A stretch of 64,000 nt of DNA from a phage. The DNA is taken from sequence record PZ171035.1; one strand, given 5' to 3'. Under the pieces are notes generated by a model, which was given only the letters and a program-made list of their open reading frames with translations, searched no databases and was not told the origin of the DNA. Every line of letters starts with the position of its first letter. Positions within the stretch are counted from its first letter, which is position 1. Made by a program: the position numbers and the translations under genes. Shown here piece by piece: positions 1 to 64,000 of the stretch.

Positions 1-11
1 AGGAAATTGAT

Positions 12-242
12 ATGCCAACTTTAAAAGTAGGTTTTAACAAAACCACTAATGTTGCAACTGTACTGGATGCCAGTGGCTCTATCCCAGGTGGTTCCGTAGA
101 AGTAGGAACCTTTGTACATCCAGATGCCACTTATCCAGATAGCTTAGTTATTTTTCATGGTGTTCGTGACCTGCTGTATAAACGTTCTGCTAAAGACCCA
201 AGTAAAGCAGGCTTCTGGCCTAACAACATCGTGGATATGTAG
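12..242 (+). CDS. hypothetical protein
   Basis: 76-aa ORF; ATG at 12 preceded by AGGAA; reading frame is open to the window edge so the true start could lie upstream. Confidence 0.35.
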   Translation: MPTLKVGFNKTTNVATVLDASGSIPGGSVEVGTFVHPDATYPDSLVIFHGVRDLLYKRSAKDPSKAGFWPNNIVDM

Positions 243-257
243 TCTATCTCTATTGAT

Positions 258-845
258 ATGAAAGCTACTCCACGACTGACTATTGCTACCAAACTGTCTC
301 GTGTAGTCTCTGCTATCGAAGGTGAAGACATTAACTGGCATGTTGATGTAGCAGGTGGTAAAGCACCATTTACTTATAAATGGCAATTCAAAGCTAATAC
401 TGCTGGTGCAGCATTCGCTGATATTAGCTCCAGTACTAACCCATCTGCTGCTACTGCAACATTGACCCTTAATAATGTAACAGCTGCTTCTGCTGGCACT
501 TATAAGGTGATTGTTACTGATGCTAATGGAACCACTGTAGAAGATACGTCTTTGCTGGCTGTAGGCTACTACGAAGCAAGTTCACTGGTAGCTACTCCTG
601 CTTCACTGGCTCTGTCTGTTGCTGCTGATACTACTGATGGCAAGAGCGTAACAATTGCTGCTATGCCTGTTGGTTCTTCTGCTGGTGCTTTATCTATCAA
701 GACTGCTCCAGATTCTGCTCGTGCTACGGCTACCATTGCTGGTAATGTACTTACAGTTAAGCCAGTAGCTGCTGGTAATGCTACTTCTGTAGTAGTTACC
801 AACGGTACGGTCGATGTAACCATCGCCATTACTGTTGCAGAATAA
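258..845 (+). CDS. Ig-like domain protein (I-set-like plus BIG2-like repeats), probable capsid decoration or virion surface protein
   Basis: 195 aa; motifs FTYKWQF and AGTYKVIVTD typical of Ig folds; Ala/Thr/Val-rich second half resembles bacterial Ig-like group 2; followed by a strong intrinsic terminator. Confidence 0.55.
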   Translation: MKATPRLTIATKLSRVVSAIEGEDINWHVDVAGGKAPFTYKWQFKANTAGAAFADISSSTNPSAATATLTLNNVTAASAGTYKVIVTDANGTTVEDTSLLAVGYYEASSLVATPASLALSVAADTTDGKSVTIAAMPVGSSAGALSIKTAPDSARATATIAGNVLTVKPVAAGNATSVVVTNGTVDVTIAITVAE

Positions 846-895
846 GAGTATCCTTTGTTTGGGGTTATAAACCCCAATATGAAACTCCCAAGTTT

Positions 896-926
896 GACCT
901 CCCCATCGAAGGGAGGTCTTTTTTTG
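896..926 (+). terminator. rho-independent terminator
   Basis: GACCTCCC-N7-GGGAGGTC stem followed by a T7 run. Confidence 0.7.
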
Positions 927-950
927 GTTTAAACATCCTGGAGCCAGAAA

Positions 951-1139
951 ATGTATAAAGAGATTGCATTTTTCTCATTCTTACTGGGTGGTTTAATAGG
1001 TGCAGGATTTGTAGCTATTTCCAATACCTACTTTGGTTCTACTCCAAACTCTGTAACACAAACTCTCAAGCATGAATGTGAATTAAATATCCCTCGTAAT
1101 CAAAACTGTGTAATGCAGTTCGTACCGGAGAAGAAATGA
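951..1139 (+). CDS. small membrane protein
   Basis: 62 aa with hydrophobic segment FFSFLLGGLIGAGFVAI. Confidence 0.4.
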   Translation: MYKEIAFFSFLLGGLIGAGFVAISNTYFGSTPNSVTQTLKHECELNIPRNQNCVMQFVPEKK

Positions 1140-1345
1140 AAGTAATAAATCGTTCTGAGAACAATGAGGTAACTTTCGGTGATGTACAACCTGCTAATGG
1201 TTTTATTTATAACCAGACAGTGTGCTTAAAGATTCACTTACCTGATGGTAAACCTGCTGCTGTTGCTGTAGAGACGGGAAAATCATTCTGTCTATCTGCA
1301 AGTACATTCGTAACACCAATAAACCTGGAAGGATATTACCTTTGA
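1136..1345 (+). CDS. hypothetical protein
   Basis: 69-aa ORF, ATGA overlap with upstream gene. Confidence 0.4.
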   Translation: MKVINRSENNEVTFGDVQPANGFIYNQTVCLKIHLPDGKPAAVAVETGKSFCLSASTFVTPINLEGYYL

Positions 1346-1527
1346 AATTAACCCAGTCCCAAGCAATCTTCCTTCGTATGGTTCAAGGTGGTTCTGCCAC
1401 CAGCAACCGTAATAACAAAACCGCACAGTCTCTTAAGAAACTGGGCTTAGTTCAGTTCAATACTGGTCTTGGGTGGTCATTAACCCCTATCGGTGTACTT
1501 CAACTCAATGAAATGAAAGGTAACTAA
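1342..1527 (+). CDS. hypothetical protein (TTG start)
   Basis: 61-aa ORF; TTGA overlap with upstream stop; GGAAGGA 8 nt upstream. Confidence 0.35.
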   Translation: MKLTQSQAIFLRMVQGGSATSNRNNKTAQSLKKLGLVQFNTGLGWSLTPIGVLQLNEMKGN

Positions 1528-1857
1528 ATGAAAACTTTACTTAAAGGTATTGCAGTAGCTGCACTGATAGCTTTGGTTTCAAATGCACAGGCAATTGAAC
1601 CTGAACCAATTCTGGAAGGTGCTCAGGCTTACCTGGATGACACCCGTGATGCGTTCGGGCAAGGATTCTTCATGGGCAGTATGATCTCTTATATCGAGAG
1701 TATAAATAATTGCGTTCCCGAAGGTGTTAAGTATTCAGTCATTCTGCCTAAGATTGCCAAAGTAGTTATTTATGATTCTGCAATCCTCAAGATGAAGAAT
1801 ACATCTCAAATTGTTGTGTACTCAGTACACAAGGCATATCCCTGCACTAAATCTTAA
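1528..1857 (+). CDS. secreted/periplasmic protein with N-terminal signal peptide
   Basis: MKTLLKGIAVAALIALVSNAQA signal-peptide-like N-terminus; RBS GAAAGG. Confidence 0.5.
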   Translation: MKTLLKGIAVAALIALVSNAQAIEPEPILEGAQAYLDDTRDAFGQGFFMGSMISYIESINNCVPEGVKYSVILPKIAKVVIYDSAILKMKNTSQIVVYSVHKAYPCTKS

Positions 1858-1891
1858 TCAGCAATCCCATTAGCTTTAGGAGAGTAAGTAA

Positions 1892-2205
1892 ATGGCAAGC
1901 ATCGACTCCTTGACTGTATGTAATTCACGTCAAGCTCGTAACTTTATTATCCGTGCCCTGAAAGCAGGTAACGTACCGTTCCTGACTTCATCACCTGGCA
2001 TGGGTAAATCTGCAATCATTCGTTCTATTGCAGAAGAATTTGGTATGAAGTTAATTGACCACCGTCTATCTACTTCTGCCCCGGAAGACCTGTCTGGCTT
2101 ACCTTTCCGTAATGGTGACCGTGCAGAGTTTATTCCATTCGCTGACTTATTCCCCATTGAGGGAGACGAAGTACCAGAAGGCTATAATGGCTGGCTCTTA
2201 TTCCT
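1892..2205 (+). CDS. AAA+ ATPase (MoxR/AAA_5-like), exon 1
   Basis: Walker A SPGMGKS; ORF ends in LLFL followed by stop; joining to 3088 restores Walker B LLFLDEFN. Confidence 0.6.
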
Positions 2206-3087
2206 TAACTAACGGGGCTTCATGAGAGCAATCTCATGTCGAAAGTTACCTAAACAGGGAACCTCTTCTAAACTGGTTGGCTCAAGTGTATACTTGAGTT
2301 TTAATCAATTGGAGACAATCCTGTGCTAAATAATGAAATTTGGAAAGATGTGCCCGGCTTACCGTATGAAGTTTCCAACTTTGGCGTAGTACGCCGAAAG
2401 GAAGGAAAGTATAAATACAAAAACAGGACACATATAAAACCGTATCTTAATAACAAAGGATACTACTGCGTGAACCTGTACATGAATAGTAAAGTGTACA
2501 AATACCAAGTTCACCGTCTGGTAGGATTAGCCTTTGTACCAAACCCTAATAACTATCCTGTTATTAATCATATAGATGGAAACCCTCTTAATAACCACGA
2601 GAGTAACCTGGAATGGTGTACCCAGTCTCATAACATGAAACATGCTTGGGATACTGGACTGCAAACAAACAGGCACGCTAATGCTAGTAATAAAAATCGT
2701 GGAGGCTCCTCCAAATATGTAGGCGTATCCTGGAGTGAGCAAAGACAAAGATGGTGTGCCCATATAAGGGTTAACAAGAAATCTATTGGTTTGGGACGTT
2801 ACAAAACAGAGGAAGAAGCTGCTAAAGCTTACGACTCCTACGTAACTAATAACAATCTTACACAGATTGGGTACAGTACCAATTTCATTTAAACGCCAAA
2901 CGACTATCGAAAACACACAGAAATGTGGAAGTGAGTAGAGTAGGGTGCAAGCCAATGGCACTCGAAACGGTAACAGCCCTAGCAATAGGGCTTTGATATA
3001 GTCTCCTCTGCATGGTGACATGCAGCAGTCAGTATTCACTGAGTGTACTGACGGCATTAGTAGTTGCGAACTAATGTGAAGATAATG
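2206..3087 (+). mobile_element. group I intron with embedded HNH homing endonuclease gene
   Basis: Interrupts the ATPase ORF inside Walker B; exon 1 ends in U (2205) able to G-U pair with GGGG at 2214-2217 (P1); intron ends in G (3087); P7-like pairing GACTAT(2902-2907)/ATAGTC(2998-3003); GATATAGTCTCC resembles the S element; several stem-loops incl. CTGCATG-GTGA-CATGCAG (GNRA loop). Confidence 0.6.
2323..2892 (+). CDS. HNH homing endonuclease with NUMOD4-like N-terminus and AP2-like DNA-binding domain
   Basis: GTG start with GGAGA RBS; EIWKDVPGLPYEVSNFGVVRR (NUMOD4-like); HIDGNPLNNHESNLEW (HNH); YVGVSW...RWCAHIRV...GRYKTEEEAAKAYD (AP2-like). Confidence 0.75.
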   Translation: MLNNEIWKDVPGLPYEVSNFGVVRRKEGKYKYKNRTHIKPYLNNKGYYCVNLYMNSKVYKYQVHRLVGLAFVPNPNNYPVINHIDGNPLNNHESNLEWCTQSHNMKHAWDTGLQTNRHANASNKNRGGSSKYVGVSWSEQRQRWCAHIRVNKKSIGLGRYKTEEEAAKAYDSYVTNNNLTQIGYSTNFI

Positions 3088-3826
3088 CGATGAGTTTAAC
3101 TCAGCTAAGAAAGAAGTAGTAGCTGCTGCATACAAACTAATTCTCGACCGTATGACTGGTCAGAAAAAACTCCATCCTAATGTGATGATTGTCTGTGCTG
3201 GTAACAAAGCTACCGACCGTGCCATTGTTAACCCACTGGGTACTGCAATGCAGTCTCGTGTGATTCACTTCGAGATGGAACTCAACTTCGACATCTTTGT
3301 TGAAGACGTAATGATTCCTCAGCAATGGGATGAACGTCTGGTTGCATTCTTACATGCTAACCCAGGTTATCTGCATGACTTCGACCCAGCCCATAAGAAC
3401 AAAACATTCTGTTGTCCACGTACTTGGGACTTTGTTAACAAAGACCTCAAGAATCAGCCGGAAGGTGCTCTGCCTGATGAAGATTCTATCTACTATGCAG
3501 GTCACGTTACTGCCGGTAAAGCTACAGAATTTGTTCAGTTTACTCAGGTATATAATCGTATCATTACGATTGAGAAGGTAGTCAAAGACCCACTGGGCTG
3601 TGCATTACCGGAAGATAACAACCTGTGCTGGGCTACCGTTAACCATCTGGCTAACAAAACTACTGAAGAGAATTTCGCTGAAGTTCTTCAGTACATTGAA
3701 CGCTTTAAAACGTTCACCCATAAGATTCTGTACTTCCGCACAGTAGGCAAAGCATTACCAGAAATTCAGGCTACACCTGAATGGCGTAAGGCTGCTGCTA
3801 ATGTCTCTCGTTACATTCACGGGTAA
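3088..3826 (+). CDS. AAA+ ATPase, exon 2
   Basis: Frame open from 3086; reads DEFNSAKKEVVAAAYKL...VMIVCAGN (sensor-1-like); the ORF-track start at 3152 is an internal Met. Confidence 0.6.
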
Positions 3827-5009
3827 TCACAAAATGAACCAATTTCCTCAGCACACACTTAGTGATGAACAACTCATGCGTGAGTATGACCGTATTCAGG
3901 CCCAAGCCTTCCTGGGCAAGTCTGCTGCGTTCTTTGGTTCATTACTGTGTAGCCTTAAATTCTCATGGAAACGTGAGGATTGTCCCACTGCATGTACCGA
4001 TGGGATAGAACTCCATTTCAACCCAGATTTCTTTATCTGGATGTGTCCAGATGCAAGAGAAACAGTGTTAATGCACGAATTATGGCATGTGGCATATCTA
4101 CATGACATCCGTCGTGGAAGCCGTGACCCAGAAGTCTGGAACCAGGCATGTGACCACTTCATTAACCTTCAGTTAGAAGAGGATGGTTATAAGTTCACTG
4201 GTATTGATGAAGGCATTTGCAAAGACCCCCAATATAAAGGATGGGTCGAAGAAGACATCTACGATGACCTGATGAAGAACCCTCAGAAAAGGCAGAAGCC
4301 GTCAGGGGGTGCTGGAGCAGGTCTTGCTGGCGACATGAAATCCCCCACTTCGGGGCAGTCCCAGGGTGCTGTTGTCAACAACGTAGTACGTGCAATGCAG
4401 AGCCAGAAGATGGCAGGTGGAACAATGCCCGGTAAAGGTGCTGGTCGTATGGAAGAGGTTATTACCCAATTCCTTAAACCAGTGGTTCCATGGCAGGAAG
4501 TCCTTATGAACTTCTTTACCGACATTGATGACACTCATTATACGTGGGCCAGACCTAACCGTCGTTACACTGACATCTATCTACCTTCTTTAGAAGATGA
4601 TGAAGGGCGTTTACGACACTTAGCCTACTTTGAGGATGTATCTGGTTCCATCAGTAGTGCTGACTCTCTGCGTTTTAACTCAGAGGTTGCCTACGTTAAG
4701 AGCCAGTTTAATCCTAAGAAGATGTCATTAATTACCTTCGACGATATTATCCAAGAAGAGATAGACATCACTGAAGAAGATACTTTTGAGGAGATTAAGA
4801 TTACTGGTCGTGGTGGTACAAACCTGGAACCAGTGCGTGATTGGATTATTAAGAATAAGCCAACCGCTGCAATCATATTCTCCGATATGTATGTTCGTCC
4901 AATGGAAGAATTGCCATTTGATATTCCTATCATCTGGTGTGTTCTGAATAATCCCAATGCTACCGTACCTTTTGGGGAGGTAGTTCATATCCCTAAAGGA
5001 ATGAAATAA
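3801..5009 (+). CDS. vWA-domain protein with metallopeptidase-like HExxH motif
   Basis: 402 aa; HELWH motif in N-terminal half; C-terminal half vWA-like; alternative in-frame start at 3834 just after ATPase stop. Confidence 0.55.
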   Translation: MSLVTFTGNHKMNQFPQHTLSDEQLMREYDRIQAQAFLGKSAAFFGSLLCSLKFSWKREDCPTACTDGIELHFNPDFFIWMCPDARETVLMHELWHVAYLHDIRRGSRDPEVWNQACDHFINLQLEEDGYKFTGIDEGICKDPQYKGWVEEDIYDDLMKNPQKRQKPSGGAGAGLAGDMKSPTSGQSQGAVVNNVVRAMQSQKMAGGTMPGKGAGRMEEVITQFLKPVVPWQEVLMNFFTDIDDTHYTWARPNRRYTDIYLPSLEDDEGRLRHLAYFEDVSGSISSADSLRFNSEVAYVKSQFNPKKMSLITFDDIIQEEIDITEEDTFEEIKITGRGGTNLEPVRDWIIKNKPTAAIIFSDMYVRPMEELPFDIPIIWCVLNNPNATVPFGEVVHIPKGMK

Positions 5010-5515
5010 TGGTTGTTAATGGTAATTCTCTATATCGCTCATCTCAGTTGCTGGATGTACCAGACCGTAAGGTATCCAAGCATGGTGTAAGCTATGGGTT
5101 GGGTGAAGCTGGTTATGATATTCGTATCAAACAGGATATTACCTTCTATCGCTTATTTGGGTTGATTCCAATGGTGAAGGTCGTTGATGGAAATCAAGTA
5201 TCACGCCATCTCGGTAAGTTCACATTGGCTTCGGCAATCGAGAAGTTCAACATGTCTCCTTCCTGTGTAGCAATCGTTCACGATAAATCTACATGGGCAA
5301 GACGTGCATTATCAGTGTTCAATACCGTAATAGAACCAGGATGGAAAGGGTATCTCACCCTTGAACTGGTCTACCATGGTCGTAAGAAATTGCATATCCC
5401 GGCTGGTTCTGGGATAGCTCAAGTATTATTTCATCTGGTTCAAGAACCTGCTAATTACAATGGCAAGTATCAGAACCAGGAAAACCAACCAGTAGCTGCT
5501 AGACCTTCAAAATAA
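5009..5515 (+). CDS. dcd: dCTP deaminase / dUTPase-fold protein
   Basis: 168 aa; GYDIR and PGWKGYLTLEL motifs resemble the dCTP deaminase family. Confidence 0.55.
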   Translation: MVVNGNSLYRSSQLLDVPDRKVSKHGVSYGLGEAGYDIRIKQDITFYRLFGLIPMVKVVDGNQVSRHLGKFTLASAIEKFNMSPSCVAIVHDKSTWARRALSVFNTVIEPGWKGYLTLELVYHGRKKLHIPAGSGIAQVLFHLVQEPANYNGKYQNQENQPVAARPSK

Positions 5516-5545
5516 AAGGCTATCCGGCTTAATTAAGGAAACAAC

Positions 5546-5755
5546 ATGTCAGTATTTCAAGTAACTCATGCAACCTCAGATGTACGCTTAACCATTAATG
5601 CTGTAAATGTAATTGCAGTAGAACAGATTCCACAGTCTGACCATGCACGCGTAATATTTGTAGATAAGAACTATATAGAAACCAAAGAAACCTATCGTTC
5701 TGTACGTAATTACCTGAAAAAAGCTCTTGCTCCTGCAAATAAAGATGCTGAGTAA
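5546..5755 (+). CDS. hypothetical protein
   Basis: 69-aa ORF followed by a 12-bp perfect hairpin. Confidence 0.4.
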   Translation: MSVFQVTHATSDVRLTINAVNVIAVEQIPQSDHARVIFVDKNYIETKETYRSVRNYLKKALAPANKDAE

Positions 5756-5766
5756 GTAGCTGCCTA

Positions 5767-5793
5767 AATAGCCCAACATAGTTGGGCTATTTG
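5767..5793 (+). terminator. hairpin, terminator-like
   Basis: AAATAGCCCAAC-ATA-GTTGGGCTATTT perfect 12-bp stem; weak T tract. Confidence 0.4.
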
Positions 5794-5828
5794 TGAAGAA
5801 ACTAACTCAACCTCACATAGGAACCATC

Positions 5829-6071
5829 ATGGAATCTTTAGCAGCAATCCTTGTTATGTTGTTTGTATTAGCGGTATACCTTATCCCTACTATCATTGCT
5901 TTTTCACGAGGCCATGCCTCTAAGTGGGGCATTGGTGTGCTCAATATCGTATTAGGCTGGTCACTAGTATTTTGGGTAGTAGCACTGATTTGGTCACTGT
6001 CCAACAAAGGTCAGAACCAGGTTACGAATGTAACTGTTGTTCAAACCAATGGTGGCAGTAAAGCAGAGTAA
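5829..6071 (+). CDS. superinfection-immunity-like small membrane protein (Imm-family-like)
   Basis: PTIIAFSRGHASKWGIGVLNIVLGWSLVFWVVALIWSL; ORF-track GTG start at 5793 lies inside the upstream hairpin, so ATG 5829 with AGGA RBS is preferred. Confidence 0.45.
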   Translation: MESLAAILVMLFVLAVYLIPTIIAFSRGHASKWGIGVLNIVLGWSLVFWVVALIWSLSNKGQNQVTNVTVVQTNGGSKAE

Positions 6072-6145
6072 CTAATCTAAGCATCATTACATAGTGGTGC
6101 TTGTGGAAGTTGCTTCCAGCTCATTGCTTATCCATCTCCTAACCC

Positions 6146-6172
6146 AAGCCCACCTAACCCGTGGGCTTTTTT
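6146..6172 (+). terminator. rho-independent terminator
   Basis: AGCCCAC-CTAACCC-GTGGGCT followed by T6. Confidence 0.7.
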
Positions 6173-6188
6173 AATTATAGGTACTCTT

Positions 6189-6569
6189 ATGACAAACAGA
6201 CAAAATGGTAAGTCTATCCTACAAGGACTGGACTTCGGTAAGCTGGAACAAACTGCAATGCTTGCTTTGGGTAAAGCTATACATGACCAAGTGGATAATG
6301 AAATTGAAGCAGATCTTTATGCAACAATGCAGGCTCTTATTCAGAAAAAATGGACTACTACCAGAGCTTTTCCTTCATACATTCCTTCAGAACCCCATCT
6401 GAAATCTAAGGTAGACAGAATCATAGATAAGTTCTGGCTTAGCCCCCATTATGACGAAATGCATCTTTACTTGGCTCAAATACAAAAGAATCCTTATACC
6501 AAGGATGTGTTCAAAGGAAAGAGCACTACCCACCACTACCCCTGGTATAGAAGAGGTAGTAAATACTAA
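6189..6569 (+). CDS. hypothetical protein
   Basis: 126-aa ORF. Confidence 0.45.
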   Translation: MTNRQNGKSILQGLDFGKLEQTAMLALGKAIHDQVDNEIEADLYATMQALIQKKWTTTRAFPSYIPSEPHLKSKVDRIIDKFWLSPHYDEMHLYLAQIQKNPYTKDVFKGKSTTHHYPWYRRGSKY

Positions 6570-7012
6570 TGCGTATCCCATTCCTAAGAAAAAGAGAGCA
6601 AAGGCGTGTTCTTTATAAGAAGGACATAGAGGATGAGTATGAACTCAACCGTAAAGCCCGTTCCTACACAGCAAAATTATTCATGGGGACTAGCAACCCT
6701 GATAGATTACTGGACTTTGTTTTCGAACAAGTCTTTATAATATACAGCTTAGCTATGTCTGCTGGTTCACAAGAAGTAAGTGATAAGGCAAGAGATGCTC
6801 TCTGTATGCTCCGTAAAGAGTATGAAGCCCTCATGTATGAAGACTTGTACTCCTTTAAAAAAGAAACCGCTGTAGCGTGTTCTGTGGCTCTTACTGAAGG
6901 TATAGCAGTATTACAGGAACTACCCCGTAGTGAGTTTAAGCTGGTATATGTTCAGGCCAAGAAGATTACAGAAAGCCGTAGTGGTATCACCAACTATCTA
7001 AGGTCATTCTAA
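6569..7012 (+). CDS. hypothetical protein
   Basis: 147-aa ORF; start/stop overlaps with both neighbours. Confidence 0.45.
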   Translation: MRIPFLRKREQRRVLYKKDIEDEYELNRKARSYTAKLFMGTSNPDRLLDFVFEQVFIIYSLAMSAGSQEVSDKARDALCMLRKEYEALMYEDLYSFKKETAVACSVALTEGIAVLQELPRSEFKLVYVQAKKITESRSGITNYLRSF

Positions 7013-7956
7013 TGATTAAGGCAACTGTCATTGCAGATTCCGTGCATCATGCAACAGGTACTCGTATTACTACCTTTGAATTGGTTTACCCCCGATTCAT
7101 TCACAGTGAATTTATGACCCACCGTGTATTCAACCGTAATGCTTCAAGTAGCCGTGCTATTCCCACTGCTAAGTTCATCGAACAGGTTCGTAATGAACCA
7201 GTGATGCCAAGTCACTGGGGCAAGAACCAGAAAGGTATGCAAGCAGAGGAAGAACTCACTCCTATGGAGATTGAGGATGCTAAGTTTATCTGGGATAACG
7301 CTGCTTCTGCTGCTGCTGTGTATGCTGAACAACTACGTCGTGGGCAAGTACATAAGCAGATTGTTAACCGTATCTTGGAACCATTCACACATATTCGTGT
7401 AGTGGTAACTTCAACTAGCTGGGCTAACTTCTATGGACTGCGTGACCACAAAGATGCACAACCAGAGATTCGTGAACTGGCTCAAGCAATGCGTAAGGCA
7501 CAGGAAGAAAGTACACCAAGAGCATTACCATATGGGCAATGGCATATGCCGTACATTACTCATATTGACCGTGTTGGGGCTTACAATTTCTGCAAACGCA
7601 ATCGAATTACACGCGATGAACCAAGTGATGCAGAAGTGCATGGATTACTTCTCAAGATAAGTGCTGCACGCTGTGCTCGTGCTTCCTATAACAACTTTGA
7701 AGGACGTCCATCTACTATCGAAGAAGACCTTGGCTTATTCGCTAAGTTAGTGGAAAACCAACCTATACATGCTTCGCCAACGGAACATCAGGCTACACCT
7801 ATGAACCTTGGTGAGAAGTATGTAAATAACATGAACCCAGTTACTTGGGAACAAGGTGTTACATCCATGGATAAAGAAGGGAATCTGTACTCAGGCAACC
7901 TACTTCACTTTATCCAATTACGTAAATTAATCCCTGGTGAGACTATTACTGAATGA
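7012..7956 (+). CDS. thyX: flavin-dependent thymidylate synthase (ThyX-like)
   Basis: 314 aa; THRVFNRNASSSR resembles the ThyX RHR-x7-S signature. Confidence 0.5.
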   Translation: MIKATVIADSVHHATGTRITTFELVYPRFIHSEFMTHRVFNRNASSSRAIPTAKFIEQVRNEPVMPSHWGKNQKGMQAEEELTPMEIEDAKFIWDNAASAAAVYAEQLRRGQVHKQIVNRILEPFTHIRVVVTSTSWANFYGLRDHKDAQPEIRELAQAMRKAQEESTPRALPYGQWHMPYITHIDRVGAYNFCKRNRITRDEPSDAEVHGLLLKISAARCARASYNNFEGRPSTIEEDLGLFAKLVENQPIHASPTEHQATPMNLGEKYVNNMNPVTWEQGVTSMDKEGNLYSGNLLHFIQLRKLIPGETITE

Positions 7957-8192
7957 AAAAACTAGCTCTATATGCAATGCTAACTAGTGGCTTACTCACA
8001 TTAATCTTCGCATACAAAGTCGCCTTTGTATTAGAAACAGATATGCAGTTCATTCGAGCCAGTATTCTGTTCTTCGTAAGTGAGATTGGTTTGTGGTGTC
8101 TTTATTATATTGCTCGCGACTATGAAGCAATTCGAGAACACGATGAAGCAAAGGAACGTATGAGACGCTTCATTGAAGAAAATAGTAAGTAA
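7953..8192 (+). CDS. small membrane protein
   Basis: 79 aa, two hydrophobic segments; followed by terminator. Confidence 0.45.
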   Translation: MKKLALYAMLTSGLLTLIFAYKVAFVLETDMQFIRASILFFVSEIGLWCLYYIARDYEAIREHDEAKERMRRFIEENSK

Positions 8193-8198
8193 ACCTAA

Positions 8199-8223
8199 GA
8201 CCTCCTCCGGGAGGTCTTTTTTT
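8199..8223 (+). terminator. rho-independent terminator
   Basis: GACCTCC-TCCG-GGAGGTC followed by T7. Confidence 0.7.
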
Positions 8224-8252
8224 GGTTTCAACTAACTCTTTTAGGAGGGTTT

Positions 8253-8465
8253 ATGCCTGCTAAATACCGTATCAAAGACACCCCAGTAATGTGTGAGGGT
8301 GAGAAGGGTGACATTGTATATGCCTGTGTTCAGGATGATTTCAATGCTGCCCAAATGCTAACCCAAATGACAAATACACTGCATGTATCAGTAACACTGG
8401 ACCCTACCGGTGACTATCCATGCTTCCCTATTCCTGCCCATAACCTGGAGCAAATTCATGATTAA
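8253..8465 (+). CDS. hypothetical protein
   Basis: 70-aa ORF with upstream GGAGGG. Confidence 0.4.
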   Translation: MPAKYRIKDTPVMCEGEKGDIVYACVQDDFNAAQMLTQMTNTLHVSVTLDPTGDYPCFPIPAHNLEQIHD

Positions 8466-8772
8466 CCCTGAAGTAATACATAGTAAAACCGGTAAGGCTG
8501 TCCCACTTAGTGAGATTGCAGTTACAGGTGATATTGCTACTTGTCCAGCAAACATTGCCTCCCTGTGTATGTGCATTGCTGCACTAGCAGAAGAACGTAA
8601 GTTATGGTTGGAGCCAAGTAAAGAAATGGTACTGGCTGGTATGGCTGAACTGAATGCACTATTGAAAGAAATGTATGACGAAAATGGTCAATTAGTTGAA
8701 CCAACTGATGAACAAATTTCAGACGCTGTAGTATTTGTACTACAAGCAATGGCGGAGAAACGAAATGGCTAA
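8458..8772 (+). CDS. hypothetical protein
   Basis: ATGA overlap with upstream stop; ORF-track start at 8410 judged too far upstream. Confidence 0.4.
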   Translation: MINPEVIHSKTGKAVPLSEIAVTGDIATCPANIASLCMCIAALAEERKLWLEPSKEMVLAGMAELNALLKEMYDENGQLVEPTDEQISDAVVFVLQAMAEKRNG

Positions 8773-8959
8773 TGCTACAGTAAAAAGCAAAAACCAATAC
8801 TCCATCTCTATTGATGGCCTATCTAAAGAAGATTTACTAATTCTAGCTAGTTTTATGCAAAACAGTCCTTTTGGTTACAGTCCCCATGAGGAACCAGAAA
8901 AAGAACGAGAATTGCGTAAAGAAATCTTTGAAGCCTGTAAATCAGCATTAGATTCTTAA
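8765..8959 (+). CDS. hypothetical protein
   Basis: ATGGCTAA overlap start; 64 aa. Confidence 0.3.
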   Translation: MANATVKSKNQYSISIDGLSKEDLLILASFMQNSPFGYSPHEEPEKERELRKEIFEACKSALDS

Positions 8960-9002
8960 TAGTCATAACCAAGAAGCAACATTTAATCTGGAGAGTAAAT
9001 AA

Positions 9003-11570
9003 ATGTTAGTTGCAGATACCAATGAAGTAGCTACCTCAGCGACACTGGGTGGCAAAGAAACAATTGCCTTTGGCATCTCTGATGACCCGGCATTCTTCCA
9101 TGTATTAAGTACTTCCCTGTATAACAATCCTACTCTGGCAGTAGTCCGTGAGACTATCTGTAATAGTTGGGATGCTCACATTGAAGCAGGTAAGACTGAT
9201 ACTTCTATTCGTATCACTATTGATACAGACAACTTTATTACCTTCCGTGACTACGGTAATGGAATCCCGGATGAACTCATTGGTTCCATTTATGGTGTCT
9301 ATGGTGCATCTACTAAAAAGTCTAACAGTAGTGTTACCGGTGGCTTTGGTCTGGGATGTAAATCCCCATTCGCTTATACAGATAGCTTCCAGGTTACTTC
9401 GTGGAACCAGGGAAAGATGTCAGTGTATAACGTAGCCAAAGCTGCGATTGAGAATGACGGTAAGCCGGGCATTGTTCCTATTGTTACTGGTATTCCTACT
9501 GAGGAATCTGGTCTGGAAGTTAAATTCCAGTTAGGCAAACATGATTTAAATACCTTTATTCATTACATCACATCAATCGTATTTAACGGTGAGATTAAAG
9601 CCGAGCTTAGTATCCCTAAACTCGTTAAAACGGAAGAAGGTAATAGTATTCAACAAGGTGACTACACCCTACTGAGTACACTAGGTATGTCATTTGAACC
9701 TGGTTCATATGATATGTCTGATAGCTGGTATAAAGGCTATATGGGCAACAGTAACATATTCGTTCGTTACGGTAACGTAATGTACCCAATTGTAACCAGC
9801 CCAGCTAGTGAAGAGGCTGTAGGTCTTATCCTCAATTTTATGAATATCATTGATGCTGACAATTTAGTAGTTCAGGCTGCACCGGATACTCTAGCTATTG
9901 CTCCTAGTCGTGAAACGCTGTCTAACCAGAAGTTAACAGACGACGGTATTACTACTCTATGCGTAGATTTAGTAGACCGTATGGAGAAAGAGATTAAGGC
10001 TAAGATTCCTGAAGCTATTAAGCAGGTTGAAGAATACGCCTCTAAATCCTCTACTTGCTTTTGGACCTATCCGTCTTTCTTGCTTGCTGTTACAGACCCA
10101 ATTGTTCAACGCTATATGTCCTCTAGTTTGTGGGCTAAGCAGCGTAAGCATCACATCAAGCATTGGCGTAATCTATCCAATAAAGCATTGTTAGCTCGTC
10201 CTGAATATGCAGGTCTTAAAAAACTGTATGGTAAGGCTATGCGTGCTCTTAAGGATACTCGTGAAGAAAGTACATACTCCCCATTCCATGAATTAGTATA
10301 TCGCCATCTGCACTTGCCTCAGCTTGCTGCTTTAAAAGCCTCTGGTGTTAAGTGGTCTGGTTACATAATGAACCAAGGTAATTCTGTAGACTTGGTGAAA
10401 GGTAAACTTACAGACTACTTTAAGATGTACCATACCTCACATCAGGGTATCGGCATATTCACTACCAAGAACGTTGTAGTTACTCGACGTTTATCTGATT
10501 GTGCAGACTCTTTCTCATACTTCCCTGAATACAACCGAGGTGACCTGGAGCGTACAGCTTTTGTTCACGTCGTTGGACCTAAAAAGGGGGCAGCAGAGGA
10601 AGCTGTAGCTAAGTTCACTGCCATGGGCTATCGGGTAATTGACCTTACTCAATATAATGAGTGGGACAAACCAACCAACTACCGTAGAGAACAAACTAAG
10701 ATAGCTGCCGAGAAACGTGCTAAGACAATAGCTGCCAATAAAACCAAAGCAGGAGGTAAAACTAATGCACTGGTTTCATTGAATGCAGTTATTGATACTA
10801 CCCGGGTACGGTATAAAAATGGTGATTGGGAACTCAAGCCATATATCCAGAAGGAATTTGCTGACCCAAGTCGCCATGAGAAGTACGGTTTCGTCGAAGT
10901 GGAGCAACCTAAGTACTACGTACTGGCTAATCAGATTAGTTCTGGTAGTCCTGTGACTGCTCGAATTGGAACCATGTGGAAATGGTATGAGTTATCTGAT
11001 GAGATGAAAGCAGAGACTGTTGTCTGCCGTAATCAAATAGAAGCTAACAAGGCCAAACGACGTGGTGCTATCCACATTGATGATGTTCGCTTTATGGAAC
11101 TGATGTCTGTTATTACCAGCAAAGGATTCAAGAAATATGTTACTGAACATCGCATCGGTATTCTGGAATATATAGAACTGGATGACAGAGAATACTGGGA
11201 AATTCTAGACATACTGGGTCTAACATTCAAACCATTACAGAATCTGATTTTTAAACCAGAGTATGAATGGGCATATGACTTTTTACGAAATCGACCACAT
11301 GACAACAAAGAAAAACTTGTTGAAATGGGTTGTATTAAGTCAGTGGATGACTTAGAGCCATATACAATGATGGTTAATCCCCGTAACCATAAGTACTTTA
11401 AAATACTTAATGATTACAAAGGATTATTCAGTTATAGCTGGGATAAGAATGACATTCTACAGACGCTGGACTTAGGTAGTTTGGTCAAACACCTTAAGAA
11501 GAATCCAGAGGATATTCCTGGGTTTAAGTCCCTCTACCGTAATCGTCTAAATAAACTGAAAGGTAACTAA
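9003..11570 (+). CDS. rIIA: rIIA-like protein with N-terminal GHKL (histidine-kinase-like) ATPase domain
   Basis: 855 aa; N-box ETICNSWDAH, G1 RDYGNGIP, G2 TGGFGLGCKS; size and position match the rIIA/rIIB pair of N4-like phages. Confidence 0.5.
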   Translation: MLVADTNEVATSATLGGKETIAFGISDDPAFFHVLSTSLYNNPTLAVVRETICNSWDAHIEAGKTDTSIRITIDTDNFITFRDYGNGIPDELIGSIYGVYGASTKKSNSSVTGGFGLGCKSPFAYTDSFQVTSWNQGKMSVYNVAKAAIENDGKPGIVPIVTGIPTEESGLEVKFQLGKHDLNTFIHYITSIVFNGEIKAELSIPKLVKTEEGNSIQQGDYTLLSTLGMSFEPGSYDMSDSWYKGYMGNSNIFVRYGNVMYPIVTSPASEEAVGLILNFMNIIDADNLVVQAAPDTLAIAPSRETLSNQKLTDDGITTLCVDLVDRMEKEIKAKIPEAIKQVEEYASKSSTCFWTYPSFLLAVTDPIVQRYMSSSLWAKQRKHHIKHWRNLSNKALLARPEYAGLKKLYGKAMRALKDTREESTYSPFHELVYRHLHLPQLAALKASGVKWSGYIMNQGNSVDLVKGKLTDYFKMYHTSHQGIGIFTTKNVVVTRRLSDCADSFSYFPEYNRGDLERTAFVHVVGPKKGAAEEAVAKFTAMGYRVIDLTQYNEWDKPTNYRREQTKIAAEKRAKTIAANKTKAGGKTNALVSLNAVIDTTRVRYKNGDWELKPYIQKEFADPSRHEKYGFVEVEQPKYYVLANQISSGSPVTARIGTMWKWYELSDEMKAETVVCRNQIEANKAKRRGAIHIDDVRFMELMSVITSKGFKKYVTEHRIGILEYIELDDREYWEILDILGLTFKPLQNLIFKPEYEWAYDFLRNRPHDNKEKLVEMGCIKSVDDLEPYTMMVNPRNHKYFKILNDYKGLFSYSWDKNDILQTLDLGSLVKHLKKNPEDIPGFKSLYRNRLNKLKGN

Positions 11571-11574
11571 TCTG

Positions 11575-13626
11575 ATGAAAATCGAACTGATTTCTATCAT
11601 CGCACTGGCAGTTGACAGTCGTAACCTTACACTGTGGAAGCCTGATGGCTCCACAATTGTATATCCACAGAGCGACCCACGGGTTGCTCGTATTGTATCT
11701 GAAGCACAAACCAAAGGTCTGGGAACTACCAAAGATCAAATAGAAGTAAACATTGCACCAGAAGTAAACCTGCGTACTGAATATCTGGAAGCAGAGAAGA
11801 ACACTAACGGATTCGTCCGTTTCTTCAAGGTAGCTAAAGCTAAACTTAAAGAGTTCTTCCAGGATGGCACGGGTACTCAACCTAACCGTATTATTTCTGA
11901 TATTAAGCTAGGCAACCCTACTAAAACATTAGTATCTAAAGCTATGGATACCTTCCTGGCTGTACAGGCTAATGAACCAGAAGTAACTGTAACAGATGGT
12001 TGTTATGACAGACGTGACAACCTGATGTGGGTTACTGGCTGGGACAAAGACCATAACCATCCTGCACTGGTTCGTTTTATCAATGACGTATTGCGTTGTG
12101 GTTATGACCATACCAACCGTACTCTTGCACAAGAATGGCCTATTGCAATTCGTGCGGTATCCGATGATGAAATGGGTGAGTTTGTTAAACAAGCTCAGCA
12201 CATCAAAGGGGTACACGTTGTATTTACCAGTCGTGATGTAACGCCATTTCCTTACATAGAAGTGGCTAAAACTACGAACCAGGATAAGCTGGCTGCTGCT
12301 TCTGAGAAGTTAGCTGCATTGGGTGCTATTAGTACTGATGATGCTAACTTCCACACTGAAGTGAAAGAAGATGAAGTGGTTGTTGCCGTTACCAACAATG
12401 GGGTTATCCCTGGAGTTGAGAACCTGCAGCGTCACCTGCGTCAGTCTGCCAAGCTGAAAGACTACAAGGGCTTTACCAAGTTCCTTGAGCGTCTGGCTCC
12501 AGTTATTAAAGACCGTCTGCACTCAGTGGAAGACCTGATGAAGTTCATGGAAACTGCTGAACTGCCTATCGCTGATGATGGCTCTATTCTATTCCTGAAA
12601 CGCCTTAAGTTCCATGGCACAGAAGATGGAAAACGTGTATTCGTTGACTGTCACTCAGGTAACATCCGTCAGTGGGTAGGCTGTAAAGTACAGGTACGAG
12701 AAGACCTGGTAGACCCTGACCGTCGTCAGGACTGCTCTAATGGTCTACACGTAGCATCCATGAGTTACATTCGTCACTTCGGTGGTAACGTAACTATCCT
12801 TGGTAAAGTAGCACCAGAAGATGTATTTGCTGTTCCTGAGTACAACACTAATAAGATGCGTGTAGCTGCGTATCACATTATTGCTGAACTACCAGAAGAG
12901 GAACGTTGCAACGTTAACAGTGGTATCTACCTGTCTAAGACAGAAGTAGGTAAAAAGTTACTTAATGATGCCATCGTTGGGAACCATAGTTCACCTACCA
13001 CACTTGTTATGGTTGGCGGTCACTATGGTACTAACCTCAAATACACTAATCTCTCATCTGGTTCTGTAGAACAATTCCGTACAGTTGCTAATAAAGAAGC
13101 ACTGAACATGGAAGAGTCACTGAATGAAGCTGTAGCTGCTGAACCAGTAAAAGCTACTGACCTTAAACCTGTTATTAAGAAGGCTCCTACTGTGAAAGAA
13201 CAAATCCAGGAACTGGTTAAAGAGTTCCTCAATGCAACAACACCAGAAGATAAGTTAGCTGCTGCTGATTTACTTGTGGAAATGCGAGGTAAGGCTCGTA
13301 AGCCATGGGCTGCTTTAGGTGTTGGATCCGATGTGGTGGCTAAGATTGCTGATGTACGTACAACTTACACAGCTAAACCTATCGGCAAACCAAAATCAGT
13401 GAAGCAGACTAAGGTTCACCGTTCGGCTACTGCCACTAAGGTAGCACCGTCTGGTAAACACGCTGATAATCTGCGTAGCATCCTGAATGATACGACGTAC
13501 TCCGACTATCAGAAAGGCCATGCTCTGCAAGACTATAAGCGTTATGCTAAGAAGTCATTCACTGCAATGGGTCTGACTGAGGAAGAAGCTAAGTTAGCTA
13601 CCAAGCTGGTCAAGGCTGCTAAGTAA
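11575..13626 (+). CDS. rIIB: rIIB-like protein
   Basis: 683-aa ORF immediately downstream of the rIIA-like gene; assigned by synteny only. Confidence 0.35.
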   Translation: MKIELISIIALAVDSRNLTLWKPDGSTIVYPQSDPRVARIVSEAQTKGLGTTKDQIEVNIAPEVNLRTEYLEAEKNTNGFVRFFKVAKAKLKEFFQDGTGTQPNRIISDIKLGNPTKTLVSKAMDTFLAVQANEPEVTVTDGCYDRRDNLMWVTGWDKDHNHPALVRFINDVLRCGYDHTNRTLAQEWPIAIRAVSDDEMGEFVKQAQHIKGVHVVFTSRDVTPFPYIEVAKTTNQDKLAAASEKLAALGAISTDDANFHTEVKEDEVVVAVTNNGVIPGVENLQRHLRQSAKLKDYKGFTKFLERLAPVIKDRLHSVEDLMKFMETAELPIADDGSILFLKRLKFHGTEDGKRVFVDCHSGNIRQWVGCKVQVREDLVDPDRRQDCSNGLHVASMSYIRHFGGNVTILGKVAPEDVFAVPEYNTNKMRVAAYHIIAELPEEERCNVNSGIYLSKTEVGKKLLNDAIVGNHSSPTTLVMVGGHYGTNLKYTNLSSGSVEQFRTVANKEALNMEESLNEAVAAEPVKATDLKPVIKKAPTVKEQIQELVKEFLNATTPEDKLAAADLLVEMRGKARKPWAALGVGSDVVAKIADVRTTYTAKPIGKPKSVKQTKVHRSATATKVAPSGKHADNLRSILNDTTYSDYQKGHALQDYKRYAKKSFTAMGLTEEEAKLATKLVKAAK

Positions 13627-13641
13627 TAGCCTGTTCAAATG

Positions 13642-13672
13642 CCCTCACTTGTAATAAAGTGAGGGTAAATTT
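13642..13672 (+). terminator. hairpin, weak terminator
   Basis: CCCTCACTT-GTAATA-AAGTGAGGG 9-bp stem followed by TAAATTT. Confidence 0.4.
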
Positions 13673-13688
13673 GAAGAGGAAATGTACT

Positions 13689-14084
13689 ATGAGTAAAGTT
13701 TACAGAGTTAATCGCAAAGCAACTGATGAAGACATCATTCGTATGAATGCTGTTGGTTTGTCCCTCGCAACTATCGCTAAGACGCTGGGGGTTCACCCCA
13801 CTACGGTTACTTTGCGATTGCGTTCTTTAAACATTGAACCAGCCGACACACGTCGGACGTTCATGGAGAGTGTACTCCGTCCATTACCAACCCATGTGGC
13901 AGATTGGCTATCAGAGCAAGTTGGTCCTGCTTATGAGATTCGTTCATATGTAAGGGACTTGATTCTGGAGGCATATAATAATCGCCACCTTAACCAAGAG
14001 AGTGAACATGACAAGTTCATCCGTTTGTACGCTGGCAAATACGGAAGCCTGGTTCCGGAAAGCAGTACCAAATCCAACGAGTAA
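13689..14084 (+). CDS. putative DNA-binding protein (HTH)
   Basis: ATG 13689 with GAGGAA RBS; HTH-like LSLATIAKTLGVHPTTVTLRL. Confidence 0.4.
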   Translation: MSKVYRVNRKATDEDIIRMNAVGLSLATIAKTLGVHPTTVTLRLRSLNIEPADTRRTFMESVLRPLPTHVADWLSEQVGPAYEIRSYVRDLILEAYNNRHLNQESEHDKFIRLYAGKYGSLVPESSTKSNE

Positions 14085-14463
14085 GAACATTAGTACCCAG
14101 ATGGGTTGCCATCTGGAAGAAGTAGAAGAAATGCTTCAAACCATTTACCCAAATGGTAACTACGATGCAGAATTGCTACAACGTGCACAAGATGCTCTTA
14201 CAAATCTGGCTAACCATATGAAACGTAATGACGATGCCTATCGCATTGACGTTAGTACCAACTTGTTGGATTCACTGGCAGACCAGATTGTTACAGCAAC
14301 TGGCGTCGGTACTTTCCTTGGGATGAATGTCCCTGGAGCATTGGCTGAAGTCAATCGCTCAAACTATTCTAAGTTTGAAGATGGTGAACCCGTCTTCAAT
14401 GAGAATATGAAAGTTATGAAAGGGAAAGACTATACTCCCCCAGATTTAACCCCATACATCTAA
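14002..14463 (+). CDS. MazG-like nucleotide pyrophosphohydrolase (putative)
   Basis: EEVEEM...LLDSLADQIV resembles the MazG EExxE/helical pattern; overlaps upstream ORF by 83 nt so the start is uncertain. Confidence 0.35.
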   Translation: MNMTSSSVCTLANTEAWFRKAVPNPTSKNISTQMGCHLEEVEEMLQTIYPNGNYDAELLQRAQDALTNLANHMKRNDDAYRIDVSTNLLDSLADQIVTATGVGTFLGMNVPGALAEVNRSNYSKFEDGEPVFNENMKVMKGKDYTPPDLTPYI

Positions 14464-14485
14464 CCCTCTACGGAGGGGTTTTTTA
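14464..14485 (+). terminator. rho-independent terminator
   Basis: CCCTC-TACG-GAGGG followed by GTTTTTT. Confidence 0.6.
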
Positions 14486-14497
14486 CTGGAGATTTTA

Positions 14498-15808
14498 ATG
14501 TTTTCCAAACCTACCAAAGCCCCACTGAACAAGGGGCAAGAAGCGGTTGCGAAGGAGTTCTTCGACTTCCTGCTCAACCCTAATGCTACCGAATTCAATA
14601 TTAGTGGCCCAGGGGGAACTGGCAAGACATTCCTGATGTCGCACCTCATTGATGACACAATGCCTGCATATATGGAAACTTGCTCCCTTATGGGAACCAA
14701 GCCCCTGTATAACGAAGTTGTTATGACTGCGACCACGAACAAAGCTGCTGAAGTTCTGGCTCAAGCCACAGGTCGTCCAACATCTACCTATCATTCCTTC
14801 CAGGGATTGATTGTTAAGAATGACTTTAAGACAGGTGAGGCTAACGTCGTACCATCTAAATCATTCAATATTAAGAAGAATAAAATCATCTTCGTAGATG
14901 AAGCATCCATGATTGACCGTCAGTTACTTAAGTATGCTCGTGAAGGTACTCACCAGTGCAAACTGGTATTCGTAGGGGATGCTTCTCAGCTTCTGCCTGT
15001 TAAAGAGAATAAATCTCCGGTATATGCAGGTAATATCCCAACACACTATCTGACTGAACAGATGCGTACCGATGCACCGGAACTCAAAGCATTGCACCAG
15101 CAATTGCGTGATACGGTAGAAGGTAAGACGGGCTTCCTGCCTATTAAGTGTATTCCAGGCATCATTGACTGGGTACAAGAGGAGGAGATGGAGAAACTGG
15201 TTCTCAGTCACTTCACTCAACCTACCAACAGCCGTATTGTTGCTTACACAAATGACCGGGTTATTAATTACAATAACTACATTCGTGAAGCTAATGGCTA
15301 TGTAGGTGAATACTCTATTGGTGAACAGCTAGTCTCTAACTCTGCCGTTCGCTTGGGTGTGGATAATCGTCTGTCTATCGAGCAGGACGTAAAGCTCATC
15401 GACCAGGATAACAGTACTCGCATGATTAAGGTTACAGGTGACCTGGAACTGGAAGTTCGTGATAGTACTCTGGACCTTGGTTATGGTGGTATTGTAAGTG
15501 AAGTTCCAGTACCTACTGACCCAGACTACTTCAACCGTTTGGTTAAGTGGCTTGGTAAAGAAAAGAACTGGGAACCTTACTTCCGTCTTAAAGAAACCAT
15601 TCCAGACCTGCGTGCTACTCATGCATGTACTGTCCATAAATCACAAGGCTCTACTTACGACACAATCTTCATTGATGCAAATGACCTCTCAAGCTGTCGC
15701 CAACCTGATATGGTTGCCCGTCTGCTTTACGTCGCTGTGTCTCGTGCCCGTAAGCGAGTAGTGTTCTATGGCAATCTTGCCAGTAAGTATGGTGGTCTAA
15801 CTTTCTAA
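14498..15808 (+). CDS. SF1 DNA helicase (Dda/RecD-like)
   Basis: Walker A GPGGTGKT, Walker B FVDEASMI, C-terminal TVHKSQGSTYD motif. Confidence 0.7.
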   Translation: MFSKPTKAPLNKGQEAVAKEFFDFLLNPNATEFNISGPGGTGKTFLMSHLIDDTMPAYMETCSLMGTKPLYNEVVMTATTNKAAEVLAQATGRPTSTYHSFQGLIVKNDFKTGEANVVPSKSFNIKKNKIIFVDEASMIDRQLLKYAREGTHQCKLVFVGDASQLLPVKENKSPVYAGNIPTHYLTEQMRTDAPELKALHQQLRDTVEGKTGFLPIKCIPGIIDWVQEEEMEKLVLSHFTQPTNSRIVAYTNDRVINYNNYIREANGYVGEYSIGEQLVSNSAVRLGVDNRLSIEQDVKLIDQDNSTRMIKVTGDLELEVRDSTLDLGYGGIVSEVPVPTDPDYFNRLVKWLGKEKNWEPYFRLKETIPDLRATHACTVHKSQGSTYDTIFIDANDLSSCRQPDMVARLLYVAVSRARKRVVFYGNLASKYGGLTF

Positions 15809-15818
15809 GGGAGGATAT

Positions 15819-16349
15819 ATGCCTCAGATTGGTTCAGCGACTATTGGTCAAGTTGCCAATAGCAGTGAGATAGTCAAGCATCTGTTCTTAGCAGAACTGG
15901 TTCGTCTTGATAGTGTGTTAAACGGTATCATTGATAAGAACGACCGTATCAATGGTATTGATGTATCGGCTGGATTCCTTTATCAGGGTGAGTTCTATCA
16001 GCGTTCTAATGCTGCCAGACCTCCAACCTACGGTGAACGATTAACACTTAATCCAGAACTTTGGCCTGCAATGGACAAGTATCTGAAAGCCTCCAGTCGT
16101 TTGATTATGGAAGTACACCTAGTGAACCAGACTGTATATCGCCTGGTTCGTGGTTGTATGTCCTATCAGGATGTACGTGATGCTTTGCCTGAGTGCCTGG
16201 TAGCCCAAGACCAGACTGGTAAGTATAAGGAACTGCCACGTACTCGTGAAGCAGCCTGGACACTTGCTGGTGATCCCATGGCAATAAAACAGTATGAGAA
16301 GATTCTTCCCTCTATTGAGTATTATGCAGCTTCCCATCTGATTTTCTAA
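15819..16349 (+). CDS. hypothetical protein
   Basis: 176-aa ORF with GGGAGG RBS. Confidence 0.45.
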   Translation: MPQIGSATIGQVANSSEIVKHLFLAELVRLDSVLNGIIDKNDRINGIDVSAGFLYQGEFYQRSNAARPPTYGERLTLNPELWPAMDKYLKASSRLIMEVHLVNQTVYRLVRGCMSYQDVRDALPECLVAQDQTGKYKELPRTREAAWTLAGDPMAIKQYEKILPSIEYYAASHLIF

Positions 16350-16358
16350 GGTAAAGCT

Positions 16359-18938
16359 ATGCGTTACATCACCTCTCAAAATACGGGTAAGTATCCTATT
16401 GCTATCCTCGGTCATCAAATCCGAAGGGAGGAGATGATTAAAACCTACCTGCTGCCTAATGACCTAAGCATGGAAGATTTTATCTTCATTGAACTTCATT
16501 CTGCCCCGGGCAAGAAGAAGACTCCTGCAAGGGAGATTAAAGAGTTCATACAGCAGGAACTGCAACAGGTACTGGATGATGCAGAGACTCAGTACATCAT
16601 TTGTACCGATTCTGACTACTTCAAGATACTGACTAAAGAAGCTAAAGCAGAGGCTAACCTCGGCTATGTTTGCGACTCAGTATGGGGTAAGCAGAAGGTT
16701 ATCTATGCACCTAGCTACAGACAGGTCTTTTATGACCCACCTGTAGTGAAATCCAAGATTGCTCAGGGTATGGATGCATTACTTAACCACATACGTGGGC
16801 AGTATGCTGAACCAGGTCATGGAATCATTGAGTTTGAAGCCTACCCAGATACTCCAGAAAAGATTAAAGCCTGGCTAGACCAGTTGCTTGAGATGAATAA
16901 GCCCCTGGCTATAGACATTGAAGCATTCGGTTTAAAGCACTATAACGCCGGTATAGGGACAATTACATTCTGTTGGAGTAAGACACAGGGCATAGCCTTT
17001 AATGTGGACTACGAGCCGATTCCTGGAGCTACTGAAGCACCTTACGGGCGTATCAACAGAAATGATATTGTTCGAAATCTTCTGCGTGAGTTCTTCATTA
17101 AGTACACTCAACGGCAGATGTATCACAACATTAGCTATGACGTGTATGTGCTTATCTATCAGTTATTCATGGATAACCTGATTGATACAAAAGGCTTACT
17201 GCACGGCATGGAAATCATGCTGCGTAATTGGGATTGCACTAAGTTAATCACCTACTTAGCTACTAACAGTTGTGCTGGCAATCACCTTAGTCTGAAAGAC
17301 CAGGCCCAGGAGTATGCTGGTAACTATGCCCAGGATGATATTAAAGACATTCGTCTTATTCCTAATGAGCAACTGTTACGCTACAACCTCATTGATGGTT
17401 TGTGTACGTGGTACACCTACGAGAAGCACTGGGATACTCTCATTGCTGACGACCAACTGGATGTTTACAACAATATCTTTAAACCAGCTTGTGAAGATAT
17501 TATCCAGATGCAGTTAACCGGTATGCCCATGAATATGGATACCGTTAACCAAGTAGCTAAGGAGATGGAAACTGACAGGAACCAGGCTCTGAAAACTATT
17601 CGTGAGTCTAAGCTCATGAAGAACTTCACCCTGATGCTTCGTCAGGAATGGGTAGATGATAAGAATGCTAAGCTCAAGAAGAAGCAAGTAACACTTGCTG
17701 ATTGTGACATAGAGTTTAATCCTAACTCTGGTCCACAACTACAGAAGCTGTTATTTGACTATATTGGCTTACCGGTTCTTGGTCTTACTAAGAGCAAGCA
17801 ACCTGCTACTGACGGTGACACTATTAAAGCACTGCGTACACATACGCAGAGTGAAGATGTTAAGGAACTGCTCAATGCACTTATCGACTATAAGCTCGTG
17901 GATAAGATTATCACTAGCTTTATACCAGCTTTCAGGAATGCCCAACCGGGACCGGATGGCTGGCACTACCTGTTCGGCAACCTCAATCTGGGAGGCACAG
18001 TCTCCGGTAGGCTATCGGCTTCAGAGCCAAATCTACAAACAATTCCATCCGGCTCTAAATATGCCAAGAAGATTAAGAAGTGCTTCGAAGCCCCTCCAGG
18101 CTGGGTATTTTGCGGCTTGGATTTCGCCTCGCTGGAAGACAGAATATCTGCACTGACTACTAAAGACCCTCAGAAGCTTAAGGTATATACCGATGGTTAT
18201 GATGGTCACAGTCTCCGTGCATATGCTTATTTTGGTGAGCAGATGCCAGACATAGAAGACACAGTAGAATCCATTAACTCCATTCAGCATAAGTACAAAT
18301 CATTGCGTAGTGACTCAAAGGCTCCAACCTTCTTGCTTACCTATGGTGGTACGTATATGGGCTTAATGAAAAACTGTGGCTTCTCTGAAGAGAAGGCTAA
18401 AACTACAGAGAAACGTTATCACGACCTCTACGTAGTTAGTGACAGATGGGTTCAGGCTAAGCTGGACGAAGCTGCCAAAACTGGCTATGTTACTGCCGCA
18501 TTCGGATTGAGAGTGCGTACTCCTTTACTGGCTCAGGTATTACGTGGGACATGTAAGACTCCGTATGAAGCAGAAGCAGAAGGCAGAACTGCTGGTAATG
18601 CTTTAGGGCAAAGCTGGTGTCTACTGAATAACCGTGCTGGTTCAGAGTTTATGCGTAAAGTCAGAGCCAGTGAGTTCAGGTTAGATATTCGTCCTAGTAT
18701 TCACATTCATGATGCTCAGTACTTCATGATTCGTGACAACATGGATACCTTACAGTTTACGAACAAGCACTTGGTTGAAGCCGTTAACTGGCAAGATCAT
18801 CCTGATATTGCCCATCCAGAAGTTGGTTTGGGTGGGGAACTATCCTTGTTCTACCCAACGTGGGCTAACGAGATTGAAATTCCAAATCACGCTACCCCAG
18901 AAGAAGTTCATCAAATAATTCAAAAGGCATTCGCATGA
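16359..18938 (+). CDS. family A DNA polymerase with 3'-5' exonuclease domain
   Basis: 859 aa; exo I DIEAFGL; motif B-like RSDSKAPTFLLTYGG; motif C-like IHIHDAQY. Confidence 0.8.
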   Translation: MRYITSQNTGKYPIAILGHQIRREEMIKTYLLPNDLSMEDFIFIELHSAPGKKKTPAREIKEFIQQELQQVLDDAETQYIICTDSDYFKILTKEAKAEANLGYVCDSVWGKQKVIYAPSYRQVFYDPPVVKSKIAQGMDALLNHIRGQYAEPGHGIIEFEAYPDTPEKIKAWLDQLLEMNKPLAIDIEAFGLKHYNAGIGTITFCWSKTQGIAFNVDYEPIPGATEAPYGRINRNDIVRNLLREFFIKYTQRQMYHNISYDVYVLIYQLFMDNLIDTKGLLHGMEIMLRNWDCTKLITYLATNSCAGNHLSLKDQAQEYAGNYAQDDIKDIRLIPNEQLLRYNLIDGLCTWYTYEKHWDTLIADDQLDVYNNIFKPACEDIIQMQLTGMPMNMDTVNQVAKEMETDRNQALKTIRESKLMKNFTLMLRQEWVDDKNAKLKKKQVTLADCDIEFNPNSGPQLQKLLFDYIGLPVLGLTKSKQPATDGDTIKALRTHTQSEDVKELLNALIDYKLVDKIITSFIPAFRNAQPGPDGWHYLFGNLNLGGTVSGRLSASEPNLQTIPSGSKYAKKIKKCFEAPPGWVFCGLDFASLEDRISALTTKDPQKLKVYTDGYDGHSLRAYAYFGEQMPDIEDTVESINSIQHKYKSLRSDSKAPTFLLTYGGTYMGLMKNCGFSEEKAKTTEKRYHDLYVVSDRWVQAKLDEAAKTGYVTAAFGLRVRTPLLAQVLRGTCKTPYEAEAEGRTAGNALGQSWCLLNNRAGSEFMRKVRASEFRLDIRPSIHIHDAQYFMIRDNMDTLQFTNKHLVEAVNWQDHPDIAHPEVGLGGELSLFYPTWANEIEIPNHATPEEVHQIIQKAFA

Positions 18939-19240
18939 CCAAAAGTACTAAAGAAACTGTAGTCAGAAAATATCATTGGATGGTAGCAGCACAGGTAGTA
19001 TTCCAACTTCCTAAAGTGGATGATGGTTCCCTGCTTACCATGAACACAATGCTGCTCACTGATGAACCTTATGTGACCTATAAAGATTTGGCTCGTGCCA
19101 ATCACTCCCTGAAGATTAGTCTGGACCAACGTTTCGATACCTCGGTTGACCTGAAAGACATTGTTTACCTATCTATTAACAACCTGGGTCTAATGTCTGA
19201 ACCAGAGTTCCAGGCAAACATGATTCCCAAGGGGGAATAA
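18935..19240 (+). CDS. hypothetical protein
   Basis: 101-aa ORF, ATGA overlap with polymerase stop. Confidence 0.4.
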   Translation: MTKSTKETVVRKYHWMVAAQVVFQLPKVDDGSLLTMNTMLLTDEPYVTYKDLARANHSLKISLDQRFDTSVDLKDIVYLSINNLGLMSEPEFQANMIPKGE

Positions 19241-19524
19241 TGACTAAGCTCTCCGGTGGCCTTAATAACTACTATGTAGTTTCAATTAAGAATCCCCAAC
19301 GGAAAGAGCAAGAGCCATATCAAGCAGAGTGTGAGGATATTATCCAAGCACTGGGCATGACCTTCGATGAAGGTTGTGCCTTTAAAGCCCTATGGCGAAA
19401 TGCTGCTGCCCGTATGGGTAATGGTAAACCTGGAAACTCTTCAGTGTACGATGCAGAGAAGATTGTGCACTACGCCAATCGCATATTGAAAAAGGCTTAT
19501 AATGAAGATAACCAACAATCATGA
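19240..19524 (+). CDS. hypothetical protein
   Basis: 94-aa ORF. Confidence 0.4.
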   Translation: MTKLSGGLNNYYVVSIKNPQRKEQEPYQAECEDIIQALGMTFDEGCAFKALWRNAAARMGNGKPGNSSVYDAEKIVHYANRILKKAYNEDNQQS

Positions 19525-20482
19525 TGTCTCACTGGCTCTGGCTGTATGGCTACTACATGACGAGTATGATTACGTAGACAATTCTAAGTACCTGTCTGTT
19601 ACTACATTGCTTAAGCCAATTAAGCAAATCGTCATGAAACATCGTGTAGATCTTAGTGACCAGTCAATTGATGTTATGGATTTTGTCTCCACATCAATGG
19701 GCACTGGTTTACATGATTCTATCGAGAAAGCCTGGAAGCTAGGTCATAAGACTGCATTGAAGAAGCTAGGTTATCCTCAGCGTGTAATTGATGCAGTAGT
19801 CATTAACCCAACCAAAGCAGACTTTGATGCTAACCCTGACCTTATCCCAATCTACATTGAACAGCGTGGAACCAGGGTAGTTAAGGGTTGGACTATCGGT
19901 GGTAAGTTCGACATCGTAATAGAAGGTCTGTTACAAGACTTCAAGTCTACCTCAACCTATTCTTGGGTTGCTGGTTCCCGTGATGATGAACACAAGATGC
20001 AAGGTAGCTTGTACCGTTGGATTCACAACGACATCATTACCGAGGATGTAATCCGTATTAACTACATCTTCACTGACTTCATGAAGCACATGGCTAATAG
20101 CAATCCCAACTATCCTTCTAATCGTATTATGCATAAGGATATTCCACTGCTATCCGTCGAGAAGACTGAGCGTTGGGTAGAAGAGAAGATTCACCACATT
20201 GAGAAGTACTGGAATGCACCAGAAGAGGAAATTCCTGAATGTACTGACGAGGAGTTGTGGCGAACAGAACCACAGTTCAAATACTTCTCTGATGCTTCTA
20301 AGGTAGATGTACCTGGAGCCAGAAGTACTAAAAACTTTGACGATATGGCATCTGCTCGTATCTTCATGGCTGAAAAAGGTGGCAAGGGTGCTATCAAGGT
20401 CGTGGAGGGGCAGGTTAAGCGTTGTCTGTACTGCCCTGTCGCATCCATTTGCAAACAAAGAGAGAGATATTTTCCATCATGA
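19502..20482 (+). CDS. PD-(D/E)xK family exonuclease (Cas4/RecB-like) with C-terminal Cys cluster
   Basis: GKFDIVIEG...DFK motif; C-terminal CLYCPVASIC. Confidence 0.45.
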   Translation: MKITNNHDVSLALAVWLLHDEYDYVDNSKYLSVTTLLKPIKQIVMKHRVDLSDQSIDVMDFVSTSMGTGLHDSIEKAWKLGHKTALKKLGYPQRVIDAVVINPTKADFDANPDLIPIYIEQRGTRVVKGWTIGGKFDIVIEGLLQDFKSTSTYSWVAGSRDDEHKMQGSLYRWIHNDIITEDVIRINYIFTDFMKHMANSNPNYPSNRIMHKDIPLLSVEKTERWVEEKIHHIEKYWNAPEEEIPECTDEELWRTEPQFKYFSDASKVDVPGARSTKNFDDMASARIFMAEKGGKGAIKVVEGQVKRCLYCPVASICKQRERYFPS

Positions 20483-22632
20483 GTATTGACCTGACCGGAG
20501 TCACTCACCACCCTGCAATTGAAGAAATTGTAGACGTGCTGTGTAACAAGACACAAAACAACGACAGAGGATTCTTCCGTGTCGAAGTAGCCTACTTCCT
20601 GGCTAAAATGGCATCCTGCATGGGTGCAACCATTGTCACTAAAGACCGTGGTGACTTACCAGTCAACATTTACGCTATGGCATTAGCAACGTCTGGCTTC
20701 GGTAAAGGTCACTCGGTAAATATTATTGAAGATGGGTTCATGACTGGCTTCCGTAAACGTTTTATGGAAGACACCATGCCCGTCATTGCAAATGACCGTT
20801 TATGGAAGATTGCTAACGAACGTGCTGCTCGTCAGGGTACAGACCAGAATGATGAGTTTGATAAAGTCGAAGCAGAGTATAAACGTGCCGGGGCATATCC
20901 GTTTACGTTTGACTCTGGTACTCCACCAGCAGTTAAACAGCTACGTCATAAGCTGTTAATGGCTGGGTGTGGTTCAATCAACCTTCAGATTGATGAGATT
21001 GGTTCAAACCTGTTGGCTAACACAGATGTATTAACTCTGTTCCTGGAGCTGTATGACCAGGGTAAGGTTAAGCAGAAGCTAACCAAGAACACTGCTGAAA
21101 GTGTTCGTGGTGAAGAACTGGATGGTAAGACTCCAGCTAACCTGTTGCTGTTTGGTACACCAAGTAAGCTACTGGATGGTGGTCAGACCGAAGACCAGTT
21201 CTATGACTTCCTCGATACAGGGTATGCACGTCGCTGTCTGTTTGCCATTGGTCACTTGGACAAACGAGCACATGCAACAATGTCTCCGGAAGAAATCTAC
21301 CGTAACCTGATTAAGCAGGATAACGTACAGTCTCTGGGTAAGTGGGCTAATCATTTCCATAGTCTGGCTGACCCAAACCTGTTTGGCTTTAAGATGGTTG
21401 TGGAAGATGCAGTGGGTATTGCTTTGATTACTTACAAGATTGATTGTGAGAAACAAGCAGAAGCTATGGCTGACCACGAAGAGATTCGTAAGGCTGAAAT
21501 TTCCCACCGTTATTTCAAAGCACTTAAACTGGCTGGAGCACTGGCATTTGTTGACCAGAGTTCATTCATTGAGATGTCTCACCTCAAACAAGCAATCCTG
21601 CTTGTAGAGGAATCTGGGGCAGCATTCCAGGGTATTCTCAATCGTGAGAAAGCCTATGTGAAGCTGGCTAAGTATATCGCTTCTGTAGGTAAAGAAGTGA
21701 CTCATGCTGACTTATTGGAATCATTGCCGTTCTATAAGAGTGGTAATGCAGCTCGTAATGAGATGATGACCCTGGCTACAGCATGGGGCTACAAACAGCA
21801 CATCATCATTAAGAAAACCTTCAACGAAGGCATTGAGTTCTTCCGTGGGGAAACTCTGAAAGAAACTGACATCAATGAGATGATAGTGGCATATAGTGAT
21901 AGCTTTGCTTATGACTACATTGGTGAACGTGTACCGTTCGACCAGTTGCATGTATTAACCCAAGCTCCCGGTATGCACTGGGTAAACCATCACATGAAGA
22001 ATGGACATCGTTCTGAAGAGAACGTTATTCCAGGATTTAACATGATTGTTATCGACTGTGATGGTGGAGTACCACTGCATACGTGCCATGAACTGATGAA
22101 GGAATATAAGTTCATGACTTATACCACTAAGCGTCATTCTGATGAACAGAATCGCTTCCGTCTGATTATTCCAATGAACTATGAGTTACACCTCGATACT
22201 GAGGAATACAAAGAGTTCATGAATAACGTTATGTCCTGGCTACCATTCGAAACGGATGAATCTGCTAACCAACGAGCCAAGAAGTGGATGTCCTGCGAGA
22301 CTGGTTCCTATCATTACAATCTTGAAGCAAATCTGTTGGACGTGCGTGACTTTATTCCTCGTACTAGTAAGAACGAGCAGTTCCAGAACCAGATGAAGGA
22401 AGTACAGTCGTTGGATAATCTGGAGCGTTGGTTCGCTAGTCGTATTGCTACCGGTAATCGTAATAATCAAATGATTAAGTACGCACTGGCATTGGTTGAT
22501 AGTGGTTGGGATTTTGCCCAAATACAGCAAGCCGTCCACTCATTCAATAAGAAACTGGCTAACCCATTGCCAGATGATGAGTTGAATGCAACCGTAATGG
22601 TCACCGTGGCTAAACGCTTCGCTGGCAAGTAA
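20479..22632 (+). CDS. DNA primase (N4-type, with primase C-terminal domain)
   Basis: ATGA overlap start at 20479; MIVIDCDGG acidic motif; C-terminal PriCT-like NKKLANPLPDDELNATV. Confidence 0.45.
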   Translation: MSIDLTGVTHHPAIEEIVDVLCNKTQNNDRGFFRVEVAYFLAKMASCMGATIVTKDRGDLPVNIYAMALATSGFGKGHSVNIIEDGFMTGFRKRFMEDTMPVIANDRLWKIANERAARQGTDQNDEFDKVEAEYKRAGAYPFTFDSGTPPAVKQLRHKLLMAGCGSINLQIDEIGSNLLANTDVLTLFLELYDQGKVKQKLTKNTAESVRGEELDGKTPANLLLFGTPSKLLDGGQTEDQFYDFLDTGYARRCLFAIGHLDKRAHATMSPEEIYRNLIKQDNVQSLGKWANHFHSLADPNLFGFKMVVEDAVGIALITYKIDCEKQAEAMADHEEIRKAEISHRYFKALKLAGALAFVDQSSFIEMSHLKQAILLVEESGAAFQGILNREKAYVKLAKYIASVGKEVTHADLLESLPFYKSGNAARNEMMTLATAWGYKQHIIIKKTFNEGIEFFRGETLKETDINEMIVAYSDSFAYDYIGERVPFDQLHVLTQAPGMHWVNHHMKNGHRSEENVIPGFNMIVIDCDGGVPLHTCHELMKEYKFMTYTTKRHSDEQNRFRLIIPMNYELHLDTEEYKEFMNNVMSWLPFETDESANQRAKKWMSCETGSYHYNLEANLLDVRDFIPRTSKNEQFQNQMKEVQSLDNLERWFASRIATGNRNNQMIKYALALVDSGWDFAQIQQAVHSFNKKLANPLPDDELNATVMVTVAKRFAGK

Positions 22633-22688
22633 GCAAACAGGAGTCTTTCTTTGGTTTGAAGGACTCCTAAATTAAATGAGGAAAAATA

Positions 22689-23441
22689 ATGTCCGAAGTA
22701 ATTCCCAATGATATGAACACTCAGCTGATCCTGATTGCAGGATTCTCAGCGAGTGGTAAATCAGCATCACTGCGTAACATCCGGAACCAGGAACGCTGGC
22801 TCTATCTGAATACTGAAGCAGGTAAACGTCTGCCTTTCCGTAACAAGTTCAATACCTACAACATTGAAGACCCATACCAGATTTGGGAAGCATTTGATGT
22901 TGCATCTCCTGGTGGAGAAATGGCAGATGATGTTGATGGTATCATCATTGACTCAGCAACCTTTATGATGGATATGCTGGAATCCCAGTACGTATTGCCT
23001 TCTGCAAATACGCAAAAGGCATGGGGTGACTTTGCACAGTTCTTTAAGATACTGCTGCAACAAAAAGTCGTTAAGTTTGGTAAGCCAGTAATCATTACTG
23101 CACATGCTAAAGACGAACTTGATGAAGCTGCTGGTGTGATGAAAACATTCATCCCAGTGAAAGGCTCTCTTAAGAATAACGGGCTTGAAGCCTACTTCTC
23201 TACAGTTGTTTACGCAGAACGTGTAGACATTAAAGAACTGGAGAAGTATGGGAACAAGATGTTAGAAATTACGGAGGAAGAACGTGATTTAGGCTATAAA
23301 CACGTATTCCAGACCCGTCCAACCAAGAAGTCAGTTGGTAAACGACTTCGTTCCCCAATGGGTATGTTCGATAAGTCCGAGACTTACATTGATAACGATG
23401 CCCAGAAACTCTTAGACCATCTGGCTGAATACTACGCTTAA
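22689..23441 (+). CDS. P-loop NTPase, RecA-like (Sak4/AAA_24-like)
   Basis: Walker A GFSASGKS, Walker B IIIDS; 250 aa. Confidence 0.4.
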   Translation: MSEVIPNDMNTQLILIAGFSASGKSASLRNIRNQERWLYLNTEAGKRLPFRNKFNTYNIEDPYQIWEAFDVASPGGEMADDVDGIIIDSATFMMDMLESQYVLPSANTQKAWGDFAQFFKILLQQKVVKFGKPVIITAHAKDELDEAAGVMKTFIPVKGSLKNNGLEAYFSTVVYAERVDIKELEKYGNKMLEITEEERDLGYKHVFQTRPTKKSVGKRLRSPMGMFDKSETYIDNDAQKLLDHLAEYYA

Positions 23442-23480
23442 GCGTTTGCCTGGTTGTTAATCACTTGTTAGGAAAATCAT

Positions 23481-24284
23481 ATGTCATTGTTCAGTAATCT
23501 GAAAGAAAAAACCAAAAACGTTGAAGCTGTTAAAGACTCCCTTGGTGGCGGTGGCTTCGGTGCAAAAGAGTCCGATATCTACACTGGTACTGTAAAAGTA
23601 GCCTATGTAGGTAAAGCTGACTCTGGTGCAGACTGGATGCAGTTAATCATTGAAGACCTGAAGAATTCTGATGGAGTACCTGCTGGTGAGTTCCGTGCTC
23701 AGGTGTACTTCACTTCTGGTAATGCTAAAGGCAATAAGCCGACTTACGAGAAGAACGGTAAAGAATACTTCCTGCCTGGCTACACTGTCATTAATGACAT
23801 GATGCTGATGGCTACCGGTACGGAACTGCCTGAAGCTGACTTCGAAGAGAAGATCGTTAAAGTCTATGACTTCGATACTAAAGCAGAAGTTAATAAATCT
23901 GTCATGGTTCCAGTTGACCTGGTAGGCCAGACTGTTACCTTCGCTCTGGAAAAAGTTCTGGAAAACAAGCAGGTTAAAGGTGACAACGGTTACGTTGACT
24001 CCGGCGAAACTCGTGAAGTAAACGAGATTCAGAAAGTGTTTCATCCGGAACTGCTGGTCACAGTTGTCGAGGCTCAGGAAGCAGAGAAGGCTGAGAAAGA
24101 ACTGACTCCGGAACTAGCTGTATTCTATGCAGCATGGTTGGAAAAGAACAAAGGTAAAACCCGTGATAAGACCAAGGGTTCTGCTGGTGGTAATGGTAAA
24201 GGTGGCTTGCCTCCTAAACCAGGTGCAGGTGCTGGCACAGGTACTACTCCAGCCGGTGGTAAATCTCTGTTCGGTAAACGTTAA
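23481..24284 (+). CDS. ssb: single-stranded DNA-binding protein (N4-type SSB)
   Basis: 267 aa, close to the 265 aa recalled for N4 SSB; Gly-rich C-terminal tail; position between primase region and resolvase. Confidence 0.5.
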   Translation: MSLFSNLKEKTKNVEAVKDSLGGGGFGAKESDIYTGTVKVAYVGKADSGADWMQLIIEDLKNSDGVPAGEFRAQVYFTSGNAKGNKPTYEKNGKEYFLPGYTVINDMMLMATGTELPEADFEEKIVKVYDFDTKAEVNKSVMVPVDLVGQTVTFALEKVLENKQVKGDNGYVDSGETREVNEIQKVFHPELLVTVVEAQEAEKAEKELTPELAVFYAAWLEKNKGKTRDKTKGSAGGNGKGGLPPKPGAGAGTGTTPAGGKSLFGKR

Positions 24285-24838
24285 TGAAAATCCCAATTGT
24301 TGGTGCAGACATTAGCCTCCGCAATTGGGGATTAGCTCGTGGGATGCTGGACATTGAGTCCGGCGTCTTCGAGCAGGTCGAACTTAAACTGGTTCAAACT
24401 GAAGTTGACCACAACAAACAAGTTCGAACCAACTCCAAAGATATACAAGCTGCCCATGATTTGTTTCTTGGTTGTGAGGAATGGTTACGGCCTGCTAAAG
24501 CAGTATTCGTAGAAGTACCAGTAGGCTCTCAGTCTGCTAATGGTATGAAATCCTATGGAGTATGCGTAGGATTAATAGGTGCATTTCGTGCATTGGGTTG
24601 TCCAATCTTTGAAGTATCCCCAATTGAAAACAAACTTGCACTGGTCGGTGATAAAACTGCATCTAAAGACACGATGATTCGTGCTGCTCATGCCATCTAT
24701 CCCGAAGCCAACTGGCTCACGGATAAGAAAGGCAAACTTCTGAATAAGAATGAGCACTTAGCAGATGCAATCGGTGCAATCCATGCTGGTGTAAATCTCC
24801 CAGCTTTCCAGAACCTCATTAAGTTATTAAAGGCGTAA
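24284..24838 (+). CDS. RuvC-like Holliday junction resolvase
   Basis: N-terminal IVGADIS, FVEVP, C-terminal EHLADAIGAIHA matching the RuvC D/E/D/D layout. Confidence 0.5.
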   Translation: MKIPIVGADISLRNWGLARGMLDIESGVFEQVELKLVQTEVDHNKQVRTNSKDIQAAHDLFLGCEEWLRPAKAVFVEVPVGSQSANGMKSYGVCVGLIGAFRALGCPIFEVSPIENKLALVGDKTASKDTMIRAAHAIYPEANWLTDKKGKLLNKNEHLADAIGAIHAGVNLPAFQNLIKLLKA

Positions 24839-24839
24839 T

Positions 24840-25292
24840 ATGCAAATCATTTTGAACCAGTCCGAAGTAGAAGCTGCTGTACAGGCTTATGTTGATGATC
24901 AAATCAATCTTGCTGGTGACATTAATATTGTCATCAATGCAGATGGTACTGCCTCCGTTGGTATCAACGAAGAGGTGAGTCATGAAGATGACACTCCACC
25001 CTTGGTAGAGAAGAAAACTCGTCGTTCCCGTAAAAACCCTCAAGAAGCTAAGCATCGTCCGGTAGAACCGGAGCCAGAAGAAGTAGTTGAAGAGGCAAAG
25101 GTAGAAGAAACCCAGACCTCTACTGGTGGTCCGAACGGGAATTCTACGCCGGAACCTGAAGAAGCAGTAGCTGAACCAGAAGCACAAGAAGAAGTTGTGC
25201 AGGAAGAGGATATGAAAGAAGACCGTGAGCTTCCTCCGGAAGAACGACCGGTAACGAAGCCTTCACTGTTCGCTGGCCTTAAACGTAGTTAA
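24840..25292 (+). CDS. acidic hypothetical protein
   Basis: 150 aa, Glu-rich C-terminal half. Confidence 0.45.
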   Translation: MQIILNQSEVEAAVQAYVDDQINLAGDINIVINADGTASVGINEEVSHEDDTPPLVEKKTRRSRKNPQEAKHRPVEPEPEEVVEEAKVEETQTSTGGPNGNSTPEPEEAVAEPEAQEEVVQEEDMKEDRELPPEERPVTKPSLFAGLKRS

Positions 25293-25300
25293 TCTGGTAG

Positions 25301-25462
25301 GTGGCTCAGAAGCTGCTGCTATTTGTGGTAGTGTTCGTAATTCTGATGCTATTGCTTATCAGGATTCTGGACGTGTCGGCTCCATACATAGCATTTATCA
25401 TCACTGTGCTTATACTTTGGAAACTCAGTGATAAAAACGGTGGTGACAAGCCGCCAGAGTAA
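25301..25462 (+). CDS. candidate small hydrophobic membrane peptide (below ORF-track length cut-off)
   Basis: GTG 25301 (or ATG 25346) to TAA 25460-25462; predicted ...LLLFVVVFVILMLLLIRILDVSAPYIAFIITVLILWKLSDKNGGDKPPE; followed 12 nt later by a 14-bp perfect hairpin. Confidence 0.3.
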   Translation: MAQKLLLFVVVFVILMLLLIRILDVSAPYIAFIITVLILWKLSDKNGGDKPPE

Positions 25463-25473
25463 CAACAACAACC

Positions 25474-25513
25474 GAACCAGTGGACTTTATTACTCCCCGA
25501 AGTCCACTGGTTC
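25474..25513 (+). repeat. 14-bp perfect inverted repeat (hairpin), 12-nt loop
   Basis: GAACCAGTGGACTT-TATTACTCCCCG-AAGTCCACTGGTTC. Confidence 0.8.
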
Positions 25514-26557
25514 AATCTAAACTAAGCGGAAAAGTTAGCTTTTTCTTGGGTGTAGAACCTGTTGAAGGAAACAAAGAATTTCACATTGAATAGTTAATAT
25601 CGTGAAGGGTTCTGTTAGAATCCTTTGAGATAGGAACTCCTATCATAACTATTCTTAACTTAATCATTGCCGTATGGCACTGACGCTAGGGGTGGCCCCC
25701 CCATCCGTCAGGTAGACTATTTTAAGAATGGATTATCACAGCAAATGTAAAGCAACATTCGGGTTAATCAATGGCCTCTCCCTATAGGGGCCATTTCTGA
25801 ATCTTAGGCTATATCCCAAAGGTTAGTATCTTTGGGATAAGGCTTCAGATCCCTTATCAACTAACGCTCGTGTTGAGCATTTTAATCACATAAGCCCCTA
25901 TATGGGCTGGGTTAAATGTCGGATAGCAAAGCTACCTACAGCATCGAATTGTTAGGTCTTACATGTAATATAGGGTATAAAGGGAGGACTCGTCCCCTCC
26001 CTCCTATTATGACATCCTATCAATGAGTACATTAAGCTAACGTGCGGAGGTTTACACTGTAGCCGGTGTAGGTGGAGAAGACGGCAGGGTAGCTACCTGT
26101 GCTTAGTGTACTCTTTGATAGTTTTCGTAAGCGATTATGCGGTTTTTTAGAAACGAACCAATAACATAAATGCAAACGATGATGTTGTTCTGATGGCGGC
26201 GTAATAGCCTGTAAGTCAGCAAGGTCTTCCGACTCCTTGTAAGCAAATTCGGCGCAGTGGCCCGCTGTGATTAATAATGGGCACACAACAGGTAAGAGCA
26301 TTTAGGCTACTGAGAAATCATCCGAGGCAATCAGACCTATCTTCTGTTAAGTGCTCTTTCCGTTGTGGTGAATGCGCAGGCTGATGCGCAGTGGGACGTG
26401 GCTGACTCACGAGGATGGCTCAAGCGAATAAGCAAGCTCGACGCCGCCGAATAAGCGCCTTATGCCGGAGATCAGCACCGGCCACCACAACAAGTCCAGA
26501 CGATATCTGAGTGACTATAAAAACAGATGGAGCCAGGTGGAATCCCTGGCAACTAAT

Positions 26558-26623
26558 TCCGGTGTAGGTACTAGTGTCGTGCACGGCATGAGCATTCTGG
26601 TTCGAGTCCAGACGCCGGAACCA
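26558..26623 (+). ncRNA. tRNA-like element (T-arm plus acceptor minihelix with encoded CCA)
   Basis: Acceptor TCCGGTG/CGCCGGA, T-arm TCTGG-TTCGAGT-CCAGA, discriminator A, CCA; only 63 nt before CCA and no canonical D/anticodon arms found. Confidence 0.3.
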
Positions 26624-26625
26624 AT

Positions 26626-26749
26626 TACCAGTTGCACGAGATGGCTTGACATGTTCAAGTTTGGACTAAGTGTGACACCGCTAGATTGGAGGGCTGCTGC
26701 GGTAAGCTATAGACTCCAACCGGAGGTTCGAATCCTTCACTGGTAACCA
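26626..26749 (+). ncRNA. tRNA-like element with ~48-nt extra internal sequence
   Basis: Perfect 7-bp acceptor TACCAGT/ACTGGTA, T-arm GGAGG-TTCGAAT-CCTTC, discriminator A, CCA; 121 nt between acceptor strands. Confidence 0.3.
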
Positions 26750-27332
26750 ATTCAAAGTAGCACTCGTTTATACTTCCCGGTATTCAAAGACACATTCTTG
26801 TGTGAGTGTTACTCTGAATTGTAAGAATTATGGGGGTAAGTCGTAAATACGACAGCGTAAGTACCAGATGAAACCTCTGGACGCCCCTACCATATTTGAG
26901 ATGTAACAGTTAAATCCGTACCCGGAAGTGCTATTCTAGATACGCTGCCAATGTGGAGACGGTAAGGCTGTACAGGACTCGGACTCCCACCTCAAACCAA
27001 AGTCGCCAGATACTTATGGCAAACGGGTAGTAACGAACTAGTCATTCGTCAAACGCCCACCCTATTATGAGTCAGCAAGAACGCCTTCACTTAAACTTAA
27101 ACAAAAAAGCTTAACGCAATAATTATGTAGGGGTATGTAAGGATTGCGAAGAAGGAGCCAGTTAAAGTCTGGCATGACTCACCTAATTGAGGCTGTACTT
27201 ATGTTCTACAGTAGGTGCACAACACTGGGCTGCTACACCCAGAGGTACAGCCTCACCCTATTATGGGTAGCCTATACTAGTTATAGGGCAGATAATCTGT
27301 GGCAGTGTAAGGCTGCACTACCCTTTCATTAA

Positions 27333-27408
27333 TACCCGGTAGGCTTAGTGGTAAAGCCCCACTAGTAAACCAACTAGGACGCAGGTTCGAATCCTGTCCG
27401 GGTAGCCA
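27333..27408 (+). tRNA. tRNA (anticodon not resolved)
   Basis: Acceptor TACCCGG/CCGGGTA, D-arm GGCT-TAGTGGTAA-AGCC, T-arm GCAGG-TTCGAAT-CCTGT, discriminator G plus CCA; anticodon arm pairs only with a shifted, non-canonical register. Confidence 0.55.
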
Positions 27409-27413
27409 TTTAT

Positions 27414-27498
27414 GCCCACTTAGCTCAGTGGTAGAGCGCAGGAAAGCTTCGAGAGAACAAGGTGTCTGTGGTCACTGGTTCAAATCCAGTAGTGGGTA
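27414..27498 (+). tRNA. tRNA, 85 nt, probably long-variable-arm type (anticodon not resolved)
   Basis: Acceptor GCCCACT/AGTGGGT, D-arm GCTC-AGTGGTA-GAGC, T-arm ACTGG-TTCAAAT-CCAGT; no CCA encoded; no canonical anticodon stem found by eye. Confidence 0.5.
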
Positions 27499-27813
27499 CT
27501 TATTTGCTGCAATATTCCCATAGGGAATGGTGTCGTATACGCCACCTAGTTTCTGGTGAAACTCCAGATGCAGCAATCCATTCAGCAGTAACATAGTCCT
27601 GATTGCATTGCACTCTAAAGACAACACTGGTAAGACAGTCCAGTGGCTGCTATTGTATTGATATTCCCCTCGACGGGAATTTCGCTAGTGAAGGTAACAC
27701 TTAAAAATCCAAACCCACGTCTTACTGCTATCGGGCTATCAACCCACAGTCGCTTAACACACTAGTGGTAGTAGTTTGACGACCTAGCCTCGTTAGCTGC
27801 GTTAAAGCTACTA

Positions 27814-27850
27814 AGTCCCCTAGAGCCGCCCCTCTAGGGGACTTTTTTAT
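27814..27850 (+). terminator. rho-independent terminator (12-bp perfect stem)
   Basis: AGTCCCCTAGAG-CCGCCC-CTCTAGGGGACT followed by T6. Confidence 0.75.
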
Positions 27851-27877
27851 TTGAGTATTAATAACCGGATAATCAAT

Positions 27878-28036
27878 ATGATTGACCTAATCTCAACCCC
27901 GTATGCCTATGAGGTAACGGACAACCGAGGGCATAAGTACTTGGTATTTGTAGGTAGCGTAGCCTATAACAACGCAGTCATGTTTAAGTACAAACTCAAA
28001 CCACTCTATGAGGCTAATAATGGCAACAGTAAGTAA
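27878..28036 (+). CDS. hypothetical small protein
   Basis: ATG 27878; ORF-track start at 27851 is TTG inside the terminator tail. Confidence 0.35.
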   Translation: MIDLISTPYAYEVTDNRGHKYLVFVGSVAYNNAVMFKYKLKPLYEANNGNSK

Positions 28037-28400
28037 AGAAGCAATCGAAGCTAAGATTAAGAGCGTCTACTATTTCAATGGATCGGATGCAGTGAAGTCT
28101 GCATTCGTTGACCCATCTGCACTTCCAGCAGATGATTTGGCTAACCTGGGTCTGACAACCCATTGTGTAATCATTCTGGAAAACAACTTTAAAGTTGAAG
28201 GTGTATCTGCTTGCGTAGACCCAACTATCTATGATGAACAGAAGGGTCGTCAATATGCATATGAAAATGCATTCAATAAGATTTGGGAATTAGAGGGTTA
28301 CCTACTACGTCAGGCACTGCACGAGAAAGAAGAGACCGCTAAAGCTCTGGCTTCCTTTGCAGAAAACAATACCTGTGATGGTGGTGGTTGTACAATCTGA
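28020..28400 (+). CDS. hypothetical protein
   Basis: ATG 28020 with GAGG RBS (ORF-track 28008 also possible); 126 aa. Confidence 0.45.
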   Translation: MATVSKEAIEAKIKSVYYFNGSDAVKSAFVDPSALPADDLANLGLTTHCVIILENNFKVEGVSACVDPTIYDEQKGRQYAYENAFNKIWELEGYLLRQALHEKEETAKALASFAENNTCDGGGCTI

Positions 28401-28482
28401 TCCAAAGGTGTAAGGTAGTTTTTACCGAAAGGTACTGAACTACCCGACAAAGTAGTAAGGCTCTAGAAGCCGAAACAAAACA

Positions 28483-28510
28483 AGCCCTCCTAGCGAGGGC
28501 TTTATCATTT
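28483..28510 (+). terminator. rho-independent terminator
   Basis: AGCCCTC-CTAGC-GAGGGCT followed by TTATCATTT. Confidence 0.55.
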
Positions 28511-28519
28511 GAGGTAGTT

Positions 28520-29008
28520 ATGTCAGAAGAAATTAAAGTCCATTTCACCAACTACATTGGAACCAAGTGTGTAAATGGTTTCCGAATGAACAAAGAAACA
28601 TACTGCAAACTTCGTGGCTGGGATGTACCAGCAAATGAAGACCCGCTAGAAGTAGGTTACTTAGTCGAGTACCCAGACTCTAAGTCCAACCAACCTCAAT
28701 TCCGTGGCTATATTAGCTGGTCACCTAAAGCTGCATTTGAAGCTGCATATCGTGACGTAGAAAAGGGTTGTACCTTTGGTCATGCAGTAGAACTTATGAA
28801 AACAGGCTTCAGAATGACCCGTAAAGGTTGGAACGGAAAAGGAATGTATATCACCTTAGTATCCGGTGAAAATTGGGCCATGGATAAACATGAAAATACC
28901 GTTTGTGAGAAACGGGATTGGCTAGGCATTAAAACCGTTGATAACCAGTTTATGCCTTGGGTTCCATCCCAATCGGATGTATTAGCCGAAGACTGGGTAA
29001 TTCTATAG
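28520..29008 (+). CDS. DUF2829-like protein, possible Tad2-type anti-Thoeris sponge with N-terminal extension
   Basis: C-terminal half carries RKGWNGKGMYITLV and PWVPSQSDVLAEDWVI, which match my recollection of DUF2829/Tad2 hallmarks; not verified by search. Confidence 0.35.
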   Translation: MSEEIKVHFTNYIGTKCVNGFRMNKETYCKLRGWDVPANEDPLEVGYLVEYPDSKSNQPQFRGYISWSPKAAFEAAYRDVEKGCTFGHAVELMKTGFRMTRKGWNGKGMYITLVSGENWAMDKHENTVCEKRDWLGIKTVDNQFMPWVPSQSDVLAEDWVIL

Positions 29009-29016
29009 GAAACTAT

Positions 29017-29310
29017 ATGGAACTCTTTAAGAAGGGTCAGCTTATATCAAAGCGTATTGGTGGTTTATATGTTCATCGTAAAGCCAGACACCGTTTAACC
29101 TTTGGTTGTGATGTACAAATTGATGGTAACAATTGGATTGCTGTGCCAGATACTGGAAATTCAATGGTTCATTGTAAGAAGTTAGGTATTCGCAGAAACA
29201 ACGGTACTTACCAAAAGGTACATGCTGATTTTGTAGATATTTACTTTAATGCCAACAAGATTGATTATGTAATCAAAACTGACCGAAAAGCTCTTGTAGT
29301 TAAGAAATAA
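29017..29310 (+). CDS. hypothetical protein
   Basis: ATG 29017 with AGGAAA RBS preferred over ORF-track 28957; last + strand gene before the convergent late operon. Confidence 0.4.
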   Translation: MELFKKGQLISKRIGGLYVHRKARHRLTFGCDVQIDGNNWIAVPDTGNSMVHCKKLGIRRNNGTYQKVHADFVDIYFNANKIDYVIKTDRKALVVKK

Positions 29311-29315
29311 AATAG

Positions 29316-29345
29316 AAGCCCCTCATTAGAGGGGCTTTTTCATTT
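29316..29345. terminator. bidirectional rho-independent terminator between convergent operons
   Basis: AAGCCCCTC-ATTA-GAGGGGCTT with T-rich tracts on both strands; sits between + strand stop (29310) and vRNAP stop (29344). Confidence 0.7.
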
Positions 29346-32300
29346 AGTTAGTAAGATTGAGCCACGGGTTCAGGGTATGAGCACGTAAGCCTTGACCGAA
29401 ACCGAAGGAGTAACCAAGATTGCCCTGTGCAGCAATACTAAAGATGTTGTCCTGAATAGGCAGGCCAACGTTACCAAACATGGTAGGGGTTGGGGCCAAC
29501 ATAGCCATAGCAGCATGAACTGGGTTATTACGAATCATGGACACTGCAACTTTTGCAGAACGAATCTTAAAGTTGTAGAACCACATCAGACCAACGCTTT
29601 CCATATACCCACGGAAACGACCAGGCAGACGGTCATAGTTAATGAACTCTTCCGTTACACGTCCCAGTGCTTCTTCGCGAGTCTTACCTTTACGCTGAGT
29701 TAGTTCATCATAGATGATTGCTTTAGCAATAAAGTCAGAGTACTCAACCGTCTTCTGGATACTCTGGAACAAAGCAGTATCCTTAGTGATAAGTGCATAA
29801 CGACCTGCGTTACGTACAGACTTAGGCAGCTTATCGGCTAGCTTATCCATATATTCGTGAAGTTTACCTTCAGTAATCAGAATGTCATCACGCCCAATAC
29901 CAGCATCTGCAATTGAAGAGAACTCACCAGCTTCCAATAGAGGCCAGATACTCAAACGCTTATGGCTATCCGTAATGGACTGAATCTCAGCCTTAAGTTT
30001 ACGAATCTGGTTCGGGTTAGTAGCTGCACGTAATTCTGCTTCTGCATCTACCTGACGCAGGCGAGATTTCAGGTACTGGTTAATCTCAGCAGTCTTCTGT
30101 GGAATGCTCTTAGCAATGTTCTTAACCGGTACACCACGAGCAACCATCTGGTAAAGGTTAGCCAGGAAGTTAACAGCAGGTACAACTACTGACTTAACCA
30201 CAATCAGAGTCTTAGCTTCTTTAACTAAGTTTTGAACCAGGTTCTCTCCACCCATTACATATTTATAAGCACGGTTACCGAAGACACCCAACATAGCTTT
30301 CTTGAAGGTATCCAGTGTTTCTGGGGACCAACGAGAATTACCAGACCAGGCATCACCAACGGAAGCTGCACGATAACCTAAGGCATCATTAAGCATGTCA
30401 CGACGTACCCACAACTCACCTGGACCAAACAGACTTTCTGCTTTCTGACGAGTTTCACTATTCATCAGCTTAAGTGCATCGGCAGTTACTGGGTCCAGTT
30501 TAGAACCAAGAAGGTTAACGTACTGGGACTTATTAGAAGCAGACATCTTAATGTCGTTCTCATACATGCTATGCAGGTTCTCAATTAGCATATCGTTGAA
30601 ACGCTGAGCCTTAGCCTCTTCTACCTGACGACCACGCCATACACCGATTGCACGAGCAAGATGGTTCTCACCTTCAATGTGCTTCAGCATGTTAGGGTCA
30701 ATAGATTGCTCGTAAGCAACTACATTACCATTAGCATCATATACAGGCAGCAGAGGTTCATTACCACGTTCACCACGAGCAAGTGCTTTAGTGATACGGT
30801 CTACAGAAGGCTTGTCAGTGATACGACCCGCTACCATGGTTCCCATCGTAAAGCCTGTACCAAGGTCTACACCACCAGCAGTATTTCGAACGTTCTGTAA
30901 GATACCCTGTGAGAATGGGGCCTGTGCCTGTACTGGTGCGAAGTAGTAGCTACGTGCTGGACCACGGTTAGCAGAGCTACCTTGATAAGTACCCAGACGT
31001 ACATAGGACTTCTCAATCAAATCACCAAACTGGCTATCTTCAGCAACAATCAGATTAACACCCTGTTTAGTCTCACTAGGGATATGCCCTTTGTACTGGT
31101 TCAGGGTTGCACGCATATCAGATTTGGCTTTAGCCATTTCATCTTTACGCTGACCAACCAGGTAAGAGGTGGCAAAGTCCATCCCATCAACTTCTGTCTG
31201 AGCCAGTGAAGATAACATCTCACGGTCGGACTTGTTCATTGCTTCCAGTGCATACAGGGTAATCAGTTTATCCAGTTGAGCTACATCTACAGTAGAGCGT
31301 GCAGCCTGACGTTCACCCAGCATACGGGAGATTGCAGTAGCATTACGCAGCAGGTTTTTACCGACAGTACCATTAATCATGTACTGAGCCAGTTGCTTAG
31401 ATTTACGGTTAATCAGAGGCCAGTTACGACCAGCTTGTTTCTGCAAATCTGCTTCCAGCTTATTCACTTCACGGTCAACAATCTTCTGGTCAGTCAGTAA
31501 GTCACGGATTTCAGCCAGTGACATAGTGTCACGCAGGACAGCTAAATCTGTTTTACCCATACCAGTATGCATTACTTTCCACTCATCATTAGTCAGCTTA
31601 CGGCTGAACTTAGATGCGATAGTAGTAGGCAGATGTTCACGGAACTGCTGACGGTCTGCCTGCACCTGTGCACGTACTGCTTTAATCAAATCGTATACAG
31701 AAGCATTGCTCTTAGTACGACCGGTTAAGTCATTAACCAGGTCATGGAAAGGTTGCCATACCTTACCCTGGTTCATTGCAGCCATAACACCTTCAGCTAC
31801 GATTGCACCATTCTTCTCTGTAGCAATAGCAGCTACCAGTTGTGCAGCATGAGCAGCACCTTTAACCAATGGATTATTGGTATTGGCTGCAACTTCACGA
31901 GCACCTTCCAAAGCACGGGTAGATAGTACATCAATAGAATCCACCAGATACTGGTTAGCACGGTCAATAGCATTACCAGTAGGAGTAGCAACGGAATCAT
32001 AGAAGGATTCTGCATTAAGACTGGTCTGCATAATCGTCTGAGCCAGTGCATCCATACCTTCCTGTACGTTAGTAGCTTTAGTATCACCTGCTACACGAGC
32101 ATTCAGACTAGCCATTGCAGCAGTACCAATGTTAGTCAGCATTGCATCAACGGTATTACCTGATTTCTTATCTGCTTTCATGACAGGAATGTCAGCCAGT
32201 ACTTTACGTACTTCTTCACTTACCATTGCCAGACCAACAAAGGTAGGCAGTAAAGAAGATCGACCTTGTGCATCAAACTCAATGTTGTTAGCACCCATGA

Positions 32301-35300
32301 TGGTATCGAACTTCTGCTGTGCATAATAACGATCAGCAGGGTTAGTACTATCTGGGTCAGCCATAAATGCTTCGACGGTCAGATTCTTAGTAACATGCGT
32401 GTAGTATTCCTGTGCACGAGCCATAGCAGCAGGGTTAACAGCAGCCTCGGTAGCCAGTGCAGCAACAATATTGGTAAAGAGACGCTGTTCCTGCATATTC
32501 ATGGTGAAGCCATGAGCCTGAACATCACGAGTTACTTTAGTTGCATTTACTACTGCATCAGAGAACTTACCTTTGCGAATTACTTGCTGTACTGGTTCTG
32601 AACCAATGTAGTTAGTAATTAGCTTATCAAAGGTTTTCCCTAGCTCTTCCAGACGAGTATTTTCACCATACGCTTTGTTATGGAACAGAGTAGTATCTTT
32701 GGCTACAGCAGCAGTAGGAGCTTGCCCACGCATTACTACAGCAGAGTTAAACAGTAAGCCAGAGAACATATCTTCTGCATTAGCAGGAGCTTTCTTACGT
32801 CCAAATACCAGACGTTTGATTGCTTCATATACAGCCTGAACCATAGTTTTAAGTGCAGTGGTTTTCTTCTGCTTACTAATCAGTTCTCGGTTGGTTAAAC
32901 CCCAAGCCATGTACTCGTTCAGTGCAGCAGCTTTAGCCATTGCTGGTTCAATAAAGCCATTGGATAGGTGACCATTAATGGTATTCAGTGCATCAGCATA
33001 TGCTTCTCGTACTGCCGGAGATTCATCCCTAACATCCAGAGCACGGAACTGATTCATCAGGTCTTCGATGTTCTGGACTGCTTCATTAGGAGTGCCTTCA
33101 TAGTGAGCCAGTACAGATTCAAAAGTAGAAGCATGTACCAATTCATGAACCAGAGTCTCTAAGGAAGGGGTAACTAAGTAGATGGTTTTATCTTCAAAGT
33201 TAGTCCAGCCGTATGCATTACCAGCTTCAGCAGCTTCAATATCTTCCGGTGCTGGGCGAGTAATGTTCTTCTCAATAGCATAGGCATCCAATTGAGCAGG
33301 TGTACCGTAAACAACTTTATAGTCTTTAGCAGCAAGGGATTTCTGTATTTCTTTCAATACTTCTTGCTGTTCAGGAGACATCTCTTTAGCCAGTTTAGTA
33401 ATGGCAGTGTTAGACAGCAGACGTACACCAGACTTCAGTACACGACCAACCTGTTCCATCGCCGGTACTTCTTCCACTGGTTCTGCTTTAGTAGCACGTA
33501 CTGCTTCACGACGCTTATTTAATTCAGCATCAAACAGTTCGTTCAGCTTAGCTACTTGCTGGTCTACAGTAAGACCTTCCAGAGAGATTTTACCGTTGTT
33601 CACATAAGGAGCACCTACGGCAGCCATCTGGTCAACAGTGACTTGTACCTGGTCCATTACCTTGTGACGAATATCTACACCCAGAGCAATGTTACGCAGG
33701 TTACGTTCAATCTGCTCAGCACCGACACGTAACAGGTCATCAGTAGCACCCTCACGTTGGTCATACTCCAGAGCAGACTTAGCGATAGCCTGTTTGGTTT
33801 CATCAGACAGTTTACTGAAGTCTACGTTCTTCATGAACTTAGCGTAGGAGTCATAAACATTCTTGATAGGGTTACCCTGCCAGGAAGTATATACAGCCTC
33901 ATTAGCTTTGCGACTTGCATCAGTGATGTCATTGATACCAATGTTCATACCATCAAAGATTTTCAGGGTATTCTTCGGAGCACCTTTCATAGTAGAAAGT
34001 GTCTGCATCATCATGCCATCACCAGTACCGATGGTCATAAATGGAATACCTGCAACACCTGCCTGTGAAGGAGCATAAATGCTCATTGGCACACGCATAC
34101 GGTCATCTAAGTTAGTAGCCAGTACTTGGTTAGCAACATCAGTATTCTCACTACCAGCAATGTAGAAAGTCTGTGAACCAGTCTCAATCATTGGAGCCAG
34201 TGAAGATAATGATTCCTGGATTTCATTCAGTTCTTTCTGCGTTAAGAAATCACCTTTCTTCCAGGTTGGGTCTTTTTCTTTTTCTGCCAGCTTAGCCTGT
34301 ACTGCTTGCTGGAACATATCCTGCAATACCAGAGATTGAATCTGGGTAGCCTTCTGCAAGTTCTCGGTAGAGTGCATCAGACCTTCACCAACAGTATTAC
34401 GGATACCAGTACGCATTGGTTCAACGAACAGGTGGAGCATGTTCTCTTGTAAGTTCTTCAGGGCATTACCGGATACGGTAAATTTCTGGGGGTCTAACTT
34501 ACCAGTCAGAGCACCATCTACTTGCTGAATAGACAACTCACCTTTACGCATAACTGGAACATTACCAGTCAGTGCTTCCATAGAAGTAAGGAAAGTATCC
34601 AACATAGCCTGAGCATCAGCTTCAGACGCAGCCTCCTTACCAAACATTGCCATAGCTGGGGAAATGCTAGGGTCAGCAGCTCGTGCTTGCAGAACGTCAC
34701 TGAAGCGTTCGTAGATGGTATCAGTAATTGCACTGACCATCTTGCCAGCAATACCACGAGCACCAGAACCATAGATGGTAATGGTCAGTGGGTTTTTAGC
34801 AATACCACGTTTCAGGTCCAGAGTACCGTCTTCATTCAGGTTAAAGTCTTTAATGAACAAGTCCATTAACTTCTGGAGATGATTCATCTGGCTCATAACT
34901 GGAACGTTGTTACGGTAAGTAGTACGTAACTCATTCAGTGCTTGTTGAAGACCATTGGTAGATGCTTCATACAAGTCAACATTATCGTCGATAGAACAAT
35001 GTTCGTTCATCGTTTTACCAGCACGACCAAAGAACAAACCACCTTTGGCAGTGTTCTTAATCCAGTCTGGAGTGAACTTACCACCAGTCATTAATACCAT
35101 TGCGTTGATTGGGCCGTTGGTTACACCATCAGCTTCAACGTACAGTGGAGTAGTAAAATTAGCACGGTCATCACTGTTCAGGTAACGGGCATATTCCATC
35201 AGAGCCATGAGAGCTACGAAGGATTTATCACTACCCAGAGAGGTCTTCAGGATGTCTACTGCATCTGTCGGTAAGTGACCAGACTTATCAAACTCAACCA

Positions 35301-38300
35301 TCATATCAACAGCAGGTTTCAGTTTACCTTCCAGAGCTTTAGTTAACTCTTCAGACATAACTTCACGGGACATTTTATGTACCTTGATGCCTAATGCCTG
35401 AGCCAGACCTAACTGGAAGTCAGAGAACGCTTGGCTGTTTTCATTACTCAAGTCGATAGTAGAGAAGGTTGGTAGGATTGCTTCACGAACCAGCTTACTG
35501 GATTGTGGGTTGTTCTTACCAAGCATCTGCATACGACCTACACGGGTCATGTTATAACCGTAGTGGATAGGTGTATCCAGACCATTCTCTTGTTCTCGTA
35601 TCTGATTAATTACACCGAACAGAGAATCATATGCCATAGACACGGACAGGTTTTTACCTTCCAAAGATTTAGCAGTGTTCGCGTTCAGTAATTCTGGATT
35701 AAGAGTACCAGCACCCATCAGTTCCAGAATGTTGTCACGCCCCAATGCTTCATAGAAGTTAACCATTGGCATATGTACACGGAACTCGGTAGCCTGTTCA
35801 GCTTTCAGTGCAGCTTTCTGTTCAGGGGTATTCTTAACAGCAGGGTTACGCAACTGAGTCTGAGCCACAGAAGGAATGTCATCACCAAAGTACATTTTCT
35901 CTTCTGGTTCTAAGAGGACAGCTTCCTCAATAGCAGTAGGGAATTTATTAATGGCATCATTGTCATCCAACTTCTCAATGGTATACAGACCAACAGTCTT
36001 ATTGGAGTCTGGGTCAATCTCAGACACATCCAACATAGACTCTTTAACTTCACCCATCTCAATGAGAGAAGACAGAATCTCTGTAGCCATTGCCATTGGG
36101 ATACCTTTGGTATAACCCAGCGGTGCATTAGGATTACGATTCAAACCCCAGTAGGATTCAATCTTCTGAGCCAGTGAGTTAGTAGCTTCAACCAGGGTCT
36201 GGGCATTCTCGAACTCAGCCAGAATACCTTCTGGTAACAGAGATGCTTCTACGCCTGTAATAGCAGCTACGTCTTTCATATCTTTAATGGCAGCATTCTG
36301 TGTAGTAGTCAGTCGCCATTGCAAACCAGCAAGCACAGCAGTCTCTAACAACTGGTCGTTGAACTTAAAGGTATCCCCATCTTGTTCAACTATATTCAGC
36401 AGTTTGCCACCTACCCAACGGTTAGCTTCAGTACCTTCTGCAAAACGTTTACCAACGTTCTTATTAGCAAGGAACTTAGCCAGACGTTCAGACAAAGTAG
36501 TCTTCAGAGTTTCACCAAAGTCCATTAAGTCCTGATAACGCTTAATCACATCACTAGTGAGAGCGTTATTTTCTTTTTGAGTGAATGCCTCAAAGCGAGC
36601 AGCAGAAGACAGTGCTTGCTTAATATCAGTCAAAGGAGATTCTGAACCAATGGTACGGGACTTAGGTTCTTCCGGTAAGGTAAATGCTTTCAGGAACTGG
36701 TTCGGTGTCTTTTCATTGTTATAGACAGGGAACACTGTTTCCATTTCTGTTTTGGTTTCAGCTACTTCCTGGATGGTATCCTCATTCTTGAGAATAGCAT
36801 CTACTGTTTCAGGCTTAGTAGTAGAGACTTCTTCTGTTTTTGGACTAGTCTCCTTAGTAGGAGCAGTCTTATTTTCTACCACAGGTTTAGCTTTAGGCTG
36901 TACAGTAGTAGTGTCCTCTTGCACTGGTGCAGGAGATTCATCAACCTGATTCACTGGTTCATTAGTCTGTTGAGACTGAGTGGCATCAAGACCACCTTGA
37001 CGGAACTCTTTAACTACCTGGGCAGCAGGCTTGTTCAGACGTGAATCCAACGAGGTAACTTTCACATGAGAAACATTAAGCTCCGGGTAAGCCGTAGCAA
37101 GTGCATTAGCAATATCAGCTACGGTTTTGGCTTCCAGTCCTACTTGCTGGGCAAACTTAACAGACTTGGTATCGTAAGGATTGACACCGAGGCCAGTACG
37201 ACTACGTACCCATTCACGGGAAGGCGAGAGAGCCTGATAATGAACAGACTTATTCTTATCCGCATTCCCCGAAATCAGATGCTCATTCAACGCTCCGACC
37301 TTATTCTGCATGTGCTGGGCGAACTTCATAAAGTCGCTCAGATAAGCGGAGGCCAAATCGAAGTTACCAGAGTTATACGCAGAACGAATGCGTTTCGCAT
37401 GTTGCAACGCAGAGTACTGTCCTTCATTAGAACGAGACTCGTCGGTTTTAATCTGTTTACTAACAATGTCTTGAGGACGTAAGCCTAGTTCTTCTGCTTT
37501 AGCGTCGAACTCACGTGCACCCTGTAACAAGGCAGCAGCAGATTGCAGGGCAGCACGTTGACGATTACCCAATGTAATCTTACCTTCACTTGCATGTTTC
37601 AGAACCATGTTCACTGAATCCGCATCCAGTACTTCTGGAGATACATCAGCAGCCATAGCAATATTGTTTGCTTGGGCTTGGTTAGCTTCTTCAGTAGCTT
37701 TCAGCTTACCTGCTTCAGCCTGTTCCTGAATCATGGAATGGATAGCACGGAATGCACGAAGTACTTTCGGGGTATTCTGTACGTTAGCCATCAGGCCGGA
37801 GAATTGGTCTACGATTGCAGCAGCAGGAGAACCCTGTTCAAGATTAGCCAGAGCACCTGGGTCACGGTTAATGAAGCTATCCATAGACATGATGTTGTCA
37901 TACATCTGGATTGCAGCTTCCATTTGAACGTTAGGGTCTTCGGCAGTATTAACCAGGTCAGCCATCTTCTGAATAGCTTCAACACGGTTAGTGGAACCAG
38001 AAACAGCTTCACGGATTGCCGGGTTAGCTTGTTCCAATTCTACCGGGTCAAACTTCATTGCCTGAGTTAAGTCAGCAGCATACTGGGTAGCAGCAGCTTT
38101 CTCTTCTGGAGTGATGTCCATTGCATCCACTGCTTCTTGTACAGTTGCCTGTGCTTGTTCTGCCTGAGCAGCAGCTTCCTGTGCAGCAGCATTAACCGTA
38201 GCATCAGCTACAGGGGATGCTTGTTCATTACGCTTAGCAACTTCTTCACCACGTTGAATCAGGATGTTAGTAAGAGGGGATGCAGCTTTTGCTAATGTTT

Positions 38301-39714
38301 TGCCAACCAGAGAAGCACCAGCCATGGTAGTACGAAGAGCAGGGCCAGCAGAAGCACCAACTGCTTTAACAGTTGTACCAGGAGCTTGAGCAACCCCAGC
38401 ACTACCGAATCCATAAAGTGCACCCAGACCTGCTTGCTCACCAACCCCTTTGAGGGTGTCACGGGATGCATCAACGTTTTCTTTGATTGCAGTATTCTGT
38501 GCGAACTGACCAAAGCCGGATTGAATACCTTCTTCGACTGTTTCACGTAGCATATTAGAACCAGCACCTGCCAGTGAACCTACCTTAAGTGGGTTAAGTT
38601 CAAAGCGAGATACCAGTGGACCGGTAGCAGCAGCAACTGGAGCAGTTAAGCCAGCAGCAATGATACCTGTTTCAGATGCAGTCTGACGACGTGCTTCATC
38701 AGGAGATAAACCATCAGCAATATGTTGTTGGTAAACAGGAGACTTACTTGCCAATTCTTGATGGGACATCTTCATGATTTCAGAAGCAGTCTGTTGGTAT
38801 GCACCACCAGCTTCCATACCACCGATTGCAATAGCAGGTGCAGCAACACGACCGGCAGACAATGCAACCTGTGCAGGACGTGAACCTAACCCAGCAGCTA
38901 AGGTAATACCCTTAACAGCTTTATCACCACCTACCATTACTTTACCAAGTGCAGATACACCACGAATAAGAGGACCACCAGTAAAGAGAGAACCAACACC
39001 TTCACTCAGTCCGTCAGAGGCAGCCATACCATTATCAAGTGTGTTAGCAACAGAATCGAAAGCGTCACGACCAATACGAGACAGGGAGGCAACCAAATCG
39101 CTGTCCCCATTTTTGATATCTTGTTCATAAAGTTTCTGGTTCTTTTGAGCAGAAATCTGGTTCTGATTCTGAACAACTTTACGGGTAGCATTCAGTGCAT
39201 CAGACTGTAGATTGTGTACACCTTCATTCAACCAATCCATCCCGGAAGCAATGGATGCCCCGGCATTATCATTGACCAGACCTGTGCCAAGAGCAGCAAT
39301 GCCCCCAAGGGTATTAGCAACACCAAGACCAACACCAGAAAGAGTATCGCCAAATGCTTCTGCGTTAGTACGCTGTTTAGATAAGTCCTGACGTACAACA
39401 TCAGCAGCATTAGCTCGGCTATTAATAATCTGTAGACCTTGTTCATTACCGTACTTATTAATGATTTCTAAAGGGGAGGCTTGAGTGAAATCTGCCTGAA
39501 GTGAACCTGGTTCGAATGCACCGATTCCAAGATTACCTACTCGTCCGGTCTGGAGATTGTAAGCATTCTCTGGGGTTAATTGGAAAGGGCTTTGCCCTTG
39601 TGCAGCTTGCTTCTGAGAGGTTGCAGTAGAGACATCGACTTGCTTAGCATTAGTGATGCTGTCTGCGAAACCTGCCAGACGGTCAAATGTTGACATAGCA
39701 TGTTTCCTGTTCAA
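29344..39714 (-). CDS. virion-encapsidated giant RNA polymerase (N4 vRNAP-like)
   Basis: Single 3456-aa ORF at the distal end of the late operon; size and position are the hallmark of N4-like phages (N4 vRNAP is ~3500 aa). Confidence 0.8.
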   Translation of the reverse strand: MNRKHAMSTFDRLAGFADSITNAKQVDVSTATSQKQAAQGQSPFQLTPENAYNLQTGRVGNLGIGAFEPGSLQADFTQASPLEIINKYGNEQGLQIINSRANAADVVRQDLSKQRTNAEAFGDTLSGVGLGVANTLGGIAALGTGLVNDNAGASIASGMDWLNEGVHNLQSDALNATRKVVQNQNQISAQKNQKLYEQDIKNGDSDLVASLSRIGRDAFDSVANTLDNGMAASDGLSEGVGSLFTGGPLIRGVSALGKVMVGGDKAVKGITLAAGLGSRPAQVALSAGRVAAPAIAIGGMEAGGAYQQTASEIMKMSHQELASKSPVYQQHIADGLSPDEARRQTASETGIIAAGLTAPVAAATGPLVSRFELNPLKVGSLAGAGSNMLRETVEEGIQSGFGQFAQNTAIKENVDASRDTLKGVGEQAGLGALYGFGSAGVAQAPGTTVKAVGASAGPALRTTMAGASLVGKTLAKAASPLTNILIQRGEEVAKRNEQASPVADATVNAAAQEAAAQAEQAQATVQEAVDAMDITPEEKAAATQYAADLTQAMKFDPVELEQANPAIREAVSGSTNRVEAIQKMADLVNTAEDPNVQMEAAIQMYDNIMSMDSFINRDPGALANLEQGSPAAAIVDQFSGLMANVQNTPKVLRAFRAIHSMIQEQAEAGKLKATEEANQAQANNIAMAADVSPEVLDADSVNMVLKHASEGKITLGNRQRAALQSAAALLQGAREFDAKAEELGLRPQDIVSKQIKTDESRSNEGQYSALQHAKRIRSAYNSGNFDLASAYLSDFMKFAQHMQNKVGALNEHLISGNADKNKSVHYQALSPSREWVRSRTGLGVNPYDTKSVKFAQQVGLEAKTVADIANALATAYPELNVSHVKVTSLDSRLNKPAAQVVKEFRQGGLDATQSQQTNEPVNQVDESPAPVQEDTTTVQPKAKPVVENKTAPTKETSPKTEEVSTTKPETVDAILKNEDTIQEVAETKTEMETVFPVYNNEKTPNQFLKAFTLPEEPKSRTIGSESPLTDIKQALSSAARFEAFTQKENNALTSDVIKRYQDLMDFGETLKTTLSERLAKFLANKNVGKRFAEGTEANRWVGGKLLNIVEQDGDTFKFNDQLLETAVLAGLQWRLTTTQNAAIKDMKDVAAITGVEASLLPEGILAEFENAQTLVEATNSLAQKIESYWGLNRNPNAPLGYTKGIPMAMATEILSSLIEMGEVKESMLDVSEIDPDSNKTVGLYTIEKLDDNDAINKFPTAIEEAVLLEPEEKMYFGDDIPSVAQTQLRNPAVKNTPEQKAALKAEQATEFRVHMPMVNFYEALGRDNILELMGAGTLNPELLNANTAKSLEGKNLSVSMAYDSLFGVINQIREQENGLDTPIHYGYNMTRVGRMQMLGKNNPQSSKLVREAILPTFSTIDLSNENSQAFSDFQLGLAQALGIKVHKMSREVMSEELTKALEGKLKPAVDMMVEFDKSGHLPTDAVDILKTSLGSDKSFVALMALMEYARYLNSDDRANFTTPLYVEADGVTNGPINAMVLMTGGKFTPDWIKNTAKGGLFFGRAGKTMNEHCSIDDNVDLYEASTNGLQQALNELRTTYRNNVPVMSQMNHLQKLMDLFIKDFNLNEDGTLDLKRGIAKNPLTITIYGSGARGIAGKMVSAITDTIYERFSDVLQARAADPSISPAMAMFGKEAASEADAQAMLDTFLTSMEALTGNVPVMRKGELSIQQVDGALTGKLDPQKFTVSGNALKNLQENMLHLFVEPMRTGIRNTVGEGLMHSTENLQKATQIQSLVLQDMFQQAVQAKLAEKEKDPTWKKGDFLTQKELNEIQESLSSLAPMIETGSQTFYIAGSENTDVANQVLATNLDDRMRVPMSIYAPSQAGVAGIPFMTIGTGDGMMMQTLSTMKGAPKNTLKIFDGMNIGINDITDASRKANEAVYTSWQGNPIKNVYDSYAKFMKNVDFSKLSDETKQAIAKSALEYDQREGATDDLLRVGAEQIERNLRNIALGVDIRHKVMDQVQVTVDQMAAVGAPYVNNGKISLEGLTVDQQVAKLNELFDAELNKRREAVRATKAEPVEEVPAMEQVGRVLKSGVRLLSNTAITKLAKEMSPEQQEVLKEIQKSLAAKDYKVVYGTPAQLDAYAIEKNITRPAPEDIEAAEAGNAYGWTNFEDKTIYLVTPSLETLVHELVHASTFESVLAHYEGTPNEAVQNIEDLMNQFRALDVRDESPAVREAYADALNTINGHLSNGFIEPAMAKAAALNEYMAWGLTNRELISKQKKTTALKTMVQAVYEAIKRLVFGRKKAPANAEDMFSGLLFNSAVVMRGQAPTAAVAKDTTLFHNKAYGENTRLEELGKTFDKLITNYIGSEPVQQVIRKGKFSDAVVNATKVTRDVQAHGFTMNMQEQRLFTNIVAALATEAAVNPAAMARAQEYYTHVTKNLTVEAFMADPDSTNPADRYYAQQKFDTIMGANNIEFDAQGRSSLLPTFVGLAMVSEEVRKVLADIPVMKADKKSGNTVDAMLTNIGTAAMASLNARVAGDTKATNVQEGMDALAQTIMQTSLNAESFYDSVATPTGNAIDRANQYLVDSIDVLSTRALEGAREVAANTNNPLVKGAAHAAQLVAAIATEKNGAIVAEGVMAAMNQGKVWQPFHDLVNDLTGRTKSNASVYDLIKAVRAQVQADRQQFREHLPTTIASKFSRKLTNDEWKVMHTGMGKTDLAVLRDTMSLAEIRDLLTDQKIVDREVNKLEADLQKQAGRNWPLINRKSKQLAQYMINGTVGKNLLRNATAISRMLGERQAARSTVDVAQLDKLITLYALEAMNKSDREMLSSLAQTEVDGMDFATSYLVGQRKDEMAKAKSDMRATLNQYKGHIPSETKQGVNLIVAEDSQFGDLIEKSYVRLGTYQGSSANRGPARSYYFAPVQAQAPFSQGILQNVRNTAGGVDLGTGFTMGTMVAGRITDKPSVDRITKALARGERGNEPLLPVYDANGNVVAYEQSIDPNMLKHIEGENHLARAIGVWRGRQVEEAKAQRFNDMLIENLHSMYENDIKMSASNKSQYVNLLGSKLDPVTADALKLMNSETRQKAESLFGPGELWVRRDMLNDALGYRAASVGDAWSGNSRWSPETLDTFKKAMLGVFGNRAYKYVMGGENLVQNLVKEAKTLIVVKSVVVPAVNFLANLYQMVARGVPVKNIAKSIPQKTAEINQYLKSRLRQVDAEAELRAATNPNQIRKLKAEIQSITDSHKRLSIWPLLEAGEFSSIADAGIGRDDILITEGKLHEYMDKLADKLPKSVRNAGRYALITKDTALFQSIQKTVEYSDFIAKAIIYDELTQRKGKTREEALGRVTEEFINYDRLPGRFRGYMESVGLMWFYNFKIRSAKVAVSMIRNNPVHAAMAMLAPTPTMFGNVGLPIQDNIFSIAAQGNLGYSFGFGQGLRAHTLNPWLNLTN

Positions 39715-39790
39715 ACTTATATCGTATATAGGTAACTTACTCTACAGTAAGCCAGTTAAAGAAAAAAGCCCCGTAGGGCTTTTATTAGTA

Positions 39791-41755
39791 TTACCGATTT
39801 TGTCTTGGTTGCATATACTCAGGCAGTCCTTGTGCCTGACGTAAGTACCGTGCAGCACGTTCTTCATCTTCCTTGGCTCGTGCCCTGTCCACACTAGCCT
39901 GTGACTGAAAACCTCTTGGAGCCAGGTTAGCTGGGTCAGCTTGTACTTGTGCCTGTGCAGCTTGGAGCATTGCAGCAGCTTTAGTAACAGCCTCCTGTCG
40001 TGCAGGTAACAGTGCAGTAAGACCACTTTGTCCGGTGTTAATCTTATTCTGGGTATTTGCCAGTGCAGCTACAGCAGCATCATATGCAGTCTGTGCTGCC
40101 TGAATGTTCTGCATAGCCTGAGCACGACCTAGGTTACGAACACTACCTTCTAATGGTTCACCTCGTTTTACACCCTCAATTAACTGTTCTACCTGACGGT
40201 CATTAAGACGCATACCATTACCGGCTTCATTGGTAATGAATGGGTTAACTGCATCAATAGCACGACTAATATAACCTTCCGGTACACCAGTCTGTGCACG
40301 TTGCATAACAGCAGCAGCCATAGCTGGTGACATATTCCCACGTTGGGAAATATCATTCAGTCGGTTCAGTACCCAGTTACGGTCAGCACCTTTAAAGTCA
40401 CCCTCCAACAGACGGTTAGCAATCTCACCTACTGGGGTATTATCGGTGACAGTACCAAGGAAGTCAGTGTTAAGACTACCGGTGTTATCCTGCATAGAGC
40501 GAGTACCAATCATACCTTGAGCCAGAGTAGATACTGCCTGATTGCCCTGATTATTCTGAACCATAGCGAGAGGGTCAGCCCCCACTTCTGCTTGAGCAAT
40601 AACAGGTTTAATCTGTTCCCAAGTCATATCCTTATAAGCACCTGGAGCAGAGTTAGGGAGTGCAGCCCAAGTATCTTTAAGGTTACCGTTCTTACGGGCC
40701 TCGAAGATAGCCTTACCAATCTTATCCTGGTTCTCAGGAGAAAGAGGCTGGCTTTGCCAATCTGAACCAAGAACTTTAGGAGCGAAGTCTTTCAGAGTAG
40801 CTTGGTTAATCTGGAATGCACCAACAGGTGAAGCACCTTGGTTCTTCTTCATACCATCCTGGTGTTTAATTACATCACCAATACTCATTTGAGTAATAGG
40901 AGTAGATGTACTGGCAAACTGGTAAGTAACATCATAAGGAGAACCCTGACGAGTACCAGCAGTACCTGGAGCAGATGTAGCACCAACATTATTACCGTAA
41001 ACACCCGGGTATGCTCGTGCAAGCATTTCCTGCAAACGTGCCTGTGCAACCGGGGACAGGTTCTTACTATATGCTTCTGCCAACAGACGGGCATCATTAG
41101 GGTTCTCAGCACCACGAGTAATCTGTGACATTACACCCATAGCTGCCTGACTATCAGCATCATTACGTTGGGCAACACCTAAATCAAAACGGTTCTGTGC
41201 CTGATTAATAGCCTGACCACCCTGACCTTGAAGACGACCCAACATGTCCAATTGTTGGTCAGCAGGGAGTGCAGACAGTGCATCACGGGTCTGACTTAAT
41301 GCAGCATTAATACGGTTCTGGTCGCCGGACTGATAAGCCTCAGACAGCAAACGAATAGCTGGGGAAGCATTATCTAATGCAGTGTTAGTATCCTGTAAAC
41401 GACCAAAGCGATATGCATTGTAGTCATTGGTTCCCTGCTGACCTTGTTGGGTCAGTAATGTACCTGCTCGCTCATCCAGATTCTGGAGAGTACGTTGGTT
41501 TACCAATGAGGGGTCAACCCCCTGAAACAGTGCACCGGATGCTAAAGCATTACGGTACTCATTCGGGTCTTGATACTGCATAGCATTCATCATGACGGCA
41601 TTGCCAGCCTCCTGCTTGGCAGCGTTCTGGAAATTACCCAGTGCATCACTTAAGCCGGAGGTGGCGTTACCAATCATGCTGCCAAATGTGCGAATGCTGT
41701 CACCAACTCCAGAGAAGTTAGGTGCATCAACATTTCTCCACGTTATCTGAGCCAT
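39791..41755 (-). CDS. virion structural / internal protein
   Basis: 654-aa ORF adjacent to vRNAP in the late operon. Confidence 0.45.
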   Translation of the reverse strand: MAQITWRNVDAPNFSGVGDSIRTFGSMIGNATSGLSDALGNFQNAAKQEAGNAVMMNAMQYQDPNEYRNALASGALFQGVDPSLVNQRTLQNLDERAGTLLTQQGQQGTNDYNAYRFGRLQDTNTALDNASPAIRLLSEAYQSGDQNRINAALSQTRDALSALPADQQLDMLGRLQGQGGQAINQAQNRFDLGVAQRNDADSQAAMGVMSQITRGAENPNDARLLAEAYSKNLSPVAQARLQEMLARAYPGVYGNNVGATSAPGTAGTRQGSPYDVTYQFASTSTPITQMSIGDVIKHQDGMKKNQGASPVGAFQINQATLKDFAPKVLGSDWQSQPLSPENQDKIGKAIFEARKNGNLKDTWAALPNSAPGAYKDMTWEQIKPVIAQAEVGADPLAMVQNNQGNQAVSTLAQGMIGTRSMQDNTGSLNTDFLGTVTDNTPVGEIANRLLEGDFKGADRNWVLNRLNDISQRGNMSPAMAAAVMQRAQTGVPEGYISRAIDAVNPFITNEAGNGMRLNDRQVEQLIEGVKRGEPLEGSVRNLGRAQAMQNIQAAQTAYDAAVAALANTQNKINTGQSGLTALLPARQEAVTKAAAMLQAAQAQVQADPANLAPRGFQSQASVDRARAKEDEERAARYLRQAQGLPEYMQPRQNR

Positions 41756-41767
41756 GATGGTTTCCTA

Positions 41768-42232
41768 TTAACGAGTTAGTTTATTAGCAGCAATGTAAGC
41801 ATCAGCCGAAGACTGGTCACGGTTCTCTGCTGTAGCACGGCTACGAGCACGGTCTTCCAGTGCAGTGTTATAAGACTTAATCTGGTTATTCAGGTTAGTG
41901 TTAGTAACACTCTTAGTAAAGTTCAACTGGTCTTTGGCTAACTTGTTAGCCTGGAAACCACTATAGATACCAGCTAAGGAACCAAGTGCACCAAGTCCTA
42001 GTTGAAAGGTGGGTACGTTCATACCCAACTGATTAGCTGAACCAGATAAGAAGGAAGTTGGGGAAGCCACTCCTGTACCTGCATTCATACCAATAGCTGC
42101 ACCAGGGGTATAGTTCATAGCTGGGGTATTAAAGTTCTGATTGTTATTAGACATCCAAGACATAGCAGCTGGCTGTGGGGTTTGGTTGCCTGTTAAGAAT
42201 GACAAATCCATGAGGATTCTCCTGTTAAACAA
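41768..42232 (-). CDS. virion structural protein
   Basis: 154-aa ORF in the late operon. Confidence 0.4.
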   Translation of the reverse strand: MFNRRILMDLSFLTGNQTPQPAAMSWMSNNNQNFNTPAMNYTPGAAIGMNAGTGVASPTSFLSGSANQLGMNVPTFQLGLGALGSLAGIYSGFQANKLAKDQLNFTKSVTNTNLNNQIKSYNTALEDRARSRATAENRDQSSADAYIAANKLTR

Positions 42233-44879
42233 GGTCTGTATTAAGAGTCATATCAGAGTAGCTTCCAATCATGTTTAAAGACATGTCAGCTATATCTGAA
42301 CCAGTCATGAGAGTACGTGAGAGGAAAGAATCCATCGACTCCATTGACACAAATTGCATAGGGTCAATTACACCCTGCCCAGCAGTACCAAACATTTCTT
42401 CATACTGCTTATTGATTGCCATCATATCAGTATTGTACTGCTGCATTACATTCTCTGCTTTCTGAATAGTAGCAGCCGTAGATGCATTAATATACTGACT
42501 AATACCATTACCCACTGAACTGGTAAGTTGCATTATGTTCTGAGCATTCATCATTTCACTGGCTAAGGTAGATAAAGATGTACCAGTAGATAAAGCAGTA
42601 CCAACATTCATAGCTACCATTGAAGCAACAGCAGCAATGATAAAACCTAGCTTATCACCAAACAGTGAAGTAGATACTTTAGTGACAATAGATATCATAA
42701 TCATTGCAGCAATGGCGTTTGCTACAGCACCCACTATTACAGCAGCTAATCCAACAAAACCAAGTGATGCGCCAACTGCACTGTAAGCCCCAAGAATACC
42801 TGCACCACCAGCACCCATAGTGAATACAGATACAACGACAGCAACTACAACGACCACTATCTTAAAGACAGAAGTTTGATACCACTTCTTCTTAACCTTC
42901 TTATACGAGTTCATTACTAAGTAGGAACAGGCAGTAGACAGTTGAGTACTACGAGTCAGTGACATTGAACGGTAGATGTTAGTGTGTAGTGGAATAATGA
43001 ATCCACTCTCTTCTGCATCACCCATTGCTTCAGCAACATCAATGTTCACTGATTTATTTTTATATACTCTATTGTTGTGGTTTAGGCCCAATACCCTAAG
43101 TTTACGATAAGTGTTATTACCATCCTGCCAAAGCAACTCATACTCCTGCATGGAATAAAACGTAGTGGTAACTTCCAGTTTCTTAGTAGAACCAGAGTTA
43201 CTGGCAGTACGTATGTTCTTACGGGTAAGAGTTATATCCCCTGCATATCTGGCTCGAAGTTGTCCTTGTTTAGCACCAGTCCATGCTTCACCTGAATGGG
43301 TAGTTTCAGACACATAGTTCCAACCAATAGTCATGTCATACTTATATTGCTTATTACTATGTACCCTAAACTCTCGCTTAGGTATGACAGGGTATTCTGG
43401 CAAGGGTGGAGGTGTTCCAACAGTTTGTCCTTCATACCTGTTCCACCATTCCACATATGCATCAACTGCATCATTTGCTGCCTGATAACCTGCAATCACT
43501 GCTTCCAGTGTAGGGTAGGTTGGATCAGGTGGGAATGCTTCAGTAGCCATCTGAAAGAAACGGTAGATGTATTCCTTAGCAGTATCTTCTGGAGTATTAA
43601 GAGATACACCGAATGTGCCATAGATGTATTGAATATCACCTATGTCGTCATTCTTCTTAAGCTCAGTCACTACTTTATCAAGCTTACCACCAGTAGCTTT
43701 ATAGAGTGCCTTCTTACAGTGAGGGTAGATTGGGTCATTCTCTACCCATTGTTTATCATTCCTGATTGGAATGAATGGATAGAATCGGTTATCGGTAGCT
43801 TCAGTCTCAAACAGTGAATCAAGTACAACGTTACCTGAGTTATGCTTATAGATAAGCATCTTAGGTGTACCAACAGCAGTCATCTCAGTATCAGTGCGAG
43901 TAGTCTGGGATGAGTACTTACGAACCAGTGTCTCTGTAGTTGTAGTGATTGTATCTGTGCGAGTAACACCACCACCTAAATCAACAACATTGGTAGTTAC
44001 AGTAGTACTGGATTGAACCTCACCAAACTTTGTATGAGTCATTACCCTATCAGATACAACCACAGTTACATCATCAGGTTTCTCAGTAAATCCTCTACGG
44101 TAAACCTTAACGTAAGAGTTCCAGTTATCCACACTTGGTTCAGTAACAGTACTGTCTTCATCCGGCCTACCATCAGAGTAAACAGAATGAGTCTGTATAG
44201 TCTTAGTAAGATTGGTTGTATTAGCTGTCGTATCACTTGAGATGGTAGTCCATAGCAGGGTAGATGGTAAGTCATCCTCGTCATCGTAGACAGTAGTCGG
44301 CCCTACTACAGGTGGATTAGTAGTAGGGGACTTATAGAATGTGTAATCAGCATAGAGATACAAAGCACCTGGTTCAAAGTTAGTAGGTGTGAATGTAATA
44401 GTAGAACCTCCATCCAGGGAGGTCATAGTAATTTCATTGGTATCTTCATCAATGTCTACGTCGAATCGTTCCATGATTCGACTTGGGGCATTCTCATAAA
44501 GATACTGGTCACACCATTGCTCAAAATCAGCAAAGCCAATCTCTGCTGCCTGAACATAGACTGATTCTCCAGCAGGTGGGATAATTTGACCCTCTATAAC
44601 AGTAGGGTCAATCTTAGCCAGTACACCTAATGAAGAACCTGCCATACCAACTTCTGAATCATAGTGATTCTTACTCCAGCTAGAGAACAGTCGCATACGA
44701 ATACCCGGTCCGTTCAGATAACTATCAGAGATAGTGTCTGCCATAGTGAAGCCTGTATCAGCAACAATCTTACCGATGACTACAGTCTTCATATAGTTTG
44801 GACGTTTGTGTATATCCCCTGCCATGTTATAGACAGAAGATGCTACGTATACTTTGGTCTTCCCACTGAATAAGCCCAT
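42225..44879 (-). CDS. large virion protein with C-terminal multi-pass hydrophobic region
   Basis: 884 aa; segment VVVVVAVVVSVFTMGAGGAGILGAYSAVGASLGFVGLAAVIVGAVANAIAAMIMISIV. Confidence 0.45.
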   Translation of the reverse strand: MGLFSGKTKVYVASSVYNMAGDIHKRPNYMKTVVIGKIVADTGFTMADTISDSYLNGPGIRMRLFSSWSKNHYDSEVGMAGSSLGVLAKIDPTVIEGQIIPPAGESVYVQAAEIGFADFEQWCDQYLYENAPSRIMERFDVDIDEDTNEITMTSLDGGSTITFTPTNFEPGALYLYADYTFYKSPTTNPPVVGPTTVYDDEDDLPSTLLWTTISSDTTANTTNLTKTIQTHSVYSDGRPDEDSTVTEPSVDNWNSYVKVYRRGFTEKPDDVTVVVSDRVMTHTKFGEVQSSTTVTTNVVDLGGGVTRTDTITTTTETLVRKYSSQTTRTDTEMTAVGTPKMLIYKHNSGNVVLDSLFETEATDNRFYPFIPIRNDKQWVENDPIYPHCKKALYKATGGKLDKVVTELKKNDDIGDIQYIYGTFGVSLNTPEDTAKEYIYRFFQMATEAFPPDPTYPTLEAVIAGYQAANDAVDAYVEWWNRYEGQTVGTPPPLPEYPVIPKREFRVHSNKQYKYDMTIGWNYVSETTHSGEAWTGAKQGQLRARYAGDITLTRKNIRTASNSGSTKKLEVTTTFYSMQEYELLWQDGNNTYRKLRVLGLNHNNRVYKNKSVNIDVAEAMGDAEESGFIIPLHTNIYRSMSLTRSTQLSTACSYLVMNSYKKVKKKWYQTSVFKIVVVVVAVVVSVFTMGAGGAGILGAYSAVGASLGFVGLAAVIVGAVANAIAAMIMISIVTKVSTSLFGDKLGFIIAAVASMVAMNVGTALSTGTSLSTLASEMMNAQNIMQLTSSVGNGISQYINASTAATIQKAENVMQQYNTDMMAINKQYEEMFGTAGQGVIDPMQFVSMESMDSFLSRTLMTGSDIADMSLNMIGSYSDMTLNTDLV

Positions 44880-44880
44880 A

Positions 44881-45723
44881 TTAGTTCAGCCCGTTGTTAG
44901 TCTTCAGCTTGGTCAGAATGGTATCAATACTTGCATTAGTAAAACCATTAGGTGGGTTCAAGCCTTCATCAATAGTTTTCTGTGTAATCCATGCATCAGT
45001 GAACAGCTTAGCTGCTTTAACCTCTGCATCACGCTGGTAAGAAGTAATCTGTTGGGAATACAATTCTTTCTGCTTACCAATAGATCCAAGAATAGGTAAT
45101 GCATCAGAACGGGTTTCTTGGGTCTGTGCACGTTGTACTTCATATTGTTCCTGTATCAAACGTTCTTGTGCAGGAAGAATTTTTTCTGAAGTATATAGTG
45201 CAGCACAGTATGTTTCAGACTCAGTAGCAATCTTCATCTTAGTGAGAGCATATTCACTCTTAGCAGCCAGTGCCTGAATCTTAGCCAGTACAAACTGTGC
45301 CTTAGAGGTTGCCAGTTGAACACGTGCAGTAACTGCCTGAATCTGTGCCATAGCAGCAGCCCAGTATGCTTGGTCACGACCAAGTAAGAACTGAACAGCA
45401 TTACTCATGCACGATTCCATCATAGCAATGTATGCTTTGGTGTATTCACCACCGGTAATACGGTTAGCTTTAAACTCAGCTTTAAGGTGATTGTGTGCAG
45501 ATTCCATTAATGCATCAAACGTACCACTACCACCTACTTCACGCGTAGTAAGTGATTCATTTGTTACTTTAGTAATAGCATCAAAGATTAGGGAATTATC
45601 ACCACCAGGGATATCCCATTCAGGGCCAGACATATCAATGTCAGGAAGGGTAAAGTCATCACCCTTAGTTAACTCTTCTAGGAGTCGGTTAGCTTCTACC
45701 TCAGCAGAACAAGACATAATCAT
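44881..45723 (-). CDS. virion structural protein
   Basis: 280-aa ORF in the late operon. Confidence 0.4.
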
Positions 45724-45793
45724 TCCTCTTGGTTCAAAAAGAAACGGCCCACGGAGTTACCCCAGTGAGCCGTGTTGAACTGTAGCTTATACG

Positions 45794-46432
45794 TTAATCG
45801 TTAAGGCTACCAGCAGCAATCTGTGCTTGAGCCAGTTGAGCCAATTCAGCTTCCGTCAACGGAGGCAGTACTTCAATGGAGAACTCACGTGCTTCTGTTG
45901 CACGGATGTCTGGTAAGCCATTCTTACCTTTACGAGTCGTAATGTTGATGAACTTACGCTCTTTAAGAAACTCATAGATACAATACGGAATATGATAACC
46001 ATTGTCGGTTACTTCACCGAACGGAACAAACTTACGTACAGTACCCATATATTCGTTAGCTACGGTGATAATCTCACCCGGCAGGTCTTTCTTCTTAGGG
46101 TCAAGGTTCTGGATACGTACACGAATCAGTCGAGTCTGTTCTGCACGAATCTTCTGACCCAGGGTCATCTTCTTAACACCAGCTTCTTGTTTTTCACCAA
46201 GCGGGTTAACAGTAGCTTCTACTACTGGTTCATCTTTTACTTGTGCAGCTTCAATCTTCTCACGAAGCTTCTCAACGGAAATGTTGTTAGAGAACTTGAT
46301 ATTCATCAACGTTGCACGTTGCTTAAGAACTTCAAGTTCGCTAGGCATTGCAATATCGTTAACGGTATCTTCGTTGCCCTGTACGTTCACTTCTACGTCA
46401 GTGGTCGGTTTATCGTTAATGCTCATGTTCAT
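45794..46432 (-). CDS. structural protein
   Basis: 212-aa ORF immediately downstream of the capsid gene. Confidence 0.4.
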   Translation of the reverse strand: MNMSINDKPTTDVEVNVQGNEDTVNDIAMPSELEVLKQRATLMNIKFSNNISVEKLREKIEAAQVKDEPVVEATVNPLGEKQEAGVKKMTLGQKIRAEQTRLIRVRIQNLDPKKKDLPGEIITVANEYMGTVRKFVPFGEVTDNGYHIPYCIYEFLKERKFINITTRKGKNGLPDIRATEAREFSIEVLPPLTEAELAQLAQAQIAAGSLND

Positions 46433-46462
46433 ATTTCCTGTGGTTCATTTAGTTTTATTAAG

Positions 46463-46490
46463 AGGGGGACATAAGTCCCCCTTGTTTTAT
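46463..46490 (+). terminator. hairpin with T-run on the + strand, inside the – strand operon
   Basis: AGGGGGAC-ATAA-GTCCCCCT followed by TGTTTTATTT on +; A-rich on the – strand side. Confidence 0.4.
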
Positions 46491-46499
46491 TTCGGACTA

Positions 46500-47702
46500 T
46501 TACAGAGGAGCAACAGTCTTAATCAGAGCCAGACGTTCTGGGCGTTTAACCAGGATACCATAGTACCACTTGATAGAACTGAATCCAGTTTCACCATACG
46601 GGTCATTACGGTCAGCAGTTTCTTTACCAGGCATCTTAGTCATGATGGTGAACTTAACAGACTTACCATCAGTCTGGAAGCCAATGGTAGAGAAGGAATC
46701 ATCACCAACTACCAGCATCGGGAATACGTCGTAGTGCTCCTGACCAGATACCATAGAGGTACGATAACCTGGGTTAGTACCAACCTGAGCACCAGCACCT
46801 GCCCAATGCAGCATCTCAGGAACCTGGATAATACGGAACTTATCAATACAACCGATTTCACCATTCATCAGTGTACCAGCATCAGCATAGTGCTGAACTT
46901 CGATGAATGCTTTGTTACCAAACAGGTCCTTCATCGCTTTCAGTTCTGGAACCAGTTCAGAACCAACGTACATTACACGAGTACCACCGAGCACTTTGGT
47001 ATCAGTAAGTTTAGAACCAGTGATGATAGTAGTCTGAGTCGGAGTACGGTTCTCAGTAAGAATCTGGTCAAGACGCATCAGGTTCTTATAAGAAACTACA
47101 GACGGGGTAGCACCTTCACCAGTGATGGTAGCATCGGAGGTAGCAGCACCTGCATACAGTACAGTACCAGCAGCAGCCAACAGGTCTTTCTGGAGAACAG
47201 CTTCAGTCAACTGTACAGCACCGTTCATCAGTTCACGAGACAGGTGTTCTTTCAGTTGATCATCAGAATCAAAGTCCAGAGACTCTTGAGTAAATTCATA
47301 GAAGAAACCGAACTTATGGATGGAACCTTCACGAGACAGACGGGTAAAGCCTACACGGTTAACACGACCACCGTTCTCTGTCAGCAGAGGCAGTTTAGAG
47401 GTGATATTACCAACGTCTCTGGAAGAACCATACAGGTTACCGTTAACGATGGTAGCACCATTAGCATCAATACCCTGGTCGTTGATGTTCTTATAGTCAA
47501 GCAGCGGAACGTACTCATACACCTTAACAGTCTTACCGTAGTTCTTCGGCATGTTAATGGTGTTGGCCAGTGGCATGAAGTACTGGTCTTTACGGGACTG
47601 AATAATAGCTTTCTTCAGCCAGTAATAGGTATTCATCTGGTCGGAACCAGCACCATCAATGCTAGATTTCTGGCCGTCAATTGGGGCGTTATAGTTTAAC
47701 AT
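46500..47702 (-). CDS. major capsid protein
   Basis: 400 aa (N4 major capsid protein is ~401 aa); position between portal and vRNAP block. Confidence 0.6.
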
Positions 47703-47718
47703 ATCATCTTATTCCTGT

Positions 47719-48939
47719 TTAAAGACTACCCGGTACTGGGAGTTTAGCGAAATCTTCATCACTCATAGCGAGTGGGTTTACAATAGGCGTTGCTTTACGT
47801 GTAGCAGCCCGATTAAGGGAAGCTGCTTTAGCTTGCTCACTATTAGCCAGAGTCTGCTTAGGTTGTGCTACACGCACTACCGGCTGAACTACTGGTTTAA
47901 CTGCTTGTACCGGTTCTGGCTTAGCCACTCGGTTAAATGCCCCTTGTTGTGCAAGGAGGTTACCGACGTGGTTATATGCCTGAATGAACGGAGTACCTAC
48001 CGGAATCTGGCCTAACATCTGAAGACGGTTCACTTCGTTTGCAATGGTGTCATAAATACCATTCTCACGTTGTTCGTGAATAGTCTGGAGTAGGCCACGA
48101 TTCTGGTAAAGAGCATCTTTACTGGCAGCATCCCATGTCGAGCCGATAACACCTAATGTAGCTTGTCCTTCTTGAGTAGACTTTAAGTCGTCAATTTCGG
48201 TTGCAAAATCTGCTTCGGTGTCGGTAACACGGTGATTGCCACCCTGGTAGTTAATTTCCTCATCTGGGTTAAAGTCCAGAGGATCTGTACCAGAGTCTTT
48301 GAGCAACTTCTTAATGGCTTCAGGATTCTTTTTATCCAGGTCAATCAGGAAAGAAAGTTTGTCCTCATCCATTAAACCGTTGTTCTGTAACATCAGCATT
48401 ACCTTACGGTAAGGCTTTAGTTCTTGCATCTTACGAGTATAGTTAGCACCCATCTGCATCAGGCTAATGGCCTCCTCCGGTGAACGGGGAGTAATCACTT
48501 TGCCGTTAGCTTTAAAAGGAGCCATCAACTTTTCGTAACTTTCCTTATAGTTGAAGTCAGCAGGCAGACCTTCAGACTGTTTGCCTTCTTCTTCCTGTTC
48601 CTGGCCTGGTTCAGTAGTAGAAGGTTCAGCTTTAGTAATCGGCTCGCCGTTACTATCAACTTCTGTGTCAACAACTTTATCATCAACTTTATCAGAAGTT
48701 AAAGGATTTGCTGAATCTTCTTCGTCAGGTTCGGCTTCTGGGGAGGTTTCTTCGGTTGGTAGGTCTTCAACAGCAGGGGTGTTAACTTCTTCATCAGGAG
48801 TCTGTACGCCGTTGGTTTCTGGGTTGTTCTGAGTGGAAGTATCTTCCTCAGCAATAATAGCTGGGGCTTCCATATTCAGAATCTCATCATCCGACATTGC
48901 GAGAATGTCGGAAGCTGTGGTTGCAGCTTCCGTAGTCAT
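47719..48939 (-). CDS. assembly/scaffold-like protein with acidic N-terminal region
   Basis: 406 aa; highly acidic, Glu/Pro/Thr-rich N-terminal third. Confidence 0.4.
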   Translation of the reverse strand: MTTEAATTASDILAMSDDEILNMEAPAIIAEEDTSTQNNPETNGVQTPDEEVNTPAVEDLPTEETSPEAEPDEEDSANPLTSDKVDDKVVDTEVDSNGEPITKAEPSTTEPGQEQEEEGKQSEGLPADFNYKESYEKLMAPFKANGKVITPRSPEEAISLMQMGANYTRKMQELKPYRKVMLMLQNNGLMDEDKLSFLIDLDKKNPEAIKKLLKDSGTDPLDFNPDEEINYQGGNHRVTDTEADFATEIDDLKSTQEGQATLGVIGSTWDAASKDALYQNRGLLQTIHEQRENGIYDTIANEVNRLQMLGQIPVGTPFIQAYNHVGNLLAQQGAFNRVAKPEPVQAVKPVVQPVVRVAQPKQTLANSEQAKAASLNRAATRKATPIVNPLAMSDEDFAKLPVPGSL

Positions 48940-48958
48940 AGGAAATATCTCCGGTTAA

Positions 48959-49303
48959 TTATTCGTCTTCAGGTTCAGCACGAACTGCGTCGAGTTCTTC
49001 TTCCACCTGTAGAATAACGTCAGCTTCGTTTTCGCCCATACGAATAGCGAGATCGAGCCAACGACGTAAGTGACCAGCAGCTTGAGCCATGTTCAATGCA
49101 TCTGCACGGTTATTGGCTTCAAGCAGTGGGTCACCAGACTCCTGCACGTAACGTGCACAATCTTCCGTACAGAACTGGCGAAGGATTACTTTACGGAACA
49201 GTGGATTCTCCAGAAGTTTACGTACATCTTCTGCGTGTGCAACTGCACCTTTAGCAGCTTCCAGTCGATGTTCCAGTCCAGCGATTGTTGATTCTTTACT
49301 CAT
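48959..49303 (-). CDS. hypothetical structural-module protein
   Basis: 114-aa ORF between scaffold-like and portal genes. Confidence 0.4.
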   Translation of the reverse strand: MSKESTIAGLEHRLEAAKGAVAHAEDVRKLLENPLFRKVILRQFCTEDCARYVQESGDPLLEANNRADALNMAQAAGHLRRWLDLAIRMGENEADVILQVEEELDAVRAEPEDE

Positions 49304-49316
49304 GTGAAGGTCTGCC

Positions 49317-51587
49317 TTACAGGTTCATGCCAAGAGCCGATGCTGGGTCTTGGCTAGGGTCATAGTATTGAGAACTGAGTGAATAAGCCGGGTCTTGCTG
49401 AGCAGCTAAATCACGTTCTGGTATAGAGTTCCCGTTAGTCAAAGTATTATATCCAACAGCTGCAGATATGTTGGGGGTAGTTTCCCCTTCTTTAATAGGT
49501 GTTGTCAATGCCTTAGTTATCTGAAGGTTCTGGTTTCCTTGAGATTGTGCTTTTTGTTTTTCCATATCACGAGCATGTTTAGTACCAGATTCCTGTTCCA
49601 GATAATCCAGGTCTTTAAGGTCACCAGCAGAAGCAGCCTCTTTAGCCTTAGCCATATTGAGTGTAATCTTGCTTTGTAACTCTTCATTCTCAAGCTGTGC
49701 TTTCTGAATCGCCAATTGTTTAAGCTGTTCTTCCATAGGGTCCGGTTGTGGTTGCCAAGTACGTAACTCATGAGCCAGGTCAGGCATACGTTTAAGTTCT
49801 GCAATTTTAGCTACGAGAGATAACGTAATAGTCTGGTCAACCGTATTACCAAGTGTTTGAACCATGAAGCTCAAGTCCTGAGACTTCTGGTTATCAATTT
49901 CAGCAGTGTTAATATCAACCTCAATATCGAAGTTACCTTTAAGGTCTTCTCGGTTAATTTCTACATACTGCTCGTTAGTAATACGTACTACTTCCTTCTC
50001 AGATAAGAACACAGCATTCATTGCACAAATCTTAGTACCAATGTCTGCCATGCCTTTAGCTAATCGACGAAGGATTGCCATCTCACGTTTGGATGCTGCA
50101 TCAAGTGCACCACGAATACCAGCAGCCACATCTCCATAAGCTGAACCAGTTACACCACCTGAGAATGCTTTAACACCAGTTAGTGATTCTGCTTCCTGGT
50201 TTTGCATCTGGGTCATTACTATTGCCGACTGAGGTAATTCAGGGAACTTATGTTCCATAATGGCCTGACTAGGATTGCCCTGCATTGGGTTGTATTCATA
50301 GTCCTGCCCATCATCGTATCGACGACGGTTCAGTGTATCCAGCATTCCTTTAGGATAACCACGTTGACCATTTGCACTTCGACCCAACAGGTCAATCATC
50401 CCACGCATAGTTGCACCAAGAATTGCTTGGTTATCCCCTAACAGTTCAGCATCAGCTTCACCAAAGAGTTCACGTTTACGTGGCATGTAAGGAACAACTA
50501 CCAAAGGCAACTTACCATCCGGGAATGGGTTCTTCTCCATACGAATAAGGGTAGAACCAATCCAGGTAGCAACAATTGGTTCCAGAGAACCATCATCATT
50601 GATGTCGTAAAATCCCCAGTATTCATAGGCAACAACTTTCTTACGAAGTGCATCCTTAAACTGGAAGTCACTTGGAGTTTTACTTTCATGGTCTGGGTCA
50701 GTCATAGGACTGGAACTTTCCCAGTCAATCTTATCTAAATTGTGATAACGGTCCTTGTTCTTCATGAGGTCTGCTTTACATGTCTCAAAGGAGATAACTG
50801 CATACAGAGCCTTATCCAAATCACCATTACAACTTGGGTCAATGACTACGTTATTAGGGTTAAGCATTTCAACAGTAGGTCTGTTAACCAGTGCTTTCTC
50901 TACTTCTACTTCTGTAACTCCAGTCTGGATTGCATAGGTAGCTTCTCCAGTTTCATTGAAGTAGTTAACAGCTTCCTTAATATCTTCCGGCATTGTTTCA
51001 TCGTACTCACGAGGATTCTCTGCCTGAAGCTGTAAAGCTTGTTGGAGAACATCTGCCTGTTCCTGGTTCTCAATTGGATACAACTGGAAGACTGGTGTTT
51101 CTGTTTTAATCTTAACAGTCTTACGTTCCCAACCAATACGAGCGATACCAGTACCGTCATCTACGACACTGTGTACGTAATCATCTATCAGTTTCACTTT
51201 ATTAAGCTGGGTACGGAATTGGTAGTTAAGAACTAATTCATTCTGACGTGCAGCTAACTCATCTTCATAAGTAACAGGAGTTACTTTAAAGAGCTTATTA
51301 GACGATAGGAATGGTTCAGACAATGGAGCATATCGCCACTCTGCCTGACGGCGAACCAGTCTGGGTTGGACTTGTGAACGTCCCTTAACCTTTGGGGGTT
51401 TAGCCTTACCTTTGACTTCCATCAGGTCATTCCACTCACGAATCTGAGCCATGATTGCATCATGAGCAGGTTTAGCTGATTCCAAATCACCTTTCAGTAA
51501 TTGGATACTTGGTTCCTTCTTCCAGTCCGTTAATTTCTCTGATTGAGCCGGGTCTGGTAAAGGCTTAAAAGTGTCTTGGTGTTCCAT
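49317..51587 (-). CDS. portal protein
   Basis: 756 aa (N4 portal ~763 aa); synteny. Confidence 0.6.
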
Positions 51588-51589
51588 AG

Positions 51590-52096
51590 TTATTCCTGTT
51601 CAAAAAGTTTACGGTCAGCCTGAATCTGTTTACCCAACTCAATTAGTTGGCTGTCACGGAGTCTAACAGTTGCCCGGAGTTCTTCAACCAAACGTCTGCC
51701 TTCTTCAAGACTGTTGTCGAGTCTGGCTGCATGGCTTGCAAGACTTCTGCACTCAAAGGTTCCGGCTTCGGCTTGACGTTTATATACCGATGCTCGTCTT
51801 TCAGACTGTTGCATCCGGCTGTCGTAATCACTGCTAACGCGAGCAAGCTCGCTTGCGTAATTACTCTCAGCCGTCTGCAACCGGGAAGTGAGTAACCCGA
51901 CTTCATAACTATGGTTTCTTTGGAGAGCATTGTATTTGTCCTGTAATTTTTGTGTTGCCTTTTGGTCTTCAATCTTTTGGTCATCCCATTTCTTTTGAAC
52001 AGTAGACTGTCCATTGGAGTTACCCCAAAAGTAAATGGTGGCCCCGAGGACCACCACCAGAAGATAAGGCCAACCCTTAGAGATTAGCATCTTCAT
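51590..52096 (-). CDS. i-spanin (Rz-like)
   Basis: N-terminal [18 protein letters not shown] followed by a long coiled-coil-like region; overlaps endolysin 3' end. Confidence 0.5.
51643..51906 (-). CDS. o-spanin (Rz1-like lipoprotein) embedded in the i-spanin gene in another frame
   Basis: [32 protein letters not shown] lipoprotein signal; short Pro-rich mature region CNSLK...PKPEP. Confidence 0.45.
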   Translation of the reverse strand: MKSGYSLPGCRRLRVITQASLLALAVITTAGCNSLKDEHRYINVKPKPEPLSAEVLQAMQPDSTTVLKKADVWLKNSGQLLDSVTAN

Positions 52097-52697
52097 TACA
52101 TGCCTCCAGTGGCACATTGCCTATTCGGTTAGCTACCCAACCATACGTAAAGTCTGGCATGTTTAATGAGGTGTAGTGGTTCAGTTGTTTGGCATCAAGT
52201 AGCTTAATCATTACCTGACATGCTGCAACTTTGCCTCGTTTTTTCTGTAATGCTTTATATGCATTAACAGTACTTACACCGACTTTACCATCAACCTGTA
52301 TTTTAGGGTAGTCTTTGCCATTGCGAGACATCTGCAACCACTTAGCCGGGCGAGTTACACCAGTGTTAACACCAGCGTCAACCAGCTTATGTGTTACAGC
52401 AGGAGATATATCAGCGAAGGCTACGAAGTTAGGCTTAAGAACGTAGTCATCAATGTATATCTCAGCAGCCATCTCTTTGGATAAACCTTTCATAGAACCA
52501 TCCCAACCATACTCAGTAGCCAAAACTTCTTTATGAGATTTAGCTACCGATTGGGTAATACCATGATTGGTTTCGCCACCTGGGTCACGGGGATTGTTTA
52601 CATAACCCCCTTCCATATAGAACACTGCCCCCAGGATAGCAGCGATAACCCCTCCCACTGCACCACCTTTCGCAGCAAGTTTCTGTTTAGCTTTCAT
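52077..52697 (-). CDS. N-acetylmuramidase endolysin (GH108 plus peptidoglycan-binding domain), SAR-type N-terminus
   Basis: MEGGYVNNPRDPGGETNHGIT (GH108 signature); N-terminal Gly/Ala-rich weakly hydrophobic segment; 206 aa. Confidence 0.7.
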   Translation of the reverse strand: MKAKQKLAAKGGAVGGVIAAILGAVFYMEGGYVNNPRDPGGETNHGITQSVAKSHKEVLATEYGWDGSMKGLSKEMAAEIYIDDYVLKPNFVAFADISPAVTHKLVDAGVNTGVTRPAKWLQMSRNGKDYPKIQVDGKVGVSTVNAYKALQKKRGKVAACQVMIKLLDAKQLNHYTSLNMPDFTYGWVANRIGNVPLEACNEDANL

Positions 52698-52947
52698 GTG
52701 AATCTTCCTTTGGTCGGAATCGTACCAATCTGCCTACGATGTTTAAGGCAAACAGTGCAATTGCAATATTGGAACCATGGGGAATATCTTCCAGGATGTG
52801 ACGGGGTAATCCTGTCAGCATTGGTTGGATAATATCTATAGCAGAAAACAAAATTAAACCTAATGTACTAATCTGAACGGATGCCCACTTCCAGCATCTT
52901 TTCCAGTTAGGTACTAACTCTACTTTTCTTTTTAGCCTGCGAACCAT
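52687..52947 (-). CDS. holin-like membrane protein
   Basis: Two hydrophobic segments (ISTLGLILFSAIDII, IAIALFALNIVGRLV); start uncertain (ORF track extends to 53013). Confidence 0.4.
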   Translation of the reverse strand: MVRRLKRKVELVPNWKRCWKWASVQISTLGLILFSAIDIIQPMLTGLPRHILEDIPHGSNIAIALFALNIVGRLVRFRPKEDSHES

Positions 52948-53261
52948 GCGAATATCTCCCGTCTTGCAGCAGCTAATACACCAATAATTGCACCTGTCCC
53001 AGCCCACACCCACTTACCGAAAATTCCAGCACCAACAACTTTATGCTTAATGGTGATGAACTCTTCAATAGTAGGTTCATTCTTAGCTAAGCTATCCTCC
53101 ACATTTTTTAGTCTATTACCTATGTCATTGATTGAATCCCGTAGTTCTGACAGAGTCTCCTCCAGTTTCTCACGGTCTTGTCTGTCTCTTGTCTGGTTCT
53201 CAAACAGAGTCTTCAATCGTTCCTCCAGTCTGACTAGGAGCAGTTCACCCGATTCATTCAT
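52932..53261 (-). CDS. lysis-cassette membrane protein (coiled coil plus C-terminal TM)
   Basis: 109 aa; C-terminal GAGIFGKWVWAGTGAIIGVLAA. Confidence 0.35.
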   Translation of the reverse strand: MNESGELLLVRLEERLKTLFENQTRDRQDREKLEETLSELRDSINDIGNRLKNVEDSLAKNEPTIEEFITIKHKVVGAGIFGKWVWAGTGAIIGVLAAARREIFAWFAG

Positions 53262-53469
53262 AATATTACCGTAGTTGTGTAGTTAGAATCCCCAATAGGG
53301 TCATATCATAAGATGACTCTTAGATAATACTTAGTAAGATGAGGTACATCCAGACATAGTGTCTGATATCAGCTCATGGTGGGTGGTATTCAGTTGGGTA
53401 TGTTTAATATATCCGAGTAAGTAATTACCCTAACAGCAGTATCAATTAGGGTAATGCAAACAGTAAACT

Positions 53470-53497
53470 CTATATAAGAAAAGGCCCGTTCGGGCCT
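53470..53497 (-). terminator. rho-independent terminator after tailspike 1
   Basis: AGGCCCG/CGGGCCT hairpin followed on the – strand by TTTTCTTATATA. Confidence 0.55.
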
Positions 53498-53502
53498 TTG
53501 TT

Positions 53503-55413
53503 TTAGTTAGAAATCTGATACGGAATGGTAACCCGCACACCAAACGTTGCTGCCTGGCTCCATGTGTTCGTCAAATGGACTCGCAGTTTATTGCTTGATA
53601 TTTGTTCTAATTGTATCTGGCATTGAGCTGTAGCAGCACTTCTTGTTGTAACAAAGGCCAGTGCTTCTGATATTTTTACAGGGTCAGTATACGTTATATC
53701 TTGGTAGGTATTCACACCAGCTACTACCGATGAAAACGTCAATGTATCGTTTTTAACGTTATTAAACGCCACAGACCGCTTACCCGGAACCACCATAAAC
53801 CCGGATGCCACGGTAGACGTTATTTCAGTGTTATTTGGAGTCAGAAAAGGGCAGCTCAATACACCGGAACCAGCAGTAGTATTATAATGAGTATCTATGA
53901 TCGAAATCGTAGTTATACGAAGAACAGATAATGGAACTTGATGTGATAACCAGTCAGACTCCATCAGCTTCGCTTTGAACTCAAGGTGATTAACAGCCCA
54001 CGCATCAATGGCGATGACGACGTTTTCTAAACCTTTCAGGTATATAGTACATGACGAATCGAAAAGTAAAGACCAGGCTGTTCCGGATACGATACGAGCG
54101 TAAGCGTACTTATTGTAATACGGATCACTTGGGGTTGCAGCATTTCCGCGTGGAGTTAAACCGTCGTATATTGACTGCGTATCAAAGTTCTCAAAGTAAC
54201 ACCCGTGGAACCCAAAGTTCTGATACCGCATATATGCAGCAGTATCTGAACCTACAATATAGTTCGTGAAGTTCTCGAAAGCGCAACCAAAGAAATTAAT
54301 TGGCCCATTACCAGCAGAGCCAGTCATCGGGAAAAATCTATTAAACGCTGCGGCACGACAACCAAAGAAGGAGGCGTTATAAGCTTGGTCAATTCCAACA
54401 CAATCTTTACATGCCAGCCATTCCGTCTGATGGAATTTACTATAAAAACCTCCTGCGACAGAAAATGGTAGGGCCAACCCCATAAATGTTACAAACGACG
54501 TCTGGATTGAACCGCCTGCACTGTATAACCCTTTTTGGGTTCCTATAACCCCCATAGAATAGGCTGGGATGCCTTTTACCAGTACATCCTTAAGGACAAT
54601 ATCCGCCTGTGTGCAAGAGATAGCATAATCATCGGCAACGTTACAGTATAATTGACTATGCGTGCTGGTGGGCACTTTGTTTGTCATGATTCCGGAATAA
54701 CCACGTATCTCTAACCGACGCCCTGTGAATGTGACTTGATTGTCAAGGCGCACAATACTTCCTGGTGGTATGGTTATGATAACGTGGGTAGCATCCGAGT
54801 TTAGTATTTGCTGGATGGCGGCGGAATCGTCTGCCACCCCGTCGCAAACTGCCCCGTACATTTGCGGGGTAACGGTAAAAATTCCATCCTGAACCGTTCC
54901 GCCCTGCGAAATACTAACCATAGACGCACCGGTGGAGGAAGCCAATTCATCTCTCAAATTGGGGTCGGTCTGTGGCTTCCAGTCCACATTACCAACAGGG
55001 TTGATTCCTGAGGTAATTGTTACAGGTAAAGAACCTAAGTAGGTGTAACCTATGCCATTATGGAACAATAACTCATTTCGTGTATTCACTACCAAACCAG
55101 TAGCAAACGAGTCGGATAGGCTCACGAACTCTCTACGTGTAGCAGCCAGTTCACCCAAATCAATTGTGCCTGCTGAATGATCCAGGACTGCATGTTCATT
55201 GAGGCTTACAGCAGTAGTTCCTGCCGGAAGTACAGGTAATGAGTAAGCACGCTGGGTAGATTTATCATAGATTACTTTGTAACCACCTAAGTCTACACCT
55301 ACAGAAAAGTAGACCACCTCATTCTGCTTAACACCAAACTTACGGGCAATTGCTTGCTTGTTGGTAAGAATACCAGTAGAGCCTTTACCACCTTGTGAGA
55401 ATAACTCGTTCAT
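53503..55413 (-). CDS. tailspike / depolymerase 1 (pectate-lyase-like beta-helix)
   Basis: 636 aa; MYGAVCDGVADDSAAIQQIL (pectate-lyase-type start); N-terminal attachment motif shared with the 1046-aa protein. Confidence 0.55.
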   Translation of the reverse strand: MNELFSQGGKGSTGILTNKQAIARKFGVKQNEVVYFSVGVDLGGYKVIYDKSTQRAYSLPVLPAGTTAVSLNEHAVLDHSAGTIDLGELAATRREFVSLSDSFATGLVVNTRNELLFHNGIGYTYLGSLPVTITSGINPVGNVDWKPQTDPNLRDELASSTGASMVSISQGGTVQDGIFTVTPQMYGAVCDGVADDSAAIQQILNSDATHVIITIPPGSIVRLDNQVTFTGRRLEIRGYSGIMTNKVPTSTHSQLYCNVADDYAISCTQADIVLKDVLVKGIPAYSMGVIGTQKGLYSAGGSIQTSFVTFMGLALPFSVAGGFYSKFHQTEWLACKDCVGIDQAYNASFFGCRAAAFNRFFPMTGSAGNGPINFFGCAFENFTNYIVGSDTAAYMRYQNFGFHGCYFENFDTQSIYDGLTPRGNAATPSDPYYNKYAYARIVSGTAWSLLFDSSCTIYLKGLENVVIAIDAWAVNHLEFKAKLMESDWLSHQVPLSVLRITTISIIDTHYNTTAGSGVLSCPFLTPNNTEITSTVASGFMVVPGKRSVAFNNVKNDTLTFSSVVAGVNTYQDITYTDPVKISEALAFVTTRSAATAQCQIQLEQISSNKLRVHLTNTWSQAATFGVRVTIPYQISN

Positions 55414-55433
55414 AAATACCTCTTTGTTTTTCT

Positions 55434-55457
55434 AGTAAAAACCCCTCCGGAGAGGGG
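55434..55457 (-). terminator. rho-independent terminator between the two tailspike genes
   Basis: CCCCTC-CGGA-GAGGGG followed on the – strand by TTTTACTAG. Confidence 0.5.
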
Positions 55458-55466
55458 AATATTTAA

Positions 55467-58400
55467 TTAGCTTGCAATATACACGCCTGCATTAGTATAT
55501 CCACTCAGTACTCTTGTTTTGAAAGTTGTATCAACAGTACTCGATGCAGGAGTAGTTCCAAGAACACAGGATTGAATTCGACCGACAACCTGAACACCGG
55601 AACCAAAGTCAGTACCCATAGTAGTATCAGGGGAAGCGATAGGTTTATCAGAATGCGAGTCCCAACGAAAAACACATCCAACAAAGTCAAACAAACCAGA
55701 TCGGTATGTAGCCCCTGATCCTCCCACACCAAATAACTCACAAGATGTGAATGTTATTTTATTGTACGAGGTGTTACCTGTACGTGTAACAGCATTATCA
55801 AAAAAACCCTTGTTCATACGTTGGTTACTAACAGCAATAGTCATATCAGTCCAAGCAGAAGTACATGGAATTACATGAGCACTGCGTTCAATATGAATTT
55901 CCTGTTTAGTACCATACGAAGTAAACTTGAATCCATCCACACGAGCAGCATTCAACGAATCCTGGTTAATACGTCCAAGACGTTCCAGCTCAATATTACT
56001 GACCTTCACAATATACCGGGAACCTGAACGGTTAATTGCGTTCATTTGAGCAGAAGTAATGCTGGTATAGTTGCGTTCGTTGTAGACAACACGATAATTA
56101 GTATTACCTAAATAGCGATTACTACCACCACCAAAAGTGACACCATCTACGGTATGGAACTGAGGAAGAACCTGATACTGCTCAAAATTACTTCCCCCAG
56201 ACACACCAAGGTTAATGGTGCGAATGTCCATGTTGGGATTGGTATTCGCAATATCGTACTCTACATTGTTTATAAAGATGTCCGGGCAATATCCCAGCAT
56301 TGCATGGTCTGCCTTAGGCTCCATGGCAGTAACAACACTGTGACCAGTACAACCAGAGTGTAGAGTTACCTTAAGGTTTTTAACAATAACCTTACCATCC
56401 CAGGAGTTATTATAATCATACTTAGTAGACCAGAAATCTTCCGATGCCTTATCTAAACTAAGGTTATGATGACAATCCAGGGCAGTCCATGTTCCCCAGC
56501 CCATACCATTACAATGGTTGGTTATAGTGCATCCTTGGATAAATACATCAGATACACCGCAGTGACCACCAACACTACGCAGTTTACTATCGCGTACGGT
56601 AAGCCCACGATAATAATTACCATCTATACCGGACCAACCAGACAGTGAGTTTATGCGTTCAGCTGTTACACTAGAGGCTTGGGTAAGCATTACGGTATAG
56701 CCTCCCCCATACGTTTCAGGGAAGTTTGCATCCAAACTATAATCAGTAATATAAGACCGAGCACAACGGTTAAATTCAATAAAGCTCATAGCAAAGCCAT
56801 TATTCTTAGAAGCAACATTATTACCAAGAATATTAACGTTATTGCGTTCGCAGAATATAACCCAACCAATACCAGCACCATCCAGGATAATGTTTGGAGC
56901 TTTAAATGTAAGTTCTTTAACAAATGGTTTGTAACTTACAGTTGGTGCAGAAGTAAAAGAATGGTAATGATTATAGCTTAATGCCCCTTTCTGGTCAGTC
57001 TCGTTAACCTCAATTTTGTATTGAGGTGAACCTGCTGCTGACGCATTTGCCTTACGCTGCAACCAAACATCTGTGGATTCAAAAGAAAGCCACCCGGATA
57101 GCCCAGTTACATCTATAGATTTTTTACCACGAGAAAAAGTTTCAGATGCAAACTGTGCGGTTACATCCCGAGATTCCTGAGGAATACGGAAAAGAATACT
57201 GGTATTGTTCCAGTTCTCACTATTGCCATCATTGGTAGTACAGATAATGGTTGCTGCACTAAAGTCAGCAGGTACTTCTATATCAATAGGGTCAGTAGGA
57301 TGAGCATCCAGTACATAAGTACCAGAGGCGCTAACGGAAAGTCCTTTGGCCTTAGCCTCTGCAAGCATAGCCTTAAAAACTGCTGTGTGGTTGGTTTCTG
57401 TACCATTACTAAACATTTCAGGGGTAAGAATAACACCCTTATTATTTAATAATTCATCGACTGAACCAGGTAACGGAACCAGGTCTACGGTGATGCTACC
57501 CGGATTGTAAGTAAGTTTCCCATTGGATACCGAACCAATGTAAATGTTGGTTGGTAATGGTGGCAAACCATAAGCCTTCTGGGCAGCTACGTCATAAATA
57601 ATCTTCTTGTCATTAAGGTACTGGGTAGTGTTAGTACTCAGAATGACGTCAGTATCTTTGACATTAGACGAGCGTGCCACTTCCTGAATGGTTCGGTCTG
57701 ACATAATTAATGTCTCAGACTCGCCACCAATAGTAATAATAAGACGATCATTGGTTGCCAATGGCTCGGTCAACATAATACGTTGGTTATCAGCATCAAC
57801 GGTATAAGAGTTTTCTGACAGACCAGCATAGTAACGAGCACCATTCTTATAAATAGCAGGTATAGACTGGAAGGTATAAGGAATCTGAATTACCTGTTCG
57901 CCCCCGGAAGCATAACCACCATTGTATAACCAGTTAATCTGAACCCAGTCATTAACATTAGGATTATCAGGTACAGCAGGAGTTCCAGTTAAAAGGATTA
58001 TTACTTCATCACCTTCCTCAAGAGGTTGAGCCAGGGTTACTGACAGACTATCCACGTTAAACTCAAAACCACGCCCTACATACTGCATATTGCCGTTAAT
58101 GACGATAAAAGGTACACCTACTGTTCCATCCGGTACGTTAATGGAAGTTTCACCACCAGTAGCAGAACCGTTTGCGTATACCCAAGGAATATAAGCACCC
58201 CCACCAGAGGAAGTATCACCACTATTGGAACCAGATGTAGCAACAGTGATCCATGAACCAGTTGCAGTAGTATCGTTAGGTATAATGCCGGTACGGTCAT
58301 CTTCTACATAAAGATAGTCAGTTACCTGACGGTCACTCGCACGGGAGAACCCGTAGATACGAGCATACTTAGCATTAGTAGTGAGGGCTTTAAGTTCTGT

Positions 58401-58607
58401 CTCAGACTGTACACCAATAACCATTCCATACTGATTCAGAAGATCATACAGAAGTTTAAGGTTACCCAAGTTACAGTAAACAGTACGAACCACATGGTAA
58501 GCATTACCAAGCAGTGCATCTACCATTGGATCATTAGAACTGTTCTGACAGTAAGGATTGGACCAATCCTGACTTGCATCAAAGGGGGTATGTGCGTTCA
58601 TCGCCAT
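55467..58607 (-). CDS. tailspike / receptor-binding protein 2 (virion-anchored, beta-helix)
   Basis: 1046 aa; internal KIIYDVAAQKAYGLPPLP motif shared with tailspike 1; repeated Asn/Gly-rich beta-strand pattern. Confidence 0.55.
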   Translation of the reverse strand: MAMNAHTPFDASQDWSNPYCQNSSNDPMVDALLGNAYHVVRTVYCNLGNLKLLYDLLNQYGMVIGVQSETELKALTTNAKYARIYGFSRASDRQVTDYLYVEDDRTGIIPNDTTATGSWITVATSGSNSGDTSSGGGAYIPWVYANGSATGGETSINVPDGTVGVPFIVINGNMQYVGRGFEFNVDSLSVTLAQPLEEGDEVIILLTGTPAVPDNPNVNDWVQINWLYNGGYASGGEQVIQIPYTFQSIPAIYKNGARYYAGLSENSYTVDADNQRIMLTEPLATNDRLIITIGGESETLIMSDRTIQEVARSSNVKDTDVILSTNTTQYLNDKKIIYDVAAQKAYGLPPLPTNIYIGSVSNGKLTYNPGSITVDLVPLPGSVDELLNNKGVILTPEMFSNGTETNHTAVFKAMLAEAKAKGLSVSASGTYVLDAHPTDPIDIEVPADFSAATIICTTNDGNSENWNNTSILFRIPQESRDVTAQFASETFSRGKKSIDVTGLSGWLSFESTDVWLQRKANASAAGSPQYKIEVNETDQKGALSYNHYHSFTSAPTVSYKPFVKELTFKAPNIILDGAGIGWVIFCERNNVNILGNNVASKNNGFAMSFIEFNRCARSYITDYSLDANFPETYGGGYTVMLTQASSVTAERINSLSGWSGIDGNYYRGLTVRDSKLRSVGGHCGVSDVFIQGCTITNHCNGMGWGTWTALDCHHNLSLDKASEDFWSTKYDYNNSWDGKVIVKNLKVTLHSGCTGHSVVTAMEPKADHAMLGYCPDIFINNVEYDIANTNPNMDIRTINLGVSGGSNFEQYQVLPQFHTVDGVTFGGGSNRYLGNTNYRVVYNERNYTSITSAQMNAINRSGSRYIVKVSNIELERLGRINQDSLNAARVDGFKFTSYGTKQEIHIERSAHVIPCTSAWTDMTIAVSNQRMNKGFFDNAVTRTGNTSYNKITFTSCELFGVGGSGATYRSGLFDFVGCVFRWDSHSDKPIASPDTTMGTDFGSGVQVVGRIQSCVLGTTPASSTVDTTFKTRVLSGYTNAGVYIAS

Positions 58608-59308
58608 CCTCGTTGTTCAAATTTAGTTTCGGTAATTGAAATACTTCCATTAGCCAGGTCGTAATCAACAACCTCACCACAGATGCTTTCATATGTTTGC
58701 AGATACTCTGCTGCTTTAGCGTTAGCTTCGGGAGTATTCAAACCAGTGTGGTAACGGTAACCCACCCAGTTATGAAGTGCCGTCATTAGCGTATCAGCTA
58801 AATCAACTTCCTGTTCTTCATCACCCGTAAGAACTGGGTGCTTAGCTTGATACGTTACGTTAAGTGCCTCAAAGTGTCGAGGTCGCATACACTGAATAGT
58901 ATCAGGCCGTGGAGTGAAAATAGCACGAGGGTCTGAGTCGTCGTTCAGTCTACGTCGATTCCCAGAGTTATCAAACACATTTAGGATTTTAATAACATCA
59001 TCCTGGAAAGGCTTCATGAACCCATCCATGATGTACGGATATTGAACCTCAAGGGTAGGCTTAGTAAATCTGGAGTAAGCATATTTGGATTGAAGAGGAT
59101 AATCAGTACGACCTTCCTTCATCTCCACAATGCAGCTATTTGTCTTAAGAGGGAAACGACTATACAGTCGTACCAGTCCTTCATTAATAGCTGCCAGTAT
59201 CTCCGGCTTACTATCTGGTTCAATATCCAGTCTGTCATCCGTGACTGAACCAGTACCTTTTAAGGTACTTAGTGCCAAGCCACGGTATACTTCCGATAAT
59301 TTCTGCAT
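58598..59308 (-). CDS. tail/structural protein
   Basis: 236-aa ORF between terminase and tailspike genes. Confidence 0.4.
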   Translation of the reverse strand: MQKLSEVYRGLALSTLKGTGSVTDDRLDIEPDSKPEILAAINEGLVRLYSRFPLKTNSCIVEMKEGRTDYPLQSKYAYSRFTKPTLEVQYPYIMDGFMKPFQDDVIKILNVFDNSGNRRRLNDDSDPRAIFTPRPDTIQCMRPRHFEALNVTYQAKHPVLTGDEEQEVDLADTLMTALHNWVGYRYHTGLNTPEANAKAAEYLQTYESICGEVVDYDLANGSISITETKFEQRGWR

Positions 59309-59314
59309 GGTTCC

Positions 59315-60925
59315 TCACACAATGTATGAACGTAGTGGATTAACACTATCTTCTTCTTCCTCATCCCACATTGGGTCACCCTTGTTATCCACCAAAGTCA
59401 TACCTGCTTGTGGTTTCCAAGGATTGAGATAACCCAGCATGGAGATAGTATCAATACAGTCATCCTTACCTTTAATCCCATTAATGGTAGCTAGTTTAAT
59501 CTGGCCCATGAACAGACCCATAATAGTCGTATCTCTCAACTCTTCTGGGAAGTACATCTTACCAGCTTTGAACCATGGAACTACCAGGTTAAAGCGTGAC
59601 AGTTTAGAGGTTACAGGACGGATGCCTGGCTTACCACCCTCAGAGGATGCAAAGTTAAAGAAGACATTACGGTTAATCATTTCTTTCTGAAGGAGTGAGA
59701 TAAATCCATTTTGTTGTCCTGTAATTTCGACACCAACGTTTTGTGGTTGGTATTCCTGAACCAGACGGAAGAGGTCGTCAAAGTTCTTATCCATAAGCTG
59801 ACGATTAGCCACACCATCAACCCAGAACCAATCTCCATTAGAACTATAAGCCCAAACTGATATGACACTGTAGTCACTGGTCTGTTTCTCCGAAGTAGCA
59901 AAGTCAGTTGTAATATAATAGTTGTAGCAGGACTTCATCCTTAACAGTTGCTGTCTGCTGTACCATTTAATCTCACTATCCTGAACAAGGCGTTCATCTT
60001 CAGAACTAATACGAAGCATAAGTTCCTGGTAGAAGCCAGCCAGCTTACCAGTCTTAACTGCCATGTCATATTGGGCTTTGATGTAGTCGTAGGAGAAACG
60101 GTCATCCCATGCACCCTGAAATTCTTCTCTACTACAGGGGAACTTCTCACATACAGGCCATACGTTTACATCCCATGCACCAGACTCTACTGCTTCAATG
60201 ATAATGTCTTCCTTATTAAAGGGAGTACCATTGAAGATTACTTTACGACGAGTAGGGTCAAGAGCATGGTTCACACCTTTATAAACAGTATCTTTAATAG
60301 CTTCCATGCTAGTCTTAGAGTTAGCATCACCATCACTAATCAAGTCATCCAGTACACAGAGTGTTGGACGTTTACCATATATCTTCGTACCACGAAGACC
60401 TGTCTTAGCACCAAACAACTTAACACCAAGTCGATGTCCTTCTACATTACGGAACTCCAGTAGGTTATCCGTAAAGGTAGCTTCAGGTATCCATTGCTGA
60501 AGGAACTCACTATTCTTGTAACGAAATTCAATGTTCTTACGTGCAGACTTAGCACCGTTATCCATTGAGTCAGATACGTAAATCATTCCTTCTACTTTAC
60601 CCAGGCTAGGTAAGTGACCAAACACTGCCAGAAACAAAGTAAAGTATTCCATGAATACAGCAGTCTTACCTGCACCACGGAAGCACAGGTTAACTACATA
60701 CTGGTTCGGACTAATCATCTTATCCAGCATCTTCAGGTGAACTGGAGGTGTTTTGTTGGATTCACCTTCTTTGCCATTAACCAACTTAATAAAGTTGGCA
60801 AAGGTAAGAGCAAACTGACTAGGAACATAGTTAGATGAATTAAGGTGGGAGTAATCCACCTGGTCCAGCCATTCATCTAGTTCCTGTTTAATTAACTCAG
60901 ACATCTGTAATGTCCTCATCTGCAC
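59315..60925 (-). CDS. terminase large subunit
   Basis: 536 aa; Walker A CFRGAGKT, Walker B LCVLDDL; first large gene of the late operon. Confidence 0.65.
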   Translation of the reverse strand: MQMRTLQMSELIKQELDEWLDQVDYSHLNSSNYVPSQFALTFANFIKLVNGKEGESNKTPPVHLKMLDKMISPNQYVVNLCFRGAGKTAVFMEYFTLFLAVFGHLPSLGKVEGMIYVSDSMDNGAKSARKNIEFRYKNSEFLQQWIPEATFTDNLLEFRNVEGHRLGVKLFGAKTGLRGTKIYGKRPTLCVLDDLISDGDANSKTSMEAIKDTVYKGVNHALDPTRRKVIFNGTPFNKEDIIIEAVESGAWDVNVWPVCEKFPCSREEFQGAWDDRFSYDYIKAQYDMAVKTGKLAGFYQELMLRISSEDERLVQDSEIKWYSRQQLLRMKSCYNYYITTDFATSEKQTSDYSVISVWAYSSNGDWFWVDGVANRQLMDKNFDDLFRLVQEYQPQNVGVEITGQQNGFISLLQKEMINRNVFFNFASSEGGKPGIRPVTSKLSRFNLVVPWFKAGKMYFPEELRDTTIMGLFMGQIKLATINGIKGKDDCIDTISMLGYLNPWKPQAGMTLVDNKGDPMWDEEEEDSVNPLRSYIV

Positions 60926-61586
60926 GAACTAGTTTAGAACCAGCAACCTCTTTGGTAGGTACACCACTATTGATTGCATTGATTTGCTGCTCAGCTAATG
61001 CAGCAAGTGTTGCCTTGAGGTCAGTTAATCCAGAGTTCTCTCTCAAGTCCAGATTGATATTTGTTACCTGGTCTTTCGGTTTAGCTAAGTGAGTAAGGAT
61101 AGAGTTAGCTGCATCACATCTTACTTTCTCACTCGCTGCTGTAGTCATTAGTTCAACCTGAACGTTGATAGCCTTCTGATAATTATCTTGGTTCACAATC
61201 CACACTGGAACCAAACTTTGTTCCATGATGAGGTTAACTAGCTTACCCCTGTGGTAAGCAGATACATAAGCACTAATATCTTTCTCACTGGTTCCTCGTG
61301 CTACGAGTTCTGCTTGTCGGTTGGGGAATGTCTTGAAGTAGGCTTCCTTATTTGAGTAGCCCATGTGCTTGTAAGTCACATACTGAACTGCATTCATGTA
61401 GTCCTGTGTCTTAAACTTACCTTCCTTCATTACACCAGAGTAGGAGATAAAGTTTTCACGGAAGGACTCAGCAACCAGTTGGTCTTGGGTTATGTTGTTA
61501 ATCGTGTCTACCAACTCCTGGGTCACACTGTTTTTGAAGTTAGCAGGTAGTGCATTAATAATCTGCTGCTTAGTTAGTTCACTCAT
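60897..61586 (-). CDS. putative terminase small subunit (by position)
   Basis: 229-aa ORF immediately upstream of, and overlapping, the large terminase gene. Confidence 0.3.
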   Translation of the reverse strand: MSELTKQQIINALPANFKNSVTQELVDTINNITQDQLVAESFRENFISYSGVMKEGKFKTQDYMNAVQYVTYKHMGYSNKEAYFKTFPNRQAELVARGTSEKDISAYVSAYHRGKLVNLIMEQSLVPVWIVNQDNYQKAINVQVELMTTAASEKVRCDAANSILTHLAKPKDQVTNINLDLRENSGLTDLKATLAALAEQQINAINSGVPTKEVAGSKLVRADEDITDV

Positions 61587-61633
61587 ACTTATCTCGCTAC
61601 AAAGTTATGTCTATTAAAGAAGATTCTTTTCTT

Positions 61634-61648
61634 GGGGTGAGTTACCCC
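61634..61648 (+). promoter_or_regulatory. short GC hairpin in divergent intergenic region (candidate hairpin promoter or regulatory element)
   Basis: GGGGT-GAGTT-ACCCC; no U-tract on either strand, so unlikely to be a terminator. Confidence 0.3.
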
Positions 61649-61757
61649 TTGAAGAAACGATACCATACAGTTACACTTTAGTCATGATATAGAAAAAGTT
61701 CATGATACTAAATAGTATGTAATGTTCCGATGACCCTATTCCCAAAAGGAGTAACAT

Positions 61758-62048
61758 TTGAGAATCTATATGAGAGTCCATGACTCTAAAGATGAATACG
61801 CAGAGGTAGACCACACCGAAGCTGGTATTCTTTCAGATGATATTATCATCACACATGATGAAGATACCTATCATGAATTAGCTGGGATGATGCTTTTAGA
61901 GAATCGTCCGGGCATTAACATCCTGGAACCAAGAGAAACTTACTCTTTAGAAAAACGTTTTTCAGCTCTCGTGTTCTTCACAAAATTACCTCATAGTGTC
62001 TCCGTCAGGCGAAGCAAAGACAGTGTTCGGATGACGGTGACGATGTGA
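61758..62048 (+). CDS. small protein, paralog family member A
   Basis: TTG start with AAGGAG RBS; YHELAGMMLLEN...INILEP core motif. Confidence 0.45.
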   Translation: MRIYMRVHDSKDEYAEVDHTEAGILSDDIIITHDEDTYHELAGMMLLENRPGINILEPRETYSLEKRFSALVFFTKLPHSVSVRRSKDSVRMTVTM

Positions 62049-62187
62049 TTAGTCATGCCGCCTAGTAGACAGTGGCGGTACTCGTAAAGAGTTAATAACT
62101 TCTACAGTCAGGGTTGCCCGGCTCCTTTCCTACCTAGTAGGCTAACGATACACATGTATCTAGGGTGATGAACTGGCCCGTGATAGA

Positions 62188-62230
62188 AAACGGTAAGGGG
62201 TAGAGTCGAGAGGCTCTACCCCATTTCTTT
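62188..62230 (+). terminator. rho-independent terminator
   Basis: GGGGTAGAG-TCGAGAGG-CTCTACCCC followed by ATTTCTTTTTT. Confidence 0.55.
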
Positions 62231-62248
62231 TTTAGGAGGTATGCAAAT

Positions 62249-62644
62249 ATGAGCATCTACGCTTTTGATATTGATATTACCGGTGTACTTCGTAAGCAGG
62301 AACCCTACTACCTAGGGGAACCAGAGATGGTAAGTAAGTTCTTATCTAAACATGCAGTCTTCCTACCAGACTGTGAAGAATCCCATGAGATAGTTGGTTC
62401 ATTCTTCTTAAGTAACCTGCAAATCAATACACGTATACTTACTGAACCAGTTGTGTATGACCTTACTGAGTATGCAGACTTCGAAACATTCTTCCCAGGA
62501 GTTAGGTTCTATAAAGTACCTGGCTGGGAAATGATTGTTGAACATAACCTCTTTAATAAAACACTTTCCATTTACTTCAGACCTATCCCTAAAGGAAGGA
62601 AAATCCATCATGAAATTCATACTGACCGCCCCCAGTTTTATTAA
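62249..62644 (+). CDS. small protein, paralog family member B
   Basis: AGGAGG RBS; AVFLPDCEESHEIVGSFFLSN...RILTEP. Confidence 0.5.
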   Translation: MSIYAFDIDITGVLRKQEPYYLGEPEMVSKFLSKHAVFLPDCEESHEIVGSFFLSNLQINTRILTEPVVYDLTEYADFETFFPGVRFYKVPGWEMIVEHNLFNKTLSIYFRPIPKGRKIHHEIHTDRPQFY

Positions 62645-62924
62645 AGGGGAATCCTTATACACAACAGACTTTACTTTAGAAGAAGTCATAGACAGCAACC
62701 CTCAGCATGTAATTCTGGTTCCTACCCTAGAGGACTACCATGAAGTAAGGGGTCAACTCTTCTTAGCAGGTAATGATCGTAAGGTTGTGTGTATCATTCC
62801 TCCTTCTGTCTATACCAATAGTGGTGCGTATGATGCTCTACCTTTTATGTTGGTATCCGAGGACTACCAATGGGATAGTCGCTACGAGAATGAGGAATAC
62901 CGCTACTACTATGTAAGGAAGTAA
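62610..62924 (+). CDS. small protein, paralog family member C
   Basis: ATG 62610 with GGAAGGA RBS; VILVPTLEDYHEVRGQLFLAGN...VVCIIPP. Confidence 0.5.
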   Translation: MKFILTAPSFIKGESLYTTDFTLEEVIDSNPQHVILVPTLEDYHEVRGQLFLAGNDRKVVCIIPPSVYTNSGAYDALPFMLVSEDYQWDSRYENEEYRYYYVRK

Positions 62925-62927
62925 GAT

Positions 62928-63245
62928 ATGCACTTCTATGGTTTGAGCTATCGTAGTACCAACCCCCTTAATCTGGGGGTAGGTAAATCCCATTGGATGA
63001 GAATAAGCACGCCTATGACCATGTACTACGAACAATGTGAAAAAGCGGATGAGTTCATCGGAACCTGTCTATTATTAGGCGTACCTATTACCTTTATTAA
63101 AATAGATACTTCCATTGAAGTTCCAGAGAATGTAGTTGTATACATCTACTCTTCCTGTGAACCTCTGATAGAAACTACCCTTACGGGTAGACTTATTACC
63201 CTCTACCCTTCTACCTCATATTTATCTAGCGACGAGAGTCTCTAA
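62928..63245 (+). CDS. small protein, divergent paralog D
   Basis: AAGGAAG RBS; EFIGTCLLLGVP weakly matches the family core. Confidence 0.4.
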   Translation: MHFYGLSYRSTNPLNLGVGKSHWMRISTPMTMYYEQCEKADEFIGTCLLLGVPITFIKIDTSIEVPENVVVYIYSSCEPLIETTLTGRLITLYPSTSYLSSDESL

Positions 63246-63529
63246 TGGTTATCAGTAAAATTTATCCAGAGCCTAATGAGGAAAATTACATCCTCCATAA
63301 AGAAATAGCTGACCTGAATGCTGATGTACTTATCCTGGTTCCAGATGAACAGTCTCTACATGTGATACAAGGATTACTCTTCCTATACAATAAGAATTCG
63401 GTAGTACATCTACTTGAACCAGAAACACCTATGTCCTGGCAGGGTAGCTTTAGTCCTTGGCATCTTAATACAGACAAGTACATCCTTTCATTCGAGGGTA
63501 ACACTCCCATCTATAAGGAAAGGAACTAA
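63245..63529 (+). CDS. small protein, paralog family member E
   Basis: LILVPDEQSLHVIQGLLFLYN...VVHLLEP. Confidence 0.5.
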   Translation: MVISKIYPEPNEENYILHKEIADLNADVLILVPDEQSLHVIQGLLFLYNKNSVVHLLEPETPMSWQGSFSPWHLNTDKYILSFEGNTPIYKERN

Positions 63530-63532
63530 AAC

Positions 63533-63871
63533 ATGAACGTTAAGCTCTTGGGAATGAGTGGTACTGACTTACTGCATTATTCCTCTGTACCAGAAAAAGC
63601 AATCATCCATATTATGACCTATGGGAGTTCTACACTAATAATGGAACCAGGAGAGTTAGCAGACTTTGCACAGGGGCATAAACTTATTACTAACAGTAAT
63701 GCAGAGATAGTTATCCTGCAAAACGGTGAGTCAGTCTCCATACCATTGGGAGATTATGCTCATGTGTTTATCAAAGATGCTACCGTAAGGAATAGTAGTG
63801 GTAACCCTAACCATCCTGACTATTACTCTGGCATAGCACGTATCATCACCAGAACCTCCCCTCCTATTTAA
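63533..63871 (+). CDS. small protein, possible distant paralog F
   Basis: AAGGAA RBS; 112 aa. Confidence 0.4.
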   Translation: MNVKLLGMSGTDLLHYSSVPEKAIIHIMTYGSSTLIMEPGELADFAQGHKLITNSNAEIVILQNGESVSIPLGDYAHVFIKDATVRNSSGNPNHPDYYSGIARIITRTSPPI

Positions 63872-63885
63872 CTGCTTATAAGTGA

Positions 63886-63928
63886 GATAGCTATGATATT
63901 TTTGCATGTCAAAATGTTGATAGCTATG
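63886..63928 (+). promoter_or_regulatory. paired palindromic operator-like sites flanking a promoter-like AT-rich segment
   Basis: GATAGCTATG at 63886-63895 and 63919-63928 (core ATAGCTAT is a perfect palindrome), 33 bp start-to-start; TTGCAT-N17-TATGTA between them. Confidence 0.35.
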
Positions 63929-63940
63929 TATGGCTACAGT

Positions 63941-63960
63941 GGTGTGGCTGGGGCTACACC
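63941..63960 (+). promoter_or_regulatory. 8-bp stem hairpin near window end
   Basis: GGTGTGGC-TGGG-GCTACACC (one G-U pair). Confidence 0.3.
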
Positions 63961-64000
63961 CTTACACTCAACCATCCCCCCCGGTATGTTGACGGTGTAG

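Follow-up and report, generated by a model that had tools for sequence, protein, structure and literature searches.

The locus raises the question of how two neighboring tailspike genes, whose products share a short motif and differ otherwise, could serve a single phage tail. The window, i.e., the whole 64-kb stretch of DNA that was analyzed, is, judged by its nucleotide identity, the genome of a Gamaleyavirus, a G7C-like, N4-like podophage of Escherichia coli (Schitoviridae): positions 30,000 to 53,000 are 94-95% identical to PhAPEC7, KKP 3715 and other Gamaleyaviruses (23 kb compared). Of the 5.3-kb spike region, only about one-third is covered by similarity to GenBank phage DNA. Three genes are considered here:

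53503-55413, minus strand: small secondary tailspike, 636 aa, 68.6 kDa, in the position of G7C gp63.1 / Gamaleyavirus RBP2 (open reading frame and homology)
55467-58607, minus strand: large tailspike, 1046 aa, 113.8 kDa, of the G7C gp66 / Gamaleyavirus RBP1 type (open reading frame and homology)
58598-59308, minus strand: tail adaptor gene, 236 aa (PF24175 SU10_adaptor, E = 1.2e-6; phrog_2125, E = 1e-91)

The gene order is terminase, adaptor, large spike, small spike, gp63-like gene, holin, endolysin, spanin and portal, identical to that of the annotated relatives ZQ2, UE-S5a, EC1-UPM, PGN829.1, St11Ph5 and E20. The adaptor gene lies immediately upstream of the large-spike gene, the start of which is overlapped by the adaptor 3' end over 10 nt, and it keeps this position in all annotated relatives. 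By gene order, the two spike genes are the standard Gamaleyavirus host-recognition module, flanked by the tail adaptor gene on one side and by the lysis genes on the other. A first, sequence-only reading of the locus had taken both products for tailspike-type receptor-binding proteins, which homology to solved tailspikes bears out; the two reading frames, of 636 and 1046 aa, and the presence of the motif in both, were also confirmed.

The motif, K(V/I)IYD..Q(R/K)AY(S/G)LP.LP, is 18 residues long. It occupies residues 46-63 of the small spike (55225-55278, KVIYDKSTQRAYSLPVLP) and residues 335-352 of the large one (57552-57605, KIIYDVAAQKAYGLPPLP), each time within a larger domain:

55120-55413, minus strand: D1 head domain of the small spike, residues 1-98, a putative docking module assigned by homology; contains KVIYDKSTQRAYSLPVLP
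57444-57722, minus strand: internal D1-type head domain of the large spike, residues 296-388, assigned by BLASTP against small-spike residues 8-98; contains KIIYDVAAQKAYGLPPLP

In BLASTP, residues 8-98 of the small spike align with residues 294-388 of the large spike (31% identity, E = 6e-7), and no further significant similarity between the two proteins is found outside this D1 alignment, so that their description as otherwise different holds. A match over 18 residues is short, and a chance or low-complexity coincidence, absent from relatives, would be conceivable on that ground; its probability is negligible in view of the 90-aa alignment and of the reciprocal detection in relatives, and this explanation was rejected. 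A phmmer search with either of the ~100-aa segments recovers the other spike class in all relatives' loci examined, and the domain is also present in an Ackermannviridae phage. Across 12 relatives' loci, every small spike has D1 N-terminally, and every large spike carries it at approximately residues 290-390; when both classes are aligned across all relatives, the motif is the best-conserved block, and it is visible in the solved homologues TSP1, B2 gp48, Moo19 gp82 and B2 gp49. These statements on conservation are based on the relatives' loci: a search with a two-row D1 alignment yielded only 31 short fragments out of 66 candidates and was discarded, and a scan of IMG/VR with the large-spike N-terminus gave only five loci.

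Judging from these alignments, the motif is the conserved core of the ~90-aa D1 "head" domain of CBA120/G7C-type tailspikes, and it occurs in both spikes because both carry this domain. The D1 of the small spike is basic (pI 9.3 for the N-terminal 45 aa) and that of the large spike acidic (pI 4.5). As the same motif is found in a basic and in an acidic D1, it is more suggestive of a fold core than of a determinant of specificity. The proposal that the motif acts as a shared attachment signal is hence not supported: it is the core of a whole homologous domain, N-terminal in one protein and internal in the other.

The remaining domains of the large spike are arranged as follows:

58233-58607, minus strand: N-terminal virion anchor and linker, residues 1-125 (homology to 9lc0 and to the Moo19 and B2 spikes)
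57984-58190, minus strand: first T4 gp10-like domain (XD2-equivalent), residues 140-208 (match to CBA120 TSP4-N)
57723-57938, minus strand: second T4 gp10-like domain (XD3-equivalent), residues 224-295 (internal duplication)
55470-57443, minus strand: receptor-binding and presumed depolymerase domain, predicted right-handed parallel beta-helix, residues 389-1046

The protein belongs to phrog_12242 (tail protein, E = 3e-266). Residues 1-378 match Moo19 gp82 (9d80, residues 1-379; E = 1.3e-154), and the N-terminus also matches B2 gp49 (9d83, residues 6-364; E = 1.7e-131); by analogy with these gp66-type N-termini, the larger protein is likely the virion-anchored spike, as had been suggested. Residues 3-78 match the N-terminus of the "60 kDa protein" 9lc0 (E = 8e-5), and residues 10-74 of the homologous Moo19 and B2 spikes have been modelled in tail cryo-EM maps (PMC11654681). 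Anchoring to the tail is thus expected, on the model of these phages, to involve residues ~3-78. Further on, residues 129-210 match residues 254-335 of CBA120 TSP4-N (XD3 of TSP4; 7rej/7rfo; E = 2e-13), and the two XD domains form a tandem duplication (33% identity, E = 5e-12).

Pfam contains nothing that matches the N-terminal region of either spike at E-values up to 10; this includes PF18668 (Tail_spike_N, the TSP1/Gp66 N-terminal domain) in residues 1-175 of the small and 1-400 of the large spike. PF18668 is matched by other carriers of the same receptor-binding domains. Despite this miss, homology to the solved TSP1 N-terminus is strong.

Beyond D1, the small spike consists of two parts:

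54904-55119, minus strand: D2 head domain and neck, residues 99-170 (the CBA120 TSP1 alignment extends to residue 222)
53506-54903, minus strand: receptor-binding domain, probably a beta-helix, and C-terminal beta-sandwich, residues 171-636 (N-cap, model and relatives)

The N-terminus matches CBA120 TSP1 (4oj5) over residues 1-222 (E = 3e-63) and G7C gp63.1 (4qnl, residues 1-149; E = 4e-52), and residues 1-180 align to residues 1-187 of B2 gp48 (9d84; E = 3e-56). The protein starts with a TSP1/gp63.1-type D1-D2 head, and BLASTP detects no similarity to residues 1-290 of the large spike.

That the spikes have nothing obvious in common but the motif, and that it is strongly conserved in both classes, could also mean that both attach independently to the same tail site, in parallel and not as a branch. 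This arrangement is very improbable and was rejected, since the small spike has no counterpart of large-spike residues 1-125, the region seen bound in the Moo19 and B2 tails. In the large spike, moreover, the motif is internal, coming after 330 residues, and the secondary spikes of G7C, as far as its complex is described in the sources cited below, and of CBA120 bind XD3 of the primary spike rather than the virion.

Very likely, then, the two genes encode a G7C-type branched module, in which the small spike is docked on an anchored large spike. By analogy with the spikes of G7C, B2, Moo19 and CBA120, this agrees with the dual-spike design of N4-like coliphages invoked in the sequence-only reading. 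The large spike would be the primary spike, its first ~75-125 residues fixing the trimer to the tail beside the adaptor encoded upstream; the anchor would be followed by the gp10-like domains (140-208 and 224-295), the D1-type head (296-388) and the beta-helical receptor-binding/depolymerase domain (389-1046). The small spike would be the secondary spike, devoid of a virion anchor and made of the D1-D2 head (1-170) and a separate receptor-binding domain that is probably beta-helical. Through its D1 trimer, which is basic, it would dock on a gp10-like trimer of the large spike, at the acidic face left free there; by analogy, this trimer would be that of XD3. Each tail appendage would thus branch in two and have two glycan specificities.

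The choice of large-spike residues 224-295 (the XD3-equivalent) as the docking platform is an analogy with tested homologues, in which the platform of the anchored spike is the T4 gp10-like XD3, not its own D1, and the partner docks via D1 (PMC8825819). TSP1 of CBA120 binds TSP4 XD3 with its D1 through charge complementarity, and binding of G7C gp63.1 is reported there to require gp66 XD3 (PMC8825819). The charge pattern of the present spikes fits docking, with pI values of 4.05 for XD2, 4.59 for XD3 and 9.3 for the N-terminus of the small-spike D1. Both XD domains being acidic, charge does not tell which one is used. Complexes of this kind are known from the co-purification of B2 gp48 and gp49 (PMC11654681) and, for the CBA120 spikes, from analytical ultracentrifugation (PMC8825819).

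The closest parallel is the gp66/gp63.1 complex of G7C (Prokhorov et al. 2017, as summarized in PMC8825819 and PMC10408124), which has the same genus-level backbone and gene order. As described there, gp66 resembles the large spike in having a virion anchor, a pair of gp10-like XD domains and a receptor-binding domain of its own, and gp63.1 resembles the small spike in its TSP1-like D1-D2 head. The receptor-binding domains of G7C, on the contrary, are unrelated to both of those found here. Among the proteins of Shigella phages Moo19 (gp82, 9d80/9d81) and B2 (gp48/gp49 complex, 9d83/9d84; PMC11654681), gp82 and gp49 align with the N-terminal region of the large spike and gp48 with that of the small one. 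However, Moo19 gp82 has an esterase head in place of the beta-helix domain, and B2 gp49 (410 aa) is an adaptor without a large C-terminal domain, whereas the large spike carries a beta-helix domain of 658 aa. TSP1-TSP4 of the Kuttervirus CBA120 share with the present pair the D1-D2 heads, a helical neck and gp10-like XD domains, but this phage is a myovirus with four spikes and another baseplate anchor, compared to two spikes, a podovirus tail and an N4 gp66-type anchor.

For the C-terminal domain of the large spike (658 aa), the predicted model has a beta-helix fold; Pfam gives no match in this receptor-binding domain. The small spike had been credited with a pectate-lyase-type start. PF12708 is indeed found at residues 186-218 (E = 0.0015), at 18.8 bits, below the cut-off of 27, and this N-cap is matched by all five members of the receptor-binding-domain family (best E = 6e-6); the assignment is thus retained as a sub-threshold one. 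A profile of the same domain, searched against PDB sequences, finds only the ~40-aa "YGAxGDGxxDD" N-cap, in beta-helix proteins. AlphaFold2 gave a poor model of the full protein from an eight-row alignment (pLDDT 50, pTM 0.40); all Foldseek matches of this model are beta-helix tailspikes, with TM-scores of only 0.15-0.29. Structure prediction, which had been proposed as a check, thus yields a beta-helix for the large spike and, for the small one, a low-confidence model with low-scoring matches of that type. Taken with the N-cap, these matches suggest that the small-spike receptor-binding domain is probably a beta-helix. Gp63.1 is described as an esterase in the accounts of G7C, in contrast to the pectate-lyase-type N-cap and probable beta-helix found here. 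A G7C-like esterase was considered for the small spike and rejected: there is no SGNH/esterase signal but a PF12708 N-cap and beta-strand-rich models. Enzymatic activity would be expected from homologous systems; the beta-helix depolymerases compared (Klebsiella phage K64-ORF41 (8x8m), AP22 gp54, the HK620 tailspike and K1/K5 lyases) have only 8-14% sequence identity.

Each spike gene is followed by a terminator-like hairpin:

55442-55457, minus strand: hairpin between the spike genes, 6-bp stem, TCCG loop, then TTTTT (CCCCTCTCCGGAGGGG followed by TTTTT)
53480-53499, minus strand: hairpin directly after the small-spike stop codon, 8-bp stem, GAAC loop, then TTCTT (AAAGGCCCGAACGGGCCTTT followed by TCTT)

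Both have the form of intrinsic terminators, a GC-rich hairpin with a T-run downstream of a stop codon, and both rank among the best coding-strand sites of an 11-kb scan, which detected 16 sites (7.3 +/- 2.4 in shuffled sequences). The first is followed by a conserved leader, TAGAAAAACAAAGAGGT, and the small-spike ATG; an equivalent precedes the same leader in six of seven GenBank relatives, with different stems. Relatives keep the second as well, either with an altered loop or with another stem. The claim of a terminator after each gene therefore stands, at the level of a hairpin and T-run behind each stop codon whose structure is kept in relatives. No credible Rfam match was found at 53200-55520.

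Differential expression of the spikes had been read from these elements. The small gene starts 28 nt downstream of the first hairpin; as the interval showed no sigma-70-like promoter, this gene would be expressed by read-through. Such a dependence, together with a one-to-one complex, which would speak against strong attenuation, suits an explanation in which the hairpins act mainly as stabilizers of RNA 3' ends and/or as recombination joints of the cassettes, and do not set differing expression. It is further favored by the position of the small-spike hairpin exactly at the edge of a variable cassette, and by the presence of a GC-rich hairpin and T-run behind tailspike genes in every context examined, T7-like and P22-like ones included. 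We consider this a serious but somewhat less probable account: the elements have the canonical form of intrinsic terminators, the conservation of structure while stems change fits a selected RNA function, termination included, and partial termination could still tune the ratio of the spikes. By analogy with homologous systems, a termination effect would be expected.

To judge from their distribution in databases, both receptor-binding domains are cassettes that are rare and exchanged horizontally. The boundaries are located at ~53501-54909 (small spike) and ~55457-57500 (large spike). Conserved sequence forms the edges: on one side the leader and the region coding for D1/D2, on the other the terminator hairpin. 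The small-spike cassette (53501-54909) recurs with 86-90% DNA identity in two unrelated phage contigs, and similarity to the relatives stops at ~54938. The same spike pair is present in metagenome contigs L016-L018, and the same large spike is accompanied by a different small spike in L014 and L015. Elsewhere, both domains are fused to T7-fiber, P22 head-binding or other N-termini. Over 99% of its length, the small receptor-binding domain, for example, shares 50% identity with the tailspike of Lederbergvirus E212 and phage EC.P3, which has a P22-type head-binding N-terminus instead of a D1-D2 head and belongs to a temperate P22-like phage.

These two tailspikes are the matches at 50% identity to the small domain in GenBank phage records; the large domain is at most 29% identical to proteins of Vibrio, Aeromonas and Bacillus phages in these records, and its family counts 76 representatives at E <= 1e-3 among 1.84 billion. 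In a search for the host serogroup via prophage tailspikes, none of 5,426 complete E. coli genomes matches the large domain, and four of them give weak partial matches of 254 nt to the small one. Because of this rarity among GenBank phages and E. coli genomes, the two domains probably define uncharacterized O- or K-antigen specificities. The large one, from a small uncharacterized family, may represent a new glycan specificity.

A bolder and rather doubtful possibility is that D1 is a universal "plug", D1 and its receptor-binding cassette being used either on their own, as the secondary spike, or joined to the end of an adaptor resembling B2 gp49. Three hints point this way: the small spike of St11Ph5 has a large-type D1; B2 gp49 ends shortly past its D1-type region; and the sequences on either side of the small-spike cassette, non-coding sequence among them, recur in the Ackermannviridae phage A221 at ~85% DNA identity. 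If this were true, the large spike would be an adaptor-spike fusion, cassettes would move between both positions and between podovirus and myovirus families, and the leader and terminator sequences would be recombination joints.

The architecture is that of the known G7C/CBA120 branched-spike design, of which both structures and binding experiments are available; novelty is confined to the specificities. What is of practical interest is the pair of receptor-binding domains, for which GenBank phage records offer distant counterparts at best, and their clean cassette boundaries are useful as coordinates for receptor-binding-domain swaps in host-range engineering.

Positions 30000-53000 of the window are, along their whole length, 94-95% identical to Gamaleyavirus genomes, among them PhAPEC7, KKP 3715, ST4 and SP5M, which belong to the G7C-like group of N4-like phages (Schitoviridae, Enquatrovirinae). 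Read along the minus strand, a small terminase-like gene is followed by the large terminase, a 236-aa adaptor (PF24175), the large spike, the small spike, a 109-aa gp63-like gene, the holin, the GH108 endolysin, the Rz/Rz1 spanins and the portal. The annotations of ZQ2, UE-S5a, EC1-UPM, PGN829.1, St11Ph5 and E20 follow this order too. Both tailspike ORFs proposed by the sequence-only reading are present, and the terminators placed after them correspond to terminator-like sites: each stop codon is directly followed by a GC-rich hairpin and a T-run.

55467-58607, minus strand: large spike (1046 aa); its residues 296-388 form a D1-type domain that holds the motif shared with the small spike
55457-55442, minus strand: hairpin after the large spike
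53503-55413, minus strand: small spike (636 aa)
53499-53480, minus strand: hairpin after the small spike
53424-53455, minus strand: second, longer inverted repeat, ATTACCCTAA N12 TTAGGGTAAT, with a stem of ~10-11 bp
51590-52117, minus strand: Rz-like spanin gene, with an out-of-frame ORF embedded at 51643-52014 (minus strand)

The ORF embedded in the spanin gene includes a lipobox-like ...ITTAGC..., as expected for an Rz1 o-spanin; its equivalent in St11Ph5 is annotated as gp60.1 inside gp60.2. At the genome end, six small ORFs of 94-131 aa run along the plus strand (61758-63871). Several carry a weak motif, (I/V)(I/L)LVP.E..(Y/L)HE..G..FL.N, which suggests tandem paralogous genes; pairwise identity to the first ORF is low (13-26%).

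Solved structures match the first part of the large spike: residues 1-378 correspond to Moo19 gp82 (9d80, E = 1.3e-154) and to B2 gp49 (9d83, E = 1.7e-131), and a shorter stretch, residues 3-78, to the N-terminal end of the '60 kDa protein' 9lc0. The XD3 part of CBA120 TSP4-N (7rej, E = 2e-13) has its counterpart in residues 129-210, XD standing for T4 gp10-like domains. This gp10-like domain is duplicated, the second copy (224-295) being 33% identical to the first (E = 5e-12). For residues 389-1046, neither a Pfam match nor a PDB sequence match was found.

The N-terminal part of the small spike is, judged by sequence, a D1-D2 head plus neck in the CBA120 nomenclature (PMC8825819): residues 1-222 match CBA120 TSP1 (4oj5, E = 3e-63), residues 1-180 B2 gp48 (9d84, E = 3e-56) and residues 1-148 G7C gp63.1 (4qnl, E = 4e-52). 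The C-terminal 466 residues do open with the predicted pectate-lyase-type start, a YGAxxDGxxDD N-cap typical of pectate-lyase-like beta-helices, to which the PDB profile matches of this receptor-binding domain are restricted. PF12708 is matched below threshold by the small spike (E = 0.0015), and by five out of five members of its receptor-binding-domain family (best E = 6e-6). The AF2 model, of poor quality (pLDDT 50), has many short strands; its Foldseek matches are all beta-helix tailspikes, at TM-scores of only 0.15-0.29. A beta-helix is thus likely but not established.

The shared motif reads KVIYDKSTQRAYSLPVLP at residues 46-63 of the small spike and KIIYDVAAQKAYGLPPLP at 335-352 of the large spike. 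The two proteins had been described as otherwise different, and BLASTP found no further significant similarity outside one segment; this segment is, however, longer than the motif, as small spike 8-98 aligns with large spike 294-388 (31% identity, E = 6e-7). With either D1 segment as query, phmmer detected D1 in 12/12 relatives' loci, where it occupies roughly residues 290-390 of the large spike. The nine small spikes found in these loci all carry it N-terminally, and three tailspikes of A221, an Ackermannviridae phage, have it as well. The motif block, YKVIYDK.TQRAYSLP in small spikes and KK(V/I)(I/V)Y(D/S)...Q..Y.(L/I)P.LP in large ones, is the best-conserved stretch of the D1 alignment, and it is also seen in the solved TSP1, B2 gp48, Moo19 gp82 and B2 gp49 sequences; a chance match is therefore ruled out. 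It is not the free-standing attachment signal first proposed, being instead the conserved core of a shared D1 domain. Because the large spike has the motif too, in its own D1, which is internal and acidic (pI 4.5), a role as fold or trimerisation core is more plausible than one as docking determinant. In St11Ph5, residues 7-97 of the small spike gp63.1 carry a D1 nearer to the large-spike type (E = 2e-21) than to the small-spike type (E = 1.5e-17), suggestive of D1 exchange between the two positions.

The spike pair is of the G7C/CBA120-type branched tailspike design, so that the earlier interpretation stands for the system but not for the detail of the motif. As PMC8825819 relates, citing Prokhorov 2017, G7C gp66 and gp63.1 assemble into a stable two-branched complex in which gp66 XD3, not XD2, is required for gp63.1 binding. 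In CBA120, the D1 of the TSP1 head binds TSP4 XD3, its positive N-terminal face complementing the negative face of the XD3 trimer (PMC8825819). B2 gp48 co-purifies with gp49 in a complex, and for the spikes of Moo19 and B2 the tail reconstructions resolve residues 10-74 (PMC11654681). The first 45 residues of the small spike have a pI of 9.3, and the XD domains of the large spike pIs of 4.05 and 4.59. From these homologue experiments, the close D1 match to TSP1 and the pI contrast, we infer that the large spike would be anchored to the tail through its N-terminus, and that the D1 trimer of the small spike would dock onto a gp10-like trimer of the large one, XD3 by analogy. Enzymatic activity would likewise be assigned by analogy.

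In an 11-kb scan for terminator-like sites, which gave 16 sites vs. 7.3 ± 2.4 in shuffles, both hairpins rank among the best on the coding strand. The inter-gene hairpin is identical in L014 and has a related, longer stem in L016 (both metagenomic Gamaleyavirus contigs), and in 6/7 GenBank relatives a hairpin with a different stem precedes the conserved leader TAGAAAAACAAAGAGGT. The one after the small spike is also kept in relatives, with altered loops or stems; hairpins of this kind come after tailspike genes in all contexts examined. Between the first hairpin and the start of the small gene, 28 nt further downstream, no sigma-70-like promoter was found, so that this gene would be expressed by read-through. 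The hairpins may tune the spike ratio, stabilise the RNA or merely mark cassette joints. The second inverted repeat lies ~25 nt beyond the small-spike terminator, inside a 240-nt intergenic region (53262-53502), and is kept in ZQ2, EC1-UPM and metagenomic contigs. High conservation extends over the rest of the intergenic sequence as far as the gp63-like gene. An Rfam search of 53200-55520 gave no credible match. Bp4 and UE-S5a have an additional opposite-strand ORF in this intergenic region.

Megablast of 53400-58700 against GenBank phage records covered at most 34% of the query. By local blastn, similarity to GenBank relatives is kept in the downstream intergenic region and at the start of each spike gene (leader plus ~105-160 codons for the small spike, ~340-365 codons for the large one); the remainder is replaced. 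The best GenBank phage relative of the small receptor-binding domain is the Lederbergvirus E212 tailspike (50% identity); those of the large one are Vibrio, Aeromonas and Bacillus phage proteins (21-29%). Complete E. coli genomes gave weak partial matches or none. In a collection of 5.8 billion proteins, the small domain has 7 clusters of relatives and the large one 15, with varying N-termini: PF18668 heads, T7 tail-fibre (PF03906), P22 head-binding (PF09008) and tail-collar fibre (PF12571) domains. An exhaustive HMMER search found 76 representatives of the large domain at E ≤ 1e-3. The cassettes, at up to 83-90% DNA identity, also occur in T7-like contigs (L020, L022), a P22-like contig (L019) and another phage (L021), confirming that receptor-binding domains are exchanged between unrelated phages.

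Within Gamaleyavirus, metagenomic contigs L016-L018 carry the same spike pair at ~95% identity. The L016 scaffold (ENA ERZ28619831) is 142,545 bp, about twice the ~72 kb of a Gamaleyavirus genome, which may reflect a concatemer or a duplicated assembly. Contigs L014 and L015 keep the large spike (its receptor-binding domain is 98% identical in protein, and 55096-59400 is 95.8% identical in DNA) and pair it with another small spike, of 705 aa. The breakpoint, at 55096, coincides with the D1/D2 boundary of the small spike, near codon 105. The module of Bp4 (L008, 1609-6494) has three genes: a large-type protein of 600 aa that resembles large spikes only as far as the end of the D1-type domain, a 304-aa protein whose annotation gives similarity to a Det7 tailspike N-terminus, and a tailspike of 704 aa.

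The small-spike cassette is flanked on either side by DNA 84-85% identical to that of Escherichia phage A221 (L013), a myovirus of the Aglimvirinae: the terminator region (53374-53515) on one side and the D1-D2 head, leader and upstream hairpin (54938-55469) on the other. This points to a recent exchange, as far as sequence can tell, of whole spike cassettes with their non-coding flanks between podovirus and myovirus families. The branched design itself is already well described, and what is new here is the pair of receptor-binding domains; the modularity of the spikes fits the description of the Gamaleyavirus RBP1 and RBP2 positions, those of the large and small spike, as horizontal transfer hot spots (PMC10408124).

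Follow-up and report, generated by a model that had tools for sequence, protein, structure and literature searches.

A tandem array of small genes at the right genome end

At the right end of the window, a stretch of 64,000 nt of phage DNA, six consecutive open reading frames occupy the plus strand, in agreement with the preliminary description: gene A (61758..62048, 96 aa), gene B (62249..62644, 131 aa), gene C (62610..62924, 104 aa), gene D (62928..63245, 105 aa), gene E (63245..63529, 94 aa) and gene F (63533..63871, 112 aa). The start codons were refined by means of ribosome-binding sites and orthologues. The TTG at 61758 was accepted as the start of A because of the AAGGAG 6 nt before it and of the resulting N terminus (MRIY), which resembles that of N4 gp70 (MRLF), and the start of C was placed at the ATG at 62610, not at the TTG at 62535, since all orthologues use that ATG. 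With these starts, the first 35 nt of C lie within B, D and E share 1 nt, and 3 nt separate C from D and E from F. In PHROGs the six genes fall into six separate families of unknown function, A in phrog_7213 (4.8e-40), B in phrog_9160 (1.4e-60), C in phrog_11661 (3.8e-63), D in phrog_12099 (3.7e-52), E in phrog_16338 (2e-37) and F in phrog_12606 (6.3e-48). To the left of the array, on the minus strand, lie a gp69-like gene (60897-61586) and the gene for the large terminase (59315-60925).

The region from 61600 to 64000 matches 59 GenBank phages, all of them G7C-like N4-type coliphages and Shigella phages (Gamaleyavirus, Schitoviridae), and because the best matches are 87-91% identical, the window phage is a new variant in a well-sampled genus. 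The alignment of the window with Mimir124 extends to position 72423 of the latter, whose annotated direct terminal repeat begins at 72366; the final ~58 nt of the window (63943..64000) thus align with the beginning of that repeat, and the start of the window's own terminal repeat was placed here by homology. The array stops ~70 nt before it. From this correspondence, the six genes make up the ~2.1 kb of unique sequence nearest the right terminus, and the earlier placement of the array at a genome end holds. The right end is the last to enter the cell, and a first-line role against defences would call for earlier entry.

The preliminary description had also proposed that at least four of the six proteins share a common core, and for A, B, C and E this is borne out. 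In local alignments scored against 2000 shuffles, A and E gave z=10.2, C and E z=9.1, B and C z=5.9 and A and C z=4.2. Profile searches crossed the family borders, A matching phrog_16338, the family of E, at 7.5e-4, C matching it at 2.7e-3, and E matching the family of C, while HHalign comparisons of orthologue profiles gave 91% for C-E, 75% for A-E and 63% for B-C. In an alignment of 30 orthologues the register of the motif is kept and its His and Gly are invariant. The core has the form strand-P(D/T)-x3-5-H-E-h-x-G-x-h-h-L helix, followed by an h-x-h-h-E-P strand, and similarity over it is significant for all four proteins; pairwise alignment, named earlier as a check, therefore did not return the non-significant scores expected of a motif shared by chance. 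A fortuitous likeness among unrelated small ORFs would be in keeping with the low identity between pairs (only 27-30%) and with the failure of D and F in the pairwise tests, but z scores up to 10, the profile cross-matches, the register conserved in 30 orthologues and a predicted fold that may be shared and a locus common across genera leave it a vanishingly small probability. For A, B, C and E, which are, as judged from their sequences, paralogues of one family, the alignment and profile results refute it; for D it may still hold.

Gene F is probably a very divergent member, on marginal support. Its core reads hhMhPGELADxxxGxxLLxNSxAxLxIL-PGE, and no pairwise score was significant (z <=2.3). 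A pooled profile of A, B, C and E compared with the F profile in HHalign gave a probability of 41% (P=2.8e-4), F and the family were mutual best non-self matches among the 590 six-frame ORFs of the window (E 0.25-0.31), and F', a paralogue of F in relatives (35-47% identical), matched the family HMM at E=0.018. A 113-aa protein of IME11, presumed from its length to be F', gave a weak BFVD match to the E model (TM 0.43). As for D, its motif, ExADEFIGTCLLL, lines up by eye only, and no significant profile or sequence similarity to the family was found: HHalign gave P=0.27, D ranked 19th of the 590 window ORFs, and its best pairwise score, against B, was z=2.0. In one phage D is split into two fragments.

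An HMM of A orthologues identified N4 gp70 (1.2e-21), Klebsiella gp86 (3e-13) and Achromobacter JWAlpha gp87 (8e-10), and one of B identified N4 gp71 (5.9e-8) and Klebsiella gp87 (2.5e-9); by these similarities A and B are orthologues of N4 gp70 and gp71, a relationship that the preliminary description had missed. Klebsiella N4-like phages have four members and other lineages one to five detectable ones. JWAlpha, which belongs to another subfamily (Rothmandenesvirinae), carries the A orthologue and at least one further member in the layout of the window, that is, A, a ~200-nt gap with an annotated terminator at its end, and four small genes. An exhaustive profile search of 1.84 billion representative proteins yielded only 19 matches at E <=1e-3, all small. 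The genomic context was looked up for two of them, P0135 and P0126, and both are flanked by a gp69-like gene and gp1/gp2, the junction at which collapsed assemblies fuse the right end of N4 to its left end; a tblastn search of GenBank phages with P0135, the most divergent subtype, gave no match. Family genes were found to run rightward, with the gp69-like gene on one side and gp1 or the terminal repeat on the other. At E <0.1 in BFVD, every organism-named match to the E model was a small protein of an N4-like phage, from Escherichia, Klebsiella KP8 (three), Achromobacter (seven) or Pseudomonas Zuri (three); several further matches at this level are listed without an organism. The family appears, on this distribution, to be an invention specific to the Schitoviridae. 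Linking N4 gp70, gp71 and the G7C-type ORFs into one family is new; the kind of accessory region is familiar.

The family proteins are 92-131 aa long, acidic (pI 4.6-5.9) and moderately hydrophilic, and a Pfam scan of all six array proteins gave no match. An AF2 model of E (pLDDT 83.2, pTM 0.72) has three strands, a helix with the H-E-x-x-G motif, a further strand and a C-terminal hairpin. In BFVD it matched a 104-aa protein of EC1-UPM at TM 0.81, likened to C by length and organism only, a 121-aa protein of OLB145 at TM 0.56, likened on the same two grounds only to N4 gp71, and KP8 proteins at TM 0.55-0.69, whose family placement likewise rests on length and organism only. The invariance, or near invariance, of H39, E40 and G43 (E numbering) in Gamaleyavirus orthologues could suggest that the motif, hhLVP-x3-E-x-H-E-V-x-G, marks a small family of enzymes, for example hydrolases or nucleases using His and Glu. 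In the wider family, though, conservation is confined to a single Gly, which is invariant, and a hydrophobic pattern; Y, A, E or Q can stand in place of the motif His, and the Glu varies. Since only the Gly is invariant and the His is replaced, the motif is better explained as a structural helix-on-sheet element than by catalysis. The modelled motif does sit on a helix packed against the sheet, and with no Pfam match and no enzyme among the fold matches of the E model, an enzymatic family is very unlikely.

The array genes are real and constrained, because orthologue dN/dS is 0.10-0.28. Across Gamaleyavirus loci gp69 is 97-100% identical and A to F are 51-96% identical; relative to Mimir124, dN is 0.047 for A versus 0.007 for gp69 at similar dS (0.20 for A and 0.29 for gp69). 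A, B, C and D are constant among relatives, and E, E', F and F' come and go, E being replaced in other phages by E' (45-50% identical). The selection on the array genes carries no arms-race signature. In the preliminary description the genes had been called fast-evolving, which is right in that content is variable and the dN of A exceeds that of gp69, but overall selection is purifying (dN/dS 0.1-0.3), not diversifying. The comparisons indicate that close relatives differ by duplication, exchange and occasional loss of family members, each copy being under purifying selection, and we read rapid change together with content variation as the mark of accessory genes that face the host.

A structured RNA that ends in the terminator between A and B

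A strong terminator had been noted between A and B. A terminator scan confirmed it, with a hairpin of 11 pairs (62197-62222) followed by ATTTCTTTTT and a U-run at 62224-62233; the whole element (62197..62233, plus strand) abuts the ribosome-binding site of gene B (AGGAGG, 62234-62239). A hairpin and T-run occupy this site in every one of 12 lineages with different stem sequences, and the records of PhAPEC5, PhAPEC7 and JWAlpha carry a terminator annotation here. The element thus combines a G+C-rich hairpin, a U-run directly after it and retention in relatives, as is typical of intrinsic terminators. What the preliminary description missed is that this terminator is the tail, and 3' end, of a conserved structured RNA of ~180 nt (62055..62233, plus strand). 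The 200 nt that separate A from B are better conserved than the flanking genes: identity is 91-99% in 56 of the 59 GenBank matches and 83-90% over the 2.4 kb around them. An alignment with the gp70-gp71 gaps in N4, in Klebsiella phages and in JWAlpha is also possible.

The RNA begins with a hairpin, P1 (62057-62062/62074-62079), whose loop (62065-62069) forms a pseudoknot with 62101-62105; between these lie a second hairpin, P1b (62080-62083/62089-62092), and a linker, TAATAAC (62093-62099). Downstream, P2 (62116-62119/62163-62166) is a long-range helix around one or two hairpins, in the window P3 (62129-62133/62137-62141) and P4 (62147-62151/62156-62160), and a conserved (G)GAC(U/C)UCCUU motif follows its 5' arm (CTCCTT at 62122-62127). 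P5 (62178-62181/62190-62193) precedes the terminator. A covariance model was built on the 5' domain with the pseudoknot left out. In the window it matched only once (62055-62113), and one syntenic copy each was present in 20 of 39 sources, the window included; at E <=0.01, four matches lay outside the seed lineages, in the lineages L069 and L070 (2e-7), L079 (1e-5) and L087 (0.0095). Pairing was kept in 95.4% of cells, versus 76% in shuffles, none of 500 of which reached this value, and 41-57% in slid controls. The pseudoknot, absent from the model, is yet 96.5% paired, with compensatory changes in three of its five pairs: the P1 loop, G-N-N-G-A, pairs with a downstream U-C-N-N-C in six co-varying versions (GTAGA/TCTAC, GGAGA/TCTTC, GGAGT/ACTTC, GTGGA/TCCAC, GCGGA/TCCGC and GCAGA/TCTGC). 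The sequences of P2, P3, P4 and the terminator differ with complementarity kept in 11 of the 12 lineages, P2 occurring as GCCC/GGGT, CCCC/GGGG, CACCCA/TGGGTG, TCGAAC/GUUUGG, CCAT/ATGG, CCATCC/GGATGG, CCGTC/GACGG, TGTC/GACA and CGTC/GACG. The pairs include 21 of the G.U type and none of the A.C type, so the plus strand is the one that folds, as an RNA; its folding energy is -62.3 kcal/mol, versus -51.3 kcal/mol for the minus strand. Compensatory changes beyond those due to relatedness and this G.U strand asymmetry together identify the element as a structured RNA.

No Rfam family matches this RNA even at E=10, the best score being 17.8 bits against a gathering score of 80, and a literature search found no described structured RNA at this locus in the Schitoviridae. 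Among the 40 records listed, none annotates an RNA feature at the site; two have a terminator there, and two others a hypothetical protein and an exonuclease. An exact-pattern scan of IMG/VR for AATAAC-N2-3-CTACAGTCAG gave 40 loci, most of them unrelated or due to chance, and the real matches were only Gamaleyavirus loci, JWAlpha and one relative.

Several known roles were considered and rejected. Stimulation of stop-codon read-through or frameshifting by the pseudoknot does not fit the spacer from the A stop codon, which is ~9 nt in coliphages and ~70 nt in JWAlpha, and read-through of A would add only 12 codons. Hairpin promoters of the vRNAP have 3-nt loops, whereas that of P1 has 11 nt, and the G.U pairs mark the folded strand as RNA-like. 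An antiterminator formed by the pseudoknot strand and the 5' arm of the terminator fits the window and is not kept in the lineage L016 or in JWAlpha.

Probable expression and function of the array

In Enquatrovirinae, JWAlpha-like phages and L079 the U-run lies 6-25 nt from the next start codon, so that B to F can hardly have a promoter of their own after the terminator. They would be made only from transcripts that pass the terminator and, with stops and starts that overlap or lie 3 nt apart, would form one translationally coupled operon. Expression of B to F by read-through as such an operon is most likely; a promoter within the stretch that encodes the RNA is possible and would free these genes from that dependence. 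By analogy with the right-end ORFans of Pseudomonas phage LUZ7, which are transcribed in mid-infection from the same strand as the early and middle genes (PMC9163698), read-through into B to F would occur at mid-infection. The RNA would be the natural place for its control.

How the RNA acts is a more tentative matter. In three distant lineages (L087, L082 and L097) it is present without detectable family genes, the next ORF lying 190-400 nt downstream, and for this reason the RNA may be functional in itself, as an sRNA or a stable 3' UTR. It could accordingly be a free-standing, trans-acting sRNA or the processed 3' UTR of A, with no switch involved and the array served by its own promoter. 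In favour of this, conservation of the RNA extends more widely than the protein family, a terminator always stands at its end, and it is 91-99% identical in 56 of 59 records versus 83-90% for its surroundings; its conserved CUCCUU, which resembles an anti-Shine-Dalgarno sequence, could pair with ribosome-binding sites. The short distance from the U-run to the next start (6-25 nt in Enquatrovirinae, JWAlpha-like phages and L079) leaves no room for a promoter of the array behind the terminator, and we hold this reading to be plausible at somewhat less than even odds. More speculatively, the RNA might represent an undescribed class of riboregulator found across Schitoviridae subfamilies, either an attenuator that responds to a ligand or protein and gates the gp71-type array or an element of dual function that also acts in trans through CUCCUU. 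If so, the array would be a regulated accessory arsenal, not constitutive cargo. If it were to gate the array or serve as an sRNA, the element would add a layer of RNA to the three-polymerase transcription programme of N4.

With regard to the proteins, A, B, C and E, and probably F, descend from one small acidic protein, apparently of alpha/beta type. Since only a Gly and a hydrophobic pattern are conserved and no enzyme fold matches, they most likely act by binding; they may be binders of other macromolecules that modulate host or defence targets without enzymatic activity, the target differing from paralogue to paralogue, as would suit an accessory set for host interaction and not core machinery. 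This is the likeliest function, we infer. In the preliminary interpretation of the array, the tandem paralogous family, its place at the genome end and its rapid evolution stand, while a host-takeover or anti-defence role can only be surmised: no homology or fold likeness to a characterised anti-defence or host-takeover inhibitor was found, the selection is purifying, and a literature search yielded neither a function for N4 gp70 or gp71 nor a phenotype, a binding partner or expression data for any family member.

The main rival to binding modulators places the proteins in the DNA metabolism of the phage itself (for example replication, formation of the terminal repeat or control of packaging), in which case the position of the array would reflect its function. 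The array adjoins gp69 and the large terminase and stops ~70 nt short of the repeat, gene A is kept from E. coli phages to Achromobacter phages, and the authors of the LUZ7 study suggested a replication-related role for its middle-transcribed right-end ORFans (PMC9163698). Core functions are, however, rarely carried by two to five or more interchangeable copies whose members are lost or broken, the array genes evolve 5-10 times faster than their neighbours, and distant Schitoviridae with a conserved gp69 show no detectable members. These points make a role in DNA metabolism rather improbable. The best joint explanation is in our judgement that A to F form a right-end accessory cassette of a G7C-like N4-type phage, encoding binding modulators and expressed from B onwards as a read-through operon, and we put its probability at about 0.5.

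N4-type phages are a classic model and are in therapeutic use, yet their right-end genes are without an assigned role. One amplified, rapidly changing family that takes in gp70, gp71 and the G7C-type ORFs provides a defined set of targets for experiments and explains part of the variation in content between near-identical therapeutic isolates. The structured RNA, with its pseudoknot and terminator found from Escherichia to Achromobacter phages, is a separate and directly testable lead and a more surprising result than the protein array.

Comparison with known systems

The 5' domain of the RNA recalls preQ1-I riboswitches (RF00522) and other leaders with an H-type pseudoknot (PMC11625349), which share with it a hairpin whose loop has 11 nt, an A-rich tail, a pseudoknot between loop and tail, and an intrinsic terminator before the genes. 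In the phage RNA, by contrast, an additional hairpin (P1b) splits the tail, beyond which comes a large multi-helix junction domain, and the downstream genes are unrelated to queuosine; membership of the preQ1-I class was rejected, there being no RF00522 match. In LUZ7, the putative sRNA1-3 of the orf69-orf70 intergenic region are short, terminator-ended non-coding transcripts expressed late (PMC9163698). They resemble the RNA described here in their terminator ends and in belonging to an N4-like phage, but their locus, by gene number, is a different one.

The array itself can be likened by layout to the rightmost 29 small ORFans of the N4-like LUZ7 (gp87-gp115), which run rightward and have no assigned function; that cluster is much larger, and neither paralogy nor an upstream RNA is described there. 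Another Pseudomonas phage, Zuri, has three small proteins with a weak fold match to the E model. A close counterpart is N4, where gp70 and gp71, hypothetical proteins of PHROGs 7213 and 9160, lie between gp69 and the right terminal repeat as in the window, and where the gp70-gp71 gap holds the RNA and terminator as the A-B gap does. N4 has two members only, plus the 42-aa gp72, whereas the window phage has four to six. More broadly, several of the small genes in the 'hyperplastic regions' of T4 and among the early genes of T7 and T5 are host-takeover or anti-defence factors. Like the array, these accessory blocks consist of small, fast-evolving, dispensable-looking genes whose content varies between close relatives. 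They have no homology to the array and are mostly early and situated at the first-entering end; the array, unlike them, lies at the last-entering end and contains one amplified family.

Structured RNA between genes A and B

Between gene A and gene B, the first two members of the small-gene array at the right end of the window, lies a structured RNA of ~180 nt (62055-62233, + strand). This element contains an H-type pseudoknot, a junction of several helices and a CUCCUU motif, and it ends in an intrinsic terminator. Its conservation, backed by covariation, extends across N4-like phages from Escherichia to Achromobacter. A significant match to the RNA was not found in Rfam, and none of the GenBank records listed carries an RNA feature annotation at this site. 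In three distant Schitoviridae lineages (L087, L082 and L097), a common motif, CTCTAAGTTA / CTCAAAGTTA, is found ~20-40 nt past the RNA terminator; this motif may be a promoter of the downstream genes in these lineages.

Elsewhere in the window, a mid-genome tRNA-like gene was reported by ARAGORN at 27333-27408 (+), with the anticodon output 'tRNA-???'.

Conserved block between gp69 and gene A

The intergenic region that separates the divergent gp69-like gene and gene A contains a conserved block, GATTCTTTTCTTGGGGT...ACCCCTTGAAGAAAC (61622-61657), which encloses a hairpin, GGGGT-GAGTT-ACCCC (61634-61648). The block is nearly invariant across Gamaleyavirus, N4 and Klebsiella phages and is followed by conserved promoter elements resembling TTAGAC/TTACAC...TACAAT. 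Candidate roles for the block are a late promoter or a regulator of gene A.

Array variation and database records

Among related arrays, the gene D orthologue of L063 (IMGVR_UViG_3300006879_000003; 5532-5858 in reverse-complement coordinates) is split into two pieces of 52 and 45 aa, and the genes that adjoin it are intact; the split orthologue is apparently a pseudogene. In Klebsiella phage JZBo1 (L011), the adjacent genes gp89 (3652-3843, 63 aa, MTRVEAYKCMLEGKQV...) and gp90 (4008-4193, 61 aa, MTRIEAYTQMLMGEAV...) appear to form a second and unrelated pair of paralogues within the Klebsiella-phage array.

Several database records of array homologues also deserve comment. Two homologues of gene A (P0061 and P0067) are annotated as Enterococcus faecium and lie on a 2.76-Mb contig, an assignment that probably reflects coliphage contamination or misassembly. 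The orthologous array of OY979416.1 ('Klebsiella phage vB_Kpl_K57alpha1.2', 33600-36304) is annotated as DNA primase and exonuclease, which looks like an annotation transfer error. Finally, a protein with 100% identity to gene E (P0082) is encoded on a 73,309-bp Logan contig, so public assemblies derived from sequencing reads probably include the genome of a near-identical phage.

Follow-up and report, generated by a model that had tools for sequence, protein, structure and literature searches.

A conserved single-copy module beside the terminal repeat of an N4-like Gamaleyavirus as a candidate signal for genome-end formation

The window, meaning the whole stretch of 64,000 nucleotides that was analysed (sequence record PZ171035.1), belongs to a Gamaleyavirus, that is, an N4-like phage of the Schitoviridae (subfamily Enquatrovirinae), and it matches 57-62 Gamaleyavirus records with 82-94% identity. 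On the genome, its first position corresponds to about 8.5 kb, and its last one falls 57 nt inside the right repeat. Toward its right end, the gene of the terminase large subunit (TerL) and a gp69 homologue are followed by small rightward open reading frames (ORFs) up to 63871, and then directly by a stretch with two palindromes and a hairpin-like sequence; the stop codon of the last ORF lies 15 nt ahead of the first palindrome (Table 1). The homologues of this last ORF in Mimir124 and Bas96 are annotated as hypothetical proteins. The gp69 homologue shares 60% identity with proteins of Achromobacter and Sinorhizobium phages, and one UniRef cluster bears the name 'small terminase subunit'. The same protein had no match in Pfam and no sequence match in the PDB, its PHROG is listed as function unknown, and its AlphaFold model (pLDDT of 72) gave no informative fold match. 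Judging from the relatives, the downstream gene past the window end is the early gene gp1, whose virion-RNA-polymerase hairpin promoter in those phages (CATGC-TCC-GCATG followed by TTATGGA) is located about 85 nt past the start of the repeat. ARAGORN predicted no tRNA at this site, and the Rfam search (E<=1) returned nothing in 63000-64000.

Table 1. Features at the right end of the window and their coordinates.
Feature	Position	Strand	Remark
TerL (terminase large subunit)	59315-60925	-	Next to the gp69 homologue
gp69 homologue, conserved	60897-61586	-	Adjoins TerL
Last ORF of the rightward right-end cluster, 112 aa	63533-63871	+	PHROG 12606, function unknown
Palindrome copy 1, GATAGCTATG	63886-63895		Left edge of the conserved module; lineage-specific
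TAAT/T-run block: TAnnAT hexamer (TATGAT, -10-like), then ATTTTTGCAT	63892-63907	+	Contains the -35-like TTGCAT (63902-07)
Inverted repeat TTTTG-CATGT-CAAAA	63900-63914		Between the two palindromes
Conserved box (G/C)ATAGCTATGTA, palindrome copy 2 plus GTA	63919-63930		Overlaps the proposed -10, TATGTA
Imperfect inverted repeat GGTGTGGC (63941-48)-TGGG-GCTACACC (63953-60)	63941-63960		Straddles the terminal-repeat boundary
Putative left terminus of the packaged DNA, where the direct terminal repeat starts	63943-63946	+	By homology to mapped ends
Direct terminal repeat, first 57 nt	63944-64000	+	Continues beyond the window; about 401 bp expected

At this site, the window reads ...GAGATAGCTATGATATTTTTGCATGTCAAAATGTTGATAGCTATGTATGGCTACAGTGGTGTGGCTGGGGCTACACCCTTACAC... 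An earlier note on this DNA had described two copies of GATAGCTATG placed 33 bp apart, and both copies are found, the second one at 63919-28 with a start-to-start spacing of 33. The note had also described the copies as bracketing a promoter-like segment, TTGCAT-N17-TATGTA. This segment is present, with a 17-nt spacer between TTGCAT and TATGTA (63925-30); however, the palindromes do not strictly bracket it, as TATGTA overlaps the second copy. Likewise, the arms of an 8-bp hairpin with a TGGG loop are in place, although the stem is imperfect, with one G.T mismatch among its 8 bp around the 4-nt loop.

The frequency of these elements was evaluated over the whole window. The 8-bp palindrome ATAGCTAT has two copies in the 64 kb, both at this site, against 1.48 expected, so that the search for further copies, which the earlier note had suggested, returned only the two already known. 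The box ATAGCTATGTA, the palindrome ATAGCTAT, ATATTTTTGCAT, and GGGGCTACACCC did not recur above chance elsewhere in the window, and the TAAT/T-run block has no second occurrence in the 64 kb. In the early region of relatives (about 10 kb), extra copies of ATAGCTAT are rare. Close direct repeats of 10-mers are frequent in the window, with eight separate places corresponding to 11 overlapping 10-mers; a close 10-mer repeat with an 8-bp palindromic core appeared in 2 of 150 Markov simulations. The motif GATAGYTAT is over-represented, with five copies versus 1.06 expected, three of them within the last 300 nt. As evidence that something real lies here, conservation is stronger than these within-window statistics.

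The position of the genome end was taken from relatives. IME11 shares 91% identity with the window at this site, including both palindromes and the hairpin; its reported read-start peaks are GTGGCTGGGG with 240 reads, TGTGGCT with 180, and TGGCT with 102; the other end lies 401 bp away, and the ends map to (T)GTGGCTGGGG (PMC3896407). The G7C record, whose start is TGACAGGGG, opens with TGACAGGGGCTACACC, and its right-end copy is preceded by ...GATAGCTATGTATGGCTGTAGTGGTG. The direct terminal repeat annotated in Mimir124, with a length of 403 bp, has its start within the left arm of the inverted repeat homologous to that of the window. The records of PhAPEC7, PD38, U1G, and St11Ph5 stop at window positions 63944-46 and that of SP5M near 63951, and in KP8 and N4 the homologous base opens the record. 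The terminal repeats have 401 bp in the UE-S5-type phages according to PhageTerm (PMC11927229), 404 bp in KP8 (PMC6950046), and 390-440 bp in N4 (PMC3715699). Because 63943-46 is homologous to these mapped, annotated, or record ends, we assigned to it the left end, which is the first to enter the cell (PMC4496689).

By homology, then, the 5' end of the packaged genome is at 63943-46, within the left arm of the 'hairpin'. This location is secure, and it is the function that we infer. The loop and the right arm belong to the repeat, which excludes the left arm and both palindromes. On the same homology, everything to the left of 63943-46, including both palindromes, is predicted to be present once per genome, and the sequence to the right of it is predicted to be repeated at the other end. 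The part of the repeat within the window contains TACAC at 63955-59 and 63963-67, a C7 tract at 63976-82, and an inverted copy, GGTGTAG, at 63994-64000. For relatives, this boundary had been mapped or annotated before.

For the comparison across genera, about 30 junctions from Gamaleyavirus, Moovirus, Kaypoctavirus, and N4 were aligned on the terminal GGGGCTACACC, and the alignment was almost gap-free. Among 20 Gamaleyavirus/Moovirus junctions, identity reaches 90-100% in three segments, namely 63897-63907, the box (at its ATAG and TA), and 63939-63968, compared with 50-80% in the spacers and the first palindrome. The Gamaleyavirus T-run block, ATATTTTTGCAT, corresponds to window positions 63896-63907, of which 63897-63907 are identical in at least 90% of these 20 junctions, and its equivalents are TATAAT+TTTTTTCTTAG in N4 and CCTAAA+TTTTTTCAT in Kaypoctavirus. 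In all four genera, the start of the box (G/C)ATAGCTATGTA precedes the genome end by 23-25 nt. In N4, the box has the form CATAGTTACTTG and lies 24 nt upstream of the end; further variants are ATAGTTAT and ATAACTAT, and both Moo19 and N4 have ATAG(C/T)TACTTG. The terminal GGGGCTACACC, which is the first of four TACAC repeats, is conserved across the junctions, and so is the sequence AGTGGTG/TGGCWGGGGCTACACCCTTACAC, in which the slash marks the cut. The four TACAC repeats were found in all four genera at offsets +5, +13-15, +70-74, and +77-81 (P ~1e-5). In Moonfish and KP8, the whole unit from the T-run to ATAGCTATGT occurs as tandem duplications.

The palindromes themselves behaved differently in this comparison. 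About 11 junctions have an exact copy of the first palindrome, and four have a copy with one mismatch; elsewhere its place is taken by ATAG-TGC-CTAT or by a GC-rich terminator-like hairpin, or it is absent. In all, about half of the junctions lack it or have another sequence in its place. Where the last genes of two phages are unrelated, homology begins only at about 63893 and extends rightwards, and palindrome 1 therefore sits on the mosaic edge of the conserved module. The dyad of the second palindrome is broken in several lineages (ATAGTTAT, ATAACTAT, ATAGCTAC, and ATAGTTAC in N4), comprising Bp4/ECBP1/nithesis/24-32N, PGN829.1, Moo19, and N4, and one Kaypoctavirus contig (L030) has lost ATAGC and kept TATGTA. 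Since this contig lacks ATAGC, and N4 and Moo19 have TACTTG, the palindrome as such is not the conserved thing. The small inverted repeat at 63900-63914 has a counterpart in N4, TTTTC-TTAGT-GAAAA, and in one Kaypoctavirus contig, TTTTC-ATTCT-GAAAA, where G-C is changed to C-G; it is missing in about one third of the junctions.

These results bear on the promoter and operator reading, in which a dimeric protein bound to the two ATAGCTAT sites would regulate transcription into the repeat and gp1 from a sigma-70-type promoter, either TTGCAT-N17-TATGTA or TTAACT-N18-TATGAT. The two identical dyad-symmetric 10-mers, 33 bp or about three helical turns apart, would suit such a protein, and the excess of GATAGYTAT speaks for it as well. 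The geometry TTxxxx-N17-TAYnnn is also kept in all four genera (TTGCAT, TTCATG, TTCATT, or TTCTTA, then N17, then TATGTA or TACTTG), and nearly all junctions have a TAnnAT hexamer ahead of the T-run. However, position 6 of the proposed -10 is A in the window and A, T, G, or C among relatives rather than the conserved T required by sigma-70, and it is for want of this T that the sigma-70 scan omits TATGTA. The scan instead lists TTAACT-N18-TATGAT (63868-97) with 9 of 12 matches, a level that is equally frequent in shuffles, and this 3-kb stretch contains six promoter-like matches versus 8.1 expected from shuffles. As the late promoters of N4 are reported to be only remotely sigma-70-like (PMC9163698), a poor match does not exclude function. 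Against regulation by an operator pair, about half of the junctions lack palindrome 1, and the two-operator layout is thus not conserved; no further copies of the palindrome or the box lie in the remainder of the 64 kb, which leaves no regulon. In addition, gp1 already has its conserved virion-polymerase hairpin promoter, and a transcript started here would run off the linear virion genome after about 450 nt. Taken together, we regard the regulated promoter as rather unlikely. From the earlier proposal, recognition of a cis-element by a protein is compatible with the strongly conserved second palindrome, whereas the operator pair bracketing a sigma-70 promoter is not supported by the comparison, with the first site absent or replaced in about half of the junctions and the symmetry of the second broken in several lineages. 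A weak host-polymerase promoter is possible, as it is compatible with the geometry, and it could coexist with a role in packaging.

The inverted repeat at the cut was evaluated as a structure. Its predicted energy is -6.4 kcal/mol (z = -1.9), 9 of 200 shuffles fold equally well, and the other strand reaches z = -1.0. Among 14 distinct sequences, compensatory changes were found in none of the eight pairs. No variation was seen in the right arm; in the left arm, the changes in G7C and PGN829.1/UE-S5b break pairs, nithesis changes a C-G pair to a wobble, and Mimir124 has an extra base that likewise weakens the stem. N4 has no counterpart of the hairpin. With no covariation and a weak fold relative to shuffles, the hairpin was rejected as a conserved structure. 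It was also rejected as an N4-type virion-RNA-polymerase promoter for its 4-nt loop and its 8-bp stem with a G.T pair; such promoters have a 5-7-bp stem, a 3-nt loop, a GC-rich core, and a conserved downstream sequence (PMC4496689). The genuine promoters in relatives read NNNGC-TCC/GAA-GCNNN followed by TTATGGA, and the hairpin, lacking both the GC-NNN-GC core and TTATGGA, is not a promoter of the P1-P3 type. An intrinsic terminator was rejected because the terminator scan was empty in 63872-64000 and the hairpin is not followed by a T-run. In its right arm, the hairpin contains the first of the four forward TACAC repeats, and the left arm holds a degenerate inverted copy, GTGTG in Gamaleyavirus and Moovirus and GTGTA in Kaypoctavirus, in or beside which the cut lies. 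For this reason, the 'hairpin' is better called an inverted pair of the terminal repeat motif around the cut.

The same sequence might instead serve replication, if inverted repeats at the end let the 3' single strand fold back and prime synthesis, or if the AT-rich block acted as an unwinding site or origin. According to PMC3896407, Ohmori et al. 1988 reported short inverted repeats at the 3' ends of N4 DNA and the initiation of in vitro synthesis at the ends. In the window, the inverted repeat at 63941-60 is located exactly at the end, and GGTGTAGCC, a second inverted copy that N4 shares, is found 33 nt into the terminal repeat. However, terminal fold-backs of the bottom strand in four phages (the window phage, G7C, N4, and KP8) were weak and no better than those of shuffled sequences, with z between -0.04 and -1.0, and the inverted repeat shows no covariation. 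Moreover, its left arm is outside the terminal repeat and is therefore absent from the left end of the duplex. We consider a replication element improbable.

In another explanation, the T-run would be the remnant of a terminator of the right-end genes, and the rest would hitch-hike beside a recombination-prone terminal repeat. A GC-rich hairpin, AGGAGGT...ACCTCCT, does stand directly before the T-run in pSb-1, Moo19, a UViG, and all Kaypoctavirus junctions; the window phage has no such hairpin, and the terminator scan found nothing here. Hitch-hiking would leave unexplained why the distance from the box to the end is constant across genera with diverged spacers, and why variable spacers lie beside an invariant box. 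The probability of this explanation is accordingly judged to be small. A small protein-coding gene was also considered, since an ORF of 35 aa (63893-64000) is open in the window and equivalent short coding sequences are annotated as hypothetical in Bas96, nithesis, and UE-S5b. However, its ATG becomes ATA in phages with TATAAT, its frame shifts with the C-tract, which has 7, 8, or 12 bases among relatives, and it has no counterpart in N4 and Kaypoctavirus; a coding role is hardly credible. The replication fold-back, the terminator remnant, and the small ORF are all graded as less likely.

With moderate confidence, we consider a single-copy cis-element for genome-end formation, and not an ordinary repressor-controlled promoter, to be likely the best reading of this locus. 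Because the elements are single-copy, exceed the adjacent sequence in conservation, and hold their distance to the end despite diverged spacers, they suggest a cis-signal that positions the end. It is their position and conservation that point to a role in cutting or packaging. In the proposed mechanism, the TAAT/T-run block, the box ATAGCTATGTA about 24 nt upstream, and the terminal GGGGCTACACC/TACAC just inside would together form the signal that positions the cut in concatemers, and TerL, perhaps with the neighbouring gp69 homologue, would recognise the three elements. The first palindrome would be a lineage-specific second copy of the box core at the mosaic edge of the module, and the hairpin would arise from the inverted degenerate copy of TACAC (GTGTG) at the cut site, with folding not required. 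The promoter-like geometry may represent a weak host-polymerase promoter into the repeat, which would be compatible with the end-signal model. That the module outside the repeat (T-run, spacer of about 17 nt, and ATAGCTATGTA) together with TACAC inside constitutes the packaging or end-formation signal of N4-like phages is put forward only tentatively.

The TTxxxx-N17-TAYnnn geometry equally fits a weak promoter, as a counterpoint to the end-signal model, and the departures from the box in contig L030, N4, and Moo19 also count against this model. At the second repeat boundary, 401 bp downstream inside gp1, no similar box was found. In Mimir124 and K57, an apparent match, AGCTATGA, precedes the right-hand repeat end by 53 nt; it was taken as a coincidence within the gp1 coding sequence, where IME11 has AGCTAGGA and N4 has TGCAATGC.

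For N4-like phages, no packaging site or small terminase has been defined (PMC6992544), and no earlier description of the conserved module just outside the repeat was found in the literature consulted on N4 or on the ends of its relatives. These Schitoviridae are widespread and are used in phage therapy, and a defined cis-signal would make the mechanism of genome-end recognition and cutting testable. Such a signal would also aid the annotation of genome ends, as many related records are arbitrarily permuted or have spurious small coding sequences across the junction, and it would be useful in engineering N4-like phages. As a regulatory finding, the locus is ordinary, being neither a new kind of operator nor a new kind of structured element.

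Among known systems, N4 is similar in its left end, TGGTGGGGCTACACCCCTTACAC, which is homologous to (G)TGGCTGGGGCTACACCCTTACAC of the window, and in its repeat of about 400 bp. The order of the subsequent elements (four TACAC repeats, a C-tract, and then the P1 hairpin promoter) is shared, and the N4 box is likewise preceded by TATAAT and the T-run. However, N4 lacks the ATAGCTAT palindrome, its second copy, TTGCAT, and the inverted repeat straddling the cut. IME11, of the same genus, has both palindromes, the hairpin, and the 401-bp repeat (PMC3896407). The reports consulted on the ends of IME11, G7C, Mimir124, UE-S5, and KP8 give the positions of the ends without discussing the conserved sequences just outside the repeat. 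The virion-RNA-polymerase promoters P1-P3 of N4 are comparable in being DNA hairpins near the left genome end.

In lambda cosB, repeated sites for the small subunit of terminase and an IHF site adjoin the nicking site. The locus resembles cosB in having repeated short sites beside a sequence-specific cut and a match to the IHF core, TATCAACATTTTG (63922-63910, minus strand), between the palindromes; it differs in that the ends here are a terminal repeat and not cohesive, and only one of the two sites is conserved. An IHF site between the palindromes was rejected, as the exact core match is not conserved in relatives and about two are expected by chance in the window.

The concatemer junctions of T7 and T3 carry a set of signals, with pacB beside the terminal repeat, a promoter close to the right terminus, arrays of short repeats within the terminal repeat, and a hairpin intermediate. 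These packaging signals are reportedly the subject of work by Dunn & Studier in 1983, Chung & Hinkle in 1990, and Fujisawa & Morita in 1997. Unlike T7/T3, with which there is no sequence homology, the N4-like phages use the host polymerase for late transcription and have no recognised small terminase, and the candidate signal is deduced here from sequence. The likenesses are a non-permuted genome with short direct terminal repeats, of which the left end enters the cell first, and conserved single-copy sequences in the unique DNA immediately to the left of the right-hand repeat. Short motifs repeated inside the repeat and a promoter-like element directed toward the junction are shared as well. 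Given the promoter-like geometry, transcription into the junction could be linked to end formation in N4-like phages, in line with what has been proposed for T7/T3.

The palindromes at the junction between unique DNA and the direct terminal repeat share the GATAG half-site with inverted repeats of the early region. In the relatives, these GATAG-type repeats (GATAGTT...AACTATC; AGATAGTTCAACTAGAAAGATAGCTATTCG) are located between the terminator of the early gene gp1 and the next early hairpin promoter. Within the window, GATAGYTAT was found five times, against 1.06 expected, and three of the five copies fall in the last 300 nt. A third GATAGTTAT copy was found within the last ORF. Furthermore, the whole [T-run...ATAGCTATGT] module, the conserved stretch just outside the terminal repeat, is tandemly duplicated immediately upstream of the repeat in Moonfish and KP8, and the second copy in Moonfish is of the N4 type.

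In Gamaleyavirus, Moovirus, Kaypoctavirus, and N4 alike, the terminal repeat contains four forward TACAC repeats whose distances to the genome end are conserved (P ~1e-5). The last two directly precede P1, the virion-RNA-polymerase hairpin promoter of gp1, and an inverted copy, GGTGTAGCC, was also detected. The poly-C tract comprises C7 in the window, C8 in NAN33P5 and one UViG, C9 in N4, and C12 in K57alpha1.2; it is a conserved homopolymer of variable length.

The segment between the palindromes harbors a small inverted repeat, TTTTG-CATGT-CAAAA, whose counterpart is TTTTC-TTAGT-GAAAA in N4 and TTTTC-ATTCT-GAAAA, with a G-C to C-G swap, in the Kaypoctavirus contig L032. This repeat is missing from approximately one-third of the junctions compared. 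The IHF core consensus is WATCAANNNNTTR, and TATCAACATTTTG, between both palindromes, matches it exactly. The match is retained in NAN33P5 and phiG17 and lost in most relatives; about two such matches are expected in the window by chance.

Coordinates of the features in the window and in related sequences (L-numbers)
Feature	Position	Strand	Remark
gp69 homologue	window 60897-61586	minus	adjoins large terminase
Third GATAGTTAT copy	window 63706-63714		within last ORF
Small inverted repeat	window 63900-63914		
IHF-like match	window 63910-63922	minus	
TACAC repeats 1 and 2	window 63955-59, 63963-67		
Further TACAC repeats	e.g. L011 ~640-655		past window end, in relatives
Poly-C tract	window 63976-63982		~30 nt into terminal repeat
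Inverted TACAC copy	window 63994-64000		plus 2 nt past window end
Tandem module duplication	L016 (Moonfish) ~429-540; L027 (KP8) ~480-575		
GATAG-type inverted repeats	L024 (N4) 528-546; L002 (K57alpha1.2) 6759-6790; L008 (G7C) 1098-1125; L004 (ECBP1) ~1045-1065		
Junction-spanning short CDSs	window 63893-64000 (counterpart); L010 523-621; L018 450-542; L022 392-541		
tRNA-like gene	window 27333-27408		anticodon undetermined
Terminator-like hairpin	window 62197-62222		11 pairs, then T-run

The gp69 homologue is very conserved: it has 1861 homologues and is 60% identical to proteins of Achromobacter and Sinorhizobium phages. No Pfam family was assigned to it, and structural comparison of its all-alpha model (pLDDT 72) yielded nothing convincing. 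In one UniRef cluster it bears the name small terminase subunit.

Elsewhere in the window, ARAGORN predicted one tRNA-like gene, and a 'tRNA-Undet' is also listed for the genus Gamaleyavirus in the UE-S5 phage paper (PMC11927229). The right-end cluster of rightward ORFs contains a strong terminator-like hairpin, immediately upstream of the ORF starting at 62249.

In the deposited record of Klebsiella phage vB_Kpl_K57alpha1.2 (OY979416.1), annotation and sequence do not line up: pseudogene features labelled 'DNA primase' and 'exonuclease' sit on the small ORFs of the right end and on the junction with the terminal repeat. The Bas96, nithesis, and UE-S5b records carry short CDSs across the junction, which are probably spurious, as neither their start codon nor their reading frame is conserved. 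In the G7C record (HQ259105/NC_015933), the region annotated as one that 'contains terminal repeat' spans 1160 bp and ends 37 nt past another ATAGCTAT copy, whereas the terminal repeat measures 401-404 bp in IME11, the UE-S5 phages, Mimir124, and KP8.
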